Shown piece by piece: positions 1-64,000 of a DNA stretch of 64,000 nucleotides; within the stretch, counting starts at the first letter, position 1; each line of letters starts with the position of its first letter. The notes beneath the pieces were generated by a model. The model was not told where the DNA came from. It did not search any database and saw nothing but the letters and a program-made list of their open reading frames with translations. Position numbers and translations under genes: made by a program. The stretch lies in assembly GCA_034520565.1 (NCBI GenBank), contig JAXHNL010000002.1:32001-96000 (forward strand), written 5' to 3'. The DNA comes from Halodesulfurarchaeum sp. GTDB lineage: Archaea > Halobacteriota > Halobacteria > Halobacteriales > Halobacteriaceae.

Positions 1-407
1 GCAAACCGAAAACCGTGTCCATCCCAGCCATAGTCCCACAATGACACCCTTTCAAAATAATAGAACCGCACATAGTAGTACAGGACCGTCAGTTTTCACC
101 AGTCGCCTTCGGTAAGTGACTCGTCATTCGATGACAGAGCGGGTCTAAACGGTTTCTAGGTACGAATCGACCAAAATGGAAAATTGCGACAACGGACACG
201 GGAGTCACTGAACGATATGATGCACTGTCGGGTCCTCGAAACCGACCACTGGAATCGTTTCCGTAGCAAGACTACACCTCGATGACAGGCACGACAGGCT
301 TCCAGTCCCCAACTGCACTCGGGCACGAAAACCAGACCTATCGCAAAACTACCAGTGATCATTCAGGGTACCACAAACCCTAAGAGGAGAGTGAGTAAGA
401 TAGATAC

Positions 408-1870
408 ATGGATCACTCGGACCCCGTCAGAGACATGGCGCCGGTAAATAAATTCGGAGCGGAGGAACTCGAACGAATTCACGACGTGAGTCTCACGCTC
501 CTGAGAGAGTTGGGAGTCAAAGTGGATTACGAGCCCGCCCTCGATCTCCTGGCGGAGAACGGCTGTACCGTCGACCGAGACGACAAGATGGTGACCTTTC
601 CAAGTGATTTGGTCGAGTGGGCGATCGAAACAGCGCCGGCTTCCTTCACCCTTCACGGCCGAAACCCCGAGCGTAACGTCACTGTCGGCGAGGGGGAATA
701 TGCGACCTCGCCTGCGGGCAGTGCACCCAACGTGCTAACCTACGAGGACGGGCGTCGCCCATCGACCCTCGAGGACTTCGAGACGTTCATCAAGTTGACC
801 CAGATGTCGGATTTGATGACGACGACTGGGTACAACCACGCCGAACCGAACGACGTGGACCAGGAAATCAAGCATTACCGTCTCATGGAGCGGATCATCA
901 AACATTCGGACAAACCGCTCAAGGGAGACACCTGGGGGGCAGACCGGGCACGGGCCTCGATCGAAATGGCCGGCATCGCAAACGACGATCCGGACCTCAG
1001 CAAGCCGTACATTTTTGCGACGATCAACAGCGTCTCGCCACGGACCTGGGATACAAAAATGACTGGTGGGCTGATGGAATACGCCAAGGCAGGTCAGGTG
1101 GGGATTTTATCCCCGGCGGTCATGGCGGCAGCGTCCGGTCCGGCAACGCTCGCAGGGACGCTCGCGCTCGGTAATGCCGAAATCCTGGCCGGTAACGTCA
1201 TCGCGCAACTCGTCAACGAAGGGGCTCCCATCATTTACGGATTGCCGACATCGAACGTGGATATCCGATACGGCTCCTTCAGTATCGGCAGTCCCGAGGG
1301 CGCACTCTGTGTCGCCTTCACTGGCCAGATGGGCCGGTTCTACGACGTCCCAACCCGGGCCGGAGGGGGGCTTACGGACTCGAAAATGCCGGATATGCAG
1401 GCAGGTGCCGAATCGATGTTGCAGCTGTATACTACGATCCAGAGTGGGGTGAATCTGATTCATCACGCGGCGGGGATGTTGGACTCGTATTCGACGTCCT
1501 CACCGGAGAAATTCCTGATCGATCTGGACGTCATTCGGTACATCGAACGGTTCCGTGATGGCCTCGACGTCTCCGAAGAAACGCTTGCCCAGGATCTCAT
1601 AGCCGAAGTGGAACCAGGGGGACACTTCCTCAACAAGCGGCACACGTTCGAGCATTCGAAAACTGAGTTTCTCATTCCAGAACTCTTCTACCGGAATTCC
1701 TATGAACAGCCTGGGAAGACGAAGGAAAGAAAAGCACGTTCGAATTGGCCCACGATCGCAAAATCGAGCTGTTGGCGGAGTACGAACGGCCACCGCTCGA
1801 CCCCGACATCGAGGCCGAACTCGACGAATACGTCGAAGCAGGAATCGAAACGGCACTGCCATCTTCGTAA
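408..1870 (+). CDS. mttB: Trimethylamine/quaternary-amine:corrinoid methyltransferase, MttB family, non-pyrrolysine (MtgB-like); probable artefactual frameshift near 1710
   Basis: MttB-family motifs (GPATLAGTLALGNAEILAG, GSPEG, GGGLTDSKMPDMQAGAES, VEPGGHFL). A family-like C-terminus (WEDEGKKSTFELAHDRKIELLAEYERPPLDPDIEAELDEYV) continues in another frame to TAA at 1868-1870. Confidence 0.88.
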
Positions 1871-1913
1871 GCTAAGCGATACCCTCGTCAAACGTCACCA
1901 CGACGCTACCAGG

Positions 1914-3861
1914 TCATATTTCTGTGACGCGGTGGTATTCTTCGGACAGAGCGCCTGCGTCCTCCGGTAGTAGGGCAATGACCAGAACATCCGTATATTT
2001 CTTGAAATGATCGACAAGTTTGGCGATTCGGTTGCTATCGACCGCTTCTACCGAGTCGAGCAACATGAACGGGACTGTCTCGTTTACGTCGTGGACTAAA
2101 TAGCCAGCCAGTGCAAAAACGAGACCGACCACTTCTCGTTCGCTTTCACTCAAATGGTCGATGGTATCCTCGTAGACGGTACCGTCATCCGTTTTTCGAA
2201 CCACGTGAAGGCGGAATTCGCTCGCGGAATTCTTCGTTCTCCTCCCGTTCTTTCCGTCCCGGCGTTCGATCCAAATGCGCTCCAGGTTATCGTATTCGAG
2301 TAAATCCAGTACGAGTTCCATATGCTCGTTGAATTCGTCGATAGCCTGGTTTTCGATCGACTGAACCCGTGTGCGCAAGTTTCTTAACGTCTCTGTAATC
2401 TGTTCTCGTTCCGTTCGAAGCGATTCTACGTCCTCGGTACTTTCCCTGATTTCTGCGATAGTTGCTTCGATGTCCGACAATCTGTCCTGTAGCTGCGTGG
2501 ATTCGAATTCAAGCTCGTTTACCTCCTTGTGTACTGCCAGTACCTCCGATTGGTCCTGGGACTCGAAGGACCGAATCTCCGCTTCCAGGGACTCGATTTC
2601 CGATTCCAGTTCGTCTTTCCGCTCCTGAAGGGTTTCGATTCTGCGTTCACTCGTTTCGATGTCCGTTTCGATGTCCGACCGTTTCCCGTTAAGTCGAGTC
2701 CGTTTTTGGCTTTTTTGTTTGATTTCTCGCTTTTCCTTCTGGAGGGACTGGAGTTCGGTATCAAGCGAGTTCCGTTTTTCCGCCTGAGTTTGATGCAGGT
2801 CTTTCAATCGAGAAACTGTCTTATCGATGCGTTCTTCCGGCACTTCACTTCCACACGTCCAGCAGATGGTCGTTCCAGAGACGAGATCGTCAGTGACGGA
2901 TTTACCAGTATTTGTCTGATGTTGGACCATTTCGAGCAACTTCGGCATTCGATCCGTCGAGAAGTTGCTCATTGAACTGTACGATTTGTTCGGATACTGA
3001 GTGATCGTCGATTCGAGCTGACTGTTTGTGGTCACGAAGGCGGCGAATTTCGGCGTCCAGTTCGTCGACTTTCCCGCCGTTTTTTTCCGGCAGGGAATCG
3101 AGTGCCTCCATCAGTTCGTCCAGTTCTTCCCTGTTCGCTTCGACCCGTTGTTCGGCCGTATCCAACTGGAATTTGACGTCTTCGAGGTCGGCTCTGGCTG
3201 TCTGCAATTCCTCCATTTTCGCATCGAGTTCGGCTTTCCGCTGTTTCGTCTCGTCGACGGACCCATTCAAGGAATCGAGTTCTACCCGCTTTTCCTGTAG
3301 TTGTTTCTCGACGTCTTCCAGACGAGACTCGACTTCGTGACGTTCTGCTTCTAACTCGGGCAGCCGTTCTTTTTCGTCCTCGAGTGCCTCGATTCGTTGA
3401 TCGACCGATTTTCGCTCGCGCTCGAGTTCCGAAATTTCCCGCTGTATTTCGTCGTAATCAATTGGGTCCATGATAATATCACGGAGATCTGCATCCGTCC
3501 TTACGGCCCGTCTAGCTGCATTATTTTCGAGGAGAAACGCAAATAACTCCGCCGTTGACGCGTCTTCGACGTACGCATCACCGGAAAATCGAACCGTAGA
3601 ATTTTCCCGCATCAGTTCTTGCCCGTAGATTTCTGTCTTCCAATTGAGCTGGGCTTCTCCCCAATCTTTGTCACCTTTCAACGAAACGTTATCGCTTCCG
3701 AGGGCCGCCATCATCGCCTGCAAAAAAGAGGTTCGATGTGTCGCGTTTCTTCCCGTCAAAATATTAACTCCTTCGACCAGTTCGACTGACGTCTCATTAA
3801 TGCCCCCGATATTTTCAGCTGTGACCTCGAGGGGCTTCGAAGATTCGGTATTTTGGGACAT
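1914..3861 (-). CDS. Archaea-specific SMC-related coiled-coil ATPase (Sph family), split by frameshifts at ~2940-3020
   Basis: N-terminal ENIGGI...GRNATHRTSFL, long coiled coils, central CWTC hook, C-terminal HLSESERE and FMLLDSVEAVD. ORFs 2902..3861 and 1914..3035 interleave into one protein. Confidence 0.85.
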
Positions 3862-3904
3862 TATTCCTGATATATATTGGATTTCTCATCAATCTTCCGG
3901 ACCA

Positions 3905-4501
3905 TTATTCCGCACACCCACAACCACCCCCTTCCAGCAGCTCCGTGACACGCATTTCCGCCCCGCAGTCACTACAGTACACCCGTGCTTCGACATATAC
4001 CTCAGTGTCGCCGACAGTGACCGCGTCAATCTTCGCAAACCGTTCGATGACGCTTTCCGAAACGGCCTTCGTTCGGTTTTCCAATCTATTGATCGACTCG
4101 ACTGCATCCGTTAGTTGCTCCTCTGGATCCCGGCTCGAGTACGTCTCCCCTTCGACTTCAGTCAGGTACGAATGGACCGATTGATGCGTGACGAAATCCG
4201 ATTCCAGTTCGTCCACGTCCACTCCCTGCCGTTCGAGATCACGTCGCTTCTGGACCGCTTCGGCCTTCGTTTGTTCCCCCGCCAGCGCCTCGTAAATGTG
4301 TTCGATATCACGCTGTGTGGCCATCACCCCCTTTGATTCGAGAACCGTTTCGAGTATCTGTTTGTTGAGTTTCCTCGCCAACTCCCGTAAACTGAGCCGT
4401 TCTCCCCGATTTCCCGTCCAAAGTGACACAAGGTCCAGAGCGATGTCGTACTTCTCCATCACCAACTGAACTTTGCTTCGATAATCCCCGGTGTTGCTCA
4501 T
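3905..4501 (-). CDS. rdfA: Rod-determining factor RdfA family protein
   Basis: SKV..V.EKY, WTG..GER.SLRELA..LN, DFVTHQSVHSYL and C-terminal CxxC...GGCxC; lies directly upstream of the Sph-type SMC gene, as rdfA-sph3 does. Confidence 0.8.
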   Translation of the reverse strand: MSNTGDYRSKVQLVMEKYDIALDLVSLWTGNRGERLSLRELARKLNKQILETVLESKGVMATQRDIEHIYEALAGEQTKAEAVQKRRDLERQGVDVDELESDFVTHQSVHSYLTEVEGETYSSRDPEEQLTDAVESINRLENRTKAVSESVIERFAKIDAVTVGDTEVYVEARVYCSDCGAEMRVTELLEGGGCGCAE

Positions 4502-4571
4502 ATACCTCTCGTATTCTTCGAGTTGGTTTATGAAACTACTGGAGGTCAGCCCAGTATCCCCACTCTGCCGG

Positions 4572-5750
4572 TTACAGCGAATCTTTCATCGCTTCGAGCC
4601 CGGCCCGGACGTCTACGTCGGCTCCGGCCCGTTCGAGAGCCTTTCCGAATGCCACCATGAAAGACGACACCGTGTTCGGTCGTGCCCCATACCCCATACA
4701 TCCAACGCGGAATATCTCGCCATCGAGTGCCCCCAGTCCGCCAGCAATTTCGATCCCATAGGTATCGAGGAGATCTCCTCGGACCGCCTCGTCGGACACG
4801 CCCGCCGGGACTCGAATCGCGTTCAGGGTCGGCAACCAGTACTCCGCTTCCGGATTGAGTTCCAGCCCCATCGCCTCGATGCCGGCCTTGATGGCCCCGG
4901 CCATCTGTCTGTGACGGTCCCAGCGAGCTTCGATTCCTTCCTCTGCAACGATTCGAAGCGCTTCCCTAATCGAATACACGTTCGTTATGGGCGCAGTGTG
5001 GTGGTAGGACCGATCATCGCCCCAGTATCCCTCCAACAGGCTCAAATCGAGATACCACGATCGAACGTCGTTTTCCCGGTTCGTGATCTTGTCCATCGAG
5101 CGGTCGTTCACGGTGATCGGACTGGCGCCGGGTGGTGCTGAAAGGGCTTTTTGCGATCCCGAATAGGCGACGTCGATGTTCCAATCGTCGACCCGTAACT
5201 CCACACCACCCAGTGACGTGACGGTATCTGCGATCACGTACGCGTCGTGTTCGTGAGCGATTGCCGTTAGTTCGGGAACGTCGGGTTGAAGGACGCCCGT
5301 ACTCGTTTCGGCATGGACGAAGCCGAACACATCCGGCTGGTGTGTTTCGAAGGCATCGACGACGTCGTCGACGGCGAGGGGCTTTCCCCAGGGCGCGTCG
5401 ACGGTCACTACCTCGCCACCGGCTCGGCGGGCCATTTTACCCATTCGACCACCGAAGTACCCGTTCGTCGGGACGAGAACTGTCTCGCCCGGTTCGACCA
5501 TGTTCGCGATTGCCGTTTCCATAGCCGCACTTCCCGTTCCACTTACCGGGATGGTCCACTGATTCTCCGTCCGAAACGTGTATCGGAGGAGTTCCTGAAC
5601 GTCATCCATCATCGTTACGAAAGCGGGGTCGAGGTGACCGACGAGTGGATTACTCATCGCCCGAAGAACACGAGGATGGACCTCGCTCGGTCCGGGTCCC
5701 ATCAGTAATCGATCAGGTACACGCATCTCTCCGACGTCGGGGGCGTTCAT
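4572..5750 (-). CDS. Class V PLP-dependent aminotransferase (alanine-glyoxylate/serine-pyruvate)
   Basis: LLMGPGPS, HAETSTGV, ADTVTSLGG, YSGSQKALSAPPG (PLP lysine), YHHTAP. Confidence 0.92.
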   Translation of the reverse strand: MNAPDVGEMRVPDRLLMGPGPSEVHPRVLRAMSNPLVGHLDPAFVTMMDDVQELLRYTFRTENQWTIPVSGTGSAAMETAIANMVEPGETVLVPTNGYFGGRMGKMARRAGGEVVTVDAPWGKPLAVDDVVDAFETHQPDVFGFVHAETSTGVLQPDVPELTAIAHEHDAYVIADTVTSLGGVELRVDDWNIDVAYSGSQKALSAPPGASPITVNDRSMDKITNRENDVRSWYLDLSLLEGYWGDDRSYHHTAPITNVYSIREALRIVAEEGIEARWDRHRQMAGAIKAGIEAMGLELNPEAEYWLPTLNAIRVPAGVSDEAVRGDLLDTYGIEIAGGLGALDGEIFRVGCMGYGARPNTVSSFMVAFGKALERAGADVDVRAGLEAMKDSL

Positions 5751-6818
5751 CCTACAGTACAATAATTTCGCTCTCGTCCATAAGCGTTTGCTATCTGTAT
5801 GAACGGATATGAAGACAAACAGGTTCCATTACTTGACCGAGAATTTCGGCCGGTTACCAGCCGGTTCTGAAAGTATCAGTGATATATATTTGTGATCTGT
5901 TTATTCTGGTCTCTTATCGGATTACACATATCAGGTCCGTGCTTTTGTCACCGTGAAATAATTTGAATACTGTATGCCGTTCTTCTAAAGGTCACCATAG
6001 AGGAAGCGGCACTATCCGCTAAAAATTCGCCGTTGCCGAGACAAAACACACTGTTTGTCGACCAACGACCGAATTTTTTAATTAAAATTTTTCCAGATTT
6101 CCTCCGTTAATATTCGATTATATTTTAATAATATTGTTATTATGAAGAAAAATTCGTCATACGTAGGTTTCTTTCATTTGTTCTAAAGACGGCAAAAAAC
6201 AACCAGATCCCGCGATTACAGGCGAACGGTCGCCACACGAAGAGTCATCGAAATGCCGGCGGTCTTCTCGTAGGATCCCCTCATTCGCCCAAATTGGGAC
6301 AAACAATGCGGTCGGTTTTCGGCTCTTATCAACTCTACATATAATACTAAATATTGATAATATAAACAAATCCAGTTGATTCAAACGATTTCATGTACCC
6401 ATTAGTTTCGATATGTGTTCGTGTCGAAGTTGATCGACGTGCCGGAAAATCTATTAGAGCGACTACGTTCCACCGTCGAGACTCACGAATGCCATATAGA
6501 TTTCTATCAATACAGCGTCGCTCGTAGTTCAGTTCGTTCCACGGGCTGGGGAAGATATCTGATACCTCACAGAGCAGCCTCCACCTGACCGGTGAGCGGA
6601 CACACCGCAAAACCTTCGTCCGGTGTGCGCATATACACCAGTAGGAATATAATAAATGGAAAGGTGACCATTGTAATGTGAATGTGGGCGGTTGGAACAA
6701 CGAATATTGAGCAGAAAAGTCGTGTGCCGACGGAAACGTACGTAAGGAAGCAACAAGTTCTCGGAAGTCCCTCAACAAGTCCGAACCCTTCTCCCGGATG
6801 ATTCACCTTACGACCGAC

Positions 6819-7802
6819 CTAAATAAGACCCTGTTCCGCCAAAAAGGCCCGTGCGACTTGGACTGGCTCGTTCCCGTCGACAATGACACGGCCGTTGAGT
6901 TCTCGCATGACCGAATTGTCCTCGATAAGCGGGCCGAGTTCGTCGAGGAGAGATTCGATCTCCGGCGTCTCGGCAAGAAGCGAAGTCCGAACGACCGGTG
7001 CGGGGCTGTAGATCGGCCAGAAGTCCCGATCGTCCTGCAGTTTTTGTAACCCGAGTTCGGTAATCTGGGGATCGGTCGTAAATCCCATCGCGATGTCCAC
7101 ATCCCCTGGTCGCAGGAACTCGTAAGTTAGTCCGGCAGGCACCACCTCTATCGACTCCTCCCACGTGGCCCGGACCCGGTCATCGATTCCGTACCTGTCG
7201 AGCAATCCCGGCCAGCCGTCGGGTCTGTCGTAAAACGACGAGCCGAGGACTGCAGTAACGTCCGTGTTGCCTGCCTTAACGTGATCAGCGAGCCCAGAAA
7301 TCGTCGAAATACCGGTCCTTTCGACCCAGGATTCCGAGGCCAGCAACCCATAAGAGTTGTTAATCGGTGCCCGTTCGAGGACCGTGAGATCGGTGGCCGC
7401 CTCGATCTGTTCTTTGGCGTCTCGGTACTGAACTTCGGGATCGGCGATCCGCCGGTACTGTTTGGGTGAGTGGGTGAGGCGAAGCGTTCCCGTATACTCC
7501 CAGGAGAGATCGACGGATCCCTCCTGTAGCCCTGCCCATACGTCTTTCGTCGTCCCGTATTCGGTTTCGTCGACGATCATTGCATCGGTATGGTGTCCGA
7601 GGGTAATGAGGGCGAGGTAGCCGAGGATCTCGTTTTCGACGAATTGCTTAGAAGCGACCGCGATGCTGTCCTCGGCGGCCCCTGTCGTTTTCGAAGCCCC
7701 AGCAGCAACCGATTGGGTATTGCAGCCCGCTAGGCTGGATGCTGCGAGCGTCCCACCGATCCCACGTAAGACATCCCGTCGTCGGAGTGACTGTCGTTCC
7801 AT
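6819..7802 (-). CDS. Glycine betaine/osmoprotectant ABC transporter substrate-binding lipoprotein (OpuAC/OsmF-like)
   Basis: Tat motif RRRDVL, lipobox LAGC, ASKQFVENEILG, WEYTGT, RPDGWPGL, FTTDPQI, LQDDRDFWPIY. Confidence 0.88.
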   Translation of the reverse strand: MERQSLRRRDVLRGIGGTLAASSLAGCNTQSVAAGASKTTGAAEDSIAVASKQFVENEILGYLALITLGHHTDAMIVDETEYGTTKDVWAGLQEGSVDLSWEYTGTLRLTHSPKQYRRIADPEVQYRDAKEQIEAATDLTVLERAPINNSYGLLASESWVERTGISTISGLADHVKAGNTDVTAVLGSSFYDRPDGWPGLLDRYGIDDRVRATWEESIEVVPAGLTYEFLRPGDVDIAMGFTTDPQITELGLQKLQDDRDFWPIYSPAPVVRTSLLAETPEIESLLDELGPLIEDNSVMRELNGRVIVDGNEPVQVARAFLAEQGLI

Positions 7803-8477
7803 GGATGGGAGAAATAACTCCCCGGTTAAACCCTTTCGGATATCTTATACAATTTGGCCGAAACGTTTGGTAACCCCGACCATGTGACGAATTATAGTGG
7901 TTGTTATTCCCATGTAGAGAGGGAGTATGACACGTTTGGAAGTCACTCTCTGGCGTGCGCAAAGCGTCCAATACCGTATCATTTATTTGATGATTACTGC
8001 CTTCGAGTCGGAATCCATCAACCGCGACCAGTGTCTCACACGTCCCCGAGCCGGCCATTTCCTGGGACAGTGACACGTTTTGTCCTGTGAATGCTCCGGA
8101 GAAGATAGCTAAATCGAAGCAGTTACCTGATCTTGATAGTTCGAAACCGGGAAGAATGCCGGTCACTCCGGAGTGTATGGGAAAAACGTCCTGGCCCCCT
8201 AGAGACAAGGGTTTCCCGGATACTGGTCTTCCATCGATGGTTTTCGAGTAAAGTGAGGAATCTTCCGTCTACTGGATAAAGCCTGAGCTGATTTGTGTCG
8301 GGAACGAGTTTCTACTGTGAGACGCTGAACTTCGCAATCGAACGCTTTTCTCCACCGCCTACAGATGTCACGGATCGGTCGGTAACCGAGTTTCGATAGA
8401 ATTAGGGGGCGGAGTCGTTCGAAAAGGTGTACACCCCAGGATACAGTCTTATACGACTCGGGGGCATCCCCTGTGTC

Positions 8478-9101
8478 ATGGTAAATGATGACACGAAGGA
8501 ACAGGGAAGCCTGTCGGAGATAGATTCGTGGACGGGAGGGTTCAGCTGGATAGCGTATCCCGAAGAACGCGGAAAGAGAGCAAGTCATGCGCTGCTGACG
8601 GAAGGTGGTGTCTGGCTCGTCGATCCAGTAGATGTAGATGGATTGGACGAGCGGGTAGCGAAACTGGGGAACGTAACTGGCGTGCTGGTTCTCCAGGATC
8701 GCCATACACGTGATGCGGCGGAAGTGGCCCGCCGACACGACGTCGCTGTATTCATCCCCGAATGGATGACCCTGGCACGCGAAAAATTGGATGCCGAAGC
8801 CGAACCAGTCGGTTCGAATCTTCCCGGATCGAACTACACGGTCCATCGATTGATCGAGAGGAAGGACTGGGAAGAAGCCGTCCTCGTCGACGAGACGACG
8901 AAAACGCTCGTCGTCCCCGAAGCAATCGGTACCCTCCCATCCTTCGGAAAGAACGATACCGAACTTGGCGTTCATCCGTCCGTCGACGAACCGCCCCACA
9001 AGCTCGCGGACTGGAATCCCGACCGGATACTCGTCGGCCACGGCACGAGCGTCCACGACGATGCGAATCGACAGTTGCGAGCGGCACTTGATGTCGAGTG
9101 A
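8478..9101 (+). CDS. Conserved haloarchaeal protein, metallo-beta-lactamase-like fold
   Basis: RASHAL...WLVDPVD, LQDRHTRDA, ILVGHG; acidic composition. Confidence 0.65.
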   Translation: MVNDDTKEQGSLSEIDSWTGGFSWIAYPEERGKRASHALLTEGGVWLVDPVDVDGLDERVAKLGNVTGVLVLQDRHTRDAAEVARRHDVAVFIPEWMTLAREKLDAEAEPVGSNLPGSNYTVHRLIERKDWEEAVLVDETTKTLVVPEAIGTLPSFGKNDTELGVHPSVDEPPHKLADWNPDRILVGHGTSVHDDANRQLRAALDVE

Positions 9102-9571
9102 GCGGTTTTTCGTACGGGTCCAGTTCACGGATATTTCGGTTCCCGAGACCCGAGTGAAATCGAGCGGGCTGAGTATACGCTCCGGGATTCGATCAACACG
9201 ACAACATTCGAGTGTAAACGTTTCAGCAAACGCCGAGGGAACGATTTGGAGTGACAGCAGTTAGGAACAGTGTTCGAGTCGAACGTCAAACGTTTCGCCA
9301 TCAACCACACGACGGGCTCTCGATGAAAATTCGGGTAACACTCAGGTTCCTCAAAGTTCCGAAATTATTCATGCAGGACCGATTTCGACCGAATACAGGA
9401 CGGGGTTTTGCCCACTTTTCCAGTTCGAGAAGGGGATGGAAAACGGCCTGACGGGAAACGACGCATCGATTGATTTGTGAATATCGAATAAGTCAGACTT
9501 TTTCGCAGCCCCATTTATCAACGTTTTAAAATCAATCAATCACGAACAGATTAAAATCCGTTCGGGCTACC

Positions 9572-10711
9572 CTATTCGTATTGTCCGTACTCTTCTGCAG
9601 CCTCGACGAGGGCTCTGAAATTCTCACTCGGCGTGTTGGGATTCGTATCACAGGCCGGGGTTAGAATGAAGCCACCACCCTCGGCCGCGTACTCGATATT
9701 CCGCTTCGCCGTTGCTTTGACTTTTGCAGGGTCTCCCTCAAGGAGGACAGTGACTGGATCAACGTTGCCGAGAATGCACACCTGATCGCCGACATCCTTC
9801 TTGACCGCCTTGAGCATGATGCTATACGGGTCATCCTCGTCGTAGTCGATGTTCTCATTCCCCAACGTATCCTCCAGGTATTCGACGTCCTTCGGCCACT
9901 TATCGACGTTCCCGTAGTTGGCATGAATGCCACCAGGGGCCCCGTCCGGTATCGTATCGGCGACCATCTGGATGATACCAGTCGTATCACCGCAGGGGTG
10001 ATTGATCGGGATCATCCCGGTGTCCGCAATCGCTTTGAAGTCCTCCTGGAGATACGGGAGGACGAACTCTTCGTACTGCGGAGGAGATGTCGTTTCCGTC
10101 GCGGCAACTGGATCGAGGACGACGACGCCGTGTGCTTTCCCCGCAAAGGCAGTATGGTACTGGATGTGGAACTCGTTCAATTTTTCCAAGAATTCGTGCA
10201 CTTTCTCGGGGTTCTCGTACATCCCTCGATAGAGTTCTTCGTGACCGATCAGGTTCGCAGCCGTGCTGAATACCCCCGAGACAATCGGGGCGACGGCCTT
10301 CTGATCACCCACTTCCTCCATGAGGATCGCAGACTCTTGGAGGACCGACGACGTCCTGATATGCTCTTCCAAATCGGGGAAATCGAAGTCGTCGATTTCG
10401 TCCCAGGACTCGAACGTCCGCTGGGTTGCATCGACGATTTCCATGTGTTCACTCCAGAATCCCTGGGCTCCACAGGCTTTGGCCTCGACGAAACACCCAT
10501 CGATACCCGCGATTACCATATCATCGCCGAAGTTCTCGTTTGCTGCGATCTTCGCCTTCGCCATCGTTTCCGGATCGTTCTGGGCATCTTTCGGGCGTTC
10601 GTCAATTTCCCAGAGTGCCCGAGAAATCGCCAACGTTCCAACAGGTACCCGGTCCGGTTCTTTCCCCTGCAACGCCGTTGCGACCCGTTCCACACCTGCC
10701 ATTTCACCCAT
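9572..10711 (-). CDS. MtaA/CmuA-UroD family methylcobamide:thiol methyltransferase
   Basis: GKEPDRVPV, SPPQYEEFVLPY, H-P-C-G zinc motif, ILGNVDPV, GGFILTPACD, TPSENFRAL; 2 bp downstream of the corrinoid protein gene. Confidence 0.85.
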   Translation of the reverse strand: MGEMAGVERVATALQGKEPDRVPVGTLAISRALWEIDERPKDAQNDPETMAKAKIAANENFGDDMVIAGIDGCFVEAKACGAQGFWSEHMEIVDATQRTFESWDEIDDFDFPDLEEHIRTSSVLQESAILMEEVGDQKAVAPIVSGVFSTAANLIGHEELYRGMYENPEKVHEFLEKLNEFHIQYHTAFAGKAHGVVVLDPVAATETTSPPQYEEFVLPYLQEDFKAIADTGMIPINHPCGDTTGIIQMVADTIPDGAPGGIHANYGNVDKWPKDVEYLEDTLGNENIDYDEDDPYSIMLKAVKKDVGDQVCILGNVDPVTVLLEGDPAKVKATAKRNIEYAAEGGGFILTPACDTNPNTPSENFRALVEAAEEYGQYE

Positions 10712-10713
10712 CG

Positions 10714-11388
10714 TTAGGCACCTCCTTTCGCTTCCTGTTCGAGTTCACGCCACAATCGTTCAGCTTCGCCTACCGACTGTGGCGCATCTGGCGCATAGCC
10801 ATCTGCACCGATTTTCTCGGCCCAATTGGCGTTCGCGGATCTGCCGCCAACGAGGACTTTGAACTCATCACGAAGTCCCCGGTCCTCGAGTTCGCGAATG
10901 ACATCCTGCATATTATCCCGTGTAATACTCATGAGGGCCGAGAGGGCGATCACATCCGCGTTTTCTTCGATTGCCCGATCCACGATTTCGTCTTCGGGTT
11001 TATCGACTCCCATGTCATGGACGTGGTGACCATTGCCGGCCAAAAACAGCCGGACGAGGTTCTTCCCGATATCGTGAATGTCCTCCTTGATCGTCGCAAG
11101 CACGATGGTCACACGTTCGTCTTTCTCGCCAGTCGTCGCCACCTGTTCGTTCAATGCCTCGGTCAGTGGGCCCATCACCGCTTCCAAGGTGTCGCCACAC
11201 CGCATGAGGTCCGTCAGGAAGAACTCGCCCGTTTCGTAATACTCTCCGATCGTATCCGCAGCTGGCAAGATCGCTTCGTCCAACACCTCCGTTGCATCTT
11301 GTTCTTGCAAAATCTCCGTCGTTAATGCTTCCGCCCGTTCCGTATCCGCATCGACGATGGCTTCTTTTAATTCCGTGGCTTTTGTCAT
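10714..11388 (-). CDS. Corrinoid (B12-binding) methyl-carrier protein, MttC/MtbC/MtaC-like
   Basis: Cap domain (GEYYETGEFFLTDL), EDIHDIGKNLV (DxHxxG), ALSALMS, VLVGG, IGADGYAPDA. Confidence 0.93.
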   Translation of the reverse strand: MTKATELKEAIVDADTERAEALTTEILQEQDATEVLDEAILPAADTIGEYYETGEFFLTDLMRCGDTLEAVMGPLTEALNEQVATTGEKDERVTIVLATIKEDIHDIGKNLVRLFLAGNGHHVHDMGVDKPEDEIVDRAIEENADVIALSALMSITRDNMQDVIRELEDRGLRDEFKVLVGGRSANANWAEKIGADGYAPDAPQSVGEAERLWRELEQEAKGGA

Positions 11389-11624
11389 TGTGTAGCACTT
11401 ACATAGTCACATATGTTGCCGGATAATATAACACCGGTCCTCAACAATACAGGTAGTTAAATGGCATCACACCGCACATAGGAGAGCGGTTTTTGCCAAT
11501 AGTATCCCCAAAATGGGGCTTTGCCCCCTTTACCGGTGAATTCGGGTCGCATGAATTGGTTCAAAGAATGCATGTGGCCGTCGAATGTCAGATGAACCGC
11601 CCCGTACCGGAACTGAAATGAGTG

Positions 11625-12305
11625 CTATTCAACCATGGAACCAACGTATGGGCAGGTAGTGACGTATTCACAGTCCCCACAGCTGAGCAGCAGATCGGCC
11701 TGTTCGATGTTTGCTCCCAACCCTATTGCAAACGTGAACGTTTTTCTCGGCTCGGTGACGCGTGAATTCCGGAGGAAGACATCTATTTTCTCCGTTTCCA
11801 ACCGTTCAAACATGAAGCCTCGATTCTCGATATCCCACCCATCTCCCCGGGTTCCCGGGGGGAAAACTCGTGTGGTGTTATAACCGTTCTCGGATGCCCA
11901 CTCCTTGATTTCGGTCAACAGACTGATTCTGGCCAGTTGCAGCGCGACGTTTTCCATCGCGTCAGCGACGAGTGTCGGGAGTAATCCACTGACTGAATCC
12001 GAATCTTTCACGCCATCACCGATCGTCAGAACGCCCGGGACGATCCAGTCGGATTCCGTCAGACGTTCGGGGGGATCGAATCCCGCAATACCGGATTCAT
12101 CAATCGGAATTGCTCGAAACATCCCACGGGTTGACAACGCAGATTCCACGACGCCATGGAGACCCTCGACTTCGTCTCTCAACTCTTCACCGGAGTGGGT
12201 TGACCCTGCCCACCGGGGAAATGGGGGCGTTTCCATAATTCGATCGACGGTGAAGTCGATCTCGATGGGGTCGACAATTCTCGACTCCGACGAGGGCTCC
12301 GCCAT
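11625..12305 (-). CDS. Stand-alone methionine synthase activation-domain-like protein with C-terminal Cys cluster
   Basis: VLTIG, TTRVFPPG...WDIEN..FMFERL...IDV.L....EPRKTFTFAIGLG resembles the RFSPG...P.KS..IG core; tail CGDC-x4-CPY. Confidence 0.6.
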   Translation of the reverse strand: MAEPSSESRIVDPIEIDFTVDRIMETPPFPRWAGSTHSGEELRDEVEGLHGVVESALSTRGMFRAIPIDESGIAGFDPPERLTESDWIVPGVLTIGDGVKDSDSVSGLLPTLVADAMENVALQLARISLLTEIKEWASENGYNTTRVFPPGTRGDGWDIENRGFMFERLETEKIDVFLRNSRVTEPRKTFTFAIGLGANIEQADLLLSCGDCEYVTTCPYVGSMVE

Positions 12306-12405
12306 GTGACTGCATAGCAGTTTGACGGTGAAAGCTTTACCTGCCGTTACTGAATGGGGGAATTCGTCGAATTATCGGGAAGTATCTACTTCGAGCATCC
12401 ACTCA

Positions 12406-12535
12406 AATACGATGTTGTACGGTGCCTGGAAAGGGATGGACAATTTGGATTGGCAACACCAGCGGCTGCAGGTAGATGCCCGGAGTCCTGAATTGGAGGA
12501 GAAGTTGGAGTGGGATCTTTCTATCGTGGAGTCAT
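12406..12535 (+). repeat. Direct repeat copy 1 (about 130 bp gene remnant)
   Basis: Ungapped alignment to 16891-17020 with about 22 mismatches by hand count; encodes NTMLYGAWKGMDNLDWQHQRLQVDARSPELEE. Confidence 0.85.
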
Positions 12536-12624
12536 CTGCGGAACTGCGTAACGCGTAGATTTGGAGACTGATTTCGGGCGGATATCGGTTCGTAGTAAGT
12601 GATGTGAGAAACGGGCATCGAGAA

Positions 12625-12890
12625 CGAGAAGATCGAGACCCGGAACCAGCGGACGAAGTGGGGGAGTTGCTCGACGACTGGCACACTCGGCATGAACTGG
12701 CGGCTGCTGATGGCCCCCGAGTCGGTGATCGATTACGTGGTCGTGCACGATCTCGCCCATCTCGGAGAATCCAATCACACCGACGCGTTCTGGGCACTCG
12801 TGGCCGAATACGACCCCGACTACCAGGAACACGCGAGATGGTTAGAGGAGCACAGCACTCGGGGGATCTTCTCCGAAAACGATCTCTACC
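12625..12890 (+). pseudogene. C-terminal remnant of YgjP/DUF45 (M48-like) metallopeptidase
   Basis: EKIETRNQRTKWGSCSTTGTLGMNWRLLMAPESVIDYVVVHDLAHLGESNHTDAFW; 5' part missing, HExxH changed to HDLAH, no stop before cysK. Confidence 0.8.
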
Positions 12891-13826
12891 CTACTCGAAC
12901 AGATCAGTCGACAGGTACCGCTCGCCCGTATCCGGCAACAGCGTCACCACCGTCCGATCCGCGTTCTCGGATCGAGTGGCCACCTCGCGAGCCGCATGGA
13001 GGGCGGCCCCGCAGGAGATCCCGGCCAAGACTCCCGTCTCACGGGCCAACTCTCGCGTCGCGGCCTTGCTCGCCTCGGTCTCGACCGTCACCACCTCGTC
13101 GAGCAGCGACACGTCCAGCACGTCCGGCACGAACCCGGCCCCGATGCCCTGGATGCCGTGGCTGCCCGACTCCTCGCCGGACAGCACCGCCGAGCCCGTC
13201 GGCTCAACCGCGATCGCCTCGAAATCCTCGCGACCCTGCTCTTCCTTGAAGTACTGTGCGACGCCGGTGACGGTCCCGCCAGTGCCCACGCCCGCGACGA
13301 AAACGTCGACCGCCCCATCCGTCGCCGCGTCGATCTCGGGGCCGGTCGTCTCGCGATGAATGCGGGGATTGGCCGGGTTCTCGAACTGCTGGGGAACGAA
13401 GGCGTCCTCGAACTCCGCCGCGAGTTCGTCCGCCCGGTCGATCGCACCGGGCATGCCCCCATCCGCGGATGTGAGCTCCAGCTCCGCGCCGAGGGCCCGG
13501 AGGAGCGAGCGGCGCTCCTCGCTCATCGATTCGGGCATGGTAAGCACGAGGTCATAGCCCTTCGCCGCGGCGGCGAAGGCCAGGCCGATGCCCGTGTTCC
13601 CGCTCGTCGGCTCAACGATGGTGGTCTCAGCCCCGAGTTCGCCCGCCTCCTCGGCGGCTTCGAGCATCGAAACCGCAATGCGGTCTTTCACCGAGGACAT
13701 GGGGTTGAATGCCTCGAGTTTGGCGAGGAGGTTGGGGGCGAATTCGTCGAGGCGGAGCAGCGGCGTATGGCCCACCAGTTCGGTCGGGTTCTCGGCGATT
13801 CGATCGGCGGAAAAATCTTCGTGCAT
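12891..13826 (-). CDS. cysK: Cysteine synthase A
   Basis: [56 protein letters not shown]. Confidence 0.96.
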
Positions 13827-14065
13827 TCTAGGCGATCCTCATTTTTCCGGCTATTTAGCGACCCATTTCATTTTCAGGTGTTGAGAAAGCCCGTGCCTGT
13901 CGGCAACCGGCTGTTCGATCCGATCTCGCCTGCGGTGAGCGTGAACCAACCCGCTTCATCCGAACACGGCCATCGAACCCCGAACCCGAAATTCCCCCCT
14001 GACCCCAATCACGTGGATAAAACCCTTATCCCTCCTTCGGGCCTCGTTGTAACTGATCTACCACC

Positions 14066-15280
14066 GTGTCACTCTCCGACGAGGAAGCACGAAACGAATT
14101 GTACGCCCTCCTCCACCGACCCGTCTCCAGGAAGGAGGCCTTCGAGCGGATCCTGGAGGTCGGGGCCGAATACCTCGACATCGACCACGGACATATCACC
14201 GACATCGACGAGACGGCGAACCGCTGGGAGGTGATCAGTTCGAACGACGACCCCGACGGCCCATACCCCGAAGGGTTGTCCGTCGATCTGGACGAGACCT
14301 ACTGCCGCCGGACGTTCCAGCAATCGACGCCGATCGCATTGCACAACGCCGGCGAACAGGGCTGGGCCGATAATCCAGCCTACAAACGCCACCGACTCGA
14401 GACCTACCTGGGCATTCGGGTCGAGGCGTTCGACGAGCCGTATGGCACCCTCTGTTTCGTCGAGGAGCAGGCCAGAGCGGAACCGTTCACCGAGGCCGAG
14501 CAGTTCTTCCTCGAACTGGCCGGCCAGGTCCTCCGAACGGTTCTCGAGGAGACCCACCAGGAGAAGGTCATCTCGAACCGGGACCGGCTGATCGCGATCC
14601 TCAATCGGGTGCTGCGGCACAACCTCCGGAACGACCTCACGGTCGTCCAGGGCTATGCGGGAATGCTGGCCGACCAAACCGAATCCGAGCGGACACGCTG
14701 GGCGACGAAGATCGGGCAGATTAGCACGGAGTTGATCTCCCTCGCCGACAAAAGTCGGAAACTGGAGACGTTGACGCGGGATGTCCCGGTCCCGCGGCCG
14801 ACCGACATTGTTCCACTCCTCGAGGAAACCGTCGAGCGCGTTCGGATGGACTATCCGGACGCGGACCTGGTAGTCGACGCGCCCGCCGAGGCGATAACCT
14901 ATGCCGCCCCGGCACTCTCGACGGCAATCGAGGAACTGCTGGAGAACGCAGTCACCCACGGCGGCCCGGAAGTCAGCGTGCGCCTCGCGATCTCACAAAC
15001 GGATTCCCAGACGGTCGTCCGCGTCGAGGACGACGGGCCGGGACTCTCGGGGGATGAACGACGCGTGTTACTCGAGGAAGACGAGACGGCCCTGGAACAC
15101 GGAAGCGGGCTCGGGCTGGCCCTCGTCCACTGGGTCCTCACCAATCTCGAAGGGACCATCGAGGTGTCCGGGGGCGAGTCCGGAACGGCAGTCGAACTGC
15201 GATTACCTCGCGGGGAGTCGGTCTCGAAGCGGGCTGAGGGGTCCGAGACGGTGTCACGTTCATCCGAGCAGGAGGCCTAA
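14066..15280 (+). CDS. GAF-domain sensor histidine kinase
   Basis: GAF (ETYCRRT, YLGIRV, YGTLCF), H-box LRHNLRNDL, N-box ELLENAVTHG, DDGPG, GSGLGL. Confidence 0.92.
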   Translation: MSLSDEEARNELYALLHRPVSRKEAFERILEVGAEYLDIDHGHITDIDETANRWEVISSNDDPDGPYPEGLSVDLDETYCRRTFQQSTPIALHNAGEQGWADNPAYKRHRLETYLGIRVEAFDEPYGTLCFVEEQARAEPFTEAEQFFLELAGQVLRTVLEETHQEKVISNRDRLIAILNRVLRHNLRNDLTVVQGYAGMLADQTESERTRWATKIGQISTELISLADKSRKLETLTRDVPVPRPTDIVPLLEETVERVRMDYPDADLVVDAPAEAITYAAPALSTAIEELLENAVTHGGPEVSVRLAISQTDSQTVVRVEDDGPGLSGDERRVLLEEDETALEHGSGLGLALVHWVLTNLEGTIEVSGGESGTAVELRLPRGESVSKRAEGSETVSRSSEQEA

Positions 15281-15574
15281 CGGCGGATGCAGTGGGGGCC
15301 CTGATGAGAGACGACCCCATCTCGTGTTCATCCGATTCCCGAGAGTGCCACCGGCCGGTGAGAGGTCGGTGATGGAATCGAGTGAGAGGTCCCGGGGGAG
15401 CAGTGGGCAAAGACAACCGCGAGCATTGCAATCGAACGGGCGGTTGGGGCGATTTCTACAGACAAAGACCGTGGGCATTCCCTGATCGACGAGCCCGTCG
15501 AAGTTCAGCCCCTTATTTAGGTGAAACCCGATTTACACTTGAAGTTTTTATAGTAGCGGTCCGTATTGTGGCAT

Positions 15575-16270
15575 ATGAACCGTGAGACGGAGCCTACAGA
15601 TTCGTCGGGGACATTCATTTCGCTTTCAATACCACCTTCGGATCCAGCTTTATTCAAACACAAAGCGACGAGCGACGTCCTCCTCTTTTTAACGAATCAC
15701 CGATTCAGTGACTTCTCACTGCGAGAACTCGCGACACAGATCGGTCACTCACATCAGTCCGTCCGACGGGCAGTAAACGTTCTCAGCGCGAACGACCTGG
15801 TCGTCGACTCTCCTGAAAGCAACCAGCGACTCGTCCAGATCAACAGACAGCGCCTGTCTATTCCAGACGATCCGATTCTCCGAATTCCCCAATCAGAGTA
15901 TCACCGACCGGTCAAAGCTGCGGTTACCGAGCTTCGTGAGAACATCAACGACGTCGTCGGCATCATCCTGTATGGGAGTGTGGCTCGGGGCGAGGCTGAC
16001 CGACGGAGCGATATCGATCTCTGGGTGCTAACCCGTTCTGGGCGGGCCGAAAGCCAACGAGAAGCGAACGCCATTGCCCGTGACCTCGAAGACACGGAGT
16101 TCGATGGTGACCGATACGCCTACGATATCGACGTCGAGGCCGTCCAGGCGATTCCGGCCTACACTGAGGACATCCGGGAGATCGTCGTTTCAGGGATTCC
16201 GGTCTACAAGACGAGTGACTTCGAAACCGTCGAAAACCTCCTCTTGGAGGAAGGAGCCGCCGATGAGTAA
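15575..16270 (+). CDS. HTH-fused minimal nucleotidyltransferase (MNT antitoxin)
   Basis: FSLRELA..IGHSHQSVRRAV helix-turn-helix; YGSVARGEADRRSDIDL (GSx10DxD). Confidence 0.88.
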   Translation: MNRETEPTDSSGTFISLSIPPSDPALFKHKATSDVLLFLTNHRFSDFSLRELATQIGHSHQSVRRAVNVLSANDLVVDSPESNQRLVQINRQRLSIPDDPILRIPQSEYHRPVKAAVTELRENINDVVGIILYGSVARGEADRRSDIDLWVLTRSGRAESQREANAIARDLEDTEFDGDRYAYDIDVEAVQAIPAYTEDIREIVVSGIPVYKTSDFETVENLLLEEGAADE

Positions 16271-16772
16271 CGGCTCGGACCCGACCGCTGTACTCACAGC
16301 ACTCGACCGCGCACAGGATGCCTTCGAGATGGTCGGACGCGGTCGGGCAGCGTTCGAGGACGGGATTAGTGCCGACGAAGACTGGAAGACTCAACTGACG
16401 AAAGCGTGTCGCCTCCTCGAGGTTGTTGACACCCTCCAGTCACAGGACGGGTACTACACGGCCGTCATCGAGGTCTGCTTCGGCGCTATCGAACGGTCGA
16501 TCGAGGCGTACGCGCTCGCGATGACGAACGATACGCTTCAGGACTTTCAGGACCACCAATTCAGCTACGAGCGTGCCCACCAGATCGGGCTGTTTGAGCG
16601 GGAGACAGCAGAGGCAATGAAGGACCTCTACAGCGAGAACCGCACAGAGAGTTATTACGGCGGCGGGCGTCCAACTGAAGAACAGGCGGAAGCAATGACC
16701 GACCTTGCCAGCGCAGTTCATCAGTTCGCAGTGAGCCAGATTCGGGAAGGTGGCGTCTGTCTGTGTGACTGA
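16263..16772 (+). CDS. HEPN-like partner of MNT (putative toxin)
   Basis: Overlaps the MNT stop; QLTKACRLL, YYTAVIEVCFGAIERSIEAY, ENRTESYY. Confidence 0.75.
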   Translation: MSNGSDPTAVLTALDRAQDAFEMVGRGRAAFEDGISADEDWKTQLTKACRLLEVVDTLQSQDGYYTAVIEVCFGAIERSIEAYALAMTNDTLQDFQDHQFSYERAHQIGLFERETAEAMKDLYSENRTESYYGGGRPTEEQAEAMTDLASAVHQFAVSQIREGGVCLCD

Positions 16773-16890
16773 CGGGGTCGTACGCTCCGAGGAATCGAAC
16801 GGTTCAGACGGGGAGGCGGTGGCCACCTGGGACGAGATCGAACTGCTGCTTTACATGCTCTCAGTGGCGTTTGGGGTTTTACATCTGCCG

Positions 16891-17020
16891 AATACGACGC
16901 TGTACGGGGTCTGGAAGGGGAAGGACAATTTGGACTGGCAACACGAGCGGCTGCAGGTGGATGCCAGGAGTCCGGAGTTGGAGGGGGTATTGAAGCGGGA
17001 TCTTTCAATTGTTGAGTCGT
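16891..17020 (+). repeat. Direct repeat copy 2 (gene remnant)
   Basis: About 83% identical to 12406-12535; encodes NTTLYGVWKGKDNLDWQHERLQVDARSPELEG. Confidence 0.85.
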
Positions 17021-17200
17021 ATGAGGAGGTGAGTGTCAAGTAGCGGGCGGGAACCTTCGGTTGTGATGTGTTACTGCCGGTTGATTCTCGCATTCGGAAT
17101 CAGCGAGTCACATGGAGGACGTGGCCATATTTCCGAGACAAACCGTTACGGACGGGTTCGGACAACCACGTCGGGACGGAATTTGACTCACGAGCGAGTA

Positions 17201-17719
17201 TCAATTATCGCGTGACGAATCTGCTTCGTCGGCGGGACAGAGACATTCGTGTCGCTGGCCGGCCAATTGTACGACAAAATCGTGGATTTGACCCGCCAGC
17301 GTGAGCATCCGTGTCGCAGACTGTTCGGATCCAATGCCTTCCCGGTAGTAGGTTCGAGACCGATTGTTCCGCCAGAGTCCGAGTAGCTTGTCACGAACCT
17401 CGGCGTCGTACAGCCCTGCCTGTTCAGCTCGCTCGTAGACCCGTTCGTGGGACACAAACTCCCCCTCATGCAGCATGTCCCGCTCAAAGAGATAGAACTG
17501 GAGCGTCCGTTCGATCACGCCGAAAGAGGCCTCGATAACCAACGTGTAGTATCCGTCGTCAGCCGCCAAGAATTCCGCCGCTTCGAGGAGTCGGCACGCC
17601 TTTCGGAGCTGTACCAGCGCTGGATCGTCCACGGTAAGTCCCTCCTCTGGGGACTCCGGGGTCCCTCGAAACGCTTCGATCGCATCGTCGAGCGCCGCTT
17701 CGATTGCGCTATTCTCCAT
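17201..17719 (-). CDS. HEPN-like partner of MNT, paralog 2
   Basis: QLRKACRLL, YYTLVIEASFGVIERTLQFY, NNRSRTYY; clear paralog of 16263..16772. Confidence 0.75.
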   Translation of the reverse strand: MENSAIEAALDDAIEAFRGTPESPEEGLTVDDPALVQLRKACRLLEAAEFLAADDGYYTLVIEASFGVIERTLQFYLFERDMLHEGEFVSHERVYERAEQAGLYDAEVRDKLLGLWRNNRSRTYYREGIGSEQSATRMLTLAGQIHDFVVQLAGQRHECLCPADEADSSRDN

Positions 17720-18374
17720 GGAAAACTGCCTCCTGAACTGCCTCGAGTTCGGCTGATTCCTGGAGGATGATCCCCTCGGAGAGGACCGTCCGGAGCTTCT
17801 CCCCGTACTGGTTCGCACTCTCGACCGACTCGACCATAACCTCGAACTCGTATCGGCTCCCATCGAAGGTCCGATTGCTCAGGTCCTGCCGGATTTCGTG
17901 AATGGTACGACGCGCGGCCATCAGCTCATCCGCCACCACGACGAACAGATCGATATCGCTGGCCCGATCTGCCTCCCCACGGGCCACACTTCCGAAGACG
18001 AGCACCCCGACGACGTTTTCCTGGGCCGCCTGGAGCTCGTCGAGGAAGGCGATGACTGGAGCACGAAACGGTTCCTGTGGGATTTCGAGGATCGGGTCGT
18101 CCGGTTTCCGTATCCGGGCCTGATTGATGCGGACGAGTTTCTGATTTCCCCGTCGCCGCGTCTCGACGAGGTCGAGTTGCGTGAAGAGATCGAGCGCGGT
18201 GTCGACGGTCTGGGCGCCGTGTCCGGTGACGTCCCTGAGTTCGCGGACGCCGAATTCCTCGTGGGGGTTCCGGTAGAGAAGGGACAGGACATCGTCCATT
18301 GCCTGGTTTCGGAACACCCTGGTCGCCGGTAACGGAATGGGGACCAGCACTCCGGGCGTGGGTTGGTCTGTCAT
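17709..18374 (-). CDS. HTH-fused MNT antitoxin, paralog 2
   Basis: FGVRELRDVTGHGAQTVDTAL HTH; PDDPILEIPQ shared with paralog 1; FGSVARGEADRASDIDL. Confidence 0.88.
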   Translation of the reverse strand: MTDQPTPGVLVPIPLPATRVFRNQAMDDVLSLLYRNPHEEFGVRELRDVTGHGAQTVDTALDLFTQLDLVETRRRGNQKLVRINQARIRKPDDPILEIPQEPFRAPVIAFLDELQAAQENVVGVLVFGSVARGEADRASDIDLFVVVADELMAARRTIHEIRQDLSNRTFDGSRYEFEVMVESVESANQYGEKLRTVLSEGIILQESAELEAVQEAVFHGE

Positions 18375-18524
18375 ATTGACCACGGTCAGTATTACGGACC
18401 AAGACGTAAATATATGGCCCCGGTGGGGTTGGATCGAGTCGTCACTCGTTGTTTGGTGGAGGTGAAGGGAGACAGGCAGGCATGGAGGGATTCGGCAGGG
18501 ACAGCAAGCATACACTACTACCGC

Positions 18525-18755
18525 GAAAGCCCCTGGCGCTGTCGAGTCGGTGCGGTCGCTGCTCGCGGGTCGCTCCCGCTCCCCGCTCGCACATTCCGGG
18601 ACTCCCGTTGGTCGTCCCGCGCTCCTCGGTTCGCTTCGCTCACCTGCGGTGCTTACTTCCCGCGCCTTCCCCGACAGGGCGGTCGGCTTGCCGACCGCCT
18701 TATAACGTGGCGGCGAAGCCGCCACGCAAGCGCCAGCCCCTTTCAGTCCCGCCCG
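18525..18755 (+). repeat. Haloarchaeal palindromic intergenic (REP/MITE-like) element
   Basis: Ends GAAAG-CCC-CTGGCGCT and AGCGCCAG-CCC-CTTTC pair around a C/C bubble; perfect internal hairpins at 18678-18699 and 18706-18726; a related copy is at 39564-39681. Confidence 0.65.
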
Positions 18756-18928
18756 TCCGTCATTCAAAATCCACATCGATCCGATATGAATCGCGTCTCA
18801 AACATCCCCCTAAATGCCATCGTGAACAAGCTCTCCGGCGGGAAGAATAACTCTATCCGACCATAGTAAATCCAGATCTTCACATCTAGTGACAAGATAC
18901 ATTTCAACGACCCACGTGGCTTCAGACG

Positions 18929-20182
18929 ATGAGTGCTGTGGGAACAGGGGACAAACCGTTGGAGCCCGAGGTGCTGGCTGTCACGAAACAAGCCCTCTTC
19001 CCGCCAAATGCTGACCGTGGGTACGCCGTAACTGACACACAGTTCGCCAAAGAAACCTGGGTGGCTGGCAAACAGATTCCCACCGAAATCCGTGAAATTC
19101 TCACGCCGTTCAATCACGTCCGAATCGGGACCGGATATCCAGACCTAGTGGGGATTGGCCGGCTCCAGGATCGATTTATTCAGGGAGGCAGTACTAACAA
19201 GGTCTCCGAGTCCCGCCCACTCGTTGCAGTTGAGGCAAAAGGGTACACTCAGGGAAATGTCGATGTGGGAAGGGGAATTCTGCAGGCGCACGACCGTCTC
19301 ACTGATGCGAACGTCGTCTATCTGTCTGCCCCCGCCAGCGCCATTACTCCTCCATCCCGTAACCTTGCACGCGATCTCAATGTGGGAATAATCGCCATCG
19401 GGGGGAATGGCGTGGAAGTCCTCGAAACCCCTCGAATCGTGGGGTCCCAAACTCCAGACGCCGCCCGGGCGATCCGGTTTCAGGCCACAGCACACGGGGT
19501 CGCAGACCAGTCCTTCGGGCTAAATCATCCGAAAAATTACCTGGCTTATCCGTTGGCCGAATACCATCCGGAACCCACCGAAGAAATTCTCTCCAGACAC
19601 GTCGTAGGGGCGGTTGATGCAGCTCGACAGGGAGCAGCGTTCCTTGGGTTGGTATACTCATCGCCGAAGGGCACAGTAGAATTGACGAACCTCGGACGGG
19701 AAGTCGTCCGGATCGGGACAGGACTTGAGGGATCAGTGGACGCGGCACTGAGACGGTTCGAGGATTGGCAACGCTCTCGCGAACGATTCATCGATATCGC
19801 AGGGGAGTGGGGGCAATTGGCGAGGTGGGTCGTGTACGAGTACCCCGCCACGGAGTTGCTCGTCGAGCAACTACAGCAATTGCACGATGAGGGAAACGAG
19901 GAACCCACGTTGCAAGAACTGGTCCTCGCGATCCACGACGGACATCCGGTGTTTGCGGTCGAACTATTCATTCGCGGTACCGACACTGCTCGAGAGGCGG
20001 TCTTCCGCGAAGACGATTCGCTCGACCCTGAGGCGCTCTCTAACGGGAATGTATACGCCGCGCCAACTACCTTCCAACTGAAAGCGATGCTCTATCATGC
20101 AGGTATCTTGACGGAGCGAGGGGCGGAGCCGCATCGTCTAAACCCGACTGAAGACGTGTGGCAGCTTCGGACGCCGGTTTGA
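18929..20182 (+). CDS. PD-(D/E)xK nuclease-like protein
   Basis: YPDLVG...LVAVEAKG...GILQA in the N-terminal half; helical C-terminal half with VELTNLGREV. Confidence 0.65.
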   Translation: MSAVGTGDKPLEPEVLAVTKQALFPPNADRGYAVTDTQFAKETWVAGKQIPTEIREILTPFNHVRIGTGYPDLVGIGRLQDRFIQGGSTNKVSESRPLVAVEAKGYTQGNVDVGRGILQAHDRLTDANVVYLSAPASAITPPSRNLARDLNVGIIAIGGNGVEVLETPRIVGSQTPDAARAIRFQATAHGVADQSFGLNHPKNYLAYPLAEYHPEPTEEILSRHVVGAVDAARQGAAFLGLVYSSPKGTVELTNLGREVVRIGTGLEGSVDAALRRFEDWQRSRERFIDIAGEWGQLARWVVYEYPATELLVEQLQQLHDEGNEEPTLQELVLAIHDGHPVFAVELFIRGTDTAREAVFREDDSLDPEALSNGNVYAAPTTFQLKAMLYHAGILTERGAEPHRLNPTEDVWQLRTPV

Positions 20183-20257
20183 CGTCCTCCCCGCGCTAGT
20201 GCGCGAGGGATCGGTTTCAAAGGTCTACGGGATTAACTGGGGATCAGCGGGAGGAGC

Positions 20258-20625
20258 TGACCGACGACTACGGACGGCATCCGCTTGTCACAACAAAACA
20301 AGGTCGTCCCGCTGCGTTGATTATTAGCAAGACCTGTTACAAGTGGTCACGCCCGTGCAAAGTGGGAGAAGGCTGTCCGCATGGCCGAAATCCGGATGAG
20401 TGCGTTGCTGTTGTCGAAGTGACCAAGCTAACGCAATGTCCATCGAGTGAAGCCTCGCACGCATTCCGCCGGGGCGGGATCACGCACCATCTCTCCAATT
20501 GCGTGCCCCAGAACGCGGTCAGCGAACGGGCAGACGTGAGTGGCGACGTATTGGAGACTCATTACGACCAGCGGACGCAGAAGGACAAGATGGAGCAGCG
20601 GCGGCAGTATCTGAATCGGTCCTGA
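20258..20625 (+). pseudogene. C-terminal remnant of haloarchaeal tyrosine integrase
   Basis: TDDYGRHPLVTTKQGRP...YKWSRPC...CPHGR...HAFRRGGITHHL...ETHYDQRT; N-terminal two-thirds absent. Confidence 0.85.
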
Positions 20626-20858
20626 ATTGGCTCCTAAACCGGTTCAATTTTGCCGATCCTCGGTCCAATCTTGTTATGTTGAGTTCTTATCGAGTGACCA
20701 TAGTTTCCCTAACTGGATTGTTGCCAACCTGCCACCATACCACTTTCAGTCCCTGCATTGGTTTTAGGGCAGTTCAGACCAAAAGGAACATGTATGTGGG
20801 GGAATCGGTCAATAAGAAACAGAGAACTTGGGTTGCAGAGCCCCTCTGTCAATAGCCT

Positions 20859-22031
20859 ATGAAATTTGAACCCTCGGCGATTAAGAAAGAGGAGACAGAG
20901 GAGATTATCGACACTCTCATTAGTCATGTTACTAAATCGGACGAGGAAATCGTACAGGAAGCCGAAAAGAAGCGAAAATCAACAGAACTGAAAGTTTTCA
21001 TAGCGGATAATACCGGCTTCGAACTAGGCACAATCAACTCGAAATTGCAGGAATTGTATAGCAATGGGAGTCCGTCAGACTACGTGATTAATTTCATTGA
21101 TGATCATACCTTTGAGGAGGAGATCCTAAACGGAGACGTATCGTATTTAGAGATCCAAACCCCGAAGTATTCGAGGGTCGACCAATTCATTCTGCTAGAA
21201 AAAGAAGACTATTTGAGAGTTCTTACGGTTGAAAGGAGATATTGGACAAAGAGGACCATTGAGCGGTTAATCCGGTATTTGCCTGGTTTGGATAGAATTT
21301 TCCTTTCCTCGGAAGACTTGGAAGAAACAGTATTAGAAGAGGAGGATAACACGCATTTATCTGGATTTACTGCAAAGCATAAACCCTACTACTCAGAAAA
21401 GGAATTGAGTATCCAATTTCATGGAGGAGAGGAAAGCGACCTCCGGAAAGTTGAATCTGAATTTGATGCGAGACCTACTAGAGTTGAATTCGGGCAAAAG
21501 AACAGTCCCACTGATGCCGTAAAGGGCGCTGTAAGGCAAGACGGCTACTATTCAATTCCTACGATTCGGGCTGGATCTGAAGAACTGGGTTACCAGACGA
21601 TTATGAGTATATCGGATAGCTTGGAAAATCATGATCGAGCGAATTTCGACATTGGGCATCGGCCAAGACAGGAATTCGAAGAAGGGTTCTCGATTGAGGG
21701 ATATACACGTATCCTGCTCAATGAGGAAAGTGAAGGGAGAAGTGACATCGTCACCGACGGTGGTCGTGAAGAGCTTATTGAAAAGCTGGAGGAGAATATC
21801 CTGGACTATAAACAGAGGTACAAATACTCCGTTTGGGATGACGGGGACTTTCATGTATTTGATACCGAGACTCGAGTCCCCTTCCAGGTAGGTGTTGAGG
21901 GAAAGGATCTCGTATTGTTTGCAAAACCTGCGACAACGTCTAAGGCGTTGAGGGAATTCAGCAGGATTGTGTTGGAAGAGTTCAACTCCACGTATTCCTT
22001 TGAAAAGGAATCACAGCAACTTTCCATATAG
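20859..22031 (+). CDS. Hypothetical protein (390 aa), first gene of a low-GC two-gene operon
   Basis: Long acidic ORF, ATG start, 3 bp from the next gene; no domain recognised. Confidence 0.8.
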   Translation: MKFEPSAIKKEETEEIIDTLISHVTKSDEEIVQEAEKKRKSTELKVFIADNTGFELGTINSKLQELYSNGSPSDYVINFIDDHTFEEEILNGDVSYLEIQTPKYSRVDQFILLEKEDYLRVLTVERRYWTKRTIERLIRYLPGLDRIFLSSEDLEETVLEEEDNTHLSGFTAKHKPYYSEKELSIQFHGGEESDLRKVESEFDARPTRVEFGQKNSPTDAVKGAVRQDGYYSIPTIRAGSEELGYQTIMSISDSLENHDRANFDIGHRPRQEFEEGFSIEGYTRILLNEESEGRSDIVTDGGREELIEKLEENILDYKQRYKYSVWDDGDFHVFDTETRVPFQVGVEGKDLVLFAKPATTSKALREFSRIVLEEFNSTYSFEKESQQLSI

Positions 22032-22034
22032 ACT

Positions 22035-22937
22035 ATGTCGGAGTGGGAGCGTCAGAAAAGAGAAATCGACTTCTATAATGTGTTTCATTCAGCGCTTGCA
22101 GGGGAACCCGGTGGTTCTGGTCTGATTGATTACGGCTATAGGTTGCTAGGACCTTTCATGCCCTTGCAAGATAATCAGAATTCTGTCGAGGTTGAGCCTG
22201 ATATTTCCATTTTTGATGGGGAGACACTCTTTCTTCTTGAACTGAAGTCGGGTAGCAATATTTCGGCAAACCATTTGGAGCAGATGGATGACTACTCAAA
22301 AGTGGGCCTTGAGGCCGCTGAAGGTTTCTTAGACGATACAGGGGTATCTGACCGAAAATCTGTGGAGAGAATTGATTTCAGCATTGTATACCGAAAAGAG
22401 TTGATTGAGAAATGTAGAATGGGCCGTTTGGGTAACTGTCTTGAGAGGCTTAAGTCACTGCGACAAAAAACAGCGATTCTTACTCAAGAGAAGGGGAAGC
22501 GGCTAAAAAAGGAGGGTGGAGTCGAACTAGCTGACAGCAATTTAGAAAGGATATTGAATAACGGGATATCTTTACCGCGAGTCCCGGAGCGAGTGTTTCA
22601 TTTATCCGAAAATATGGAAAAGGAGTCAATCGCATTCTCTATTTGCCATGACATAGTAATCAATAACTTGGTGGGTAGGTTCACGCTAACTCCCGTTCAG
22701 GTCTCAAATTTCTACGGTCCTCATAGGTCCCCACCAGTTGACAGGATTAAGACTACAATGGACTATCTGAATGAGATAGGAGCTTGCACGTACAACCAAG
22801 AGGAAGGTGAGTATCTGTTTACAGAACATCATGAAGAAGAAATTCTAAACATTGAAAGTCATCTTCGAAGTCAGAGGGTGGAGGAAACTCTTTCTGGTTC
22901 AGATGATGGGCAGGCAGAACTGGTAGAGTTTTCTTAG
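22035..22937 (+). CDS. PD-(D/E)xK nuclease-domain protein
   Basis: EPDISIFDGETLFLLELKSG...EQMDDY (PD-ExK followed by QxxxY). Confidence 0.72.
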   Translation: MSEWERQKREIDFYNVFHSALAGEPGGSGLIDYGYRLLGPFMPLQDNQNSVEVEPDISIFDGETLFLLELKSGSNISANHLEQMDDYSKVGLEAAEGFLDDTGVSDRKSVERIDFSIVYRKELIEKCRMGRLGNCLERLKSLRQKTAILTQEKGKRLKKEGGVELADSNLERILNNGISLPRVPERVFHLSENMEKESIAFSICHDIVINNLVGRFTLTPVQVSNFYGPHRSPPVDRIKTTMDYLNEIGACTYNQEEGEYLFTEHHEEEILNIESHLRSQRVEETLSGSDDGQAELVEFS

Positions 22938-23133
22938 GTACTGTATCATATAGGTTGGGTAACAACCTTGCCAAATCGATATTTTAATTCTTTTCATTGT
23001 TGACCATCCCCATCTCGACCATCCGAGTAAGGTGAGATTTTTACCAGAATTCCAGATATCAGGGTGAGTCCTAATATAATCTAAGTCATTAACTAATTCC
23101 TTCTCTTATAATTATTTGAACCCGATTAGCCAA

Positions 23134-25633
23134 TCAATTCCAATTAATATCATATTTTTGTCGACAATTACACCTCAATTCGTGGTAACCGTCAAATCTC
23201 TCATACCTAATTGATGACCCACACTCGTCACAGTACAGTAAGTCATAGGCTTCCTTATGGGCCTCAAACACTTCTTCAAATTCTGCCGGTCCGAGGGTCA
23301 ACCACTTTCCAGGTGTCCAGTGTACTCGCCGGTTTATTTTCTGTAGGTTTTGCCCCACGTTATCCAGAACACGGCCATATGCGTCATCTAATTCCCCCGC
23401 AGCTTCGAACATCTCTTCATCCTCTTCATTTTCGGGTGGATGGAGATTATCCCGGGCCTTGCCCGTCAAGTCTCCTAGGCGTCGGCTAACCGCGCTCTTG
23501 AAATCACCGACTGTGTGTCTTTGTCTTGGATCATATTCGATTTTGGCACCTATAGCTACGGCTGTTTGTTGTAGCATCCGTTCCAAAGCGTACCTGAGTT
23601 CATGGGCAGCTCGTTGGGTCTCATCATCGTCCATTGCTTCTTGAACTGTTTCCCACTGTTCTTCAACGTCAATCCGACGACGACTCTCTGTGATTCCTCC
23701 CTCAAACGACCATTCCCGCAACCATATTTGGCTACCCCCTCTAAGAACACCTTGAGATTTCAGCTGCTCTGCCCACAATTCATCATGGGTTGTAATGATT
23801 ATCTGATATTCTTCTGAAAACTCATCCGCAAGGAGTTTAGCGATTTCTAGACGGTGATCCTGATCAACGGACATCACAACGTCATCAAGCAACAACATTG
23901 AACGATTGCCTTGCTGTAAATAATCAGTCAATGCGAGATGGAGACACAGTCCATAGGTATCCAAGTGGCCCTCACTATGGATGGCATGTGGGGGATATTT
24001 CCCCGTCTCATAGAAATCCTTCTCAAGCTCCGCTCCCGTGTTGGTTATTTTGATTGAAGTCTCTGTGTCAATCTCATCGGGATGAATTCTGGCATAATAT
24101 GATTCGACGCGTTCGGCAATATCGTCATATATTTCCCCAATCACTTCTCGTCTTGCCTGTACAAACGCAGAACGAGCCTTTTCTGCAGCATCCGCAAGGA
24201 ACTCCAGTTCAGACACTCGATTACCTAATCTTTCATACTCTTCCCAATTATTTGCCAGTGTCTGGATTTTCTCATACTGCTCTTCTTTTTTGGTCAGATC
24301 TTCCAATTCATTCGCCTTTTCCACGAGAGTATCGCTGTCTTCTACCACTTCTTGGAAGTCGGCCGTTAGTTTACTATCCAATATTGAAAGAATGGGTATT
24401 TCATCGGGATCAAAACCATCTGGCTCAAGTATGTCCCCTGTTAGGAAATCAATTGTTTTGGAGACATCATCCGAGAATTCCACAAGGGATTCCCCTTCAG
24501 GATTTTCTTCAATATTCAGTTCTCTTGTGAGATATTTCAGGTGCTCTTGCCCGGATCTGAGGAAATCTTGAACATCGCTTTTCTCCTTTTCAATAGCACT
24601 CCGCAGCTCTTGAACCGACTCCAGTTCTTCTCGTCGTCTCCTAACAGCTTGAACTAACGGTCTCGATTCGGTCCACCCTTGCTCACAAAGTGGACATCGA
24701 TCAGCATCCGGTTCAATTACACTTTCTCCTAGTTCGAGTAAATCGAGATACTTTGCATCAACTTCAGAAGACTCCATTTCTCGCAACTGATTGATTTTAT
24801 CTTCAAGCGACTTTGCAGAGTTGGGAATTTTATCTTCAGCTTCCACAACCCAATCTGCAAACGACTCAAGCTCATCATGGAAGGGTTTCCTTTGGAGTGC
24901 TTCCGTTGTTGCAGTCTCCACTGGTGATTTTATTCCATCTCTAACAGTGTCTGCATCAATTTCCTTTACCGAACTTCCTTCGAAATTGGCCCGAAGTTCA
25001 TTTATTCTTGACCGGACTTTGTGACGAAGTGAGTCTGTAGCTTGTACCTCTGCATCAGTCAAATCCCTCAAACGATTACCCGTGGACTCTCTCGAGGCTT
25101 GGGATTGGTCTCTTAACTCCTCCAATTCGTCTCTCGTTCGCTTTAGACTGAGACGTCTTTTGTCGATATCGGGCAAATTCAGGAGATGTGAGAGTACCTG
25201 TCGCCGATCGCTCGGTCGAGTTAGAATCAGGTCTAACAATTCTCCTCGAGTCAGGAGGTGCTGTCCCTGATTTGCTATATTTATTATTTCCTGGAGTTTG
25301 TGAGGAAGTTTCCGTATAATGGGGTCAAGATTTCTCTACCTCGGCAGTCCTTCTAATTCGTTGTTCGGTTTCTGCATCTTGAAATGAGGCAGAAACCACA
25401 CAGGGTCCCTCAGCATCGACATTCGGTATTACTTCTGTTTCATTGATAGCCCCACTTCCCTCACCCGATAAATGTGTAACGCGATTAGTAAGTAAGAAAT
25501 CAATCGCCTCTAATATCGAACTTTTCCCTGAGCCGTTTGGACCAACAATAATCACGTTTTCCCCATCCAAACTTCTTTCAAATGTGCCCTTGACACCACG
25601 AAAATTTTCTATCGTGAGTTCGTTAAGATTCAT
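23134..25633 (-). CDS. SMC/Rad50-like ABC ATPase with zinc hook and HEPN-like/Zn-ribbon tail (RloC-like); frameshift near 25340
   Basis: IENFRG, Walker A GPNGSGKSS (ORF 25325..25633), CPLC hook, HSEGH signature, LLLDDVVMSVD, ITTH; tail with INRRVH and CDEC...CNC. Confidence 0.8.
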
Positions 25634-25814
25634 TCTCTATAGAACTCACCTCTATCAAATCATCAACCAGGTTATGAGGTACTTGGTCCGAGGTTATCGT
25701 TTCAGTGATTGTCTCGCCGATTTTTTCGTCATTAACTGTTTGTTCAATCTTTGCTCGGAATTCCTTGAAGATCTCTTCCTCAATCTCTTCGGAACTTGCA
25801 CCAGGGTCCACCAT
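25623..25814 (-). CDS. Small acidic protein (63 aa) translationally coupled to the ATPase
   Basis: ATG start, acidic helical sequence, 11-bp overlap with the ATPase start. Confidence 0.6.
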   Translation of the reverse strand: MVDPGASSEEIEEEIFKEFRAKIEQTVNDEKIGETITETITSDQVPHNLVDDLIEVSSIENES

Positions 25815-25911
25815 AATTTACACGACCAACCACTCAAGAGATCGGTATAATCCTTGCCCAAAATTGGTATAATAAATTAGGCATAAATATCTGCATTTCA
25901 GTAATTTCCAG

Positions 25912-27007
25912 CTACGTTATATCTTTTAGCACCTGCTGCCGTTGCTTCATCTTATCCTCTTCAGAGCGGACGTCGTAGTGCTGATCGATGATTCCGGGAG
26001 ACACGTTACACCGGTCACTTACGACGTCCTTTGCTACTCCCGTATGCAGTAGATGGGTGATGTAACCCCGACGAATCGGGTGGGGCGAAACACTCGACGG
26101 ACACTTCGAGGCCTGGGAAGCCCCTGACACCACATCACACTCATCTGGGTCTCGATGGTGAGGACACCCAGCACCGATCTCGCAAGGCCTCGACCACTTG
26201 TAGATATACTTCCGAATGGTAGACTTCGCGGGGCGGCCTTGCGAGGTCGCCAGCAGTGGTTCTCTACCGGTATCGGCCGTCACATCCGGCCGCTGATGGT
26301 CAAGGTAATCATCGATAACCGCTACAACCACTTCGTCAATTGCCACCGGCCTCTCTCCGTTCTGCCCGTTCTTGATGGCGGTCCCAGTGTCCGGTCGGTG
26401 GTTGATGTCCAGATGGGGTACGTCCGCATCCGGATTGTAGTCCTCGATGTCCAGCGAATGTGCTGCCCCCATTCGCATCCCAGTCTCGGAGAGAATGAGC
26501 CAGATGACGTGTTCAACGGTCGCATATTCGAATAAATCGAGATAGTCCAGTATCTCCTCGGCTCTCTCGGGGTGGAGCGTGGTGTCACTGGCTTTCTCGC
26601 CGTCGGGGACGGTTGGGACATTCACCTTGTGGTAGAGTCCCTGCGAGACCGCATCGATCGATTCGCACCACTGGATGAACACCCGGAGCGTTGCCATTTG
26701 GGTCCGCTCTGAAGAGATATTGAGCCCTTCTCGACGCCAGGCCTGGAACTCGTGCATATCCCGGCCGGAGAGGTCGTTTAGATCTGTCGATCCCCTCCTC
26801 ACGACACCAATCGACGAAGAAACCCAGCCTGGACCGGTGCCCTTTGACCGTCTCCGCAGCACAGTCTCGTTTCCGGTCATCGAGATACATATCGACAGCC
26901 TTGCCAGGTGAGATGGGTTGAAGTGTCTCTCCTGACTCGTCGAGGATATCCCGTAACGTATCCTCGATATCGGACTCCTCAGCGATACTGGGGACGACGT
27001 TTGGCAC
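25912..27007 (-). CDS. Tyrosine recombinase/integrase (haloarchaeal SNJ2-like); frameshift near 26786
   Basis: LQPISPGKAVDMYL...HRSRLGFFVDWC, TGMRMG, IKNG..GER, SPHPIRRGYITH, HYDVRS. Confidence 0.88.
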
Positions 27008-27013
27008 TGTCGG

Positions 27014-27190
27014 TTACTCCAGGTCGTTTGAACATCTTTTGAACCGAGAACTCCGTGGCTCTTCCTCCTCGAGATAGTCTTCGAGTATCTCCCGGAGATA
27101 TTCCGACTGGTTCTTTTCGCTCTCTGCGATCTCCTTTTCGAGTTTGCGTGCCTGTTCAGGTGGCAGGCGAGTGGCGAATGCACGTAGCAG
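27014..27190 (-). CDS. Ribbon-helix-helix (CopG-like) small protein; start uncertain
   Basis: Manual translation: LLRAFATRLPPEQARKLEKEIAESEKNQSEYLREILEDYLEEEE. Confidence 0.5.
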   Translation of the reverse strand: MLRAFATRLPPEQARKLEKEIAESEKNQSEYLREILEDYLEEEEPRSSRFKRCSNDLE

Positions 27191-27241
27191 TCGTGTTCAG
27201 GTGGGAGAGAACACTACCTAGGACTATTTATCTGCCAGTTC

Positions 27242-27706
27242 ATGGACGTGACCCGAATCGAGATACATGCGAATGCGAAAGGAATCATTGGGGAGTCGCT
27301 TGTTCTTGGGAACCGAGCACTCCCCGAACCAATAGTCGACGAGCTCTTAGGGATTCTCTCCAGGCTGAACGATGTGGGAGAAAATCCTAGGCCTACTGCA
27401 CGGATTCGGCGAAGTGTCTACTTCAATGCCACTGGCGAGGACGGTGGGAAGATGTTTTGGCATTCGGATGGGCGAATCACTATCATCTGGAGTTCACAAG
27501 AAGCACAACGAAATGTGGATCATGAATTCGCGCATCCCGACATAGAAGCAGTGTTTCCAGTAGATGAGAAGACTGGACCACATGCAAAACTAGAGCGGAA
27601 GCAGCGGGAAGTCCCTCGCACAATCGGAAAAACGCCAAATGTTGCATTCCCAACTGTAATCGGAGTTACCATCGAGGAACTTCAGAGGCATTCAATGCTG
27701 ATGTGA
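27242..27706 (+). CDS. Hypothetical protein (contains HEFAH)
   Basis: 154-aa ATG ORF divergent from the integrase; no family recognised. Confidence 0.35.
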   Translation: MDVTRIEIHANAKGIIGESLVLGNRALPEPIVDELLGILSRLNDVGENPRPTARIRRSVYFNATGEDGGKMFWHSDGRITIIWSSQEAQRNVDHEFAHPDIEAVFPVDEKTGPHAKLERKQREVPRTIGKTPNVAFPTVIGVTIEELQRHSMLM

Positions 27707-28206
27707 AAATCTCCACCAGGGGTTTTGAATGAGAACAGGATAATGCGGAGTTAACGACATTATCTGACAATTCAGTTCCTCAATTTGATCTCGAACCAAG
27801 ACCAAGAGTTAGCTAAGTAGGCGGCGCTGTGATCGCAAGCTTGGACATAGTCGGATTGCTTCTCGTTTCCGTGGCCCTACTCGGATTTAATCCGAGGTAG
27901 CAAACTTCTGGCCAAGAAGAGTCCCAACTTCGGGGAAGGAGAAACCGGTATTCAAAGTCTCCCTCGGGGATGGCATTTGTTTTAGTATTATCCGGCCTCC
28001 TCTTGGAGAGATCAAAGCTAATGTTACAACTCGTTATTTTGGGAAATAATTTAACGTTACAAATAATTTCTTTGATGCTGATTTACCGCCCTTAGGCACC
28101 GCTCACCGGAAGCATGTTCTCTTTATTTTCAAAATCGCCCGAGAAGGTTGTATATATGTTTGCTAACGGGGATTGGTTTGATGTGGTTGGGTTCATATTA
28201 TGACGT

Positions 28207-30792
28207 ATGAGTAATAAAGACTCTTTGCGCAATTATCAAGCGGAAGCGGCCAAATCAATTCCCAACACGTCAGGTCAGTACCGGTCGCTAGTGATGCCCA
28301 CAGGTAGTGGAAAGACCAGGGTAGCACTACAGTACGCAGATAATGAGACAAATAAAGGCAAATCCGTTGCTTACATCGTCAACAGCGATGCCCACGCAGA
28401 GCAAGTGTTAGGTGAGGCCGAAGAGATTGGGGTCTCGGCCGAACACATTCCTGGGAGTCATAATGAAGCGGTCCCTGAAGACCGTGTCGAGGATCGAGAT
28501 ATTCATATCGAAGATTATGACCTCGGATTAACAATTGGCATATTTTCATACCATGGGTATTTCTTAGGTAGCGAAGTGCCAAGATCTGATCTATTGATAG
28601 TTGATGATGCCCACGCCTTTAATGGGGAGAGTGTTTCATACTCTTCCATTGTTCTCCATCGTAACGACTGGGGGAGAAAATTTGAGACAATATTGGATCA
28701 TATCATCCGGACTAACCCATTATTAGCACAACAAATTGAAGGGTTAGAGAAGCCCGTTCATTTAAGGGGAGAGACTGTTTTGGTTCCTCCTCCAAAAACC
28801 GGCACTCAAAAAGAAGCTCTTCGCGAGTCAATCCATTCGTTGACCAGCGGGACAGGGTATGAAAAATATCTATTGAGTCAGCGGCTTGATGCATCACCTG
28901 ATTTCTTAAACTGGCCTTGTGTTGTGACGGCGAACTCTATCGTCTGGAGGCCATTTATTCTCCCCTTCGAATCATTTGGGAATCCTCCACATTCGAAAAT
29001 GTCGGAAGACGAAATGCTCCTTATGACCTCTATGCGGGACTCCGAAGAGTATCTTCAGAAACGCTTAGGCTTATCCAACCAAGTCAATACAGTTGATTTG
29101 CCCAAAAAGGCGCCAGAAATGGGTACAAGAATTGTAATTCCATATCCTGAAGTTCGATCCGCAAGCCCACCAAGTCAGAGTCACATCAATATCATTAATA
29201 AATGGACTAAGAAATTCGGGTCGATATTGGTGTCAGTTTCTTCAGACAAAGCATACGGCAGACTCGCTGGTGCAGATAATTTGTATGAAGAAATCACCCC
29301 TCTTCGATACAAATCTGCAAAAAGCATCACTGATTTTGAAGAGATTGAGGAACCGAAGATTTTAGCCCTCGTGAATCGTCCTTCAGGCATTGATATTCCT
29401 TCTGAGATTACGCAGGTTGCAATTCATCTAGAACTCCCACGTTCCACATCTGGTCATGAAAAAGTTGCGGGTGATATCGAAAAATCAGGCACAGTAGCTG
29501 ATGCTAGTTTAGCGGTGAGACTGTCTCAATTGCTAGGCCGGCTTAATAGAAGCCCAGACGACAGGAGTGTTCACCTAATTTTAGCCGGTCAACTCCCATT
29601 TAGAAGTGGTTCTGTTTTTGTCAAATCATTAGACCCAGAGGTCCTGTTGGATCTCATAATCGGCAAGAGAGGGTTCCGCAGAGATTTCGAACTTCCCGAT
29701 GACCCGGATCTAATCGCCCAAGTTATGAAATTCATATCCGGCGATGATCAGCGCCGGAGCAAGTACGCTAATGATGCCGAACAACTCAGACGATCCGTAC
29801 TGAGCGAAATTGATGACTATTCTCCAGGGGTGAATGCTCATGTGAACGCGAATTTGTTTGTTGCGCGAGGCAACTTTTCTGAGGCTGCAAAAGAGTACTC
29901 AACTTTCGCAATAGAGGCTTCAAAAGAAGACTATAATGCTCACGCTTCATTTTATGATTATCAGTCTGTTGCGTACGCCAAAGCAGAAGAGCCCAATGAG
30001 GAAGACCTGTTAGGTAGCAAGCCTGAGGCGGTTATTAATAGGTCTCTCGGAAGAAACCCACCAAGTAGTGCTTTGGTAATGGCTCTTCGTCAATTGAATG
30101 CTGGACAAAGTGAAGAGGCGTCTGACGAAGTTGAAAAATATGCTGTTGAGCTTGACCTCAAAAGGCAGTCGCATTATTCATATTTGAGTTGGGTCGAGGA
30201 TGTCAGTGATGTGATCCCGGATCAGGAAAACCGAACTGATATCAACAAATGGCAAGAGTACTGGCGAAAGAAATTGACCCAGGCCGATCATGACGATCTA
30301 CTTGATGCCTATATCGAGGCAGTTCAACTGTTAGGGACTGACACACCTCATCGAGAGCTTGACAAGAATGATGCGAAAATTGTGTGGAAATCTACAGCAG
30401 ATAGGGATTACTCCATAGCTCTTGAAATAAAAGGTTGGGATCCGGAGAAGCGGGATGACCCTCCAGAACTGAAAGAGGACAATGTTGAACAGGCAAGGAC
30501 GAATGCAGACCACGTTGATGCCGATGCAGTGTTATTAGCAACCTCAAGAAAAGGTCGACAACGGAGAGTGCCAGAGAAAGCCCGACAGATGGGGGTTTCG
30601 ATAGTTCGATATGAGACTGCGATTGCCTTTGCTGATTTGTTGGCCGAACAGTGCGTCGCTATTGAAGAGGTAGAATCTGGCAAAAAAGATTCCTCCGACA
30701 TCCCGTATCATGCCAACAACCTGAAGGAAATGTTATCTAGTTCTGGTGGCGAGATTGACTCCATAGACGTTTCTGTTCTTGGCTCAAATTAA
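28207..30792 (+). CDS. SF2 helicase with C-terminal PD-(D/E)xK nuclease (Hna-like)
   Basis: Q-motif LRNYQ, MPTGSGKT, IVDDAH, NRPSGIDIP, QLLGRLNRSPDD; C-terminal NDAKIVW...IALEIKG...EQA. Confidence 0.8.
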   Translation: MSNKDSLRNYQAEAAKSIPNTSGQYRSLVMPTGSGKTRVALQYADNETNKGKSVAYIVNSDAHAEQVLGEAEEIGVSAEHIPGSHNEAVPEDRVEDRDIHIEDYDLGLTIGIFSYHGYFLGSEVPRSDLLIVDDAHAFNGESVSYSSIVLHRNDWGRKFETILDHIIRTNPLLAQQIEGLEKPVHLRGETVLVPPPKTGTQKEALRESIHSLTSGTGYEKYLLSQRLDASPDFLNWPCVVTANSIVWRPFILPFESFGNPPHSKMSEDEMLLMTSMRDSEEYLQKRLGLSNQVNTVDLPKKAPEMGTRIVIPYPEVRSASPPSQSHINIINKWTKKFGSILVSVSSDKAYGRLAGADNLYEEITPLRYKSAKSITDFEEIEEPKILALVNRPSGIDIPSEITQVAIHLELPRSTSGHEKVAGDIEKSGTVADASLAVRLSQLLGRLNRSPDDRSVHLILAGQLPFRSGSVFVKSLDPEVLLDLIIGKRGFRRDFELPDDPDLIAQVMKFISGDDQRRSKYANDAEQLRRSVLSEIDDYSPGVNAHVNANLFVARGNFSEAAKEYSTFAIEASKEDYNAHASFYDYQSVAYAKAEEPNEEDLLGSKPEAVINRSLGRNPPSSALVMALRQLNAGQSEEASDEVEKYAVELDLKRQSHYSYLSWVEDVSDVIPDQENRTDINKWQEYWRKKLTQADHDDLLDAYIEAVQLLGTDTPHRELDKNDAKIVWKSTADRDYSIALEIKGWDPEKRDDPPELKEDNVEQARTNADHVDADAVLLATSRKGRQRRVPEKARQMGVSIVRYETAIAFADLLAEQCVAIEEVESGKKDSSDIPYHANNLKEMLSSSGGEIDSIDVSVLGSN

Positions 30793-31399
30793 TCAACCAA
30801 CCAACCTACCCGGCTTCTCCAGCTTCTTTTTCGGACTTTTTAGCCCCATGTTCTCTGCGCACAGAAATGTCCTGTATTGTGCAGCGGTAGATATGACCTC
30901 TGCAAAGAATTGTCTGGGTTTTCTAGCATGTAATACCCAGGGAACAACTCTCTTGTGGGTGAGATAGCGAGGAGAGTTTCCGGAAAGTTCCAAAGGAGAG
31001 GTGTTTGAAGGTTTGTTCACTATGAATTACACATCCTGTAAATTCGAGGTCTTTTTGAAAAATTTTTGATCACAGCCAGCCTAAGGCCAATTGAAGCTAA
31101 GTATCTTTTCCCTTCTTGAGTGCCAATGGGAGGAGAGTTCTGATTCTACAGAATTCATCGCCCTCAAACAACCAAATAGCGCTGCGCACGCTCTGCGCGT
31201 CGCACATTTACCCGCGCCCCTTAGCGGTAACTATTATTGGAGTACCTGGCGAGAGCCCGTGGCAACGGCGGTCGCCGGAGCGGTTGCTACGGGTGGAGAG
31301 CGAGCCCAGAAACGCCGGTTCGGCCTCGGCGACAGTCGCGCTGCGGTCGACCATGAGGACACGGCTGAAGGCACCGCCTGACCTCCGGCACTGACTTTC

Positions 31400-31632
31400 C
31401 TTTGCTCCCGCACGAGTGCGCAGTTCATCGAAGGCGAGGGCCTCGATGCGGACAAGTTCGTCGAGGGTAGTGTAGAGGATGCTCGCCGTCACCGTTTTCT
31501 CGGCGAATGCGGCGGCGAGGAAGTGGTAGTAGACGCTTAGTTGTTTGCGATACTCGCTCTCAGACCGCCGACTCGCATCTGTTTTGTAGTCGACGGCTTC
31601 GACGGCCTAGTTTGGTTTCGTGGACGAGGTCG
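31400..31632 (-). pseudogene. Remnant of the C-terminal nuclease domain of a UvrD/AddA-like helicase
   Basis: DLVHET / AVEAVDYKTDASRRSESEYRKQLSVYYHFL (RecB-type DYKT...QLxxY); no upstream helicase domain. Confidence 0.75.
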
Positions 31633-31798
31633 CGGGTAGCGAATTAATCCTAAATGGCTTCGGGCAGTGGTTCAGGAAACGGTTGAGAAGCTCAGGGGGA
31701 TGCAGTTGGCGTCGGGGAGCAAGGTAGTTAACCGTCGAGAGGGCGCTCGGGAATTTTGCGTAAGTTGATACCGGAAGATGGCCGGAAGAACGGCTTAG

Positions 31799-32149
31799 AT
31801 GAGAGCAGTCAAATCGATTCTCGAAGCGAAAAGCCTCCGAGTCGGATCGATGTCAATCGGGGAAACTGTCACCGTCGAACTCTCGAAAGAGGAGATGCTT
31901 CCACTTCATATCGAAATGATCGACGTAAACCGTCTCAGTGTCGGCCATTACTTCCGACAACGAGGTGACTTGCTTAGCGACCCCGAAGTCGTCTTCGAAA
32001 TTAACGACCGAGAGTGGATTCCGATTCGGTATCGACGTGACCCAACTGTCGACAGGCACGATCCAAATGGGCTCGCGATTGGCGGGTTTCTCGAAACCTG
32101 GGATCAGAATCTGCAAAAACAGGGCTATGTAACCGCTTCCTCAGATTGA
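31799..32149 (+). CDS. DUF6908-like protein
   Basis: LPLHIE...LSVGHYFRQRGDLLSDPEVVF...FLETWDQNLQKQGY. Confidence 0.7.
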   Translation: MRAVKSILEAKSLRVGSMSIGETVTVELSKEEMLPLHIEMIDVNRLSVGHYFRQRGDLLSDPEVVFEINDREWIPIRYRRDPTVDRHDPNGLAIGGFLETWDQNLQKQGYVTASSD

Positions 32150-32253
32150 AAAATACGCGAGGGGCAGTCTATTCTCGATACAGAACACATGGCTTTCTCA
32201 AAATTATCGCGAGGCTGAATATTATAAGTAGCCGCCACCATTTTCAGCACACG

Positions 32254-35001
32254 ATGGGGCCAGAAGCGGAAGCCCGACAGGAAATAGATCGGATGTTGGA
32301 GTCTGCGGGCTGGGAGGTGCAAGATTATGGAGATCACAATCTCGGGGCGAATGACGGAAACGTCGTCCTCCGCGAATTTCAAATCGGGAAGGACGCCGCC
32401 GATTACGTTATTTTCATTGATCGGCGGGCTGTTGGCGTGATCGAAGCTAAGCCCACTGGAACGACATTAACCGGCGTTGAGGAGCAGTCTCGCCGGTATG
32501 CAGAGGAATTCCCGAAAGACCTCCACCCAGCTCAATTACCCCTGCCATTTGTATACGAAAGTACCAGCATCGAGACCTACTTCCGCGATACGAGAGATTT
32601 GGAGTCGCGTTCTCGAGAACTATTTTGGTTTCACAAACCCGAGGAGCTTCAAGAACTTCTGAATCGGGAAGATACGCTTCAGGAATCAGTTCAAGCGATT
32701 GCCTCCCTTCGAGCAAGGGCAGTCTTCGAGACGCCCAATACGAGGCAATTCAGGCGTTGGAGGGCTCACTTGCGGATGGACGCCCCCGGTCGCTCATTCA
32801 GATGGCGACCGGGAGCGGGAAGACGTATATGGCAGTGGAGGAGGTCTATCGGCTGATCAAGCACGCGAACGCCAAGCGAATCCTATTTCTCGTTGACCGC
32901 AAAAATCTCGGGAAGAACGCGGAGACAGAATTCCAGCAGTTCGACACGCCTACTGGCCGGAAGTTCACGGAAGAGTACAACGTCCAGCGATTCCAGACCG
33001 GGAATATCGATCCCGCGAGCAAAGTTTGTATCTCGACCATCCAGCGGATGTATTCGATTCTGCAGGGCGAAGATCTCGAAGAGGAAGAAGTCGAGCAGTC
33101 ACAATTCGAAACGGACGAGGACGGAGAGCAAAAAGAGGTGCAGTACAATCCCGAAGTCCCGATTACGGAATTCGACTTCATCATCATCGACGAATGCCAC
33201 CGTTCGATCTACAACAAGTGGCGGCAGGTCCTCGATTACTTCGATTCGTTCCTCATTGGCCTGACTGCCACCCCAGCGAAGCATACCCTCGCGTTCTTTA
33301 ACCAAAATCTGGTGACCGAATACCCGCAAGAACGCGCCGTTGCTGACGGGGTAAACGTCGGGTACGACGTATACAGTATCCGCACGCGAGCGACCGAAGA
33401 GGGGGACGTGCTCGAAGCCGGCTACACGGTTGGCAAACGTGACAAGATGACTCGCGAAGAGAAGTGGGAGCAACTGGACGATACGATGGACTATCGTCCG
33501 ACGCAACTCGATCGGGACGTCGTCAAGCCGGATCAAATTCGGACGGTCATGGAGACGTTTCGAGACAATCTGGACAATATGTTCCCACGTCGGGACGAGG
33601 CGGTCCCGAAAATACTCGTCTTCGCGAAAAACGATGCACATGCTGATGACATCGTTCGGATCACCCGGGAGGTATTCGGGAAAGGAAATGACTTCTGCAA
33701 GAAAATCACCTACAAATCCGAGAAGGATCCGGAGGATCTGATTTCGGAGTTCCGGAATTCGTACAACCCACGCATCGTCGTCTCCGTGGACATGATTTCG
33801 ACGGGCACGGACATCAAACCGCTCGAATGTCTGATCTTCCTCCGGGACGTGAAATCGCGCACCTACTTCGAGCAGATGAAAGGGAGAGGGACCCGGACCA
33901 TCGAGCAGCAACGATTTGCAGCGGGTTACCCCTGACGCGGAGCACAAGACCCGCTTCGTCCTCGTCGACGCCGTGGGCGTAACGCGAAAGTGACAAAACC
34001 GACTCCGAACCCCTTGACCGGGATCCGAGTGCCTCCTTCGAAGACGTCTTAGAAGAGGTCACACTCAACCCGGATCCGTCCGACGACACCCTCTCGACGC
34101 TCGCAGAGCGCCTTGCCCGGATGGATAAAGTGCTCGACGGCGACCAGCGGCGGACCCTCAACCGTGAAGGAGACGCTCAGCTCCATCAGATGATTAACGA
34201 CCTGCTCACTGCGACGAGACCGGGACGAACAGCTCGCAGCGGCAAAAGAGGAAGTTCGACACCGAGAGTCCCAGCGAGGAACAGGTCGAGGAGGCGCGCC
34301 AGGACCTCGTCGAAGAAGCGAAACAGCACTTCGACGACAGCGAGTTCCGGGAAACGCTCACCACAATCAAGAAGCAGAACACGCAGTACATCGACCCGAC
34401 CGCGGACGAGGTCATCGAGTTCGAGGCCGAGCCCGAGAAGTCACTGAACGCCGAGCAGACGGTAGAACGGTTCCGCGAGTTCATCGACGAGAACAAAGAC
34501 GAAATCACTGCACTCCAGATAATCTACAACCAGCCCCACCGTCGGAAGGAACTGACCTACGAGAAGATTCGAGAACTGGCGGACACGTTCACGGCCCCGC
34601 CGTACAACCTCCGGACGGAGGAGGTCTGGGAGGCCTACGAGCAGCTCGAAAAGTCGAAAGTAGAAGAGAAAAGCGAGAAACAATTGCTTACGGACATCAT
34701 CTCTATTGTCCGTTTCGAGATGGGAGAGAGTGAGAAACTAGAACCGTTTGAGCAGGAGGTCGATGAGCGCTTCGAGAAGTGGCTGGCGCAACAGCAGGCT
34801 GATGGCGACAGCTTTTCAGAGCAGGAACTGGAGTGGCTGGATATGATGAAAGACCACATCGCTACCTCTGCGGCAATGGAAAAATCGGACCTTCAGCTGG
34901 ATCCGTTTAATCAGCGGGGTGGAATTCATCGGGCCCACGAGCTGTTTGGCGAGGATTTGGATTCAATGATTCAGGAGCTTAATCAGGAGTTGGTAGCGTG
35001 A
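32254..35001 (+). CDS. hsdR: Type I restriction subunit R (EcoEI-like), several frameshifts (~32700, 33905, 33985, 34220-34260)
   Basis: ADYVIF...VIEAK, MATGSGKT, IIDECHRSIY, GLTATP, QMKGRGTR, C-terminal LTDIISIVRF...PFNQRGG. Confidence 0.9.
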
Positions 35002-36404
35002 ATTATCCCAGTCATTGGACTATTTCTGAACTTGACGATATTGTTGACGTCCAATCAGGTGTTGCATTTCCAAAGGAATACCAGGGGAATGTGAATAAAG
35101 AGATACCGTTCTTCAAAGTAAAGGATTTACAAAAAACGGATGGCGGACGCCGATATTTGGATGATGCCGATAATTATGTATCTGAAGACGAGTCAAAGGA
35201 TTTGTCTAATGGGCTCATCCCAGAAAATTCAATCATATTTCCAAAGGTCGGCGAAGCGATAAAACTTAATCGTAGAGGTATTTTAAGACAAGATTCGCTG
35301 ATAGATAACAACCTAATGGCAATTCATTTGATTAATGAAGAGATGGTTCTTGATTATATATATTACTATTTTTTGACCGTTAGGCTTGAAACCTTCACTA
35401 GAGCCACTACAGTTCCTTCTATCCGCCAAAGTGATGTGAAAGAAATCAAAGTCCCAGTTCCCCCGCATTCTGAACAAAAAATGATAGTATCGAAGATCGA
35501 CGAACTGTTTTCCCAACTTGATTCTGGTATCAGTGAACTTGAAAATGCTAAGCAAAGGCTAGAACAATACTGGACTGTGATATTCAATGCAGCAATCCAA
35601 GGGCTATTAACAGAAAAATGGAGGCGATCACAAAATATTGACTCAGCTTATGTAGATGTTGATGAGAAATCTAACTGGACAATTCCAAGTCATTGGGACA
35701 CTGGTCCACTAAAAGAATTTTATAATGTAGTTCCTGGCAAAGCATTTTCCAGTAGTGATTTCAAAACCAGTGGTGTTCCAGTCATTAAGATAGGTAATGT
35801 TTCACACAATGAGTTCAAAGAAAGTCATTCTGACCACTTGGCAGAGGAGTTTTTAGATGAACATCCGAGAAGACGTGTGGAACCTGGGTCACTGTTATTG
35901 GCACTCACTCGTCCAATAACAAAAAATCGGGTTAAAATTTGTAAGTATCCTGGCGATAAGGAAAGGGGCCTTTTAAATCAGCGAGTTGCTTTAATAGAAT
36001 CTTTAGATGAAAATGAAATCGAACTTCCGCTATATTTTTTACAATCTAGTTATTTCAAATCGCTGATTGAAGATGATAGTTCAAAAACATTACAACCAAA
36101 TCTGTCATCTGTGAGTCTTAGGGATTTCACATTTCCATTACCGCCAAAAAATGAACAAAAACAGATAATATCTGAAATAGAACGTCAACAATCTATCCTA
36201 CAGGAAACACAAAAAACAAGCTCTTATTTAATAAATAAAGGAAATCAGTTGCGGCAATCAATACTTAAACAGGCATTCGAAGGCAATTTACTTTCACAAC
36301 GTTCGAATGCTGGGAAAGCAAAGCAAAGTCAAGAACAAGTAGATGGAAAGTCCAAATCAGGTGAACAAGTTACGCTTTCAGGGGTGATTAGTGATGGGAA
36401 ATGA
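34998..36404 (+). CDS. hsdS: Type I R-M specificity subunit
   Basis: Two TRD plus conserved repeats (YPSHW, VPVPPHSEQKMIV; IPSHW, PLPPKNEQKQII, LRQSILKQAFEG). Confidence 0.93.
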   Translation: MNYPSHWTISELDDIVDVQSGVAFPKEYQGNVNKEIPFFKVKDLQKTDGGRRYLDDADNYVSEDESKDLSNGLIPENSIIFPKVGEAIKLNRRGILRQDSLIDNNLMAIHLINEEMVLDYIYYYFLTVRLETFTRATTVPSIRQSDVKEIKVPVPPHSEQKMIVSKIDELFSQLDSGISELENAKQRLEQYWTVIFNAAIQGLLTEKWRRSQNIDSAYVDVDEKSNWTIPSHWDTGPLKEFYNVVPGKAFSSSDFKTSGVPVIKIGNVSHNEFKESHSDHLAEEFLDEHPRRRVEPGSLLLALTRPITKNRVKICKYPGDKERGLLNQRVALIESLDENEIELPLYFLQSSYFKSLIEDDSSKTLQPNLSSVSLRDFTFPLPPKNEQKQIISEIERQQSILQETQKTSSYLINKGNQLRQSILKQAFEGNLLSQRSNAGKAKQSQEQVDGKSKSGEQVTLSGVISDGK

Positions 36405-37848
36405 GGCAAACCAGTTAGTAACCAAGCTCTGGAACTACTGCGATGTTCTCCGGGACGATGGCGTGAGTTATGGTGATTACGTAGAACAGCTAACCTATCT
36501 CCTCTTTCTCAAGATGGACGAGGAGTTGATGGAGATAGGATTCCAAGAGGAATCCCAGGTTACAGACGAATACAACTGGCAAAGTCTTGTCGAAAAAGAC
36601 GGCGAGGAATTGGAGAGCCATTACCGGACGATTCTCCAAGAACTCGGGACACAAGGTGGGCTGCTGAGCGTCATCTTCAGCAAAGCCCAGAACCGGATTC
36701 AGGACCCCGCGAAACTTCGTCGGCTCGTGTTGATGATCGACGATGAGAACTGGTCGGGAATGGACGTCGACGTGAAGGGTGAGATCTACGAGGGACTCCT
36801 ACAGAAGAACGCCGAGGACGTCAAGAGCGGTGCCGGTCAGTACTTTACCCCCCGACCACTTATCAAAGGAGTCGTAGAGGCAGTTCAACCAGAGCCGGAT
36901 CAAGAAATCTGCGACCCCGCGTGTGGTACTGGCGGGTTCTTCCTCTCGGTTCACGATTACATCGTCGAGAACCACCAGCTCGATAAACAACAGAAGGAAT
37001 TCCTCCAACACGACGCTTTCAAGGGGTGGGAGATCGTCGACAACACGGCGCGTCTTGCCGTAATGAACCTCTATCTCCACGGGATCGACGGCCAGGAAAG
37101 TCCGATTGTCGTCGATGACAGCCTCCGGACTGACCCAGGCGAGCGCTTTGATCTCATCCTGACGAATCCTCCATTCGGCAAGAAAAGCAGTGTCACCGTG
37201 ATGAGTGCCGAGGGCGAGGCTGTAAAGGAATCGCTGACCTACGAGCGAGACGATTTCTGGGCGACCACGTCCAACAAGCAGCTAAACTTCCTGCAACATG
37301 TTAAAACACTCCTCAAAATCGGTGGCACTGCTGCCATCGTCGTTCCGGACAACGTATTGTTCGAAGGCGGTGCTGGGGAGACCGTTCGCCGCAAACTGCT
37401 GAACCAATTCGATGTCCACACGATGTTGCGCCTGCCGACGGGTATCTTCTACGCCCAGGGCGTGAAAGCGAACGTTCTCTTCTTCGACGCGAAACCAGCC
37501 CAGGCTGACCCCTGGACGGAGGACCTTTGGATCTACGACCTTCGGACGAACAAGCACTTCACGCGAAAGCGTGACCCCCTCACGTTCGATGACCTGACGG
37601 ACTTCATCGAATCCTACAACCCGGAGAATCGCCACGAACGCGAGGAAACTGAACGGTTCAAGTCATTCTCCTACGATGAATTAATGGAACGTGACAAGGC
37701 TAATCTGGACATCTTCTGGCTTAAAGATGACAGTCTGGAGGACGTCGAGGACCTCCCAGAGCCGGAAGTGCTTGCTGCAGACATCACAGAGAATCTGGAA
37801 GCGGCATTGGATCAGTTTTCCCAAATTCAGGACGACTTGACGCAATAA
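36394..37848 (+). CDS. hsdM: Type I R-M N6-adenine methyltransferase
   Basis: LRDDG, GQYFTPR, DPACGTGGF, LTNPPFG, LRLPTGIFY. Confidence 0.95.
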   Translation: MGNEANQLVTKLWNYCDVLRDDGVSYGDYVEQLTYLLFLKMDEELMEIGFQEESQVTDEYNWQSLVEKDGEELESHYRTILQELGTQGGLLSVIFSKAQNRIQDPAKLRRLVLMIDDENWSGMDVDVKGEIYEGLLQKNAEDVKSGAGQYFTPRPLIKGVVEAVQPEPDQEICDPACGTGGFFLSVHDYIVENHQLDKQQKEFLQHDAFKGWEIVDNTARLAVMNLYLHGIDGQESPIVVDDSLRTDPGERFDLILTNPPFGKKSSVTVMSAEGEAVKESLTYERDDFWATTSNKQLNFLQHVKTLLKIGGTAAIVVPDNVLFEGGAGETVRRKLLNQFDVHTMLRLPTGIFYAQGVKANVLFFDAKPAQADPWTEDLWIYDLRTNKHFTRKRDPLTFDDLTDFIESYNPENRHEREETERFKSFSYDELMERDKANLDIFWLKDDSLEDVEDLPEPEVLAADITENLEAALDQFSQIQDDLTQ

Positions 37849-37900
37849 CTACTAACCTGCGTTTACAGGAGTTCTTAAGACTAAGTTGGAGTCGAGGTCC

Positions 37901-38863
37901 TCAGAAACGTTGAATCCGGTCGTAGAACGTATTATAGAACTGCTCTCCGGTTTCTAGCATCCAATTTTGGTACTCCTTCCATTCGTCTTTCCTCGACAAG
38001 ACCCCATCCCGGCGTAGCGTAATTTTTCCCCGTTCACTCTCACCTTTCGCGTCTTCCGGGGGGCTCCAAATCAACGATTCACCTATCTGGGCTTCGATTT
38101 CGTCCTTCTCACTTTCCAGTGCTTGGTAAATTTCGGGATCCTTTCTGATGATCAAGTGCGTGTACAGACTGTTTTCGACGGTGTTTACCGTAAATTGGAG
38201 TTTACAGTCTGCTTTTCCGATTGGGTTATTATACCAGTGATGAGGCTTCGGTTTGCGAGGGCGCAGGGTAGTATCCTCGGCCTCGATAAGATCGCGAAAC
38301 GCAGTCCAATATTCTTCCTGGAGCTTTTTCGTCTCTGTCAGTTCTCCTTCGGTTCGCTTTGCTTTCTCCTTCCACTCACTGGGGTCCTCGACCGGATTTA
38401 ACCGGACTGCAGGCCTCGAATCCCCAATTCGCCAGACTTCGAGCCGAATTGCAAAGAGATCGATTCCCTCCCGACTGTTTTGATTTAACCATTGGAACGC
38501 ATCGCGATGTTCGTCGTTGAATTTCGGCGAAATCCAAACGATGATATCAGCATCCACCCCCGCCGCGTAGGCAATAGATTTTCCGAGGTGGTCGTGATCA
38601 GACGACCCAAGCTGATTTTCGATCACGACGACACGGCCGTCGTCAACCGTATTCGCAACGATATCGACGTTATATTTACCGACACTTTTCTCCGTTTCAA
38701 CGACCTCCAGATCGAGGCGAAGGACATCTTCTAAGTGCGACACGTCTTCGGTCTCGATTGCTTTCGCTAACCATGGGGTGAAATCACGGGCTTCATCTGA
38801 CCAATATTCTCGAACGTCCTGGGGCTCAAGTTCCTCGAATTCTGTTGGGTCGGAGATTTCCAT
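37901..38863 (-). CDS. DUF4268-containing endonuclease-like protein
   Basis: EARDFTPWL, VDI...VVIENQLGSSDHDHLGK, C-terminal YWTAF...PRKPKPHHW. Confidence 0.82.
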   Translation of the reverse strand: MEISDPTEFEELEPQDVREYWSDEARDFTPWLAKAIETEDVSHLEDVLRLDLEVVETEKSVGKYNVDIVANTVDDGRVVVIENQLGSSDHDHLGKSIAYAAGVDADIIVWISPKFNDEHRDAFQWLNQNSREGIDLFAIRLEVWRIGDSRPAVRLNPVEDPSEWKEKAKRTEGELTETKKLQEEYWTAFRDLIEAEDTTLRPRKPKPHHWYNNPIGKADCKLQFTVNTVENSLYTHLIIRKDPEIYQALESEKDEIEAQIGESLIWSPPEDAKGESERGKITLRRDGVLSRKDEWKEYQNWMLETGEQFYNTFYDRIQRF

Positions 38864-39168
38864 ATTGAGAGGGTATCGCCGAGTTGTAGTAAAGACACAT
38901 CCTCAAGCAATCACAGATTTTCCCGCAAAATATATCTGAGTCTCCCAGAATTATCAGATTCCCGATTTTAATTATTTGCCCAACCAACCAAGTCTTTGCT
39001 TAAGTTCACCCAAATTTATTTCTGTCCGGAACTATATTGTGTTCATAGGCGAATCGCAAGATGTCGTCGACCCCCAAACCCAAATCGAACGAACTCACTC
39101 GCGGGTTGAGAGCGGGGTTTAAAAGTAAGTCGACGCCTTCTCGTGTTCATCTCATTCCCGAAAATGTT

Positions 39169-39320
39169 ACGGACCCGACGGGACTCCCGCGAACGCAGTG
39201 AGCGGGAGGTCGTCGGGGGAGCGAAGTGTTCCGAAGGAACCTGAGCGGACCCGACGGGATTTGAACCAGAGGAAGACTCGCTCCCGAAGGTCGCTCGTCT
39301 TCCAGGGCTCAAATCCCTGA
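39169..39320 (-). repeat. Two partial copies of the tRNA-Arg 3' end (att-like), one forming a hairpin element
   Basis: CGGACCCGACGGGATTTGAACC at 39246-39267 equals 39397-39418; ACGGACCCGACGGGA at 39169-39183; inverted arm GGCTCAAATCCC at 39306-39317. Confidence 0.8.
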
Positions 39321-39396
39321 ACGTTTTCACTGCTCCCTTCGGTCGCAGGAAAACGTCGCCGTCCGTTCGTACTCCTCGCTTCGCTCGGAGAACTCA

Positions 39397-39469
39397 CGGA
39401 CCCGACGGGATTTGAACCCGTGACATCTTGGTCCGGAACCAAGGACTCTGTCCACTGAGCTACGGGCCC
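39397..39469 (-). tRNA. tRNA-Arg (anticodon CCG)
   Basis: GGGCCCGTAGCTCAGTGGACAGAGTCCTTGGTTCCGGACCAAGATGTCACGGGTTCAAATCCCGTCGGGTCCG folds as a 73-nt cloverleaf with anticodon loop TTCCGGA; no encoded CCA. Confidence 0.96.
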
Positions 39470-39563
39470 TCATCTTCCATTCCACCGTCGACGTGTTTAA
39501 CCGTTCTGACTCACTCCAAGCCCTGACCAGACAACCGACGTGGTCGGCAGAAAACATTGAGTT

Positions 39564-39681
39564 GGGCGGGAATTCCAAAGGGGCCGACCGGTCGCGTTCG
39601 ACTCGGCGGGCACTATCACGACTGAGCAACGCGAAGGAGTGATATCCCGGCGAGCGGGCGCGAGCGGGAGGGGGCTTTTCG
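39564..39681 (-). repeat. Shorter copy of the palindromic REP/MITE-like element
   Basis: Minus strand runs GAAAAGCCCCC...GCCCCTTTGGAATTCCCGCCC, matching the ends of 18525-18755. Confidence 0.5.
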
Positions 39682-39860
39682 GAGTCATTGTCTTCTTTGC
39701 AGGATTGCAATATGGACCACAACAAATCCCACACCCCACCAGAAACCCCACCGAAAATTCCCTGTCCAATTACCAAAACCACACGCACACTCGCGAGAAG
39801 CCCCAAACAGCCGTTTGACGCTACGCCGTTTATACCATCCTCACGCTCCACGTGTCCAAT

Positions 39861-40634
39861 ATGGATCGTGGAACAATCCTCGCCGTCGCGATCGCGGTCG
39901 CCGTGATCGCCGGAGCCGGCACCGCCGGCGTCGCAATGGCGTTTTCCGACCAGAACGCATCGCCCAACCAGACAACCGACATCGACAAACCAGCCCCGAA
40001 CAGCACCATCACCGTCTCGGCCACGGGCTCCGAGAGTGCCGACCCCGACAAGGCCGAACTCCGCATCGTCGTCCAGAAAACCGCCGATGACCCGAACACC
40101 GCCCGCACCGACGTCGCGAACAACGTCTCCAGCGTCACCGAGGCCCTGCTCGCCATGGGTCTCGCCGACGAGGACATCCGCACCACCGACTACCGCATCG
40201 GCGAACGCGTCGAACGACCCACCGGGCCCACCGAGGAGCGAACCGAAGAACGCGTCGCCTACGCCCGCCAGACCCTCGAAGTCGAGATAACCGACCTCGA
40301 CCAGGTCGGCTCGGCCATCGACACCGCCGTCGAAAGCGGCGCCACCGAGGTCCAGAACGTCCGCTACACGCTCACCGAACAGACCCGGAACGAACTCCGG
40401 AACGAGGCCCTCGTGGCCGCGATGGAGCAGGCCCGATCCCAGGCCGACACCCTCGCGACCCAGTCCGAGCTGACCATCACCGGCCCGAGCGAGATCACGA
40501 CCGATTCCTACCACTCGCCGATCGTCCGCTACGAGACTGCCGCCGGCGGAGTCGCAGAGAGTAGCACCGAAATCGACGCCGGCCCGGTCTCGGTCCAGAC
40601 CCAGGTCACCGTGACCTACGAAGCCGCCCCGTAA
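39861..40634 (+). CDS. SIMPL (DUF541) domain protein
   Basis: Signal peptide; TITVSATG...DPDKAEL, IRTTDY, AVESGATEV, ALVAAMEQARSQA. Confidence 0.88.
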   Translation: MDRGTILAVAIAVAVIAGAGTAGVAMAFSDQNASPNQTTDIDKPAPNSTITVSATGSESADPDKAELRIVVQKTADDPNTARTDVANNVSSVTEALLAMGLADEDIRTTDYRIGERVERPTGPTEERTEERVAYARQTLEVEITDLDQVGSAIDTAVESGATEVQNVRYTLTEQTRNELRNEALVAAMEQARSQADTLATQSELTITGPSEITTDSYHSPIVRYETAAGGVAESSTEIDAGPVSVQTQVTVTYEAAP

Positions 40635-40716
40635 CCCCCGTCGATCGATCGAACTCTTCTCCCGGTTCCCACACCCGACCACAAAGGGTTAGCCGCCTTC
40701 CCGCGTAAATACTGTG

Positions 40717-41481
40717 ATGGTATCACTTACCGACAAGGTAGCACTCGTGACCGGCGCCAGTTCGGGAATCGGCCGCCAGACCGCCGAAACCTTCGCCGAG
40801 CGGGGCGCGAAAGTCGTCGTCGCCGACGTGGACCGCGAGGGCGGCCAGGAGACCGTCGAACAGATCGAAGACAGGGGAGGCGAAGCCATCTTCGTCGAGG
40901 CCGACGTGACCGACCCCGAGTCGACGGAAGCGATGGTCGAAACGACCGTCGAAGAATTCGGCCGGCTGGACTGTGCCTTCAACAACGCCGGGATCGGCGG
41001 GCCGCAGGCACCGGTACAGGAGACCGACCCCGAAGAGTGGCAGACGGTCATCGACGTGAACCTCGTGGGCGTGTTCAACTGCATGCGCGCCGAAATCGAG
41101 CAGATGCTGGCCCAGAACGGCGGCGGGGCCATCGTGAACAACTCCTCGATCCTCGGGAAGGTCGGCTTTGCCAGCGCATCCGGCTACGTCGCCGCAAAGC
41201 ACGGCTTGCTGGGCCTGACCAAGACCGCCGCCCTGGAGAACGGCGAGACCGGGATCAGGATCAACGCCGTCTGCCCCGGATTCATCGAGACGCCGCTGCT
41301 CGAGGCGGGCGGGATCACCAGCGACCCCGAACTCAGAGAGATGATCGAGGGACGGCACGCGATGAACCGGCTGGGCCAGCCCGAGGAGGTCGCCGACGCG
41401 GTCGCCTGGCTCTGCAGCGACGAGGCCTCCTTCGTCACCGGCGAGGCCCTCGGGGTCGAGGGCGGCTACCTCGCCCAGTAG
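40717..41481 (+). CDS. Short-chain dehydrogenase/reductase
   Basis: TGASSGIG, NNAGI, YVAAK, NAVCPG. Confidence 0.93.
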   Translation: MVSLTDKVALVTGASSGIGRQTAETFAERGAKVVVADVDREGGQETVEQIEDRGGEAIFVEADVTDPESTEAMVETTVEEFGRLDCAFNNAGIGGPQAPVQETDPEEWQTVIDVNLVGVFNCMRAEIEQMLAQNGGGAIVNNSSILGKVGFASASGYVAAKHGLLGLTKTAALENGETGIRINAVCPGFIETPLLEAGGITSDPELREMIEGRHAMNRLGQPEEVADAVAWLCSDEASFVTGEALGVEGGYLAQ

Positions 41482-41602
41482 GCCAGCCGGTCGCGAGCAA
41501 CGGGCTCTTGGCATCCCCGGACCAATCCATCTCAATGACCGAGATTCGTGGCTCCCGATCGCAGTCGAGATCACCCGGCGCGACCACCCCGAAGGTCCGC
41601 CG

Positions 41603-41962
41603 ATGACGAACTGGAAAGCGGTCGGCATCGGCTTTCTCGTGGAGATAGTAGTCGGGGTGGTCGGGTTGCTGATTCCCGGAATCGGCCAGTTGGCTGCCGG
41701 GCTGATCGGCGGCTTCGTCGCCGGCTATCTCGCCGCGGAAGGCACCTGGAGCGGTGCGTGGCACGGCCTCCTGGCCGGGGCCATCGGCGGGATCGTCCTC
41801 TCGCTCCTGCTCGCCCTGCTCGTGACGATCGTCGGCTCGCTCGGCTTCGGAATCCTGGGGCCGCTGGCTGGTGGCAGCGTGTTCCTCCTCGCGGTCACCG
41901 TCGCGCTCTTTTTGGCCATCGACAGCGCGATCGGCGGCGCAATCGGCGGCTTTCTGGCCTGA
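41603..41962 (+). CDS. DUF5518 membrane protein
   Basis: NWKAVGIGF, GGFVAGY, GAWHGLLAGAIGG; hydrophobic Gly-rich helices. Confidence 0.8.
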   Translation: MTNWKAVGIGFLVEIVVGVVGLLIPGIGQLAAGLIGGFVAGYLAAEGTWSGAWHGLLAGAIGGIVLSLLLALLVTIVGSLGFGILGPLAGGSVFLLAVTVALFLAIDSAIGGAIGGFLA

Positions 41963-41997
41963 ATCCGTCCCGCGACCCTTCTCGAACAGTCCCAGAA

Positions 41998-42720
41998 TCA
42001 GTATTCGGTTCCTTTGCGGCCCCGCGTCCCCGCCTCGAAGGGGTGGGCCTCGAGGCTGACGTGACTGATCAGGTCGGCGTGGCCCTCGAGGTAGTCCGGT
42101 GACTCGTGGCCGCCGGTCAACACCAGTTCGAGGCCGTCCGGTTTCGACTCGATCAGATCGACCGCCGCCGCCGGATCGACCAACCCCCGATTGGCGGCGT
42201 AGAGGATCTCGTCGAGAATCAGCATGTGGACGCCGTCCTCCGGCGGACCGTCGAGATCCAGCGGGCCGGTGAGATCCGCCTTCCCAGCCGCGTCGAGCAA
42301 TTCCCGGGCCCGCTCCAGGCCCGCCTGTGCCTTCGCCGCGTGTTCGTCCTCGTCCGGGCCCACTCCCTGGTGGTGCCAGCCGTAGTGGCCCAGATTCTCG
42401 TAGGTGTACCCCGGCAACGCCGCGATCGCATTGTACTCCCCGCGGGTGTCCTCGACGGTCTGGGTCCCGCCCTTCATGAACTGCAGGAGGTGGACCCGGT
42501 AGCCGTGGCCGACGGCCCGCATGCCCATCCCCATCGCGGCCGTGGTCTTGCCCTTGCCGTCGCCCCACCAGACCTGCACCAGCCCGAAATCCGCAGGGGC
42601 ACTCGCCTCGATCGGCTGGTCGGTCAGGGCCGGTTCGCCGCCGTCGGCCCGGATTTCAGCCTGGACGATCTCGCCGGCGGGGCCGGGCGGTTGGACATCC
42701 TCGCTCCCTGGTCGTGGCAT
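41998..42720 (-). CDS. cobO: Cob(I)yrinic acid a,c-diamide adenosyltransferase (CobO/BtuR type)
   Basis: GLVQVWWGDGKGKTTAAMG, QFMKG, LILDEI, ELVLTG, HPF...RKGTEY. Confidence 0.92.
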   Translation of the reverse strand: MPRPGSEDVQPPGPAGEIVQAEIRADGGEPALTDQPIEASAPADFGLVQVWWGDGKGKTTAAMGMGMRAVGHGYRVHLLQFMKGGTQTVEDTRGEYNAIAALPGYTYENLGHYGWHHQGVGPDEDEHAAKAQAGLERARELLDAAGKADLTGPLDLDGPPEDGVHMLILDEILYAANRGLVDPAAAVDLIESKPDGLELVLTGGHESPDYLEGHADLISHVSLEAHPFEAGTRGRKGTEY

Positions 42721-42780
42721 TGACACACGGAAGGAGTGACGCCACTTTGGGCGTTCCGGTCGGCGCGGTTCTGGCCCCGG

Positions 42781-43674
42781 TTACTGCCGTTTGACTTCGT
42801 GACGACCGAACCCGTACCGGAGCCGATTCGCGAGCTGCCGGGAGAGCCGCGGACCCGCCCGGGAGGAAAAGCGCTCCGCGAGGGCCTGGTAGATGAGCGG
42901 CAGGGGCACCTCCTGTTCGAGACTCTCCTGGACCGTCCAGGTGCCGGTCGAACCGCCGGCGACGTAATCGGCGACGTCACCGAGATCCGAGCCCTCCTCG
43001 CGGAAGGACTCCTCGGCGAGTTCCAGGAGCCACGACCGGACGACCGCGCCGTTCGTCCAGGTCCGGGCGATGGCCTCCAGATCGAAGTCATAGCGACCCT
43101 CCGCGAGCAGCTCGAAGCCCTCGCCGTAGGCCTGCATGAGCGCGTACTCGATGCCGTTGTGGACCATCTTCACGTAGTGGCCCGCCCCGGATGGACCCAT
43201 GCGCTCGTGGCCCTCGCGACCGGTCGCGACCGCGTCGAAGACCGGTTCGAGTGAGTCGTAGGCCTCCTGCGGACCGCCGACCATGAGCGAGAAGCCGACT
43301 TCGGCCCCCGCCGGGCCGCCGCTCGTCCCACAGTCCAGATACTGTGCGTCGATCCGCTCGGCCCGCCGGATCGAGTCGTGGAAATTGGAGTTGCCCCCGT
43401 CCACGACGACGTCCGCCTCGTCGAGCAGCGGGTCGAGTTCGTCGAGTGTGGCGTCGACCGGATCCCCGGCCGGAACCATCAGCCAGATGTGCCGGGGCGA
43501 GTCGAGCACCTTCGGGATCGCCTGGACCGATTCGACGACCTCCGCGCCCGCGTTCGCGGCGTCTGCCCTGGCCCCCTCGTCGATGTCGAAGGCGACGACG
43601 TCGTGCCCGTCCGCGAGTACCCGATCCACCACGATTTGTCCCATCCGTCCGAGTCCGATGACGCCCAGTTCCAT
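42781..43674 (-). CDS. gnd: 6-phosphogluconate dehydrogenase (decarboxylating, short form)
   Basis: GLGRMG, WLMVPAG, DGGNS, DCGTSGG, GHYVKMVHNGIEY, LRYGFGRH. Confidence 0.93.
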   Translation of the reverse strand: MELGVIGLGRMGQIVVDRVLADGHDVVAFDIDEGARADAANAGAEVVESVQAIPKVLDSPRHIWLMVPAGDPVDATLDELDPLLDEADVVVDGGNSNFHDSIRRAERIDAQYLDCGTSGGPAGAEVGFSLMVGGPQEAYDSLEPVFDAVATGREGHERMGPSGAGHYVKMVHNGIEYALMQAYGEGFELLAEGRYDFDLEAIARTWTNGAVVRSWLLELAEESFREEGSDLGDVADYVAGGSTGTWTVQESLEQEVPLPLIYQALAERFSSRAGPRLSRQLANRLRYGFGRHEVKRQ

Positions 43675-43748
43675 GTCACATCTCTCTCACGGAGCGACCG
43701 TTATGGTTGCGATTCGACCATTCGACTCCCCGCGGTGTTTCGGAGCCC

Positions 43749-44606
43749 TCACTCGGCCTGGAGATCGGAACGGTGATCCTCGAAGAATTCGCGGACGGTT
43801 CGTGGTTCCCGACCGAGGATGTGCTGGACCGTGTCGGTCGTCCGCGACGCCCACCCCAAACGCGTGACCGAATATTCGGCGATCATGAACGCGATCAGCG
43901 TGGGTGCAACCCCCCGGGCGTACATCCGGCGGGCGAATCGAACTCCGGAGGGGTCGGCATACCGAATCTCCCGCTCGAGGACGTCACTCGCCACGCGTGC
44001 CACCTCGAAAAAGGAAACCGGCTCCGGGCCCGTGAGCGTGTAGGCCCGGTTCCGGTGTTCCGGTTCCACGAGGGCCGTCGCCGCGACCTGCCCGACGTCC
44101 CGAGCGTCGATGATGCCCATGGCGCCGTCCCCGGCGGGGACGAAGATCTCGTCGCGGTCGACGATTTCGGGTCGATGAATCTCGAGGAGGTTCTGAGCGA
44201 AGTAGGCCGCACGGAGATGCGTGAAATGGACGGATGTGGCAGCAAGGTGCCGTTCGATCCGCCGATGTGGCAGCACCGGAACCGCCTCGGCACCCAGGAC
44301 CGAAAGAAACACGACGTGTTCGACGCCGACGCGTGCGGTCGCGTCAACGAATTCACGAATCGGATCCACGCCCGTACCAGGGGGCAGCAGCAAGAAGACT
44401 GCATCCACACCGCCGAGGCTAGAGCCCCAGGTTTCCGGCCTGGAAAAGGAGAACTCGACGGCCTCCACGTCGGCGGCGAACTCCTCCCCCGCCTCCTCGG
44501 GGCGTCGAGACGCGATCCTGACGGTCGCGGTCTCGGCTTCGAGGGCGTGAACCACCGTGGATCCGACGGTTCCAGTCGCGCCGGTCACGAGGACTCGTCC
44601 GGTCAT
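43749..44606 (-). CDS. NmrA-like NAD(P)-binding protein
   Basis: LVTGATGTVG, IDARDVG, YTLTGPE. Confidence 0.85.
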   Translation of the reverse strand: MTGRVLVTGATGTVGSTVVHALEAETATVRIASRRPEEAGEEFAADVEAVEFSFSRPETWGSSLGGVDAVFLLLPPGTGVDPIREFVDATARVGVEHVVFLSVLGAEAVPVLPHRRIERHLAATSVHFTHLRAAYFAQNLLEIHRPEIVDRDEIFVPAGDGAMGIIDARDVGQVAATALVEPEHRNRAYTLTGPEPVSFFEVARVASDVLEREIRYADPSGVRFARRMYARGVAPTLIAFMIAEYSVTRLGWASRTTDTVQHILGREPRTVREFFEDHRSDLQAE

Positions 44607-44691
44607 TGATCGAACGACGTGGGGAAATGCCCTAAGCCCGACGGATTTCACGCCAGGGTCTCTCCCGGTTCCGACCGAAGCCCGGTGGATC

Positions 44692-45522
44692 TCACTCCAG
44701 GGCCCGACGTGGTTCGATCCGTGGCACGTCCCCGTTACTCACCTTCGCTTCCACGTCGAAAACCTCAGCGAGCAACGCCTCGTCGACCACCGCCGAGGGT
44801 GGCCCCCAGTCGTACACCTGCCCGTCCTGAAGGGCGACCACGTAGTCGGCGAAGCGAGCGGCCTGCTGGAGGTCGTGCAGGACGACACACACGGTCACCT
44901 CACGGTCCCGGTTGAGCTGTCGAACGACCTCGAGAACCCGGATCTGGTGGTGGAGATCGAGGTACGTCGTCGGCTCGTCGAGGAGGAGGACCTCGGTCTC
45001 CTGGGCCAGGACCATCGCGACGAACGCGAGTTGCTTCTGGCCCCCGCTCAACTCGGCGACCGGTTCCTCGCGGAGATGCTCGACGCCGGCGAGCTCGATG
45101 GCCCGGTCGATGGCCCGCCGGTCGGCCGCCTCGAGAGTCGAGAGGAAGCGCCGATGGGGATAGCGGCCGTGGGTGACAAGCGATTCGACGGTCAGATCCC
45201 CCGGGGCGGTGTTCTCCTGATCGAGCAGTCCCAGCTCCCTGGCGAGCGCCTTCGGCGAGCGTTCCTGCACGGCGCGTCCATGCAGCAGGACGCTCCCCGC
45301 CTCGGGTTCGAGTTCGGCGGAGAACCCACGCAGGAGCGTCGACTTCCCGGAGCCGTTCGGTCCGACAAGCGCGGTGACCTCGCCGCGGGGAACGACCAGG
45401 CGGTCCAGGTCGACGACGATCTCCTCGCCGTACCCGAGTTGCAGGTCCGAGACCCGGATCGCCGGCTTCTCGATCGATTCGGTTCCGAGCGCCGCCGTCC
45501 GTGTAGGTTGGTGTCGTGACAT
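44692..45522 (-). CDS. Iron-siderophore/cobalamin ABC transporter ATPase (FecE-like)
   Basis: GPNGSGKST, LSGGQKQ, LLLDEPTTYLD, VLHDL. Confidence 0.92.
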   Translation of the reverse strand: MSRHQPTRTAALGTESIEKPAIRVSDLQLGYGEEIVVDLDRLVVPRGEVTALVGPNGSGKSTLLRGFSAELEPEAGSVLLHGRAVQERSPKALARELGLLDQENTAPGDLTVESLVTHGRYPHRRFLSTLEAADRRAIDRAIELAGVEHLREEPVAELSGGQKQLAFVAMVLAQETEVLLLDEPTTYLDLHHQIRVLEVVRQLNRDREVTVCVVLHDLQQAARFADYVVALQDGQVYDWGPPSAVVDEALLAEVFDVEAKVSNGDVPRIEPRRALE

Positions 45523-45524
45523 GA

Positions 45525-46640
45525 TCAGAACTCCGAGAGCGAGTCGGTCCGGCGGAGCAGGTAGAGGAAGTAGGGCCCGCCGATGAGGCCGGTGACGACC
45601 CCGACGGGCACCTGGGTCCCGGGGATCCCGAGCCGGGCCACCGCGTCCGCCGTGACCACGAGGGCGGGGCCGGCAAAGAGACAGCCCGAGATCAGGCGCC
45701 GGTAATCGCTGCCGACGAAGGTCCGCACGACGTGTGGGACGACCAGGCCGACGAAGCCCACGAGTCCCGCGACGGCTACCGACACCGCCGCGGCGACGAT
45801 GGCGAGCGCGGAGAGGACGAATCGCGCCCGTTCGACGGACATGCCCAGCGACCGGGCCGTCCGCTCCCCGAGCAGGAGCACGTCGAGGTGGCGGGCCGAG
45901 AGGAGCGCGAGCGGCGCGATGAGCAGTGACGGGACGACGACGATTCGACCGGCCCCCCATCCCACCCCGACGAGCGAGCCGGCGAGCCACGAGACGGCAG
46001 TGCGCATCGCCCCGTTGCTGTCGATGAAGTAGAAAAGCCCCGTCTGGAGGCTGTTGAAGATCGTGGCGACGACGATGCCGGCGAGGATCAGGCGGACGGG
46101 CGTGGTCCCGCCTCGCCAGGCGACGAGGTAGACGAGCAGGAACGCACCGGAGCCCCCGATCACCGCCGCGATCGGAAGGAGGGCGGCCCCGAGCGAAAAG
46201 ACGATCGTGAACACCACGGCGACCCCCGCGCCGGCGGAGACGCCCAGCACGTACGGACTGGCGAGTTCGTTGCGGGTAATCGCCTGGAAGATGGCCCCCG
46301 AAATGGCGAGGTTGAGCCCGACGAACGCCCCCACGACCACCCGGGGCATCCGGATCGTCCAGACGACGATCGTGGCGTTCGAGAGGTCGGCGAGATCGGC
46401 AGCGAGTCCCACCCGACCGGCGAGTGAGTCCCCGAGGACGATCGTCGCGAGCACGCGGGATCGTGTCCAGACGGCCTCATCGAAGAGGGCCCGCACGGTC
46501 GTCTCGAAGCTCATCTCGAAGGCGCCGTATCGCAACTGGACCAGTCCCGCCCCGACCACGAGGAGGACACTCGCGACGGCGATCCCGAGAACGGTGCCGT
46601 CGAAATCCGGGGTGACGGCGGTTCGGACGCGGTGGGACAT
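45525..46640 (-). CDS. FecCD-family ABC permease
   Basis: IRMPRV, TRNELASPYVLGVSAGA, ARSLG, GFVGLVVPH, PVGVVTGLIGGPYF. Confidence 0.92.
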   Translation of the reverse strand: MSHRVRTAVTPDFDGTVLGIAVASVLLVVGAGLVQLRYGAFEMSFETTVRALFDEAVWTRSRVLATIVLGDSLAGRVGLAADLADLSNATIVVWTIRMPRVVVGAFVGLNLAISGAIFQAITRNELASPYVLGVSAGAGVAVVFTIVFSLGAALLPIAAVIGGSGAFLLVYLVAWRGGTTPVRLILAGIVVATIFNSLQTGLFYFIDSNGAMRTAVSWLAGSLVGVGWGAGRIVVVPSLLIAPLALLSARHLDVLLLGERTARSLGMSVERARFVLSALAIVAAAVSVAVAGLVGFVGLVVPHVVRTFVGSDYRRLISGCLFAGPALVVTADAVARLGIPGTQVPVGVVTGLIGGPYFLYLLRRTDSLSEF

Positions 46641-46677
46641 GAGGTGGGTGGAGCGGTTCAGTTGGGGTGCCGATCGA

Positions 46678-47805
46678 TCAGTTCGTGATGATGCCGGAAA
46701 GTTCGTCCCGGTCGAAAAGCGGGGTGTCGACCCGCTCCGGGTACAGCTGGGTGGCAAACCGTTCGAGGAGGTAGAGGTGCTGGATCGGCCCGAGGTAGAT
46801 CGGACCGCCCCGGTAGACCGCTCCTTCCTCGACGGCGGTGATCCGACTGGCCGTCTCGTGCTCCTGCATAAACGCGAGGACACTCTCCTCGAACTCGCTC
46901 TGGGTCTTTGCCTCGTGGCCCCGCACGAAGAGCACCTCGGGGTCCACCTCGAGGAGGGTCTCGTAGTCGATCTCTGCGCGAGTCCCCGTGCTGAGACCCT
47001 CCACGCCGGAGTCCGCAAAGGCATCCTGGACGTTGAGATCGTGGAAGGCCTTCTTGTTCGCGCCCTGGCCGTCGAGCCGGTAGGGCGAGAAAGCGGTCGG
47101 CTCGTCGCTCCCGCCCCAGACGAGAGCGGCCTGGGGACCCGCCGCCGGGATCTCCTCGGCGACCGAATCGACGACGTCGTCGTGGAACCCTTCGAACGCC
47201 TCGTAGCGTTCGGTCTCCTGGAAGACGAAAGCGACCTTCTCGAAGGCCTCGTACATCGTGAGATACTCGTAATCGTGCCACTCGTCGGTCCGCCGGAAGA
47301 TCGTGTTGCCGAAGAATGGGCCGACCCGTTCCTCGATCTGCTCGACATCGTCCTCGTCCATCCCGTCGAAGACGTTGATCAGCCAGTTCGGATCCATGAG
47401 ATGGACGTCGGCGTCGATCGAGAGGAACGTCTCCCGTGAGACCCCCTGCTGGACCAGATCGGCGATCTCGTCGGTCTCGACTTCGACGCCCAGTTCCTCG
47501 TAGCCGGTAGTGTGAAAGCGGCTCACCTGGCCCACCGAGGCGATCGCGTCACCGTGACCGAGCGCCACGAGCATATCGGCGTAGCCGGAGCAATAGACTG
47601 CCGCCCGCTGGGGAACGGCGTCGAAGGTGACCTCCCCGACGGGCGGCATCGACACCGAATATGCGGTGGAGTCGGACTCGGTCGTGGTCCCATTTTCATC
47701 CGCTGTCGTCCCGGTCTCGCTGTCCTCGTCCGGACTCGCACAGCCAGCCAGCACTCCGGTTATCGCTGTCGCGGCGCCAGTCTGCAGGAATCGGCGACGG
47801 TGCAT
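46678..47805 (-). CDS. Iron-siderophore-type ABC substrate-binding lipoprotein
   Basis: Tat RRRFL and LAGC; MPPVGEVTFDAVP, IDYETLLEVDPEV, GGPIYLGPI. Confidence 0.88.
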   Translation of the reverse strand: MHRRRFLQTGAATAITGVLAGCASPDEDSETGTTADENGTTTESDSTAYSVSMPPVGEVTFDAVPQRAAVYCSGYADMLVALGHGDAIASVGQVSRFHTTGYEELGVEVETDEIADLVQQGVSRETFLSIDADVHLMDPNWLINVFDGMDEDDVEQIEERVGPFFGNTIFRRTDEWHDYEYLTMYEAFEKVAFVFQETERYEAFEGFHDDVVDSVAEEIPAAGPQAALVWGGSDEPTAFSPYRLDGQGANKKAFHDLNVQDAFADSGVEGLSTGTRAEIDYETLLEVDPEVLFVRGHEAKTQSEFEESVLAFMQEHETASRITAVEEGAVYRGGPIYLGPIQHLYLLERFATQLYPERVDTPLFDRDELSGIITN

Positions 47806-47811
47806 GGCTAG

Positions 47812-47829
47812 AATTAGGCACCCCTAATT
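47812..47829. promoter_or_regulatory. Putative DtxR/Idr-family iron operator
   Basis: Perfect inverted repeat AATTAGG-CACC-CCTAATT a few bp upstream of the binding-protein start; weaker box at ~47847-47866. Confidence 0.6.
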
Positions 47830-47939
47830 TAGAAAAGATTTCCGGTTTTTTCGGCTCGGCTAAAAAACGTGCGGGCGATTCGCGTGGGAGACGTGGTGGA
47901 GAGCAATCTTTATCAACCGAGACACACCTCCACCCCAGT

Positions 47940-47969
47940 ATGCGCGTCGTCGCGGTAGTACGTGAGTAG
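47940..47969 (+). CDS. Putative Val-rich leader peptide MRVVAVVRE upstream of valS
   Basis: ATG CGC GTC GTC GCG GTA GTA CGT GAG TAG; TATA-like TTTATC at 47909-47914, about 28 bp upstream of the ATG. Confidence 0.6.
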   Translation: MRVVAVVRE

Positions 47970-48038
47970 ACTCGCGGGCAGAACTGCACGCGCTTCTCGT
48001 GTGGTTTGGTTCGAAAAGCGACGACTCCATGAGTACTC

Positions 48039-50664
48039 ATGACACAGGACATTCCCGAGAACTACGAGCCCGAGCGGATCGAATCCGAGTGGGAGCACTA
48101 CTGGCTCGAGGAGTCGGTGTACGCCTACGAGGACACCGGCGCCACCGACTACGTGATCGACACCCCGCCACCGTACCCGACCGGCAACCTCCACATCGGG
48201 AACGCGCTTGGCTGGTGCTACATGGACTTCCTCGCCCGGTATCGCCGGATGCAGGGCGGCGACGTTCTCTTCCCGCAAGGCTGGGACTGTCACGGCCTCC
48301 CGACCGAGGTGAAAGTCGAGGAGAACCAGGACATCCACCGAACCGACGTCCCCCGCGAGGAGTTCCGCCAGATGTGCGTCGATCACACGGAGACCCAGAT
48401 CGACGCCATGCGGACCCAGATGCGCCGGCTCGGCTTCTCCCAGGACTGGGATCAGGAGTTCCGCACGATGGACCCGAGCTACTGGGGGAAGACCCAGCGC
48501 TCCTTCGTCGAGATGGCCGAAAAGGACTACGTCTACCGGGACGAGCATCCGGTCAACTGGTGTCCCCGCTGCCAGACCGCGATCGCGGACGCCGAGGTCG
48601 AAACCGAGGACCGGGACGGCACGCTCTACACCATCACGTTCCCCGGGATCGACAACGACGAGATCGAGATCGCGACGACCCGACCGGAGCTGCTCGCGGC
48701 CTGCGGGAGCGGTGGCAGTCCACCCGGAGGACGAGCGCTACGCGGACCGCATCGGGGACACCTTCGAGGTGCCGCCGGTCGGCCAGGAAGTCGAATGCAT
48801 CGCCGACGAGGAAGTCGACCCCGACTTCGGGACGGGCGCCGTGATGATCTCCACCTTCGGGGACAAACAGGACGTTGACTGGTGGGCCGAATACGACCTC
48901 GACCTCCGCGCCGTGCTTACCGAGGACGGCCACCTGAACGACCTCGCCGGGGAGTACGAGGGGCTATCCATCGAGGCCGCAAAGGAGCAGATCCCTGCCG
49001 ACCTCGACGAGGCGGGGCTGCTCGTGGACAGCGAACCGGTCGAACAAAGCGTCGGGGTCTGCTGGCGGTGTGACACCCCGATCGAGATCCTCTCGAAGGA
49101 CCAGTGGTTCGTCGAAGTTCGGCAGGAGGAGATCCTCGAAAAGGCCCAGGAAGTCGAGTGGATTCCCGAGCACATGTACGCCCGCCTCGAGGAGTGGACC
49201 GAGGGCATGAGCTGGGACTGGGTCATCTCCCGCCAGCGCGTGTTCGCGACCCCGATCCCCGCGTGGCAGTGTGCGGACTGTGGCCACTGGGAGATCGCCG
49301 ACGTCGAGGAGTTGCCGGTCGAACCGACCGAAAGCGAACCGGCCGTCGGGGAGTGTCCCGAGTGCGGGGCGAGCGAGTGGACCGGCGAGACCGACGTGAT
49401 GGACACCTGGATGGACTCCTCCATTTCGGCGATGCACGTCGGCGGCTGGCCGGCAGAGCCCTTCGAGCCCGTGGCGCTCCGCGAGCAGGGCCACGACATC
49501 ATCCGCACCTGGGCGTTCTACACCCTCCTTCGGACCGCGGCGCTCGAGGAGGAGAAACCGTGGGACACCGCACTGATCAACGGGATGGTGTTCGGCCCCG
49601 ACGGGAACAAGATGTCCAAATCACGGGGGAACGTCGTCTCGCCGGACGAGGTGCTCGAGGAGGAGAGCGCCGACGCCTTCCGCCAGGCGATGGCCGTCGG
49701 CGGACAGCCGGGGGCCGACGTCCAGTTCCAGTGGAAGGAGGTCACCGCGGCCTCGCGGTTCCTGACAAAGCTCTGGAACGTCTTCCGCTTCGCCAGCGGG
49801 CACCTCGATGCGGACACGCCCGACATCAACGCGCCGGCCTATCGGGACACCGATCGCTGGATCCTCGACCGGCTCGCTGGCGTCACCGAGGAGATGACCG
49901 ACGCGATGGACGAGAACCGCTTCGACACCGCCGTCCGGGCCCTCCGCGAGTTCGTCTGGGAGGACCTCGCCGACGACTACGTCGAACTCGTGAAGGGTCG
50001 GCTCTACAACGGCCGGCCGGGCGAGCGCGACGCCGCCCGGGCGGCCCTGTACGAAACCCTCTCGGCAGTCGTCCGACTGCTCGCCCCGTTCAGCCCCTTC
50101 GTCGCCGAAGAGATCTGGCATCACCTGCCGGGGACCGAGGGAAGCGTCCATCTGGCCGACTGGCCCGATACGGAGACCCCAGACGGGGACTCGACCGTCG
50201 GCGAGGACATCGCCGAGTCCGCCCGGACGGTCCGGGCCTGGAAGTCCGAGCAGGGGATCGCCCTGAACGCCGACCTCGAGCGGGTCGAGCTGTACTTCGA
50301 GGAGGAACCACAGCACGGCGTCGACACCTACGACCTGAGCGAGACGGTTGGGGCCCCGATCCGCACGTCCATCGGGCGACCGGACCTCGAAGCGGTCGCC
50401 ACGGACGTCGATCCGGACGAGGCCCAGATCGGCCCGACCTTCCGGGACGAGGCGGGCGCGATCATGACCGCTCTCGAAGACGCCGATCCGGACACGGTCA
50501 AAGCCCAGCTCGACTCGGGCGGGCCCGTCGAGGTGTCAGTCGACGGCTCGACCGTCGAGATCGATTCGGAGATGGTCGCCGTGGCCACAGAGTACCGGAC
50601 CGAAGCGGGCGAGGAGGTCGCCGTCCTCGAGGTCCCCTTCGGCACGATCGTCGTGGTTCCCTGA
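48039..50664 (+). CDS. valS: Valine--tRNA ligase; single extra G near 48705
   Basis: [15 protein letters not shown] (HIGH), [31 protein letters not shown]; removing one G in TGCGGGAGCG joins the two ORFs. Confidence 0.96.
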
Positions 50665-50693
50665 AAAGACCCGCCGAGCCCAAAAAGGCCCTA

Positions 50694-51590
50694 TCAGTGC
50701 AGGCCGACTTTTGCGAGGAGCCACTGTCGCTGATCACGGGAGGTCTGGACGAGCGTCACCCCGCCCAGAATCAGGACCGCGCCGATGATGGTCCGAAGCG
50801 TGAGCGTCTCGTCGAGAATCGTCACCCCAAGAATCACCGTCCAGACCGGCTCGGCCGTGCCCAGAATGCTCGCATGCGTGGCCTCGATCCGTTCGAGCCC
50901 CTCGTAGAGTAACAGAAGCGGGATCCCGGTACCCAGGACGCCGATACCGAGGATGATCCCCCAGTGAGTCGGTGTCTGGGGCGGGGTGAAACCCTCCATG
51001 CCCCAGCGGACGCCGATGGTCAGTGCCGTGACCACGAGCACGTGGGCGGTGAGGTGTGTGGGATCCGTGTCCGCCGTGAGGATGCGACCGGCGACGTTGT
51101 AAATACCGTACCCCGCAGCAGCAGCGGTGACGAGTACGATGCCCAGTAACGACACCTGACTCGCGTCGATCCCGATGACCATCACCACCCCCGCGAGCGC
51201 GAGACCCAGTGCGGAAAGCGAAACCCGACTCAACTGCTCGTCCAGGATCGGGACCGACAGCCCGAAGACGAAGATCGGGTACGTGTAGAAGACGATCGCC
51301 GTGAGGCTGGCGGTCATATAGGAGAGCCCGCGGAAATAGGCCAACGTGAGCAGTCCGTAGAGCACCCCGAGAAACACCGTCGCGTAGAGCGGGCGTCCCG
51401 AAAGGATCGTCAGGTCGTTTCGGGCGAGTAACACGCCCCAGACGATCAACGCCCCGAGCGAGAACCGGAAGAAGAGGAGTGTCGGGCGACTCAAATCCGC
51501 CGCCTCCGCGAACTTCCCGAAGATGGCGAGTGTCCCCAATCCCGTCGCGGCGACGAGGACCATCAGGCCGCCCAGTGTCACCTCGCGCAT
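50694..51590 (-). CDS. EamA/DMT family transporter
   Basis: About ten TM helices in two EamA repeats; FYTYPIFV, AEPVWTVILG..ILDE. Confidence 0.9.
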   Translation of the reverse strand: MREVTLGGLMVLVAATGLGTLAIFGKFAEAADLSRPTLLFFRFSLGALIVWGVLLARNDLTILSGRPLYATVFLGVLYGLLTLAYFRGLSYMTASLTAIVFYTYPIFVFGLSVPILDEQLSRVSLSALGLALAGVVMVIGIDASQVSLLGIVLVTAAAAGYGIYNVAGRILTADTDPTHLTAHVLVVTALTIGVRWGMEGFTPPQTPTHWGIILGIGVLGTGIPLLLLYEGLERIEATHASILGTAEPVWTVILGVTILDETLTLRTIIGAVLILGGVTLVQTSRDQRQWLLAKVGLH

Positions 51591-51672
51591 TCACCTGTTC
51601 TTGCTGAGGCGACGCCTTAGACGTGACCATTCCGCGGTGGGCGGGACAGAATCGTCGAGTCGACCGGGCAGA

Positions 51673-52572
51673 TCAGGAGTAATCGACGTAGGTCGCCCCG
51701 CGAAGCTCCTCGAGGAGGTTGATCGCGGCGTCGGCCCCTTCGCCCACGGAGGAGGCGACTTGCCGGTTGCCGCCGATGCAGTCCCCGGCCGCATAGACCT
51801 TCTCCATCCCCGCGTTGAGCTCCTCGTCGACGTCGATGTAGTTCCCGTCTGTGGGGAGCCCGAGCATCTCGGCGAGGTCCTGGCCGCCGGCCTGTCCCAC
51901 GGCGACGAACAGCCCGTCGAGGGCGACCTCGCTGCCGTCATCGAAGACGGCGCGTTCGAGCTCGCCGCTCCCCTCGACCCGGTCGATCGGATCGGTGACG
52001 ATCGGGATGCCCTCGCGCTCGAGCCGCTCCTGAAGCTGCTCGTCCATCGTCACCTCGTCGCCGTTGGTGTAGAGGGTCACATCGTCCGTGTAATCGAGCA
52101 GGAGCAGGGCCTCCTTGCCGGCGTAATTTTCCGCGCCGACGACGCCCACGGTCCGGTCCTGGAAGAAGAAGGCATCACACTCCACACAGTGGGAGACTCC
52201 CTCGTTTTCGAACGCCTCGATGTTCCCGATTCCGGGGGTCTTGTACGAGCCGCCGGTGGCGATGATGAGTCCCTCGGCGGTGCACTCGCCGCTCTCCGTT
52301 TCGACACTGTAGCGCATGCCGTCCTGCCCGACGCGGATGACCTCCTCTTCGAGGAACTCCGCACCGAACCGCGCTGCGTGCTCGTGCCCGAGTTCGACGA
52401 GTTCCGGGCCAGTCGTTCCGTGGGGAAAACCGTAGAAGTTCTCGATCGTCTCCACGTCGCGGGTGGTGCCCCCGCCCTTGTCGAAGACCAGGGTCTCCTG
52501 GCCCGCGCGGGCGGCGTAGATCGCCACGCTCGCCCCAGCGGGACCACCGCCAATGATAATAACGCCTGTCAT
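51673..52572 (-). CDS. Thioredoxin reductase-like FAD/NAD(P) oxidoreductase
   Basis: IGGGPAG, IIATG, GVSHCVECD (CxxC), YAAGD. Confidence 0.88.
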   Translation of the reverse strand: MTGVIIIGGGPAGASVAIYAARAGQETLVFDKGGGTTRDVETIENFYGFPHGTTGPELVELGHEHAARFGAEFLEEEVIRVGQDGMRYSVETESGECTAEGLIIATGGSYKTPGIGNIEAFENEGVSHCVECDAFFFQDRTVGVVGAENYAGKEALLLLDYTDDVTLYTNGDEVTMDEQLQERLEREGIPIVTDPIDRVEGSGELERAVFDDGSEVALDGLFVAVGQAGGQDLAEMLGLPTDGNYIDVDEELNAGMEKVYAAGDCIGGNRQVASSVGEGADAAINLLEELRGATYVDYS

Positions 52573-52803
52573 GTGCGATTCACTCAATACTGAATCGTTT
52601 TTAATCTGACGAAAGAAAAGAAGGGCTTCAATACTGTCGATGAATCGGGTTTCGACCGCCCTCGAACCAGATAACACGATTGAGGGCTCGACAGTTCTGC
52701 AAATAGTCCACAACTTTGCACGGCGTGGCTCTCGTTTTCCAGTGGGTCAAACGAGCGTCGAAGCCAAGCCAGTGACTAAGAAACCACGGGACCCAGCAAC
52801 CAC

Positions 52804-53370
52804 ATGAATCGCAGACGATTCGTCCAGGGACTCGCCGTCACCGGCGCCGCTGCACTGGCGGGGTGTTCTGCCCCGGTCGGAACCGAGCAGCTGGGAAACC
52901 CTGAGGTGAGCGAGGAGGATTCGGAAACCCACCTCACCTATCGTGACGGGAGCGATCGAGTGGCGACCACGTCCCTCCAGTACGGACCCATCGGTGTTGG
53001 CGATCCGATCCCGGTGCGACTCTCTGTGTGGCACCAGCGGGAAACCACGCTCACCGACCTGACTGTCACGTTCCGGAACCGCGATCCGACCGCAGTTCGG
53101 CCGTCGGTCTATGTCGGCGGGTTTTCCGGCTCGTTTCCCGCCATCTCCTACGGGATCGATCCGGACACCGACGGTCGGGTTCTCGAAATCCCGAACCTCA
53201 GCCGGGTCGGTGACGGCACGGTAACCCTGGACTGTTACGTGCGCGGGTTCGGCAACTGGCCACTCGATCTGGCCGTCGACGTGGCGTACGGCATCGACGC
53301 GGGGCTGACGAAGCGTTACCAGGTCGACGGAACGGTGGACCTCGAGATTCGGGATCCAAACTCGGACTGA
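52804..53370 (+). CDS. Tat-exported lipoprotein, hypothetical
   Basis: MNRRRFV...LAGC; beta-rich mature domain. Confidence 0.75.
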   Translation: MNRRRFVQGLAVTGAAALAGCSAPVGTEQLGNPEVSEEDSETHLTYRDGSDRVATTSLQYGPIGVGDPIPVRLSVWHQRETTLTDLTVTFRNRDPTAVRPSVYVGGFSGSFPAISYGIDPDTDGRVLEIPNLSRVGDGTVTLDCYVRGFGNWPLDLAVDVAYGIDAGLTKRYQVDGTVDLEIRDPNSD

Positions 53371-53586
53371 GCGCAATCGAACGCGGACTAATGGCGAACA
53401 GGCGGGGCTGGTCGCCCGAAACGGCGTCCCGCGCTCCCGCGAAACCGTTCCGGGCCGGGGGTCAGGACATGGCCCGAACTGGCCCGGTTTCTGGTGATAA
53501 AGGTTGGGCCGCTCCCCCAGACAGGAGGTCGACTTACCGAGCGGGGCATCCGTCGGGTCAGCGCAGCCGCTCGACGGCGAAAACGT

Positions 53587-53927
53587 GGGTTGCGGGTCGT
53601 AAGCCCCCTTCTGTTTCGACCCGACATTCGGCTGAGCGTTCGCGCCATGAGCCGGACTACCTTGTGCGCGCGAACTTGCACCGGCGAGGGATGGCCGTTC
53701 CATCGATGCTCCGCCGTCGACCCTCGGTGGGTTAACTCGCCGCCGCTTTCCGGGGAAACCCGTGCTCGCGGCGGCTTCGCGCACCTCATCGGTCGGGCGA
53801 AGCCGTGTCGTTGCTGTTCCAGGGCCCGACGGTCTCCCGTCCCGGGCGTGTGCCCGATCGCCTGTCCGGCGGTGGGGGGACTTTCCTCATGTCCACGCGG
53901 GACACGGGAGTCGGGCGTCCGCTACCC
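53587..53927 (-). ncRNA. rnpB: Archaeal RNase P RNA
   Basis: Minus strand has GAGGAAAGTCCCCCCACCG near the 5' end and AACAGAAGGGGGCTTAC near the 3' end; P1 GGGTAGCGG/CCGCAACCC. Ends approximate. Confidence 0.93.
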
Positions 53928-54076
53928 GGCGGATTTTCGACGTGGAGCCTCCTAAGCCGTTCGGTGGGCGGGGTTCGAAAACGGTTTTGGTTGTATTGGA
54001 GGGCCCAAACGGGATTTTGTTACCTCCAACGGTTTCTGAAAACGTATAAATAAACCACAAAGCGTTACATTACCCG

Positions 54077-55063
54077 ATGAGTGTGGATCGTCGCCCCAAC
54101 GGTCGCGATCCAGTCGCCGGCCCCGCCAACCCGGACCGAAATTGGGAGCAGGGACTGTCCAGACGCGCGTTTCTGGCCGCGACCGGAGCTGGCACCGTCG
54201 GCGCGATCGCTGGCTGTCTCGGCGGGCAAACGGACGTCTCGGTCCTCTCAGCCGGGAGTCTCGCGACGCTCTTCGAGTCCACGGTCGGCCCGGCCTTCGA
54301 GGCCGATCGGGAGTACGGCTACCGCGGGGAGTTCACCGGGTCGAACGCAGTCATGCGAATGGTCCTTGATGACCAGAAGCGACCCGACGTGATCGTCAGC
54401 GCGGACGCCTCGTTGCTCCGCACGCGACTCCCGGACTCGATCGCCCCGTGGGATGTCGTCTTCGCCTCGAATGCCCTCGTGATCGCCTACGGACCGGAAA
54501 CGGCCGTCGGCAATCGCCTCGAGGCCGGGGACCCATGGTACGAGGTGCTCCGCTCGGCAGACGCCGAAATCGCCATGTCGGATCCGGATCTCGATCCGCT
54601 GGGCTACCGGGCCGTGCAGCTGTTCGAACTCGCAGCGGACTACTACGACGAACCGGGGCTCGAGGACGACCTCGCCGGGAACCTGGTCGTGGACCCGAAC
54701 GAACCACACCTGCTGGCCGGTATCGAGTCGAAAAACCGGGCCGCCGCGATCGTGTACAGGAACATGGCCGTCGATCACGACCTGCCCTTTGTCGAACTCC
54801 CGGACGAACTCGATTTCTCGAACCCCGCGTACGCGGATCGGTACGCCGAGGCGACCTACACCACCGAGGACGGGACCACCGTCGAGGGGACCCCGGTGCT
54901 GTACAATCTGACGGTTCCGGAAACCGCCCAGCATCCGGCGGCCGGGCGAGCGTTCGTGTCCTACCTGCTGGGAAATCCGAACCTGCTGACGGAAAACGGA
55001 CTCGTCGTGACCGAGCGCTTCCCGGCTCCCAACGGCCCGGTGCCCGCGGAGGTGCTCCCATGA
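54077..55063 (+). CDS. wtpA: Tungstate/molybdate ABC substrate-binding lipoprotein
   Basis: SRRAFL, IAGC, SAGSL, PDVIVSAD, SDPDLDPLGYR, LPDELDFS, YNLTVP. Confidence 0.85.
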   Translation: MSVDRRPNGRDPVAGPANPDRNWEQGLSRRAFLAATGAGTVGAIAGCLGGQTDVSVLSAGSLATLFESTVGPAFEADREYGYRGEFTGSNAVMRMVLDDQKRPDVIVSADASLLRTRLPDSIAPWDVVFASNALVIAYGPETAVGNRLEAGDPWYEVLRSADAEIAMSDPDLDPLGYRAVQLFELAADYYDEPGLEDDLAGNLVVDPNEPHLLAGIESKNRAAAIVYRNMAVDHDLPFVELPDELDFSNPAYADRYAEATYTTEDGTTVEGTPVLYNLTVPETAQHPAAGRAFVSYLLGNPNLLTENGLVVTERFPAPNGPVPAEVLP

Positions 55064-55896
55064 GCTACGCCGAATCGGTCAGGCGGATCTCCCGGGGCGA
55101 GTACGGCTTCGGCGGGCGAATGCTCCACGAAAACGGCGTCTTCGCGCTCCTCGGGGCGGTGCTTTTCGTCTACCTCCTCTACCCCTTCGTCTCGTTTTTT
55201 ACCTGGGGAGAGGGGCTGACACTCGGTGCCTTCTTCGAGCCGGGCGTCCTCGCGGCCGTCAAGTACTCGCTGCTCTCCGCACCGGTTTCCACGGCCATCG
55301 CGACGGTTTTCGGTGTTCCACTGGCCTACGTGTTGGCCCGGGCGAGTTTCCCGGGCAAGGTGATCGTCGACGCGCTGGTCGTCCTCCCGCTGGTCATGCC
55401 CCCGGTGGTGGGCGGCGTCATGCTGCTCACCGGATTCGGCCAGTTCACGCCACTGGGCGCGGCCGCGGCGTCGATCGGGCTTCCGCTCACGGATAGCTAC
55501 CTCGGCATCGTGCTGGCTCAGACCTTTGTCGCCTCGCCCTTCGTCGTGATCACCGCGCGGTCGGGATTCGCCGCCGTCGACCGGGAGATCGAACAGGCGG
55601 CCAGGAGTTTGGGGAAGGGCCCACTCGAAACCTTCCGGCTCGTCTCCCTGCCGCTTGCCAGGGGCAGCATTCTCGCCGGCGTCGTCCTGACCTTCGCCCG
55701 AGCGATGGGCGAGTTCGGCGCCACGATGATGACTGCCTATCACCCGACGACGATGCCCACCCAAATCTGGGTCACCTTCATTTCGGACGGTATCGCCGCG
55801 ACGGGCCCCCTCGTAATCGTGTTGCTGACGTTGGGCTTCCTCGTCGTGCTCGCTCTCCAGCTCGCCGGCAACCGCCTCTCCTTTGGTTCGCGATGA
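55060..55896 (+). CDS. wtpB: Tungstate/molybdate ABC permease
   Basis: PLAYVLAR, LPLVMPPVVGG, EQAARSLG, FARAMGEFGAT. Confidence 0.85.
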   Translation: MSYAESVRRISRGEYGFGGRMLHENGVFALLGAVLFVYLLYPFVSFFTWGEGLTLGAFFEPGVLAAVKYSLLSAPVSTAIATVFGVPLAYVLARASFPGKVIVDALVVLPLVMPPVVGGVMLLTGFGQFTPLGAAAASIGLPLTDSYLGIVLAQTFVASPFVVITARSGFAAVDREIEQAARSLGKGPLETFRLVSLPLARGSILAGVVLTFARAMGEFGATMMTAYHPTTMPTQIWVTFISDGIAATGPLVIVLLTLGFLVVLALQLAGNRLSFGSR

Positions 55897-56933
55897 CTCT
55901 CGAACTCGATCGACTCGAACGAACGTACGGGGACTTCACGCTTGGCCCCCTTTCCCTCACCGTCGAGCCGGGGGTCACGGCGGTGCTCGGCCCATCGGGG
56001 AGCGGCAAGTCGACGCTGCTCTCGCTCGTGGCGGGGTTCGAGTCCCCCGATTCCGGACGGGTGTTCGTGGACGGGCGCCGGATCGACACCCGACCGCCGG
56101 AAGAGCGCTCGGTGGGGATGGTGTTCCAGAACTACGCGCTTTTCCCCCACCTCTCGGTCCGGGAGAACCTCGCGTTCGGAGCGAGCGAGGACGGGTCCAT
56201 CGAGTCGACGGCCGAACTCCTAGAGATCGATCACCTCCTCGACCGCGACCCCGGGACCCTCTCGGGCGGGGAGGCCCAACGGGTGGGCCTGGCCCGTGCG
56301 CTGGTCTCCGAGCCGTCTGTGCTCCTTCTCGACGAACCGCTTTCGAGCCTCGACGCCCCGATCCGGCGGCGACTCCGGCTCGAACTGCGGGACGTGCTCT
56401 CGGACCTCGAGATCCCGGTGGTCTACGTGACACACGATCAGGCCGAGGCCGCGATCGTGGGGGACCGGTTGGCACTCCTCAAAGACGGCGATCTCGTTCG
56501 CGAGGGGGCGACCGAGGCGGTCTTCGAGCGTCCCGAACACGCCTTCGTCGCCGAGTTTCTCGGCATGGAGAACTGCTATCCAGCGACGGTCGTCGAAACG
56601 AACGGTAACGGGACCGTCCTCGAACTGGGCGACACGACACTTCGGGCTGCAGGGGAGCCGCCGTCTCCACCCATAACCGTGGCGATCCACCCGGAAGCCA
56701 TCGATCTCGAACCGGCGGGCAGTGACCCCGGGGAGGACCAGAACGCGATCCCCTGCTCGGTCTCCAGGATCCGGACCCGGCAGACCGGGGCGACCGTCGT
56801 GCTCGAAGGGCAGGGGTTCGGTCGGCTCACCGCGTCGGTCGGCAAAGGAGTCGCCGCGGGTTTCGAGGTCGGGGACGCGGTGCAGGCCTCGGTTGCCCCG
56901 GCTGACGTGCACCTCACTCGCCGGGATCGCTGA
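55893..56933 (+). CDS. wtpC: Tungstate/molybdate ABC ATPase with TOBE domain
   Basis: GPSGSGKST, FQNYALFPH, LSGGE, LLLDEP, YVTHD. Confidence 0.85.
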   Translation: MTLELDRLERTYGDFTLGPLSLTVEPGVTAVLGPSGSGKSTLLSLVAGFESPDSGRVFVDGRRIDTRPPEERSVGMVFQNYALFPHLSVRENLAFGASEDGSIESTAELLEIDHLLDRDPGTLSGGEAQRVGLARALVSEPSVLLLDEPLSSLDAPIRRRLRLELRDVLSDLEIPVVYVTHDQAEAAIVGDRLALLKDGDLVREGATEAVFERPEHAFVAEFLGMENCYPATVVETNGNGTVLELGDTTLRAAGEPPSPPITVAIHPEAIDLEPAGSDPGEDQNAIPCSVSRIRTRQTGATVVLEGQGFGRLTASVGKGVAAGFEVGDAVQASVAPADVHLTRRDR

Positions 56934-58074
56934 ACGGAGTCACGCGCTCGCTGTCGCGCTCGGCACGATCGATGGCCGCGTCGAGATCGAATTCCCTGAC
57001 AACCACCCCGTCCTCGATGACGGGTTTCAAAAGCGCCGTCCCCCCGGAGGGGCCTACCCGGTCGACGAGTGTCACGTGGTGTCCACCGTCCGGGGTACGG
57101 TAAACCTGTTTTTTCCCCGAGAGTTTCCCGCGCTTTGCCGCCGGTTCGCCTTCGACCTCGACGATGTCGAGGGCGAAGTCCACGGGATCGGCGTTGCTCA
57201 CGTACCCACCGACCCCGAATCCGTCGACGTGTTCGCGGAGTTTTCGGAGGTCCGCCGGCCCCAGGCCGCCGCTCACGAAGATGTCGACGTGATCGTGGCC
57301 ACGGGCTTGAAGTTCCCAGCGGGTCTCGCGAACGATCCGTTCGAAGTCCCCCCGCCGGGAGGCGGTGGTGTCCAGTCGGACGCTGTCGAGATCGTCCCCG
57401 AGCGTTTCGACGGCCCGAAGAACCTCGTCCACCTCGTCGGAGTAGGTGTCACAGAGTGCAACCCGCGGGGCGTCCTTCGGCACGGCCTCGTCGTAGGCCC
57501 GCCAGGCAGCCTCCTGATTACCCCGACCGAAGCAGATCAACAGTGCGTGGGGCATCGTTCCGGCGGCCTCCCGGCCCATGAGTTCGCCGGCAGCGACGTG
57601 CGAGAAGCCGTCCATGCCACCGACGAGTGCCGAACGCTCGACCACGCCGGCGATCGAGGGGTGGACGTGGCGCGCACCGAAACTCAGCACCTGAGTGTCG
57701 CCCGCGGCCTCGGCGACTTCCAACGCCTTCGTGGCGATTCCACTCGCGTGAGAGAGAAAACCCAGCAGTGAGGTCTCGAAACGGGCGAAATCGAGGTAGT
57801 TCCCCTCGATCCGCATGACCGGCCCGCCGTCGAACAGGGTCCCCTCCGGGAGCGCCCAGACGTCTACCGGGTGGTCTTCGAGGAGCGCCACGGCGTCTTT
57901 GACCCCGGCAAGGAGCTCGAACTCGCCGTCGGGGAACTGATCGGCGGTTACCTCGGCGACGACCTGAGGGTTCCGACCGGCAGCCTCGAGGGTCTCGACG
58001 GTCCGGTCGAAGTAGGCGTCGGTGGCGTCGCCGGAGGCGATCTTCGCCGGCGAAATAATGTCGAAGTCGGTCAT
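56914..58074 (-). CDS. pncB: Nicotinate phosphoribosyltransferase
   Basis: ATDAYF, SFGARHVHP, GTMPHAL, VRLDT, VSGG, KRGKLSG. Confidence 0.92.
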   Translation of the reverse strand: MTDFDIISPAKIASGDATDAYFDRTVETLEAAGRNPQVVAEVTADQFPDGEFELLAGVKDAVALLEDHPVDVWALPEGTLFDGGPVMRIEGNYLDFARFETSLLGFLSHASGIATKALEVAEAAGDTQVLSFGARHVHPSIAGVVERSALVGGMDGFSHVAAGELMGREAAGTMPHALLICFGRGNQEAAWRAYDEAVPKDAPRVALCDTYSDEVDEVLRAVETLGDDLDSVRLDTTASRRGDFERIVRETRWELQARGHDHVDIFVSGGLGPADLRKLREHVDGFGVGGYVSNADPVDFALDIVEVEGEPAAKRGKLSGKKQVYRTPDGGHHVTLVDRVGPSGGTALLKPVIEDGVVVREFDLDAAIDRAERDSERVTPFSDPGE

Positions 58075-58177
58075 CCGAGACGCCTCCAGAGGGTGTGCAT
58101 AGTGGCCCTACCACGGCCCGGGCGAAAAACCCTGCTCTCCCGGGCGGCATCACCGGACCGGTCCCAAATGGGCCACG

Positions 58178-58597
58178 TTACCGGACGATCATGACTGGCA
58201 CGGGTGAGCGGCGAAAGACGCGTTCGGCGACGTTTCCCGTCAGGAGCCGGTCGGCGAGACTCCCTCCGTGAGCACCGAGAACCACCACGTCGTAGTCCTC
58301 GGCCCGGTTCACGATCGCCCGGGAGGGATGGCCGACTTCGATCACCGTCCCGATGTCGGTATCGTACTCGGCCGCGATCTCGGCCGCCCGATCGGTCACC
58401 GGTTTGGCGATCTCCCTGGCTTTCGTCTCGATGTCATCGGCCAGCGCGAGTTCGGTGGCCTGGCCCATCATCGGCGAGGGTTCCCCCACGACGTGCAGGA
58501 CCGTCACCTCGGCCTCAGGGTAGGACTCGAGGGCGTACCGGAGTGCCTGTTCGGCCATCTCCGAATCGTCCATCGGCACGAGCGCGCGATCGATCAT
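58178..58597 (-). CDS. Universal stress protein
   Basis: LVPMDDS, GHPSRAIV, VVLGAHG, GNVAERVFRRSPVPV. Confidence 0.9.
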   Translation of the reverse strand: MIDRALVPMDDSEMAEQALRYALESYPEAEVTVLHVVGEPSPMMGQATELALADDIETKAREIAKPVTDRAAEIAAEYDTDIGTVIEVGHPSRAIVNRAEDYDVVVLGAHGGSLADRLLTGNVAERVFRRSPVPVMIVR

Positions 58598-58655
58598 AGC
58601 TGTTGCTACGGGCGGCACGGAAATAAACCAGGTGGCTGCTCTGGAAACCGACTCG

Positions 58656-60188
58656 CTAGCTGGATTTTCCGGCCCCCGCCCGAACGGCGTCCAACTCGCT
58701 CACGGTCGGCGCGTTGACGATCGTGACCGTCGTTCCCTGGCGCCGGATCGAGAAGCCGTCCTCGAAGGGACCTTCGAAGATGCGGTAGACCGATTCGCTC
58801 CCCTCGACGGCCGTCCCGCCGTGGTGGCGGAGCAGTTCGAGGTAGGCCTCCCGGAACTCGCGAGCGTCGGCGTCAGTGGCCCATTCGATCTTCCAGACGT
58901 AGCCTGTCTCGTCCGTACTCGGGGAGTCCTCGCGGACGTAGGGGAGCAGTTTGTCGCCCTTCCACCCGGTCGTCGTCGGGTGGGCGTAGTTGTACGCGTC
59001 GAATTCGTTCTCGGTCTGGAAGAAGTGCCGGTAGGGGATGACGACGTCCGTCGCCGTTCCAGTTTCGGCGGTGCGGGCATAACTCGGGTACCAGAGCATC
59101 GCGTACAGGCCCGCTTCGCCAAATGCCGCGTGGTCGATGTTCCCCTCGCCCTGGTCGGGCACCCACCACGCAGCAGTCGAGCGATCCTCGATCGTCACCG
59201 TCAGCGGCGAGTCGAGCAGGTATTTCTCCGTGTGGATGGTCTGCGTGCTGCTCTCCGGGGGGTTCTCGTAAACGGCGTTCACGCCCGCCCAGCCGGACTC
59301 CTCGCGGATGCCGGCGACGAAGGGCGGGCCGTCGCTATATGGCTGGTAGCGGAGGGCGAACAAGCCGATATGCCGGTCGCCGCCGCTCCCGCCACCTCCG
59401 CCGGTACGCTCGGGCATCACGAGATCCGCCGCATATCGCTGTTCGTAGAGATAATCGACGTAGTTCCCGTCGCCCTCGATGATACCGAGGGCGGCGTTGC
59501 GGGCCTCCTCGGTGTCATAGTGCCACTCCGAAACCGCGAAGTGCTCCTCCTGGACGGCGTGGAAGAGCTCCTGAGCCAGCGTGACTTCGTTCATCTGCAG
59601 CGGCGGCCCGCTGTCCGAGACGATCGTAATGCTGTGCGAGCTCGGGGCGTAGTACCCCATCACGCCCGTCGCCCGGTTCTCCTCCTGCTGCCCGATGGCG
59701 CTTTCCCCCTCCCCGATGAAGAAGAGGGCCTCGAATTTCACGTCCTGGTGGAGCGTCTGGTTGTCTGATGGGTCACTCCCACCGGTGGTCTGGTTACGCC
59801 ACTCGGTCCGGTCGATGATCCGAACCTCGACTGAGTCCTCGAATTCGAGTTTCCGGATCGCCTCGACCCGGGCCTGGCCCCTCGCGACGACCGCCTCGAG
59901 TTCCGAGCGGTTGAGCCCGTCACTCGGGTCCACCGCCAGCGTTTCGTTGTGCCAGTAGCCGGCTTCCCACCCGAGCCGGTCGGTCGTCGGTTCCGGCGGG
60001 GGGTCGTCGGTTGGCGTGGGATCGAAGGCGGGCGTCCCATCGGGCGTTGTAGACGTTCCCGTCCCAGGCGGCGGGGACGTCGTCTCGGGTGCCACCGGTG
60101 ATGCCGGTTCCGCCGGAGCGGGGGCGGAAACACACCCCGCTCCGACGAGAAGCAGGGCGACGGCGAAGACGGCGAGCGCCCGACGCAT
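58656..60188 (-). CDS. Hvo_1808-family surface lipoprotein
   Basis: Lipobox GAGC, Pro/Thr linker, DRLGWEAGYW, ARVEAIRKLEF, IEGDGNY, PYSDGP, PPESSTQTIH. Confidence 0.82.
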   Translation of the reverse strand: MRRALAVFAVALLLVGAGCVSAPAPAEPASPVAPETTSPPPGTGTSTTPDGTPAFDPTPTDDPPPEPTTDRLGWEAGYWHNETLAVDPSDGLNRSELEAVVARGQARVEAIRKLEFEDSVEVRIIDRTEWRNQTTGGSDPSDNQTLHQDVKFEALFFIGEGESAIGQQEENRATGVMGYYAPSSHSITIVSDSGPPLQMNEVTLAQELFHAVQEEHFAVSEWHYDTEEARNAALGIIEGDGNYVDYLYEQRYAADLVMPERTGGGGGSGGDRHIGLFALRYQPYSDGPPFVAGIREESGWAGVNAVYENPPESSTQTIHTEKYLLDSPLTVTIEDRSTAAWWVPDQGEGNIDHAAFGEAGLYAMLWYPSYARTAETGTATDVVIPYRHFFQTENEFDAYNYAHPTTTGWKGDKLLPYVREDSPSTDETGYVWKIEWATDADAREFREAYLELLRHHGGTAVEGSESVYRIFEGPFEDGFSIRRQGTTVTIVNAPTVSELDAVRAGAGKSS

Positions 60189-60288
60189 GTCTCCCGATGG
60201 GCGTGGCGGCCTAAAAATCCTGCCGCCCGGGGCAACCAGCGCGCGGATCGGACCAACGGTTTTGCCGCTCCCACGCGTACAGACGGCC

Positions 60289-60861
60289 ATGCAGTTCGAT
60301 CCTGCCGCGACGGCCATCGTGGTCGTGGACATGCAAAACGACTTCTGTCACCCGGATGGGGCCCTCTACGCCGAAGCGAGTGAGGCGGTTATCGAGCCGA
60401 TCGCCCAGCTGGTCTCGCGGAGCCGCGAGGCCGGTGCCCAGGTCGTCTTCACCCGGGACGTTCACCCACCTGACCAGTTCGAAGACGCCCACTACACCGA
60501 CGAGTTCGAGCGCTGGGGCGAACACGTCCTCGAAGGTTCGTGGGGCGCCGAGATCGTCGCGGATCTTTCGGTCGAGGAAGACGACCACGTCGTCGAGAAG
60601 CACACCTACGACGCCTTCTACGGGACCGATTTCGAGACCTTCCTCGAGAAAAACGGGATCGAGGACCTGCTCTTCGTCGGCACTCTCGCGAACGTCTGCG
60701 TGCTTCATACCGCAGGCAGCGCCGCGCTACGGGACTACAAGCCCGTCCTCGTGTCCGACGCCGTGGGCTACGTCGACCCCGATCATCGGGACTACGCACT
60801 CGAACACGCCGAGTGGGTGTTCGGGGAAACGGTCACCCGCGAAGCGATCGAGTTCCAGTGA
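60289..60861 (+). CDS. Cysteine hydrolase (nicotinamidase/isochorismatase family)
   Basis: VVDMQNDF, RDVH, WGEH, EKHTYDAF, GTLANVCVLHT; close to pncB. Confidence 0.88.
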   Translation: MQFDPAATAIVVVDMQNDFCHPDGALYAEASEAVIEPIAQLVSRSREAGAQVVFTRDVHPPDQFEDAHYTDEFERWGEHVLEGSWGAEIVADLSVEEDDHVVEKHTYDAFYGTDFETFLEKNGIEDLLFVGTLANVCVLHTAGSAALRDYKPVLVSDAVGYVDPDHRDYALEHAEWVFGETVTREAIEFQ

Positions 60862-60867
60862 TCCCGC

Positions 60868-61689
60868 TCAGCCGAGTTCGACAGTCACGGACTCGTCGAC
60901 GGAGAAGTCGACGTCAGGACAGATGAGTTTCGCACTCGTGTCCTCCCGGCCGAGAATGAACGACAGTCCAGTGATCGCCTCGCCGTTCGCCCGGACGGTC
61001 ACGTCCGCCCACTCGACGGTCCCGGAGCCGGTGGCGATTTCGGTCCCGAGGAGAACAGTCGGTCCGCCACCAGCGTCGCCGCCCATCGAGTGCAAGCCTC
61101 CGGTCTCGTAGTGGGGAATCCCGCCGTCGAGGACCATTCGACCCGAATCGTCGGCGATGCCGACAAACCGCTCGCCCGGTGCGGGGTGCGTGGGGGAATC
61201 GAGGATCGCGTACGTGTCGCCGACCGCTCGAACCCTGCCGGTCCCGTCCCAAGCGACGCCGCCGATCGGCACGTCGAGCCCGACCGGTAGCGAGCCGCTC
61301 GCCCGGATCGGGTCCGTGCCGTACTCCCGGAACCCGAGGTGGACGTGATTGTCCACCCACGGGGCGAAGTATCCCGAACGGACGAGCGTGCCGAGGGTCT
61401 CCCCCAGTTCCACCGTCTCACCGGCCTCGAGGACCGGGTCGACGTGGAGGATTCGGGCGAGTTCGCTGCCCGTGTCGACGACGATCAGGTGATCGTGCTC
61501 CGCGGCATAGATCCGGCTCGGCGCGTTCGTGGTCCGGGTCTCCACGACCCTCCCGGCGACCGGGCTCGGGGCCCGTTCGGTGCCGGGGTAGAGGTCGATG
61601 GCCCGACCGTCCCGATGGGCCCGATAGGGCGAGTTGTAGCGGGCCACCCGCGGAAACGGGTCCAGAGCAGCAGATCCCAGCGAAACCAT
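60868..61689 (-). CDS. Conserved haloarchaeal protein, peptidase M23-like fold
   Basis: YNSPYRAH...AIDLYP, SPVAG, ILHV, NHVHLGFR. Confidence 0.65.
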   Translation of the reverse strand: MVSLGSAALDPFPRVARYNSPYRAHRDGRAIDLYPGTERAPSPVAGRVVETRTTNAPSRIYAAEHDHLIVVDTGSELARILHVDPVLEAGETVELGETLGTLVRSGYFAPWVDNHVHLGFREYGTDPIRASGSLPVGLDVPIGGVAWDGTGRVRAVGDTYAILDSPTHPAPGERFVGIADDSGRMVLDGGIPHYETGGLHSMGGDAGGGPTVLLGTEIATGSGTVEWADVTVRANGEAITGLSFILGREDTSAKLICPDVDFSVDESVTVELG

Positions 61690-61815
61690 GTGCTGGCTTG
61701 GTGTCGTGAGGGATTCATCCCTTCGATCCCGGTCGCCCGACACGGGTACCGACGACCGGTTCGCCAGTCAGTCCACTCCCGGCACCTTTAGGCCCGTCCC
61801 CGGGGAAAGTGGGCC

Positions 61816-63096
61816 ATGCGCGTCATTCGGAACGCGACCCTCCCCGACGGCCGCGAGCGGGACGTCGCGATCGACGACGGGACCATCGCGGCGGTCGGCG
61901 CGGAACTGGCCGGCGAGACGCTTGCCGACGCGAGCGGCAAGTGGCTCTTCCCGGGCATGATCGACGTCCACGTTCACTTCCGGCAGCCGGGGTTCCCCGA
62001 AAAAGAGACCTGGACGACCGGGAGTCGGGCCGCGGCGGCCGGCGGCGTGACGACCGTCGTCGACCAGCCGAACACCGATCCTCCGACCGTCGACGGCGCG
62101 AGTTTCGACCGGAAAGCCGAGTTCGCCGCGGATTCGCTCGTCGACTGGGGGCTCAACGGTGGGGTTACCCCGGACTGGCAGCCCACGGAACTGTTCGACC
62201 GCCCGCTTTTCGCCCTGGGTGAGGTCTTTCTCGCGGACTCGACTGGCGACATGGGAATCGAGGGGTCGCTCTTCAAGACGGCCCTCGAACGGGCGACCGA
62301 CGCGGGCGTCGTGACGACGGTCCACGCCGAGAACGCCGGTTACTTCGACGAAGGCGTGACCGGCCGGGAGGATCCGGCCGCCTGGAGCGATTTTCGGCCA
62401 CCGCAAGCGGAGGTCGTCGCCATCGCGCAAGCCGTCGAGGCCGCGACCGAACGCGACGCCCAACTCCACGTCGCTCACGCGAGCACCCCCGAGGGGATCG
62501 ATCAGGCCGCTGCGGCGGGTGCCACCACCGAAGTCACCCCGCATCACCTCTTCCTCTCGACGGACGACTGCGAGGACCTGGGCACCTTCGGACGAATGAA
62601 CCCGCCGCTCCGGGACGAAACCCGGCGACTCGCGGTGTACGACCGCGTCGCCGACGGGACCGTCGACGTGATCGCGACCGATCACGCGCCCCATACCCGC
62701 GAGCAGAAGGACACTGACATCTGGTCGGCCCCGAGCGGCGTCCCGGGGGTCGAGACCGCCCTCCCCCTGCTGCTCGCCGAGGTAAAAGCGGGGCGACTCG
62801 AAGCCGAACGCGTGCGGGATCTCACGGCCCGCAATCCAGCACGGATATTCGGCCTCCCGAGAAAGGGGCGGATCGAGGCGGGAACGGACGCCGACCTCGT
62901 GCTGGTCGACCCGACAGCCGAGCGGGAGATCCGGGGCGGGGACCTCCACGGCAAGACCGACTGGACCCCCTTTGCGGGCATGACTGGCGTGTTTCCCGAG
63001 ATGACGATGGTCCGGGGGTCGATCGTCTGGGAGAGCGCAGATCCGACGGAGGCGGAGGGGTCATTCGGCGACCCAGTCGGTCAGAACGTCCGTTGA
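61816..63096 (+). CDS. pyrC: Dihydroorotase
   Basis: PGMIDVHVHFR, AAAGGVTT, VHAE, EVTPHHL, MNPPLR, ATDHAPH. Confidence 0.9.
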   Translation: MRVIRNATLPDGRERDVAIDDGTIAAVGAELAGETLADASGKWLFPGMIDVHVHFRQPGFPEKETWTTGSRAAAAGGVTTVVDQPNTDPPTVDGASFDRKAEFAADSLVDWGLNGGVTPDWQPTELFDRPLFALGEVFLADSTGDMGIEGSLFKTALERATDAGVVTTVHAENAGYFDEGVTGREDPAAWSDFRPPQAEVVAIAQAVEAATERDAQLHVAHASTPEGIDQAAAAGATTEVTPHHLFLSTDDCEDLGTFGRMNPPLRDETRRLAVYDRVADGTVDVIATDHAPHTREQKDTDIWSAPSGVPGVETALPLLLAEVKAGRLEAERVRDLTARNPARIFGLPRKGRIEAGTDADLVLVDPTAEREIRGGDLHGKTDWTPFAGMTGVFPEMTMVRGSIVWESADPTEAEGSFGDPVGQNVR

Positions 63097-63123
63097 ACCG
63101 CTGCCGATTGGTGGAACCGTGCC

Positions 63124-63759
63124 CTATTCCTCGCCGCCGAAGGTGTGCCCGCAATCCGGACAGGTCTGTTCGTCGCGTCTGAGATCCTCGCTCGCCTCCC
63201 GGACCTCCCGCATCACCGAGGAGATCCGTTCTTCGCCCTCGAGTTCCTCCTCGACGGCGAGGTCGACCCCCTCGACCTCGAGGAGGAACTTGGCGACCTC
63301 CGTCGCCTCGTACATCACTTCGTCGAGTTCGTCGGCGGTGAAAAAACCGCTCATCGCGCCGTAGAGAAAGGTCGCGCCGGCCATCCTGACCTTGTTCTCG
63401 AACGCCGAGCGGGCCTGATTGACCGCTTGCGGGGAATACGTGTCGGTCATGAAGGGGACCAGTTCCGGCAGGTTCTCGCCGATCTTGGTCATCTCGACCC
63501 CGGTCTCGGTTCGGAAATCGGCACACAGGCGGGCGATGGCCCATTCCCGGGCCGTGATGTACGTTCGATCGCGGAGGAACTCGTTGACCCGGTCGTAGGT
63601 CGCCCCGTCGACCTTCTTGAACCGCTCGTACTTCCGGACGTCCTCGGGAACCCGTTCGGTGATTTCGCGGGGCGAAACCGAGAGGAGGTCACGAACCGCT
63701 TCGGGGCCGGCGCTGACCCGGCGATCGGGTGGCTTCACGGCCGCCGGATCCCTGTCCAT
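63124..63759 (-). CDS. DUF5806 family protein
   Basis: YDRVNEFLRDRTYITAREWAIARLC...; C-terminal CPDCG. Start uncertain. Confidence 0.75.
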   Translation of the reverse strand: MDRDPAAVKPPDRRVSAGPEAVRDLLSVSPREITERVPEDVRKYERFKKVDGATYDRVNEFLRDRTYITAREWAIARLCADFRTETGVEMTKIGENLPELVPFMTDTYSPQAVNQARSAFENKVRMAGATFLYGAMSGFFTADELDEVMYEATEVAKFLLEVEGVDLAVEEELEGEERISSVMREVREASEDLRRDEQTCPDCGHTFGGEE

Positions 63760-63863
63760 ACCGCTTGTTTCAAGCGGGTCCGCAAAAGCGTGACGGGCTT
63801 TGCCCGGGTCCGGGTGGGTTCGAGAGCAGTAATCCTTTTGCGCGGGCCGAACGAGGGTGAGCC

Positions 63864-64000
63864 ATGAAAGTGCTGTTCGGGTTGCAGGCCGGTTCTACCT
63901 CCCTCGAGACGCTCGAACGGACGGTCGAGCGGGTCCAGTCGGTTGGGGACGAGCTCACGGTTGCCGTACTCGAGCATCCAGACGGGGAGGGGTCCGTGAC
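63864..64000 (+). CDS. Universal stress protein-like, truncated by the window end
   Basis: MKVLFGLQAGSTSLETLERTVERVQSVGDELTVAV. Confidence 0.55.
   Translation, partial: MKVLFGLQAGSTSLETLERTVERVQSVGDELTVAVLEHPDGEGSV

Follow-up and report, generated by a model that had tools for sequence, protein, structure and literature searches.

A conserved leaderless-type upstream ORF with tandem GTA codons precedes valS in Halobacteriales and may act as a Val-tRNA-sensing leader

Upstream of the ValRS gene (valS) of Halodesulfurarchaeum sp., in a window of 64,000 nucleotides (the whole stretch of DNA that was analysed), we identified a short upstream ORF (uORF) whose promoter spacing, reading frame, codon identity and specificity for valS are conserved across Halobacteriales, and which shows lineage-specific complementarity to a segment near the valS start. 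We consider with moderate confidence that the region is a cis-acting valS leader, in which ribosomes reading two consecutive rare Val codons would sense charged tRNA-Val(UAC), with a long-range helix (P1) as the translational read-out. The first-pass annotation of this DNA had proposed that a leader with Val codons could switch valS expression; the conservation of the uORF, the fixed GTA codons, P1 and the analogous leaders at other genes all argue for this core reading. The letters and coordinates that it gave around the valS leader were correct to the base, and the main features of the region, all on the forward strand, are as follows.

47898..47916, forward strand: BRE/TATA promoter of the leader transcript, with TTTATC at 47909-47914
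47940..47969, forward strand: uORF encoding MRVVAVVRE* (leader peptide, presumed leaderless), ATG CGC GTC GTC GCG GTA GTA CGT GAG TAG
47942..47947, forward strand: GCGCGT, exact complement of ACGCGC at 47988-47993, a pairing used in one MFE fold
47946..47953, forward strand: 5' strand of P1, within the uORF, GTCGTCGC (RNA GUCGUCGC), exact complement of 48018-48025
47955..47963, forward strand: GTA GTA CGT (Val-Val-Arg), tandem rarest Val codons, proposed sensing site
47993..47999, forward strand: pyrimidine/T run CTTCTCG, candidate TnC pause or terminator, at +54 from the presumed TSS
48018..48025, forward strand: 3' strand of P1, GCGACGAC, 13 nt upstream of the valS ATG
48028..48041, forward strand: palindrome CATGAGTACTCATG around the valS ATG, holding an out-of-frame ATG at 48029
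48039..50664, forward strand: valS (ValRS), in two frames, with one extra base near 48703-48712

The columns GAAc-nTTTAT of the promoter are nearly invariant among the leaders compared (alignment A5). It had been claimed that the TATA-like box is spaced for a leaderless transcript starting at the uORF, and a calibration on the same genome bears this out: matches to TTTA[TA][ACT] upstream of the start ATGs of long ORFs peak at -31..-28, and the TTTATC of the uORF begins at -31, within this peak. The AT-richest hexamer begins exactly 30 nt 5' of the uORF ATG in 51 of 60 unique leaders. The spacing is that of leaderless genes and fits a transcription start at the uORF ATG, which we infer to be the TSS. 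The uORF stop codon (47967-47969) is separated from the valS ATG (48039) by 69 nt and, because no second TATA lies between them, uORF and valS are presumably carried on one transcript; in most leaders of the relatives compared, valS has neither a Shine-Dalgarno sequence (SD) nor a promoter of its own. A sigma-70 promoter scan of the region returned 0 promoters, a result of a bacterial model that is irrelevant to archaea. The divergent neighbour of the leader encodes a Peripla_BP_2 binding protein.

The identity of valS was confirmed with TIGR00422, positions 2-225 and 226-828 of which match the gene in different frames. A search of sequencing runs with 47850-48450 gave 5 runs, each sharing 3% of the words; in 4 of them, compared at 80% likeness, the matches were contigs of relatives confined to valS coding sequence, from 48024 or 48144 onward, and none fell on the leader. 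The valS genes of relatives are intact ORFs of ~875 aa, and at the site of the frame change the DNA has 19 nt here versus 18 nt in relatives.

Conservation of the uORF was named at the outset as the point on which the proposal would stand or fall, and we found the uORF kept across many families together with its TATA spacing and tandem Val codons. It is present at the valS loci of 21/24 relatives, and in 48/80 loci retrieved with the ValRS N-terminus (among the other 32, 5 carry one-off variants and 21 are recorded as lying outside Halobacteria). A search of 121 genomes of Halobacteriales with a model of promoter plus uORF (R1) gave 60 strong matches (33.7-64.3 bits), one per genome, always on the same contig and strand as a type-A valS and 42-181 nt upstream of it. 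These cover 60 of the 62 genomes that have a type-A valS; the next-best matches scored at most 24 bits and comprised the promoter part only. Judged from these comparisons, both the conservation of the uORF and its specificity for valS are far more than chance would give. Carriers include Halobacterium, with the element in two Halobacterium sp. MAGs, as well as Haloarcula and Natronomonas, and one family (f6) is without any valS uORF. This family may include the main model Haloferax, a possible reason why the element was missed.

All 60 unique leaders retain a start ATG and a stop in the same frame, with a uORF length of 7-14 codons and all three stop codons in use (TAG 34, TAA 13, TGA 13). Conservation of the peptide is limited to VVR, and Val makes up 33% of the residues after Met1. 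The kept frame, the three stop types and synonymous changes in the Arg codon together form a signature of translation, suggesting that the uORF is translated.

The first codon of the tandem pair is GTA in 59/60 unique leaders and the second in 60/60, never swapped for GTC, GTG or GTT, and the codon that follows is CGT in 52, CGA in 3, CGG in 2, CGC in 2 and TAA in 1, all these counts coming from leaders picked with a regular expression that itself requires the motif. GTA is the rarest Val codon in this genome (4.5% of Val codons), GTA-GTA accounts for 12/2967 of its Val-Val pairs, and in 65 neighbouring valS pieces only 28/2551 Val codons (1.1%) are GTA. Since GTA is fixed despite this rarity while other codons drift synonymously, selection appears to act on the codon and not on the amino acid. 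There is a single gene for tRNA-Val(UAC) in this genome. Other GTAGTACG sites in the genome appear to be coding sequence read on the opposite strand.

For this one leader, an exact complement of at least 8 nt between uORF and spacer arises in 2% of spacer shuffles and one of at least 6 nt in about 30%, and the folding stability of the leader equals that of shuffles (z = -0.01). The leader on its own sequence is thus only suggestive, and the comparative evidence is decisive. The complementarity between GTCGTCGC and GCGACGAC pointed out by the first-pass annotation is exact in the window and has lineage-specific counterparts in other leaders. Duplexes predicted between the uORF and the distal 45 nt are more stable within a species (-18.9 kcal/mol) than across species (-16.1 kcal/mol; permutation p = 1e-4, n = 21), with p = 0.015 (n = 12) and p = 0.039 (n = 7) in smaller sets and p = 0.0085 in a separate own-versus-cross test on representatives; these p-values overstate independence because the genomes compared are related, and the own-species advantage is modest (about 2-3 kcal/mol), partly due to conserved GUCG/CGAC motifs. 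The number of predicted P1 pairs is 8.5, versus 4.5 in dinucleotide shuffles (Wilcoxon p = 3e-4), and AGCGAC occurs in 31/63 spacers versus 1.7 expected. Within the genus, A-to-G and C-to-U changes retain the pairing as G-U. The distance from the 3' end of P1 to the valS ATG is 0-20 nt for 13/18 representatives and 31-65 nt for the other 5.

Predicted folds place different strands in P1 in different lineages: GGCUGAC/GUCAGCC in the Halorussus loci (L071, L074, L080), CAGUCGGUAG/CUACCGACUG in L053 and GUCGCUGGU/ACCAGCGAC in L078. RNAalifold predicts P1 in two groups, the Halorussus loci and the L053 group; on 33 diverse leaders in a naive MAFFT alignment, where the distal strands are out of register, it returned 0 pairs, and P1 is absent from the predictions for L015, L016, L027, L038 and L063. 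With a ribosome footprint masked on the uORF, the predicted accessibility of valS from -20 to +3 rises from 0.46 to 0.54 (n = 42), a small gain, versus 0.48 with a control mask on an adjacent segment (difference p = 7e-4, n = 42). According to these models, an RNA duplex would join the uORF region to the valS initiation region without involvement of an SD. The palindrome at the valS start, also singled out earlier, did not hold up: it is not conserved even within the genus, relatives reading CCATGAGCACCCATG, CCATACTGATCCATG and CCATATAAACACATG.

From these elements we propose the following mechanism. Transcription would begin at or next to the A of the ATG at 47940, so that the valS mRNA would open directly with the 9-codon uORF, translated without a leader. 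Its two adjacent GUA codons would be decoded by the single tRNA-Val(UAC) alone, and how long ribosomes stay on the uORF would track how much of this tRNA is charged. P1 would form between the 5' half of the uORF and a segment located 0-20 nt before the valS AUG (47946-53 with 48018-25 in the window), and the helix is assumed to occlude the SD-less initiation region of valS. A ribosome paused on GUA GUA would keep the 5' strand of P1 in its mRNA channel, so that P1 would be blocked and valS initiation would go up. Control would in this case be exerted at translation and form a homeostatic feedback, with low Val-tRNA leading to more ValRS, comparable to ermC and the leaderless Cys sORFs of mycobacteria. 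In addition, the conserved TnC run (about +52) may cause pausing or premature termination. A further point counts against the P1 model: once formed, the helix would also impede initiation at the uORF. That a haloarchaeal leaderless mini-ORF with two consecutive rare codons can engage ribosomes and a rare tRNA is described, in the portion of the CreT report consulted here (PMC8501985), for another system.

Leaders of similar design also precede a second valS lineage and ilvB. The second lineage of valS (type B) has a different leaderless-type uORF, ending GTA GGG GCN NNN TAG, at 15/16 loci outside family f6, and ilvB (TIGR00118) is preceded by leaderless-type uORFs ending in an Ile/Leu/Val-rich ..IVGAx* at 20/20 fetched sites; this genome also has the ilvB uORF. 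In both cases the leader contains a GGGGC/GCCCC hairpin followed by a G-poor tract and then a T run. The leaders of type-B valS and ilvB appear to be independent analogues with cognate codons, supporting the core idea. The first-pass annotation also suggested scanning other aaRS genes for cognate uORFs; in this genome, ileS and leuS lack a uORF, a TATA lying immediately 5' of each. Separately, a crude genome-wide scan for leaderless uORFs gave 17 candidates, none of which with repeated Ile/Trp codons has a cognate link; three such uORFs precede a pterin-binding enzyme, an ORF without a family and a DmsR-type regulator.

The same sensor could instead have a transcriptional read-out, which we regard as rather unlikely. 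The TnC run, ~50 nt into the leader, would be a premature terminator, either intrinsic or requiring aCPSF1/FttA; pausing at GUA GUA, a ribosome close behind RNA polymerase would shield G-poor nascent RNA or prevent an upstream hairpin, resulting in read-through, and a fast-finishing ribosome would leave naked RNA and thus termination, resembling trp/ilv attenuation or tnaC with Rho. The run itself is clearly enriched: an all-pyrimidine hexamer with at least three T is found in 43/63 spacers versus 22% expected (median position +52), TTCTCG in 23/63 versus 0.6 expected, and TTTCTC is also strongly enriched. A similar motif, in which a stretch of T ends at C, marks intergenic terminators of Haloferax in the sections consulted of PMC7237163, according to which hairpins alone also terminated transcription, and a U-tract is reported, in the text consulted of PMC8716108, to act together with aCPSF1. 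However, the run is short (TTCTC) in many leaders. A bacterial-type terminator scan flags 47987-48003, followed by GTTTGGTT, and the RNA of many leaders up to the T run folds as a hairpin spanning the uORF, but full-length folds often place the run in a hairpin loop and not after a hairpin. The hairpin 3' of GUA GUA, whose loop holds the stop codon (51/59 MFE folds), is no stabler than shuffles (mean z -0.09). An alternative pairing of GCGCGT with ACGCGC had been proposed, and we did not find it preferred: when uORF nt 2-14 were paired with the 12 nt preceding the T run, own-species pairing did not exceed that of cross-species controls, either in helix length (permutation p 0.27) or in energy (p 0.07). 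The type-B valS and ilvB leaders, with their hairpin, G-poor tract and T run, speak for termination; against it, the conserved distal strand of P1 would be left without a role.

Improbable, in our view, is that the uORF is a constitutive device for ribosome entry or unfolding, whose rare codons merely slow passage and whose leaderless translation opens a structured leader or supplies ribosomes that reinitiate at the valS AUG, which has no SD. The lack of an SD or own promoter at valS in most leaders would suit such a device, as would the need for P1 to be opened for either ORF to be read, and in the portion consulted of PMC4983044 leaderless transcripts make up ~72% of the total in Haloferax, where long structured 5' UTRs are uncommon. 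It leaves unexplained why slow codons should always match the amino acid of the enzyme under control, with GTA again in the second valS lineage and Ile/Leu/Val codons at ilvB; furthermore, in this genome ileS and leuS are ordinary leaderless genes, and the out-of-frame ATG at 48029 would trap scanning ribosomes in this genus. That GUAGUACGU is a binding site and is not decoded, serving as a ValRS operator that mimics the tRNA-Val anticodon, a T-box-like tRNA site or a DNA operator at +16..+24, we consider very improbable. Nine bases, third codon positions included, were counted as invariant at the nucleotide level, and UAC is present in GUAGUACGU; yet the type-B valS leaders have only the in-frame GTA in common with it, UAC being absent in that context, in the folds the motif does not regularly occupy a hairpin loop, and the valS leader has no match in Rfam 15, T-box included. 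Such a site would also leave unaccounted for the in-frame ATG at a leaderless distance, the in-frame stops of three types and the synonymous Arg changes. Finally, the layout of leaderless AUG, few codons, two consecutive rare codons and stop recalls CreT as described in the text consulted of PMC8501985, and could be taken to indicate an autonomous small RNA or mini-ORF with no part in valS control, acting by tRNA sequestration or as a functional micropeptide; this is scarcely credible for an element found in exactly one copy per genome, immediately 5' of valS on the same strand, with only VVR conserved in the peptide and, in most lineages, no promoter between uORF and valS.

A sensor at valS may be part of a broader arrangement. 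We propose tentatively, with slightly more doubt than conviction, that Halobacteria have a branched-chain 'ribulon' of leaderless leader peptides with rare GUA, AUU and CUU codons, controlling both valS lineages and the ilvB operon through a read-out unlike that of bacteria. The read-out, if so, would be pairing of the 5' end that gates SD-less internal initiation, or a paused ribosome shielding a TnC/aCPSF1 termination site. Archaea would thereby gain their first described case of amino-acid sensing by leader peptides, which would imply that functional transcription-translation coupling is used for archaeal regulation. The literature searched, including the portions consulted of the Haloferax and Halobacterium TSS/Ribo-seq papers, yielded no description of leader-peptide attenuation in archaea or of a haloarchaeal valS or ilvB leader. 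To our knowledge, little is in print on the regulation of aminoacyl-tRNA synthetase genes in archaea. Since the valS element is short, sharply defined and present in tractable genera, cis sensing of charged tRNA by archaeal ribosomes becomes directly testable.

Leader-peptide attenuation is a textbook bacterial mechanism, with E. coli pheST, ilvGMEDA/ilvBN, trp and his as its classical examples; actinobacterial ilvB leaders are reportedly further cases. These attenuators share with the valS leader a short ORF rich in cognate codons before an aaRS gene or biosynthetic operon, a downstream T/U run and alternative pairings with the leader ORF. They have an SD start and a defined terminator/antiterminator pair read by the bacterial RNAP, whereas the valS leader ORF is presumably leaderless, has only two putative regulatory codons and no significant terminator hairpin, and archaeal termination differs. 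T-box riboswitches upstream of Firmicutes valS serve the same gene and follow the logic proposed here, of tRNA-Val charging read through a leader GUN codon, but in them neither a ribosome nor an ORF takes part, the tRNA itself binding to the RNA; cmscan gave no T-box match with E up to 10 on 47500-48400 or with E up to 1 on 7 related leaders. A ribosome pausing within the short leader ORF of ermC/cat remodels the downstream RNA, and in tnaC it blocks access of a termination factor; there the pause comes from a drug, or from tryptophan, acting on the nascent peptide, and not from scarcity of charged tRNA. The operator of E. coli thrS is bound by the synthetase through anticodon mimicry.

Closer in phylogeny is the haloarchaeal CreT, leaderless in H. 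hubeiense, which in the sections consulted (PMC8501985) likewise combines a mini-ORF, two consecutive minor codons and a downstream structure. It is the codons, rather than the peptide, that determine its effect, so the principle works in haloarchaea; CreT differs in being a toxin paired with CreA and CRISPR-Cas that sequesters tRNA in trans through AUA or AGA codons, whereas the valS leader has GUA codons and is fixed in cis upstream of valS. As a candidate CreT-like toxin the uORF was rejected, being always a single copy directly upstream of valS, with a Peripla_BP_2 binding protein as its divergent neighbour. Similar in design are the mycobacterial leaderless poly-Cys sORFs of the 'Cys ribulon', in which, in the text consulted of Canestrari et al. 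(bioRxiv 10.1101/834739), stalled ribosomes block a duplex that sequesters the downstream initiation site. As is presumed for valS, the mRNA there begins with a leaderless sORF in which codons for the sensed amino acid follow one another. The Cys ribulon is bacterial, has an SD-containing RBS and governs Cys metabolic operons rather than an aaRS gene, whereas the valS leader, with a function predicted here, uses a rare synonymous codon and precedes an SD-less gene in an archaeon.

On re-reading the window sequence, the letters and coordinates of the first-pass annotation all proved correct. A TATA-like box (TTTATC, 47909-47914) precedes an upstream open reading frame (uORF, 47940-47969; ATG CGC GTC GTC GCG GTA GTA CGT GAG TAG), which a 69-nt spacer separates from the ATG at 48039 of valS, the valyl-tRNA synthetase (ValRS) gene, an identity confirmed by TIGR00422; an in-frame TGA lies immediately 5' of this ATG. 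The exact complementarity claimed between GTCGTCGC in the uORF (47946-53) and GCGACGAC before valS (48018-25) is real, and in the window sequence alone exact complements of at least 8 nt arose by chance in 2% of spacer shuffles. GCGCGT (47942-47) and ACGCGC (47988-93), put forward as a second pairing, are also exact complements, but a comparative test did not support that role; likewise, the palindrome at the valS start (48028-41) is present but differs even among members of the genus. The window leader folded no better than shuffles (z = -0.01). By itself, the window sequence is only suggestive as evidence for regulation.

The upstream neighbour of the leader is a divergent gene:
46678-47805, minus strand, Peripla_BP_2 binding protein (lipoprotein)
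This gene (start 47805) has a separate AT-rich box, ctaatttagaaaag (window 47806-47860), and T runs (ggttttttcgg, ctaaaaaacg) lie between its promoter and that of the valS leader. Three other loci (L019, L022, L023) have a comparable layout upstream of valS (..cctaaa..ttttttgg..cctaaa..). In the window, valS occupies two frames (48039-48878 and 48712-50664), caused by one extra base near 48703-48712: the split site has 19 nt (TGCGGGAGCGGTGGCAGTC) vs 18 nt in relatives, all of which have an intact ORF of about 875 aa. The split reflects an assembly error or else recent pseudogene formation, and the assembly (1.86 Mb, 2 contigs, G+C 62.5%, completeness rating 80.7%) yielded no other valS.

Conservation of the uORF was assessed in the valS upstream regions of 23 relatives and in 80 loci retrieved with a ValRS N-terminus alignment. 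The uORF recurs in 21/24 and 48/80 loci, respectively, with carriers in Halorientalis, Natronomonas, Halapricum, Halomarina, Halococcus, Halocatena, Salinibaculum, Haladaptatus, Halobacterium, Halarchaeum, Halorussus, Salarchaeum and Natrialbaceae MAGs. The exact motif was absent from 32 of the 80 loci; in five of these a one-off variant occupies the corresponding position (GGA GTA CGG TAG; GTA GTA TAA; GCA GTA CGA TAG; GTA GTA TCG; GTA ATA CAT). Twenty-one of the 32 are labelled non-Halobacteria (methanogens, Methanoperedens, Hadarchaeota, undefined euryarchaeotes and others), and among the others are Halorutilales, Halorarius and three MAGs. A covariance model covering promoter and uORF, based on sequence alone (43 sequences), was also searched against 121 genomes of the order, each at least 95% complete. 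Scores were bimodal, with 60 matches at 33.7-64.3 bits and no other above 24 bits, counts that measure breadth rather than independent events since the genomes are related. All 60 share contig and strand with a type-A valS (the window's lineage), one per genome, 42-181 nt ahead of its first matched residue; two type-A genomes, both from family f12, had no match.

The TATA spacing had been read as suited to a leaderless uORF. The most AT-rich hexamer starts exactly 30 nt 5' of the uORF ATG in 51 of 60 leaders, consistent with leaderless initiation, as TATA-like hexamers in the source genome peak 31-28 nt ahead of long-ORF start codons. Most leaders examined had no AT-rich box directly before valS itself. 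Leaderless transcripts make up about 72% of the total in Haloferax, according to passages of PMC4983044.

In 60 unique leaders GTC, GTG and GTT were never seen at either motif Val codon, an invariance better judged from the locus survey and the model search, since the regex used for selection contains the motif. The codon that follows is CGT in 52, CGA in 3, CGG in 2 and CGC in 2 (all Arg), and TAA in one. The uORFs span 7-14 codons, always keep the frame, vary freely ahead of VVR and stop at TAG (34), TAA (13) or TGA (13). GTA is rare: among the Val codons of 849 long source-genome ORFs its share is 4.5%, in valS pieces from 65 loci it is 28/2551, and GTA-GTA accounts for 12/2967 Val-Val pairs in the source genome; one tRNA-Val(UAC) gene is present. 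Because Arg drifts synonymously while Val does not, the pattern points to selection on the rare codon rather than on the peptide. We conclude that the uORF is very probably genuine, being translated and regulating valS in cis, and that it probably senses Val-tRNA(UAC) by pausing at GUA GUA. In CreT, a haloarchaeal RNA toxin, two consecutive rare codons of a leaderless mini-ORF hold ribosomes and a rare tRNA, as described in parts of PMC8501985.

In minimum free energy (MFE) folds, the 5' half of the uORF repeatedly paired with a segment shortly 5' of valS, forming a long-range helix (P1) of lineage-specific sequence: GUCGUCGC/GCGACGAC in the window's genus, GGCUGAC...GUCGG/CCGAC...GUCAGCC in Halorussus, CAGUCGGUAG/CUACCGACUG in a Natronomonas MAG and GUCGCUGGU/ACCAGCGAC in another locus (L078). 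With each cross-species pair optimised as well, own strands gave -18.9 vs -16.1 kcal/mol (p = 1e-4, n = 21), with p = 0.015 (n = 12) and p = 0.039 (n = 7) in smaller sets and p = 0.0085 in an earlier version. Across 26 representatives, predicted distal pairs numbered 8.5 vs 4.5 in dinucleotide shuffles (Wilcoxon p = 3e-4), seven having little or none. RNAalifold predicted P1 in a trio of Natronomonas-like leaders (15 pairs, with AU, GC and CG all present in one column) and in four Halorussus leaders (12 pairs), and predicted nothing when 33 sequences were aligned naively. Between the end of the 3' strand and the valS AUG lie 0-20 nt in 13 of 18 representatives; in the remaining five the distance is 31-65 nt. 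Close to the main start codon, type-A valS leaders repeatedly carry the motif (A)CCGAC(C)AGCGAC (AGCGAC in 31/63); it may have a role beyond the P1 3' strand, because it is also found in ilvB leaders (8/20) and at least one type-B valS leader (L130).

We tentatively favour translational unmasking of valS through P1 as the read-out, because it is statistically better supported and leaderless Cys sORFs of mycobacteria offer a direct precedent. With a ribosome footprint masked on the uORF, predicted single-strandedness of valS -20..+3 rose from 0.46 to 0.54, vs 0.48 when a neighbouring segment was masked (n = 42, p = 7e-4). Premature termination at a pyrimidine (TnC) run in the spacer (CTTCTCG, 47993-47999) is, in our judgement, less likely to be the main read-out. 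In its favour, all-pyrimidine hexamers with at least three T occur in 43/63 spacers vs 22% expected, at a median position of +52 from the presumed transcription start site (TSS) and 48 nt 5' of valS, and TTCTCG and TTTCTC rank with the most enriched hexamers, next to the non-T-run hexamers AGCGAC and CAGCGA. The run resembles the Haloferax intergenic terminator motif, a T stretch ending at C, of which T5C terminated 95% of transcripts according to passages of PMC7237163. A hairpin ending right before the run found no support in the comparative test, and one holding the uORF stop codon was no more stable than shuffles. P1 unmasking and termination may well be combined, for instance if a polymerase pause at the T run gave a ribosome time to load before the distal strand is made. 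We infer every step from the TSS onward.

The order has two ValRS lineages, with 65-77% (type A) and 35-43% (type B) identity to the window's N-terminus; type B occurs in families f2, f5, f8 and f13, and one f14 genome has it as an additional copy. Among 20 type-B upstream regions (L117-L135), 15 of the 16 outside family f6 have a distinct leaderless-type uORF of 14-27 codons ending (F/V/R/K) GTA GGG GCN NNN TAG, often with additional GTA codons; in the four f6 loci, a TATA box sits right ahead of valS and there is no uORF. A GGGGC/GCCCC hairpin holds the stop codon of the type-B uORF in its loop and precedes a G-poor tract, and in f13 and f8 GTTTCGACGGATGTATTG, CAACGACCAGTAT and an SD-like GGTGA ahead of the ATG are conserved.

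The pattern of this 3' module matched in 56/121 genomes, usually at two sites each in type-B families, and all 20 second sites sampled (L140-L159) sit 73-205 nt 5' of ilvB, the biosynthetic acetolactate synthase large subunit gene (TIGR00118, 663 and 690 bits in two proteins tested, cut-off 538). These ilvB leaders, which share the GTA GGG GC..TAG..CCCC module with type-B valS, contain leaderless-type uORFs ending Ile/Leu/Val-rich ..IVGAx* (FASIRIVGAL, SLIIVGAA, LLGIIVGAR) and written in rare ATT, GTA and CTT codons. Such leader peptides precede ilvB in many Halobacteriales, including the source genome (..SIAIVGAPGPQ*, L160:251-331, minus strand), and are a candidate ilv-type attenuator in archaea. 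Directly 5' of the source genome's ilvB TATA box are three tandem units of about 24 nt (cgcggacccacgatccggacctaa; L160:371-440, minus strand), which may be regulator binding sites. Three Val-related gene groups are thus preceded by cognate-codon leaders, a pattern hard to account for other than by charged-tRNA sensing.

Our full-text literature search found no paper on the haloarchaeal valS element, and in the passages covered of PMC4983044, PMC7261190, PMC10117724 and PMC6161675 no archaeal leader peptide is mentioned for either valS or ilvB. In the part of Babski et al. considered, Haloferax uORFs of 15-31 aa precede trpS and pheS, valS not being among them. Two other identities were rejected: a T-box, as the window leader had no match in Rfam, and a CreT module, as the element occurs once per genome and always at type-A valS in the 60 strong matches. 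The valS element would work like bacterial leader-peptide attenuators, the closest being the leaderless mycobacterial type.
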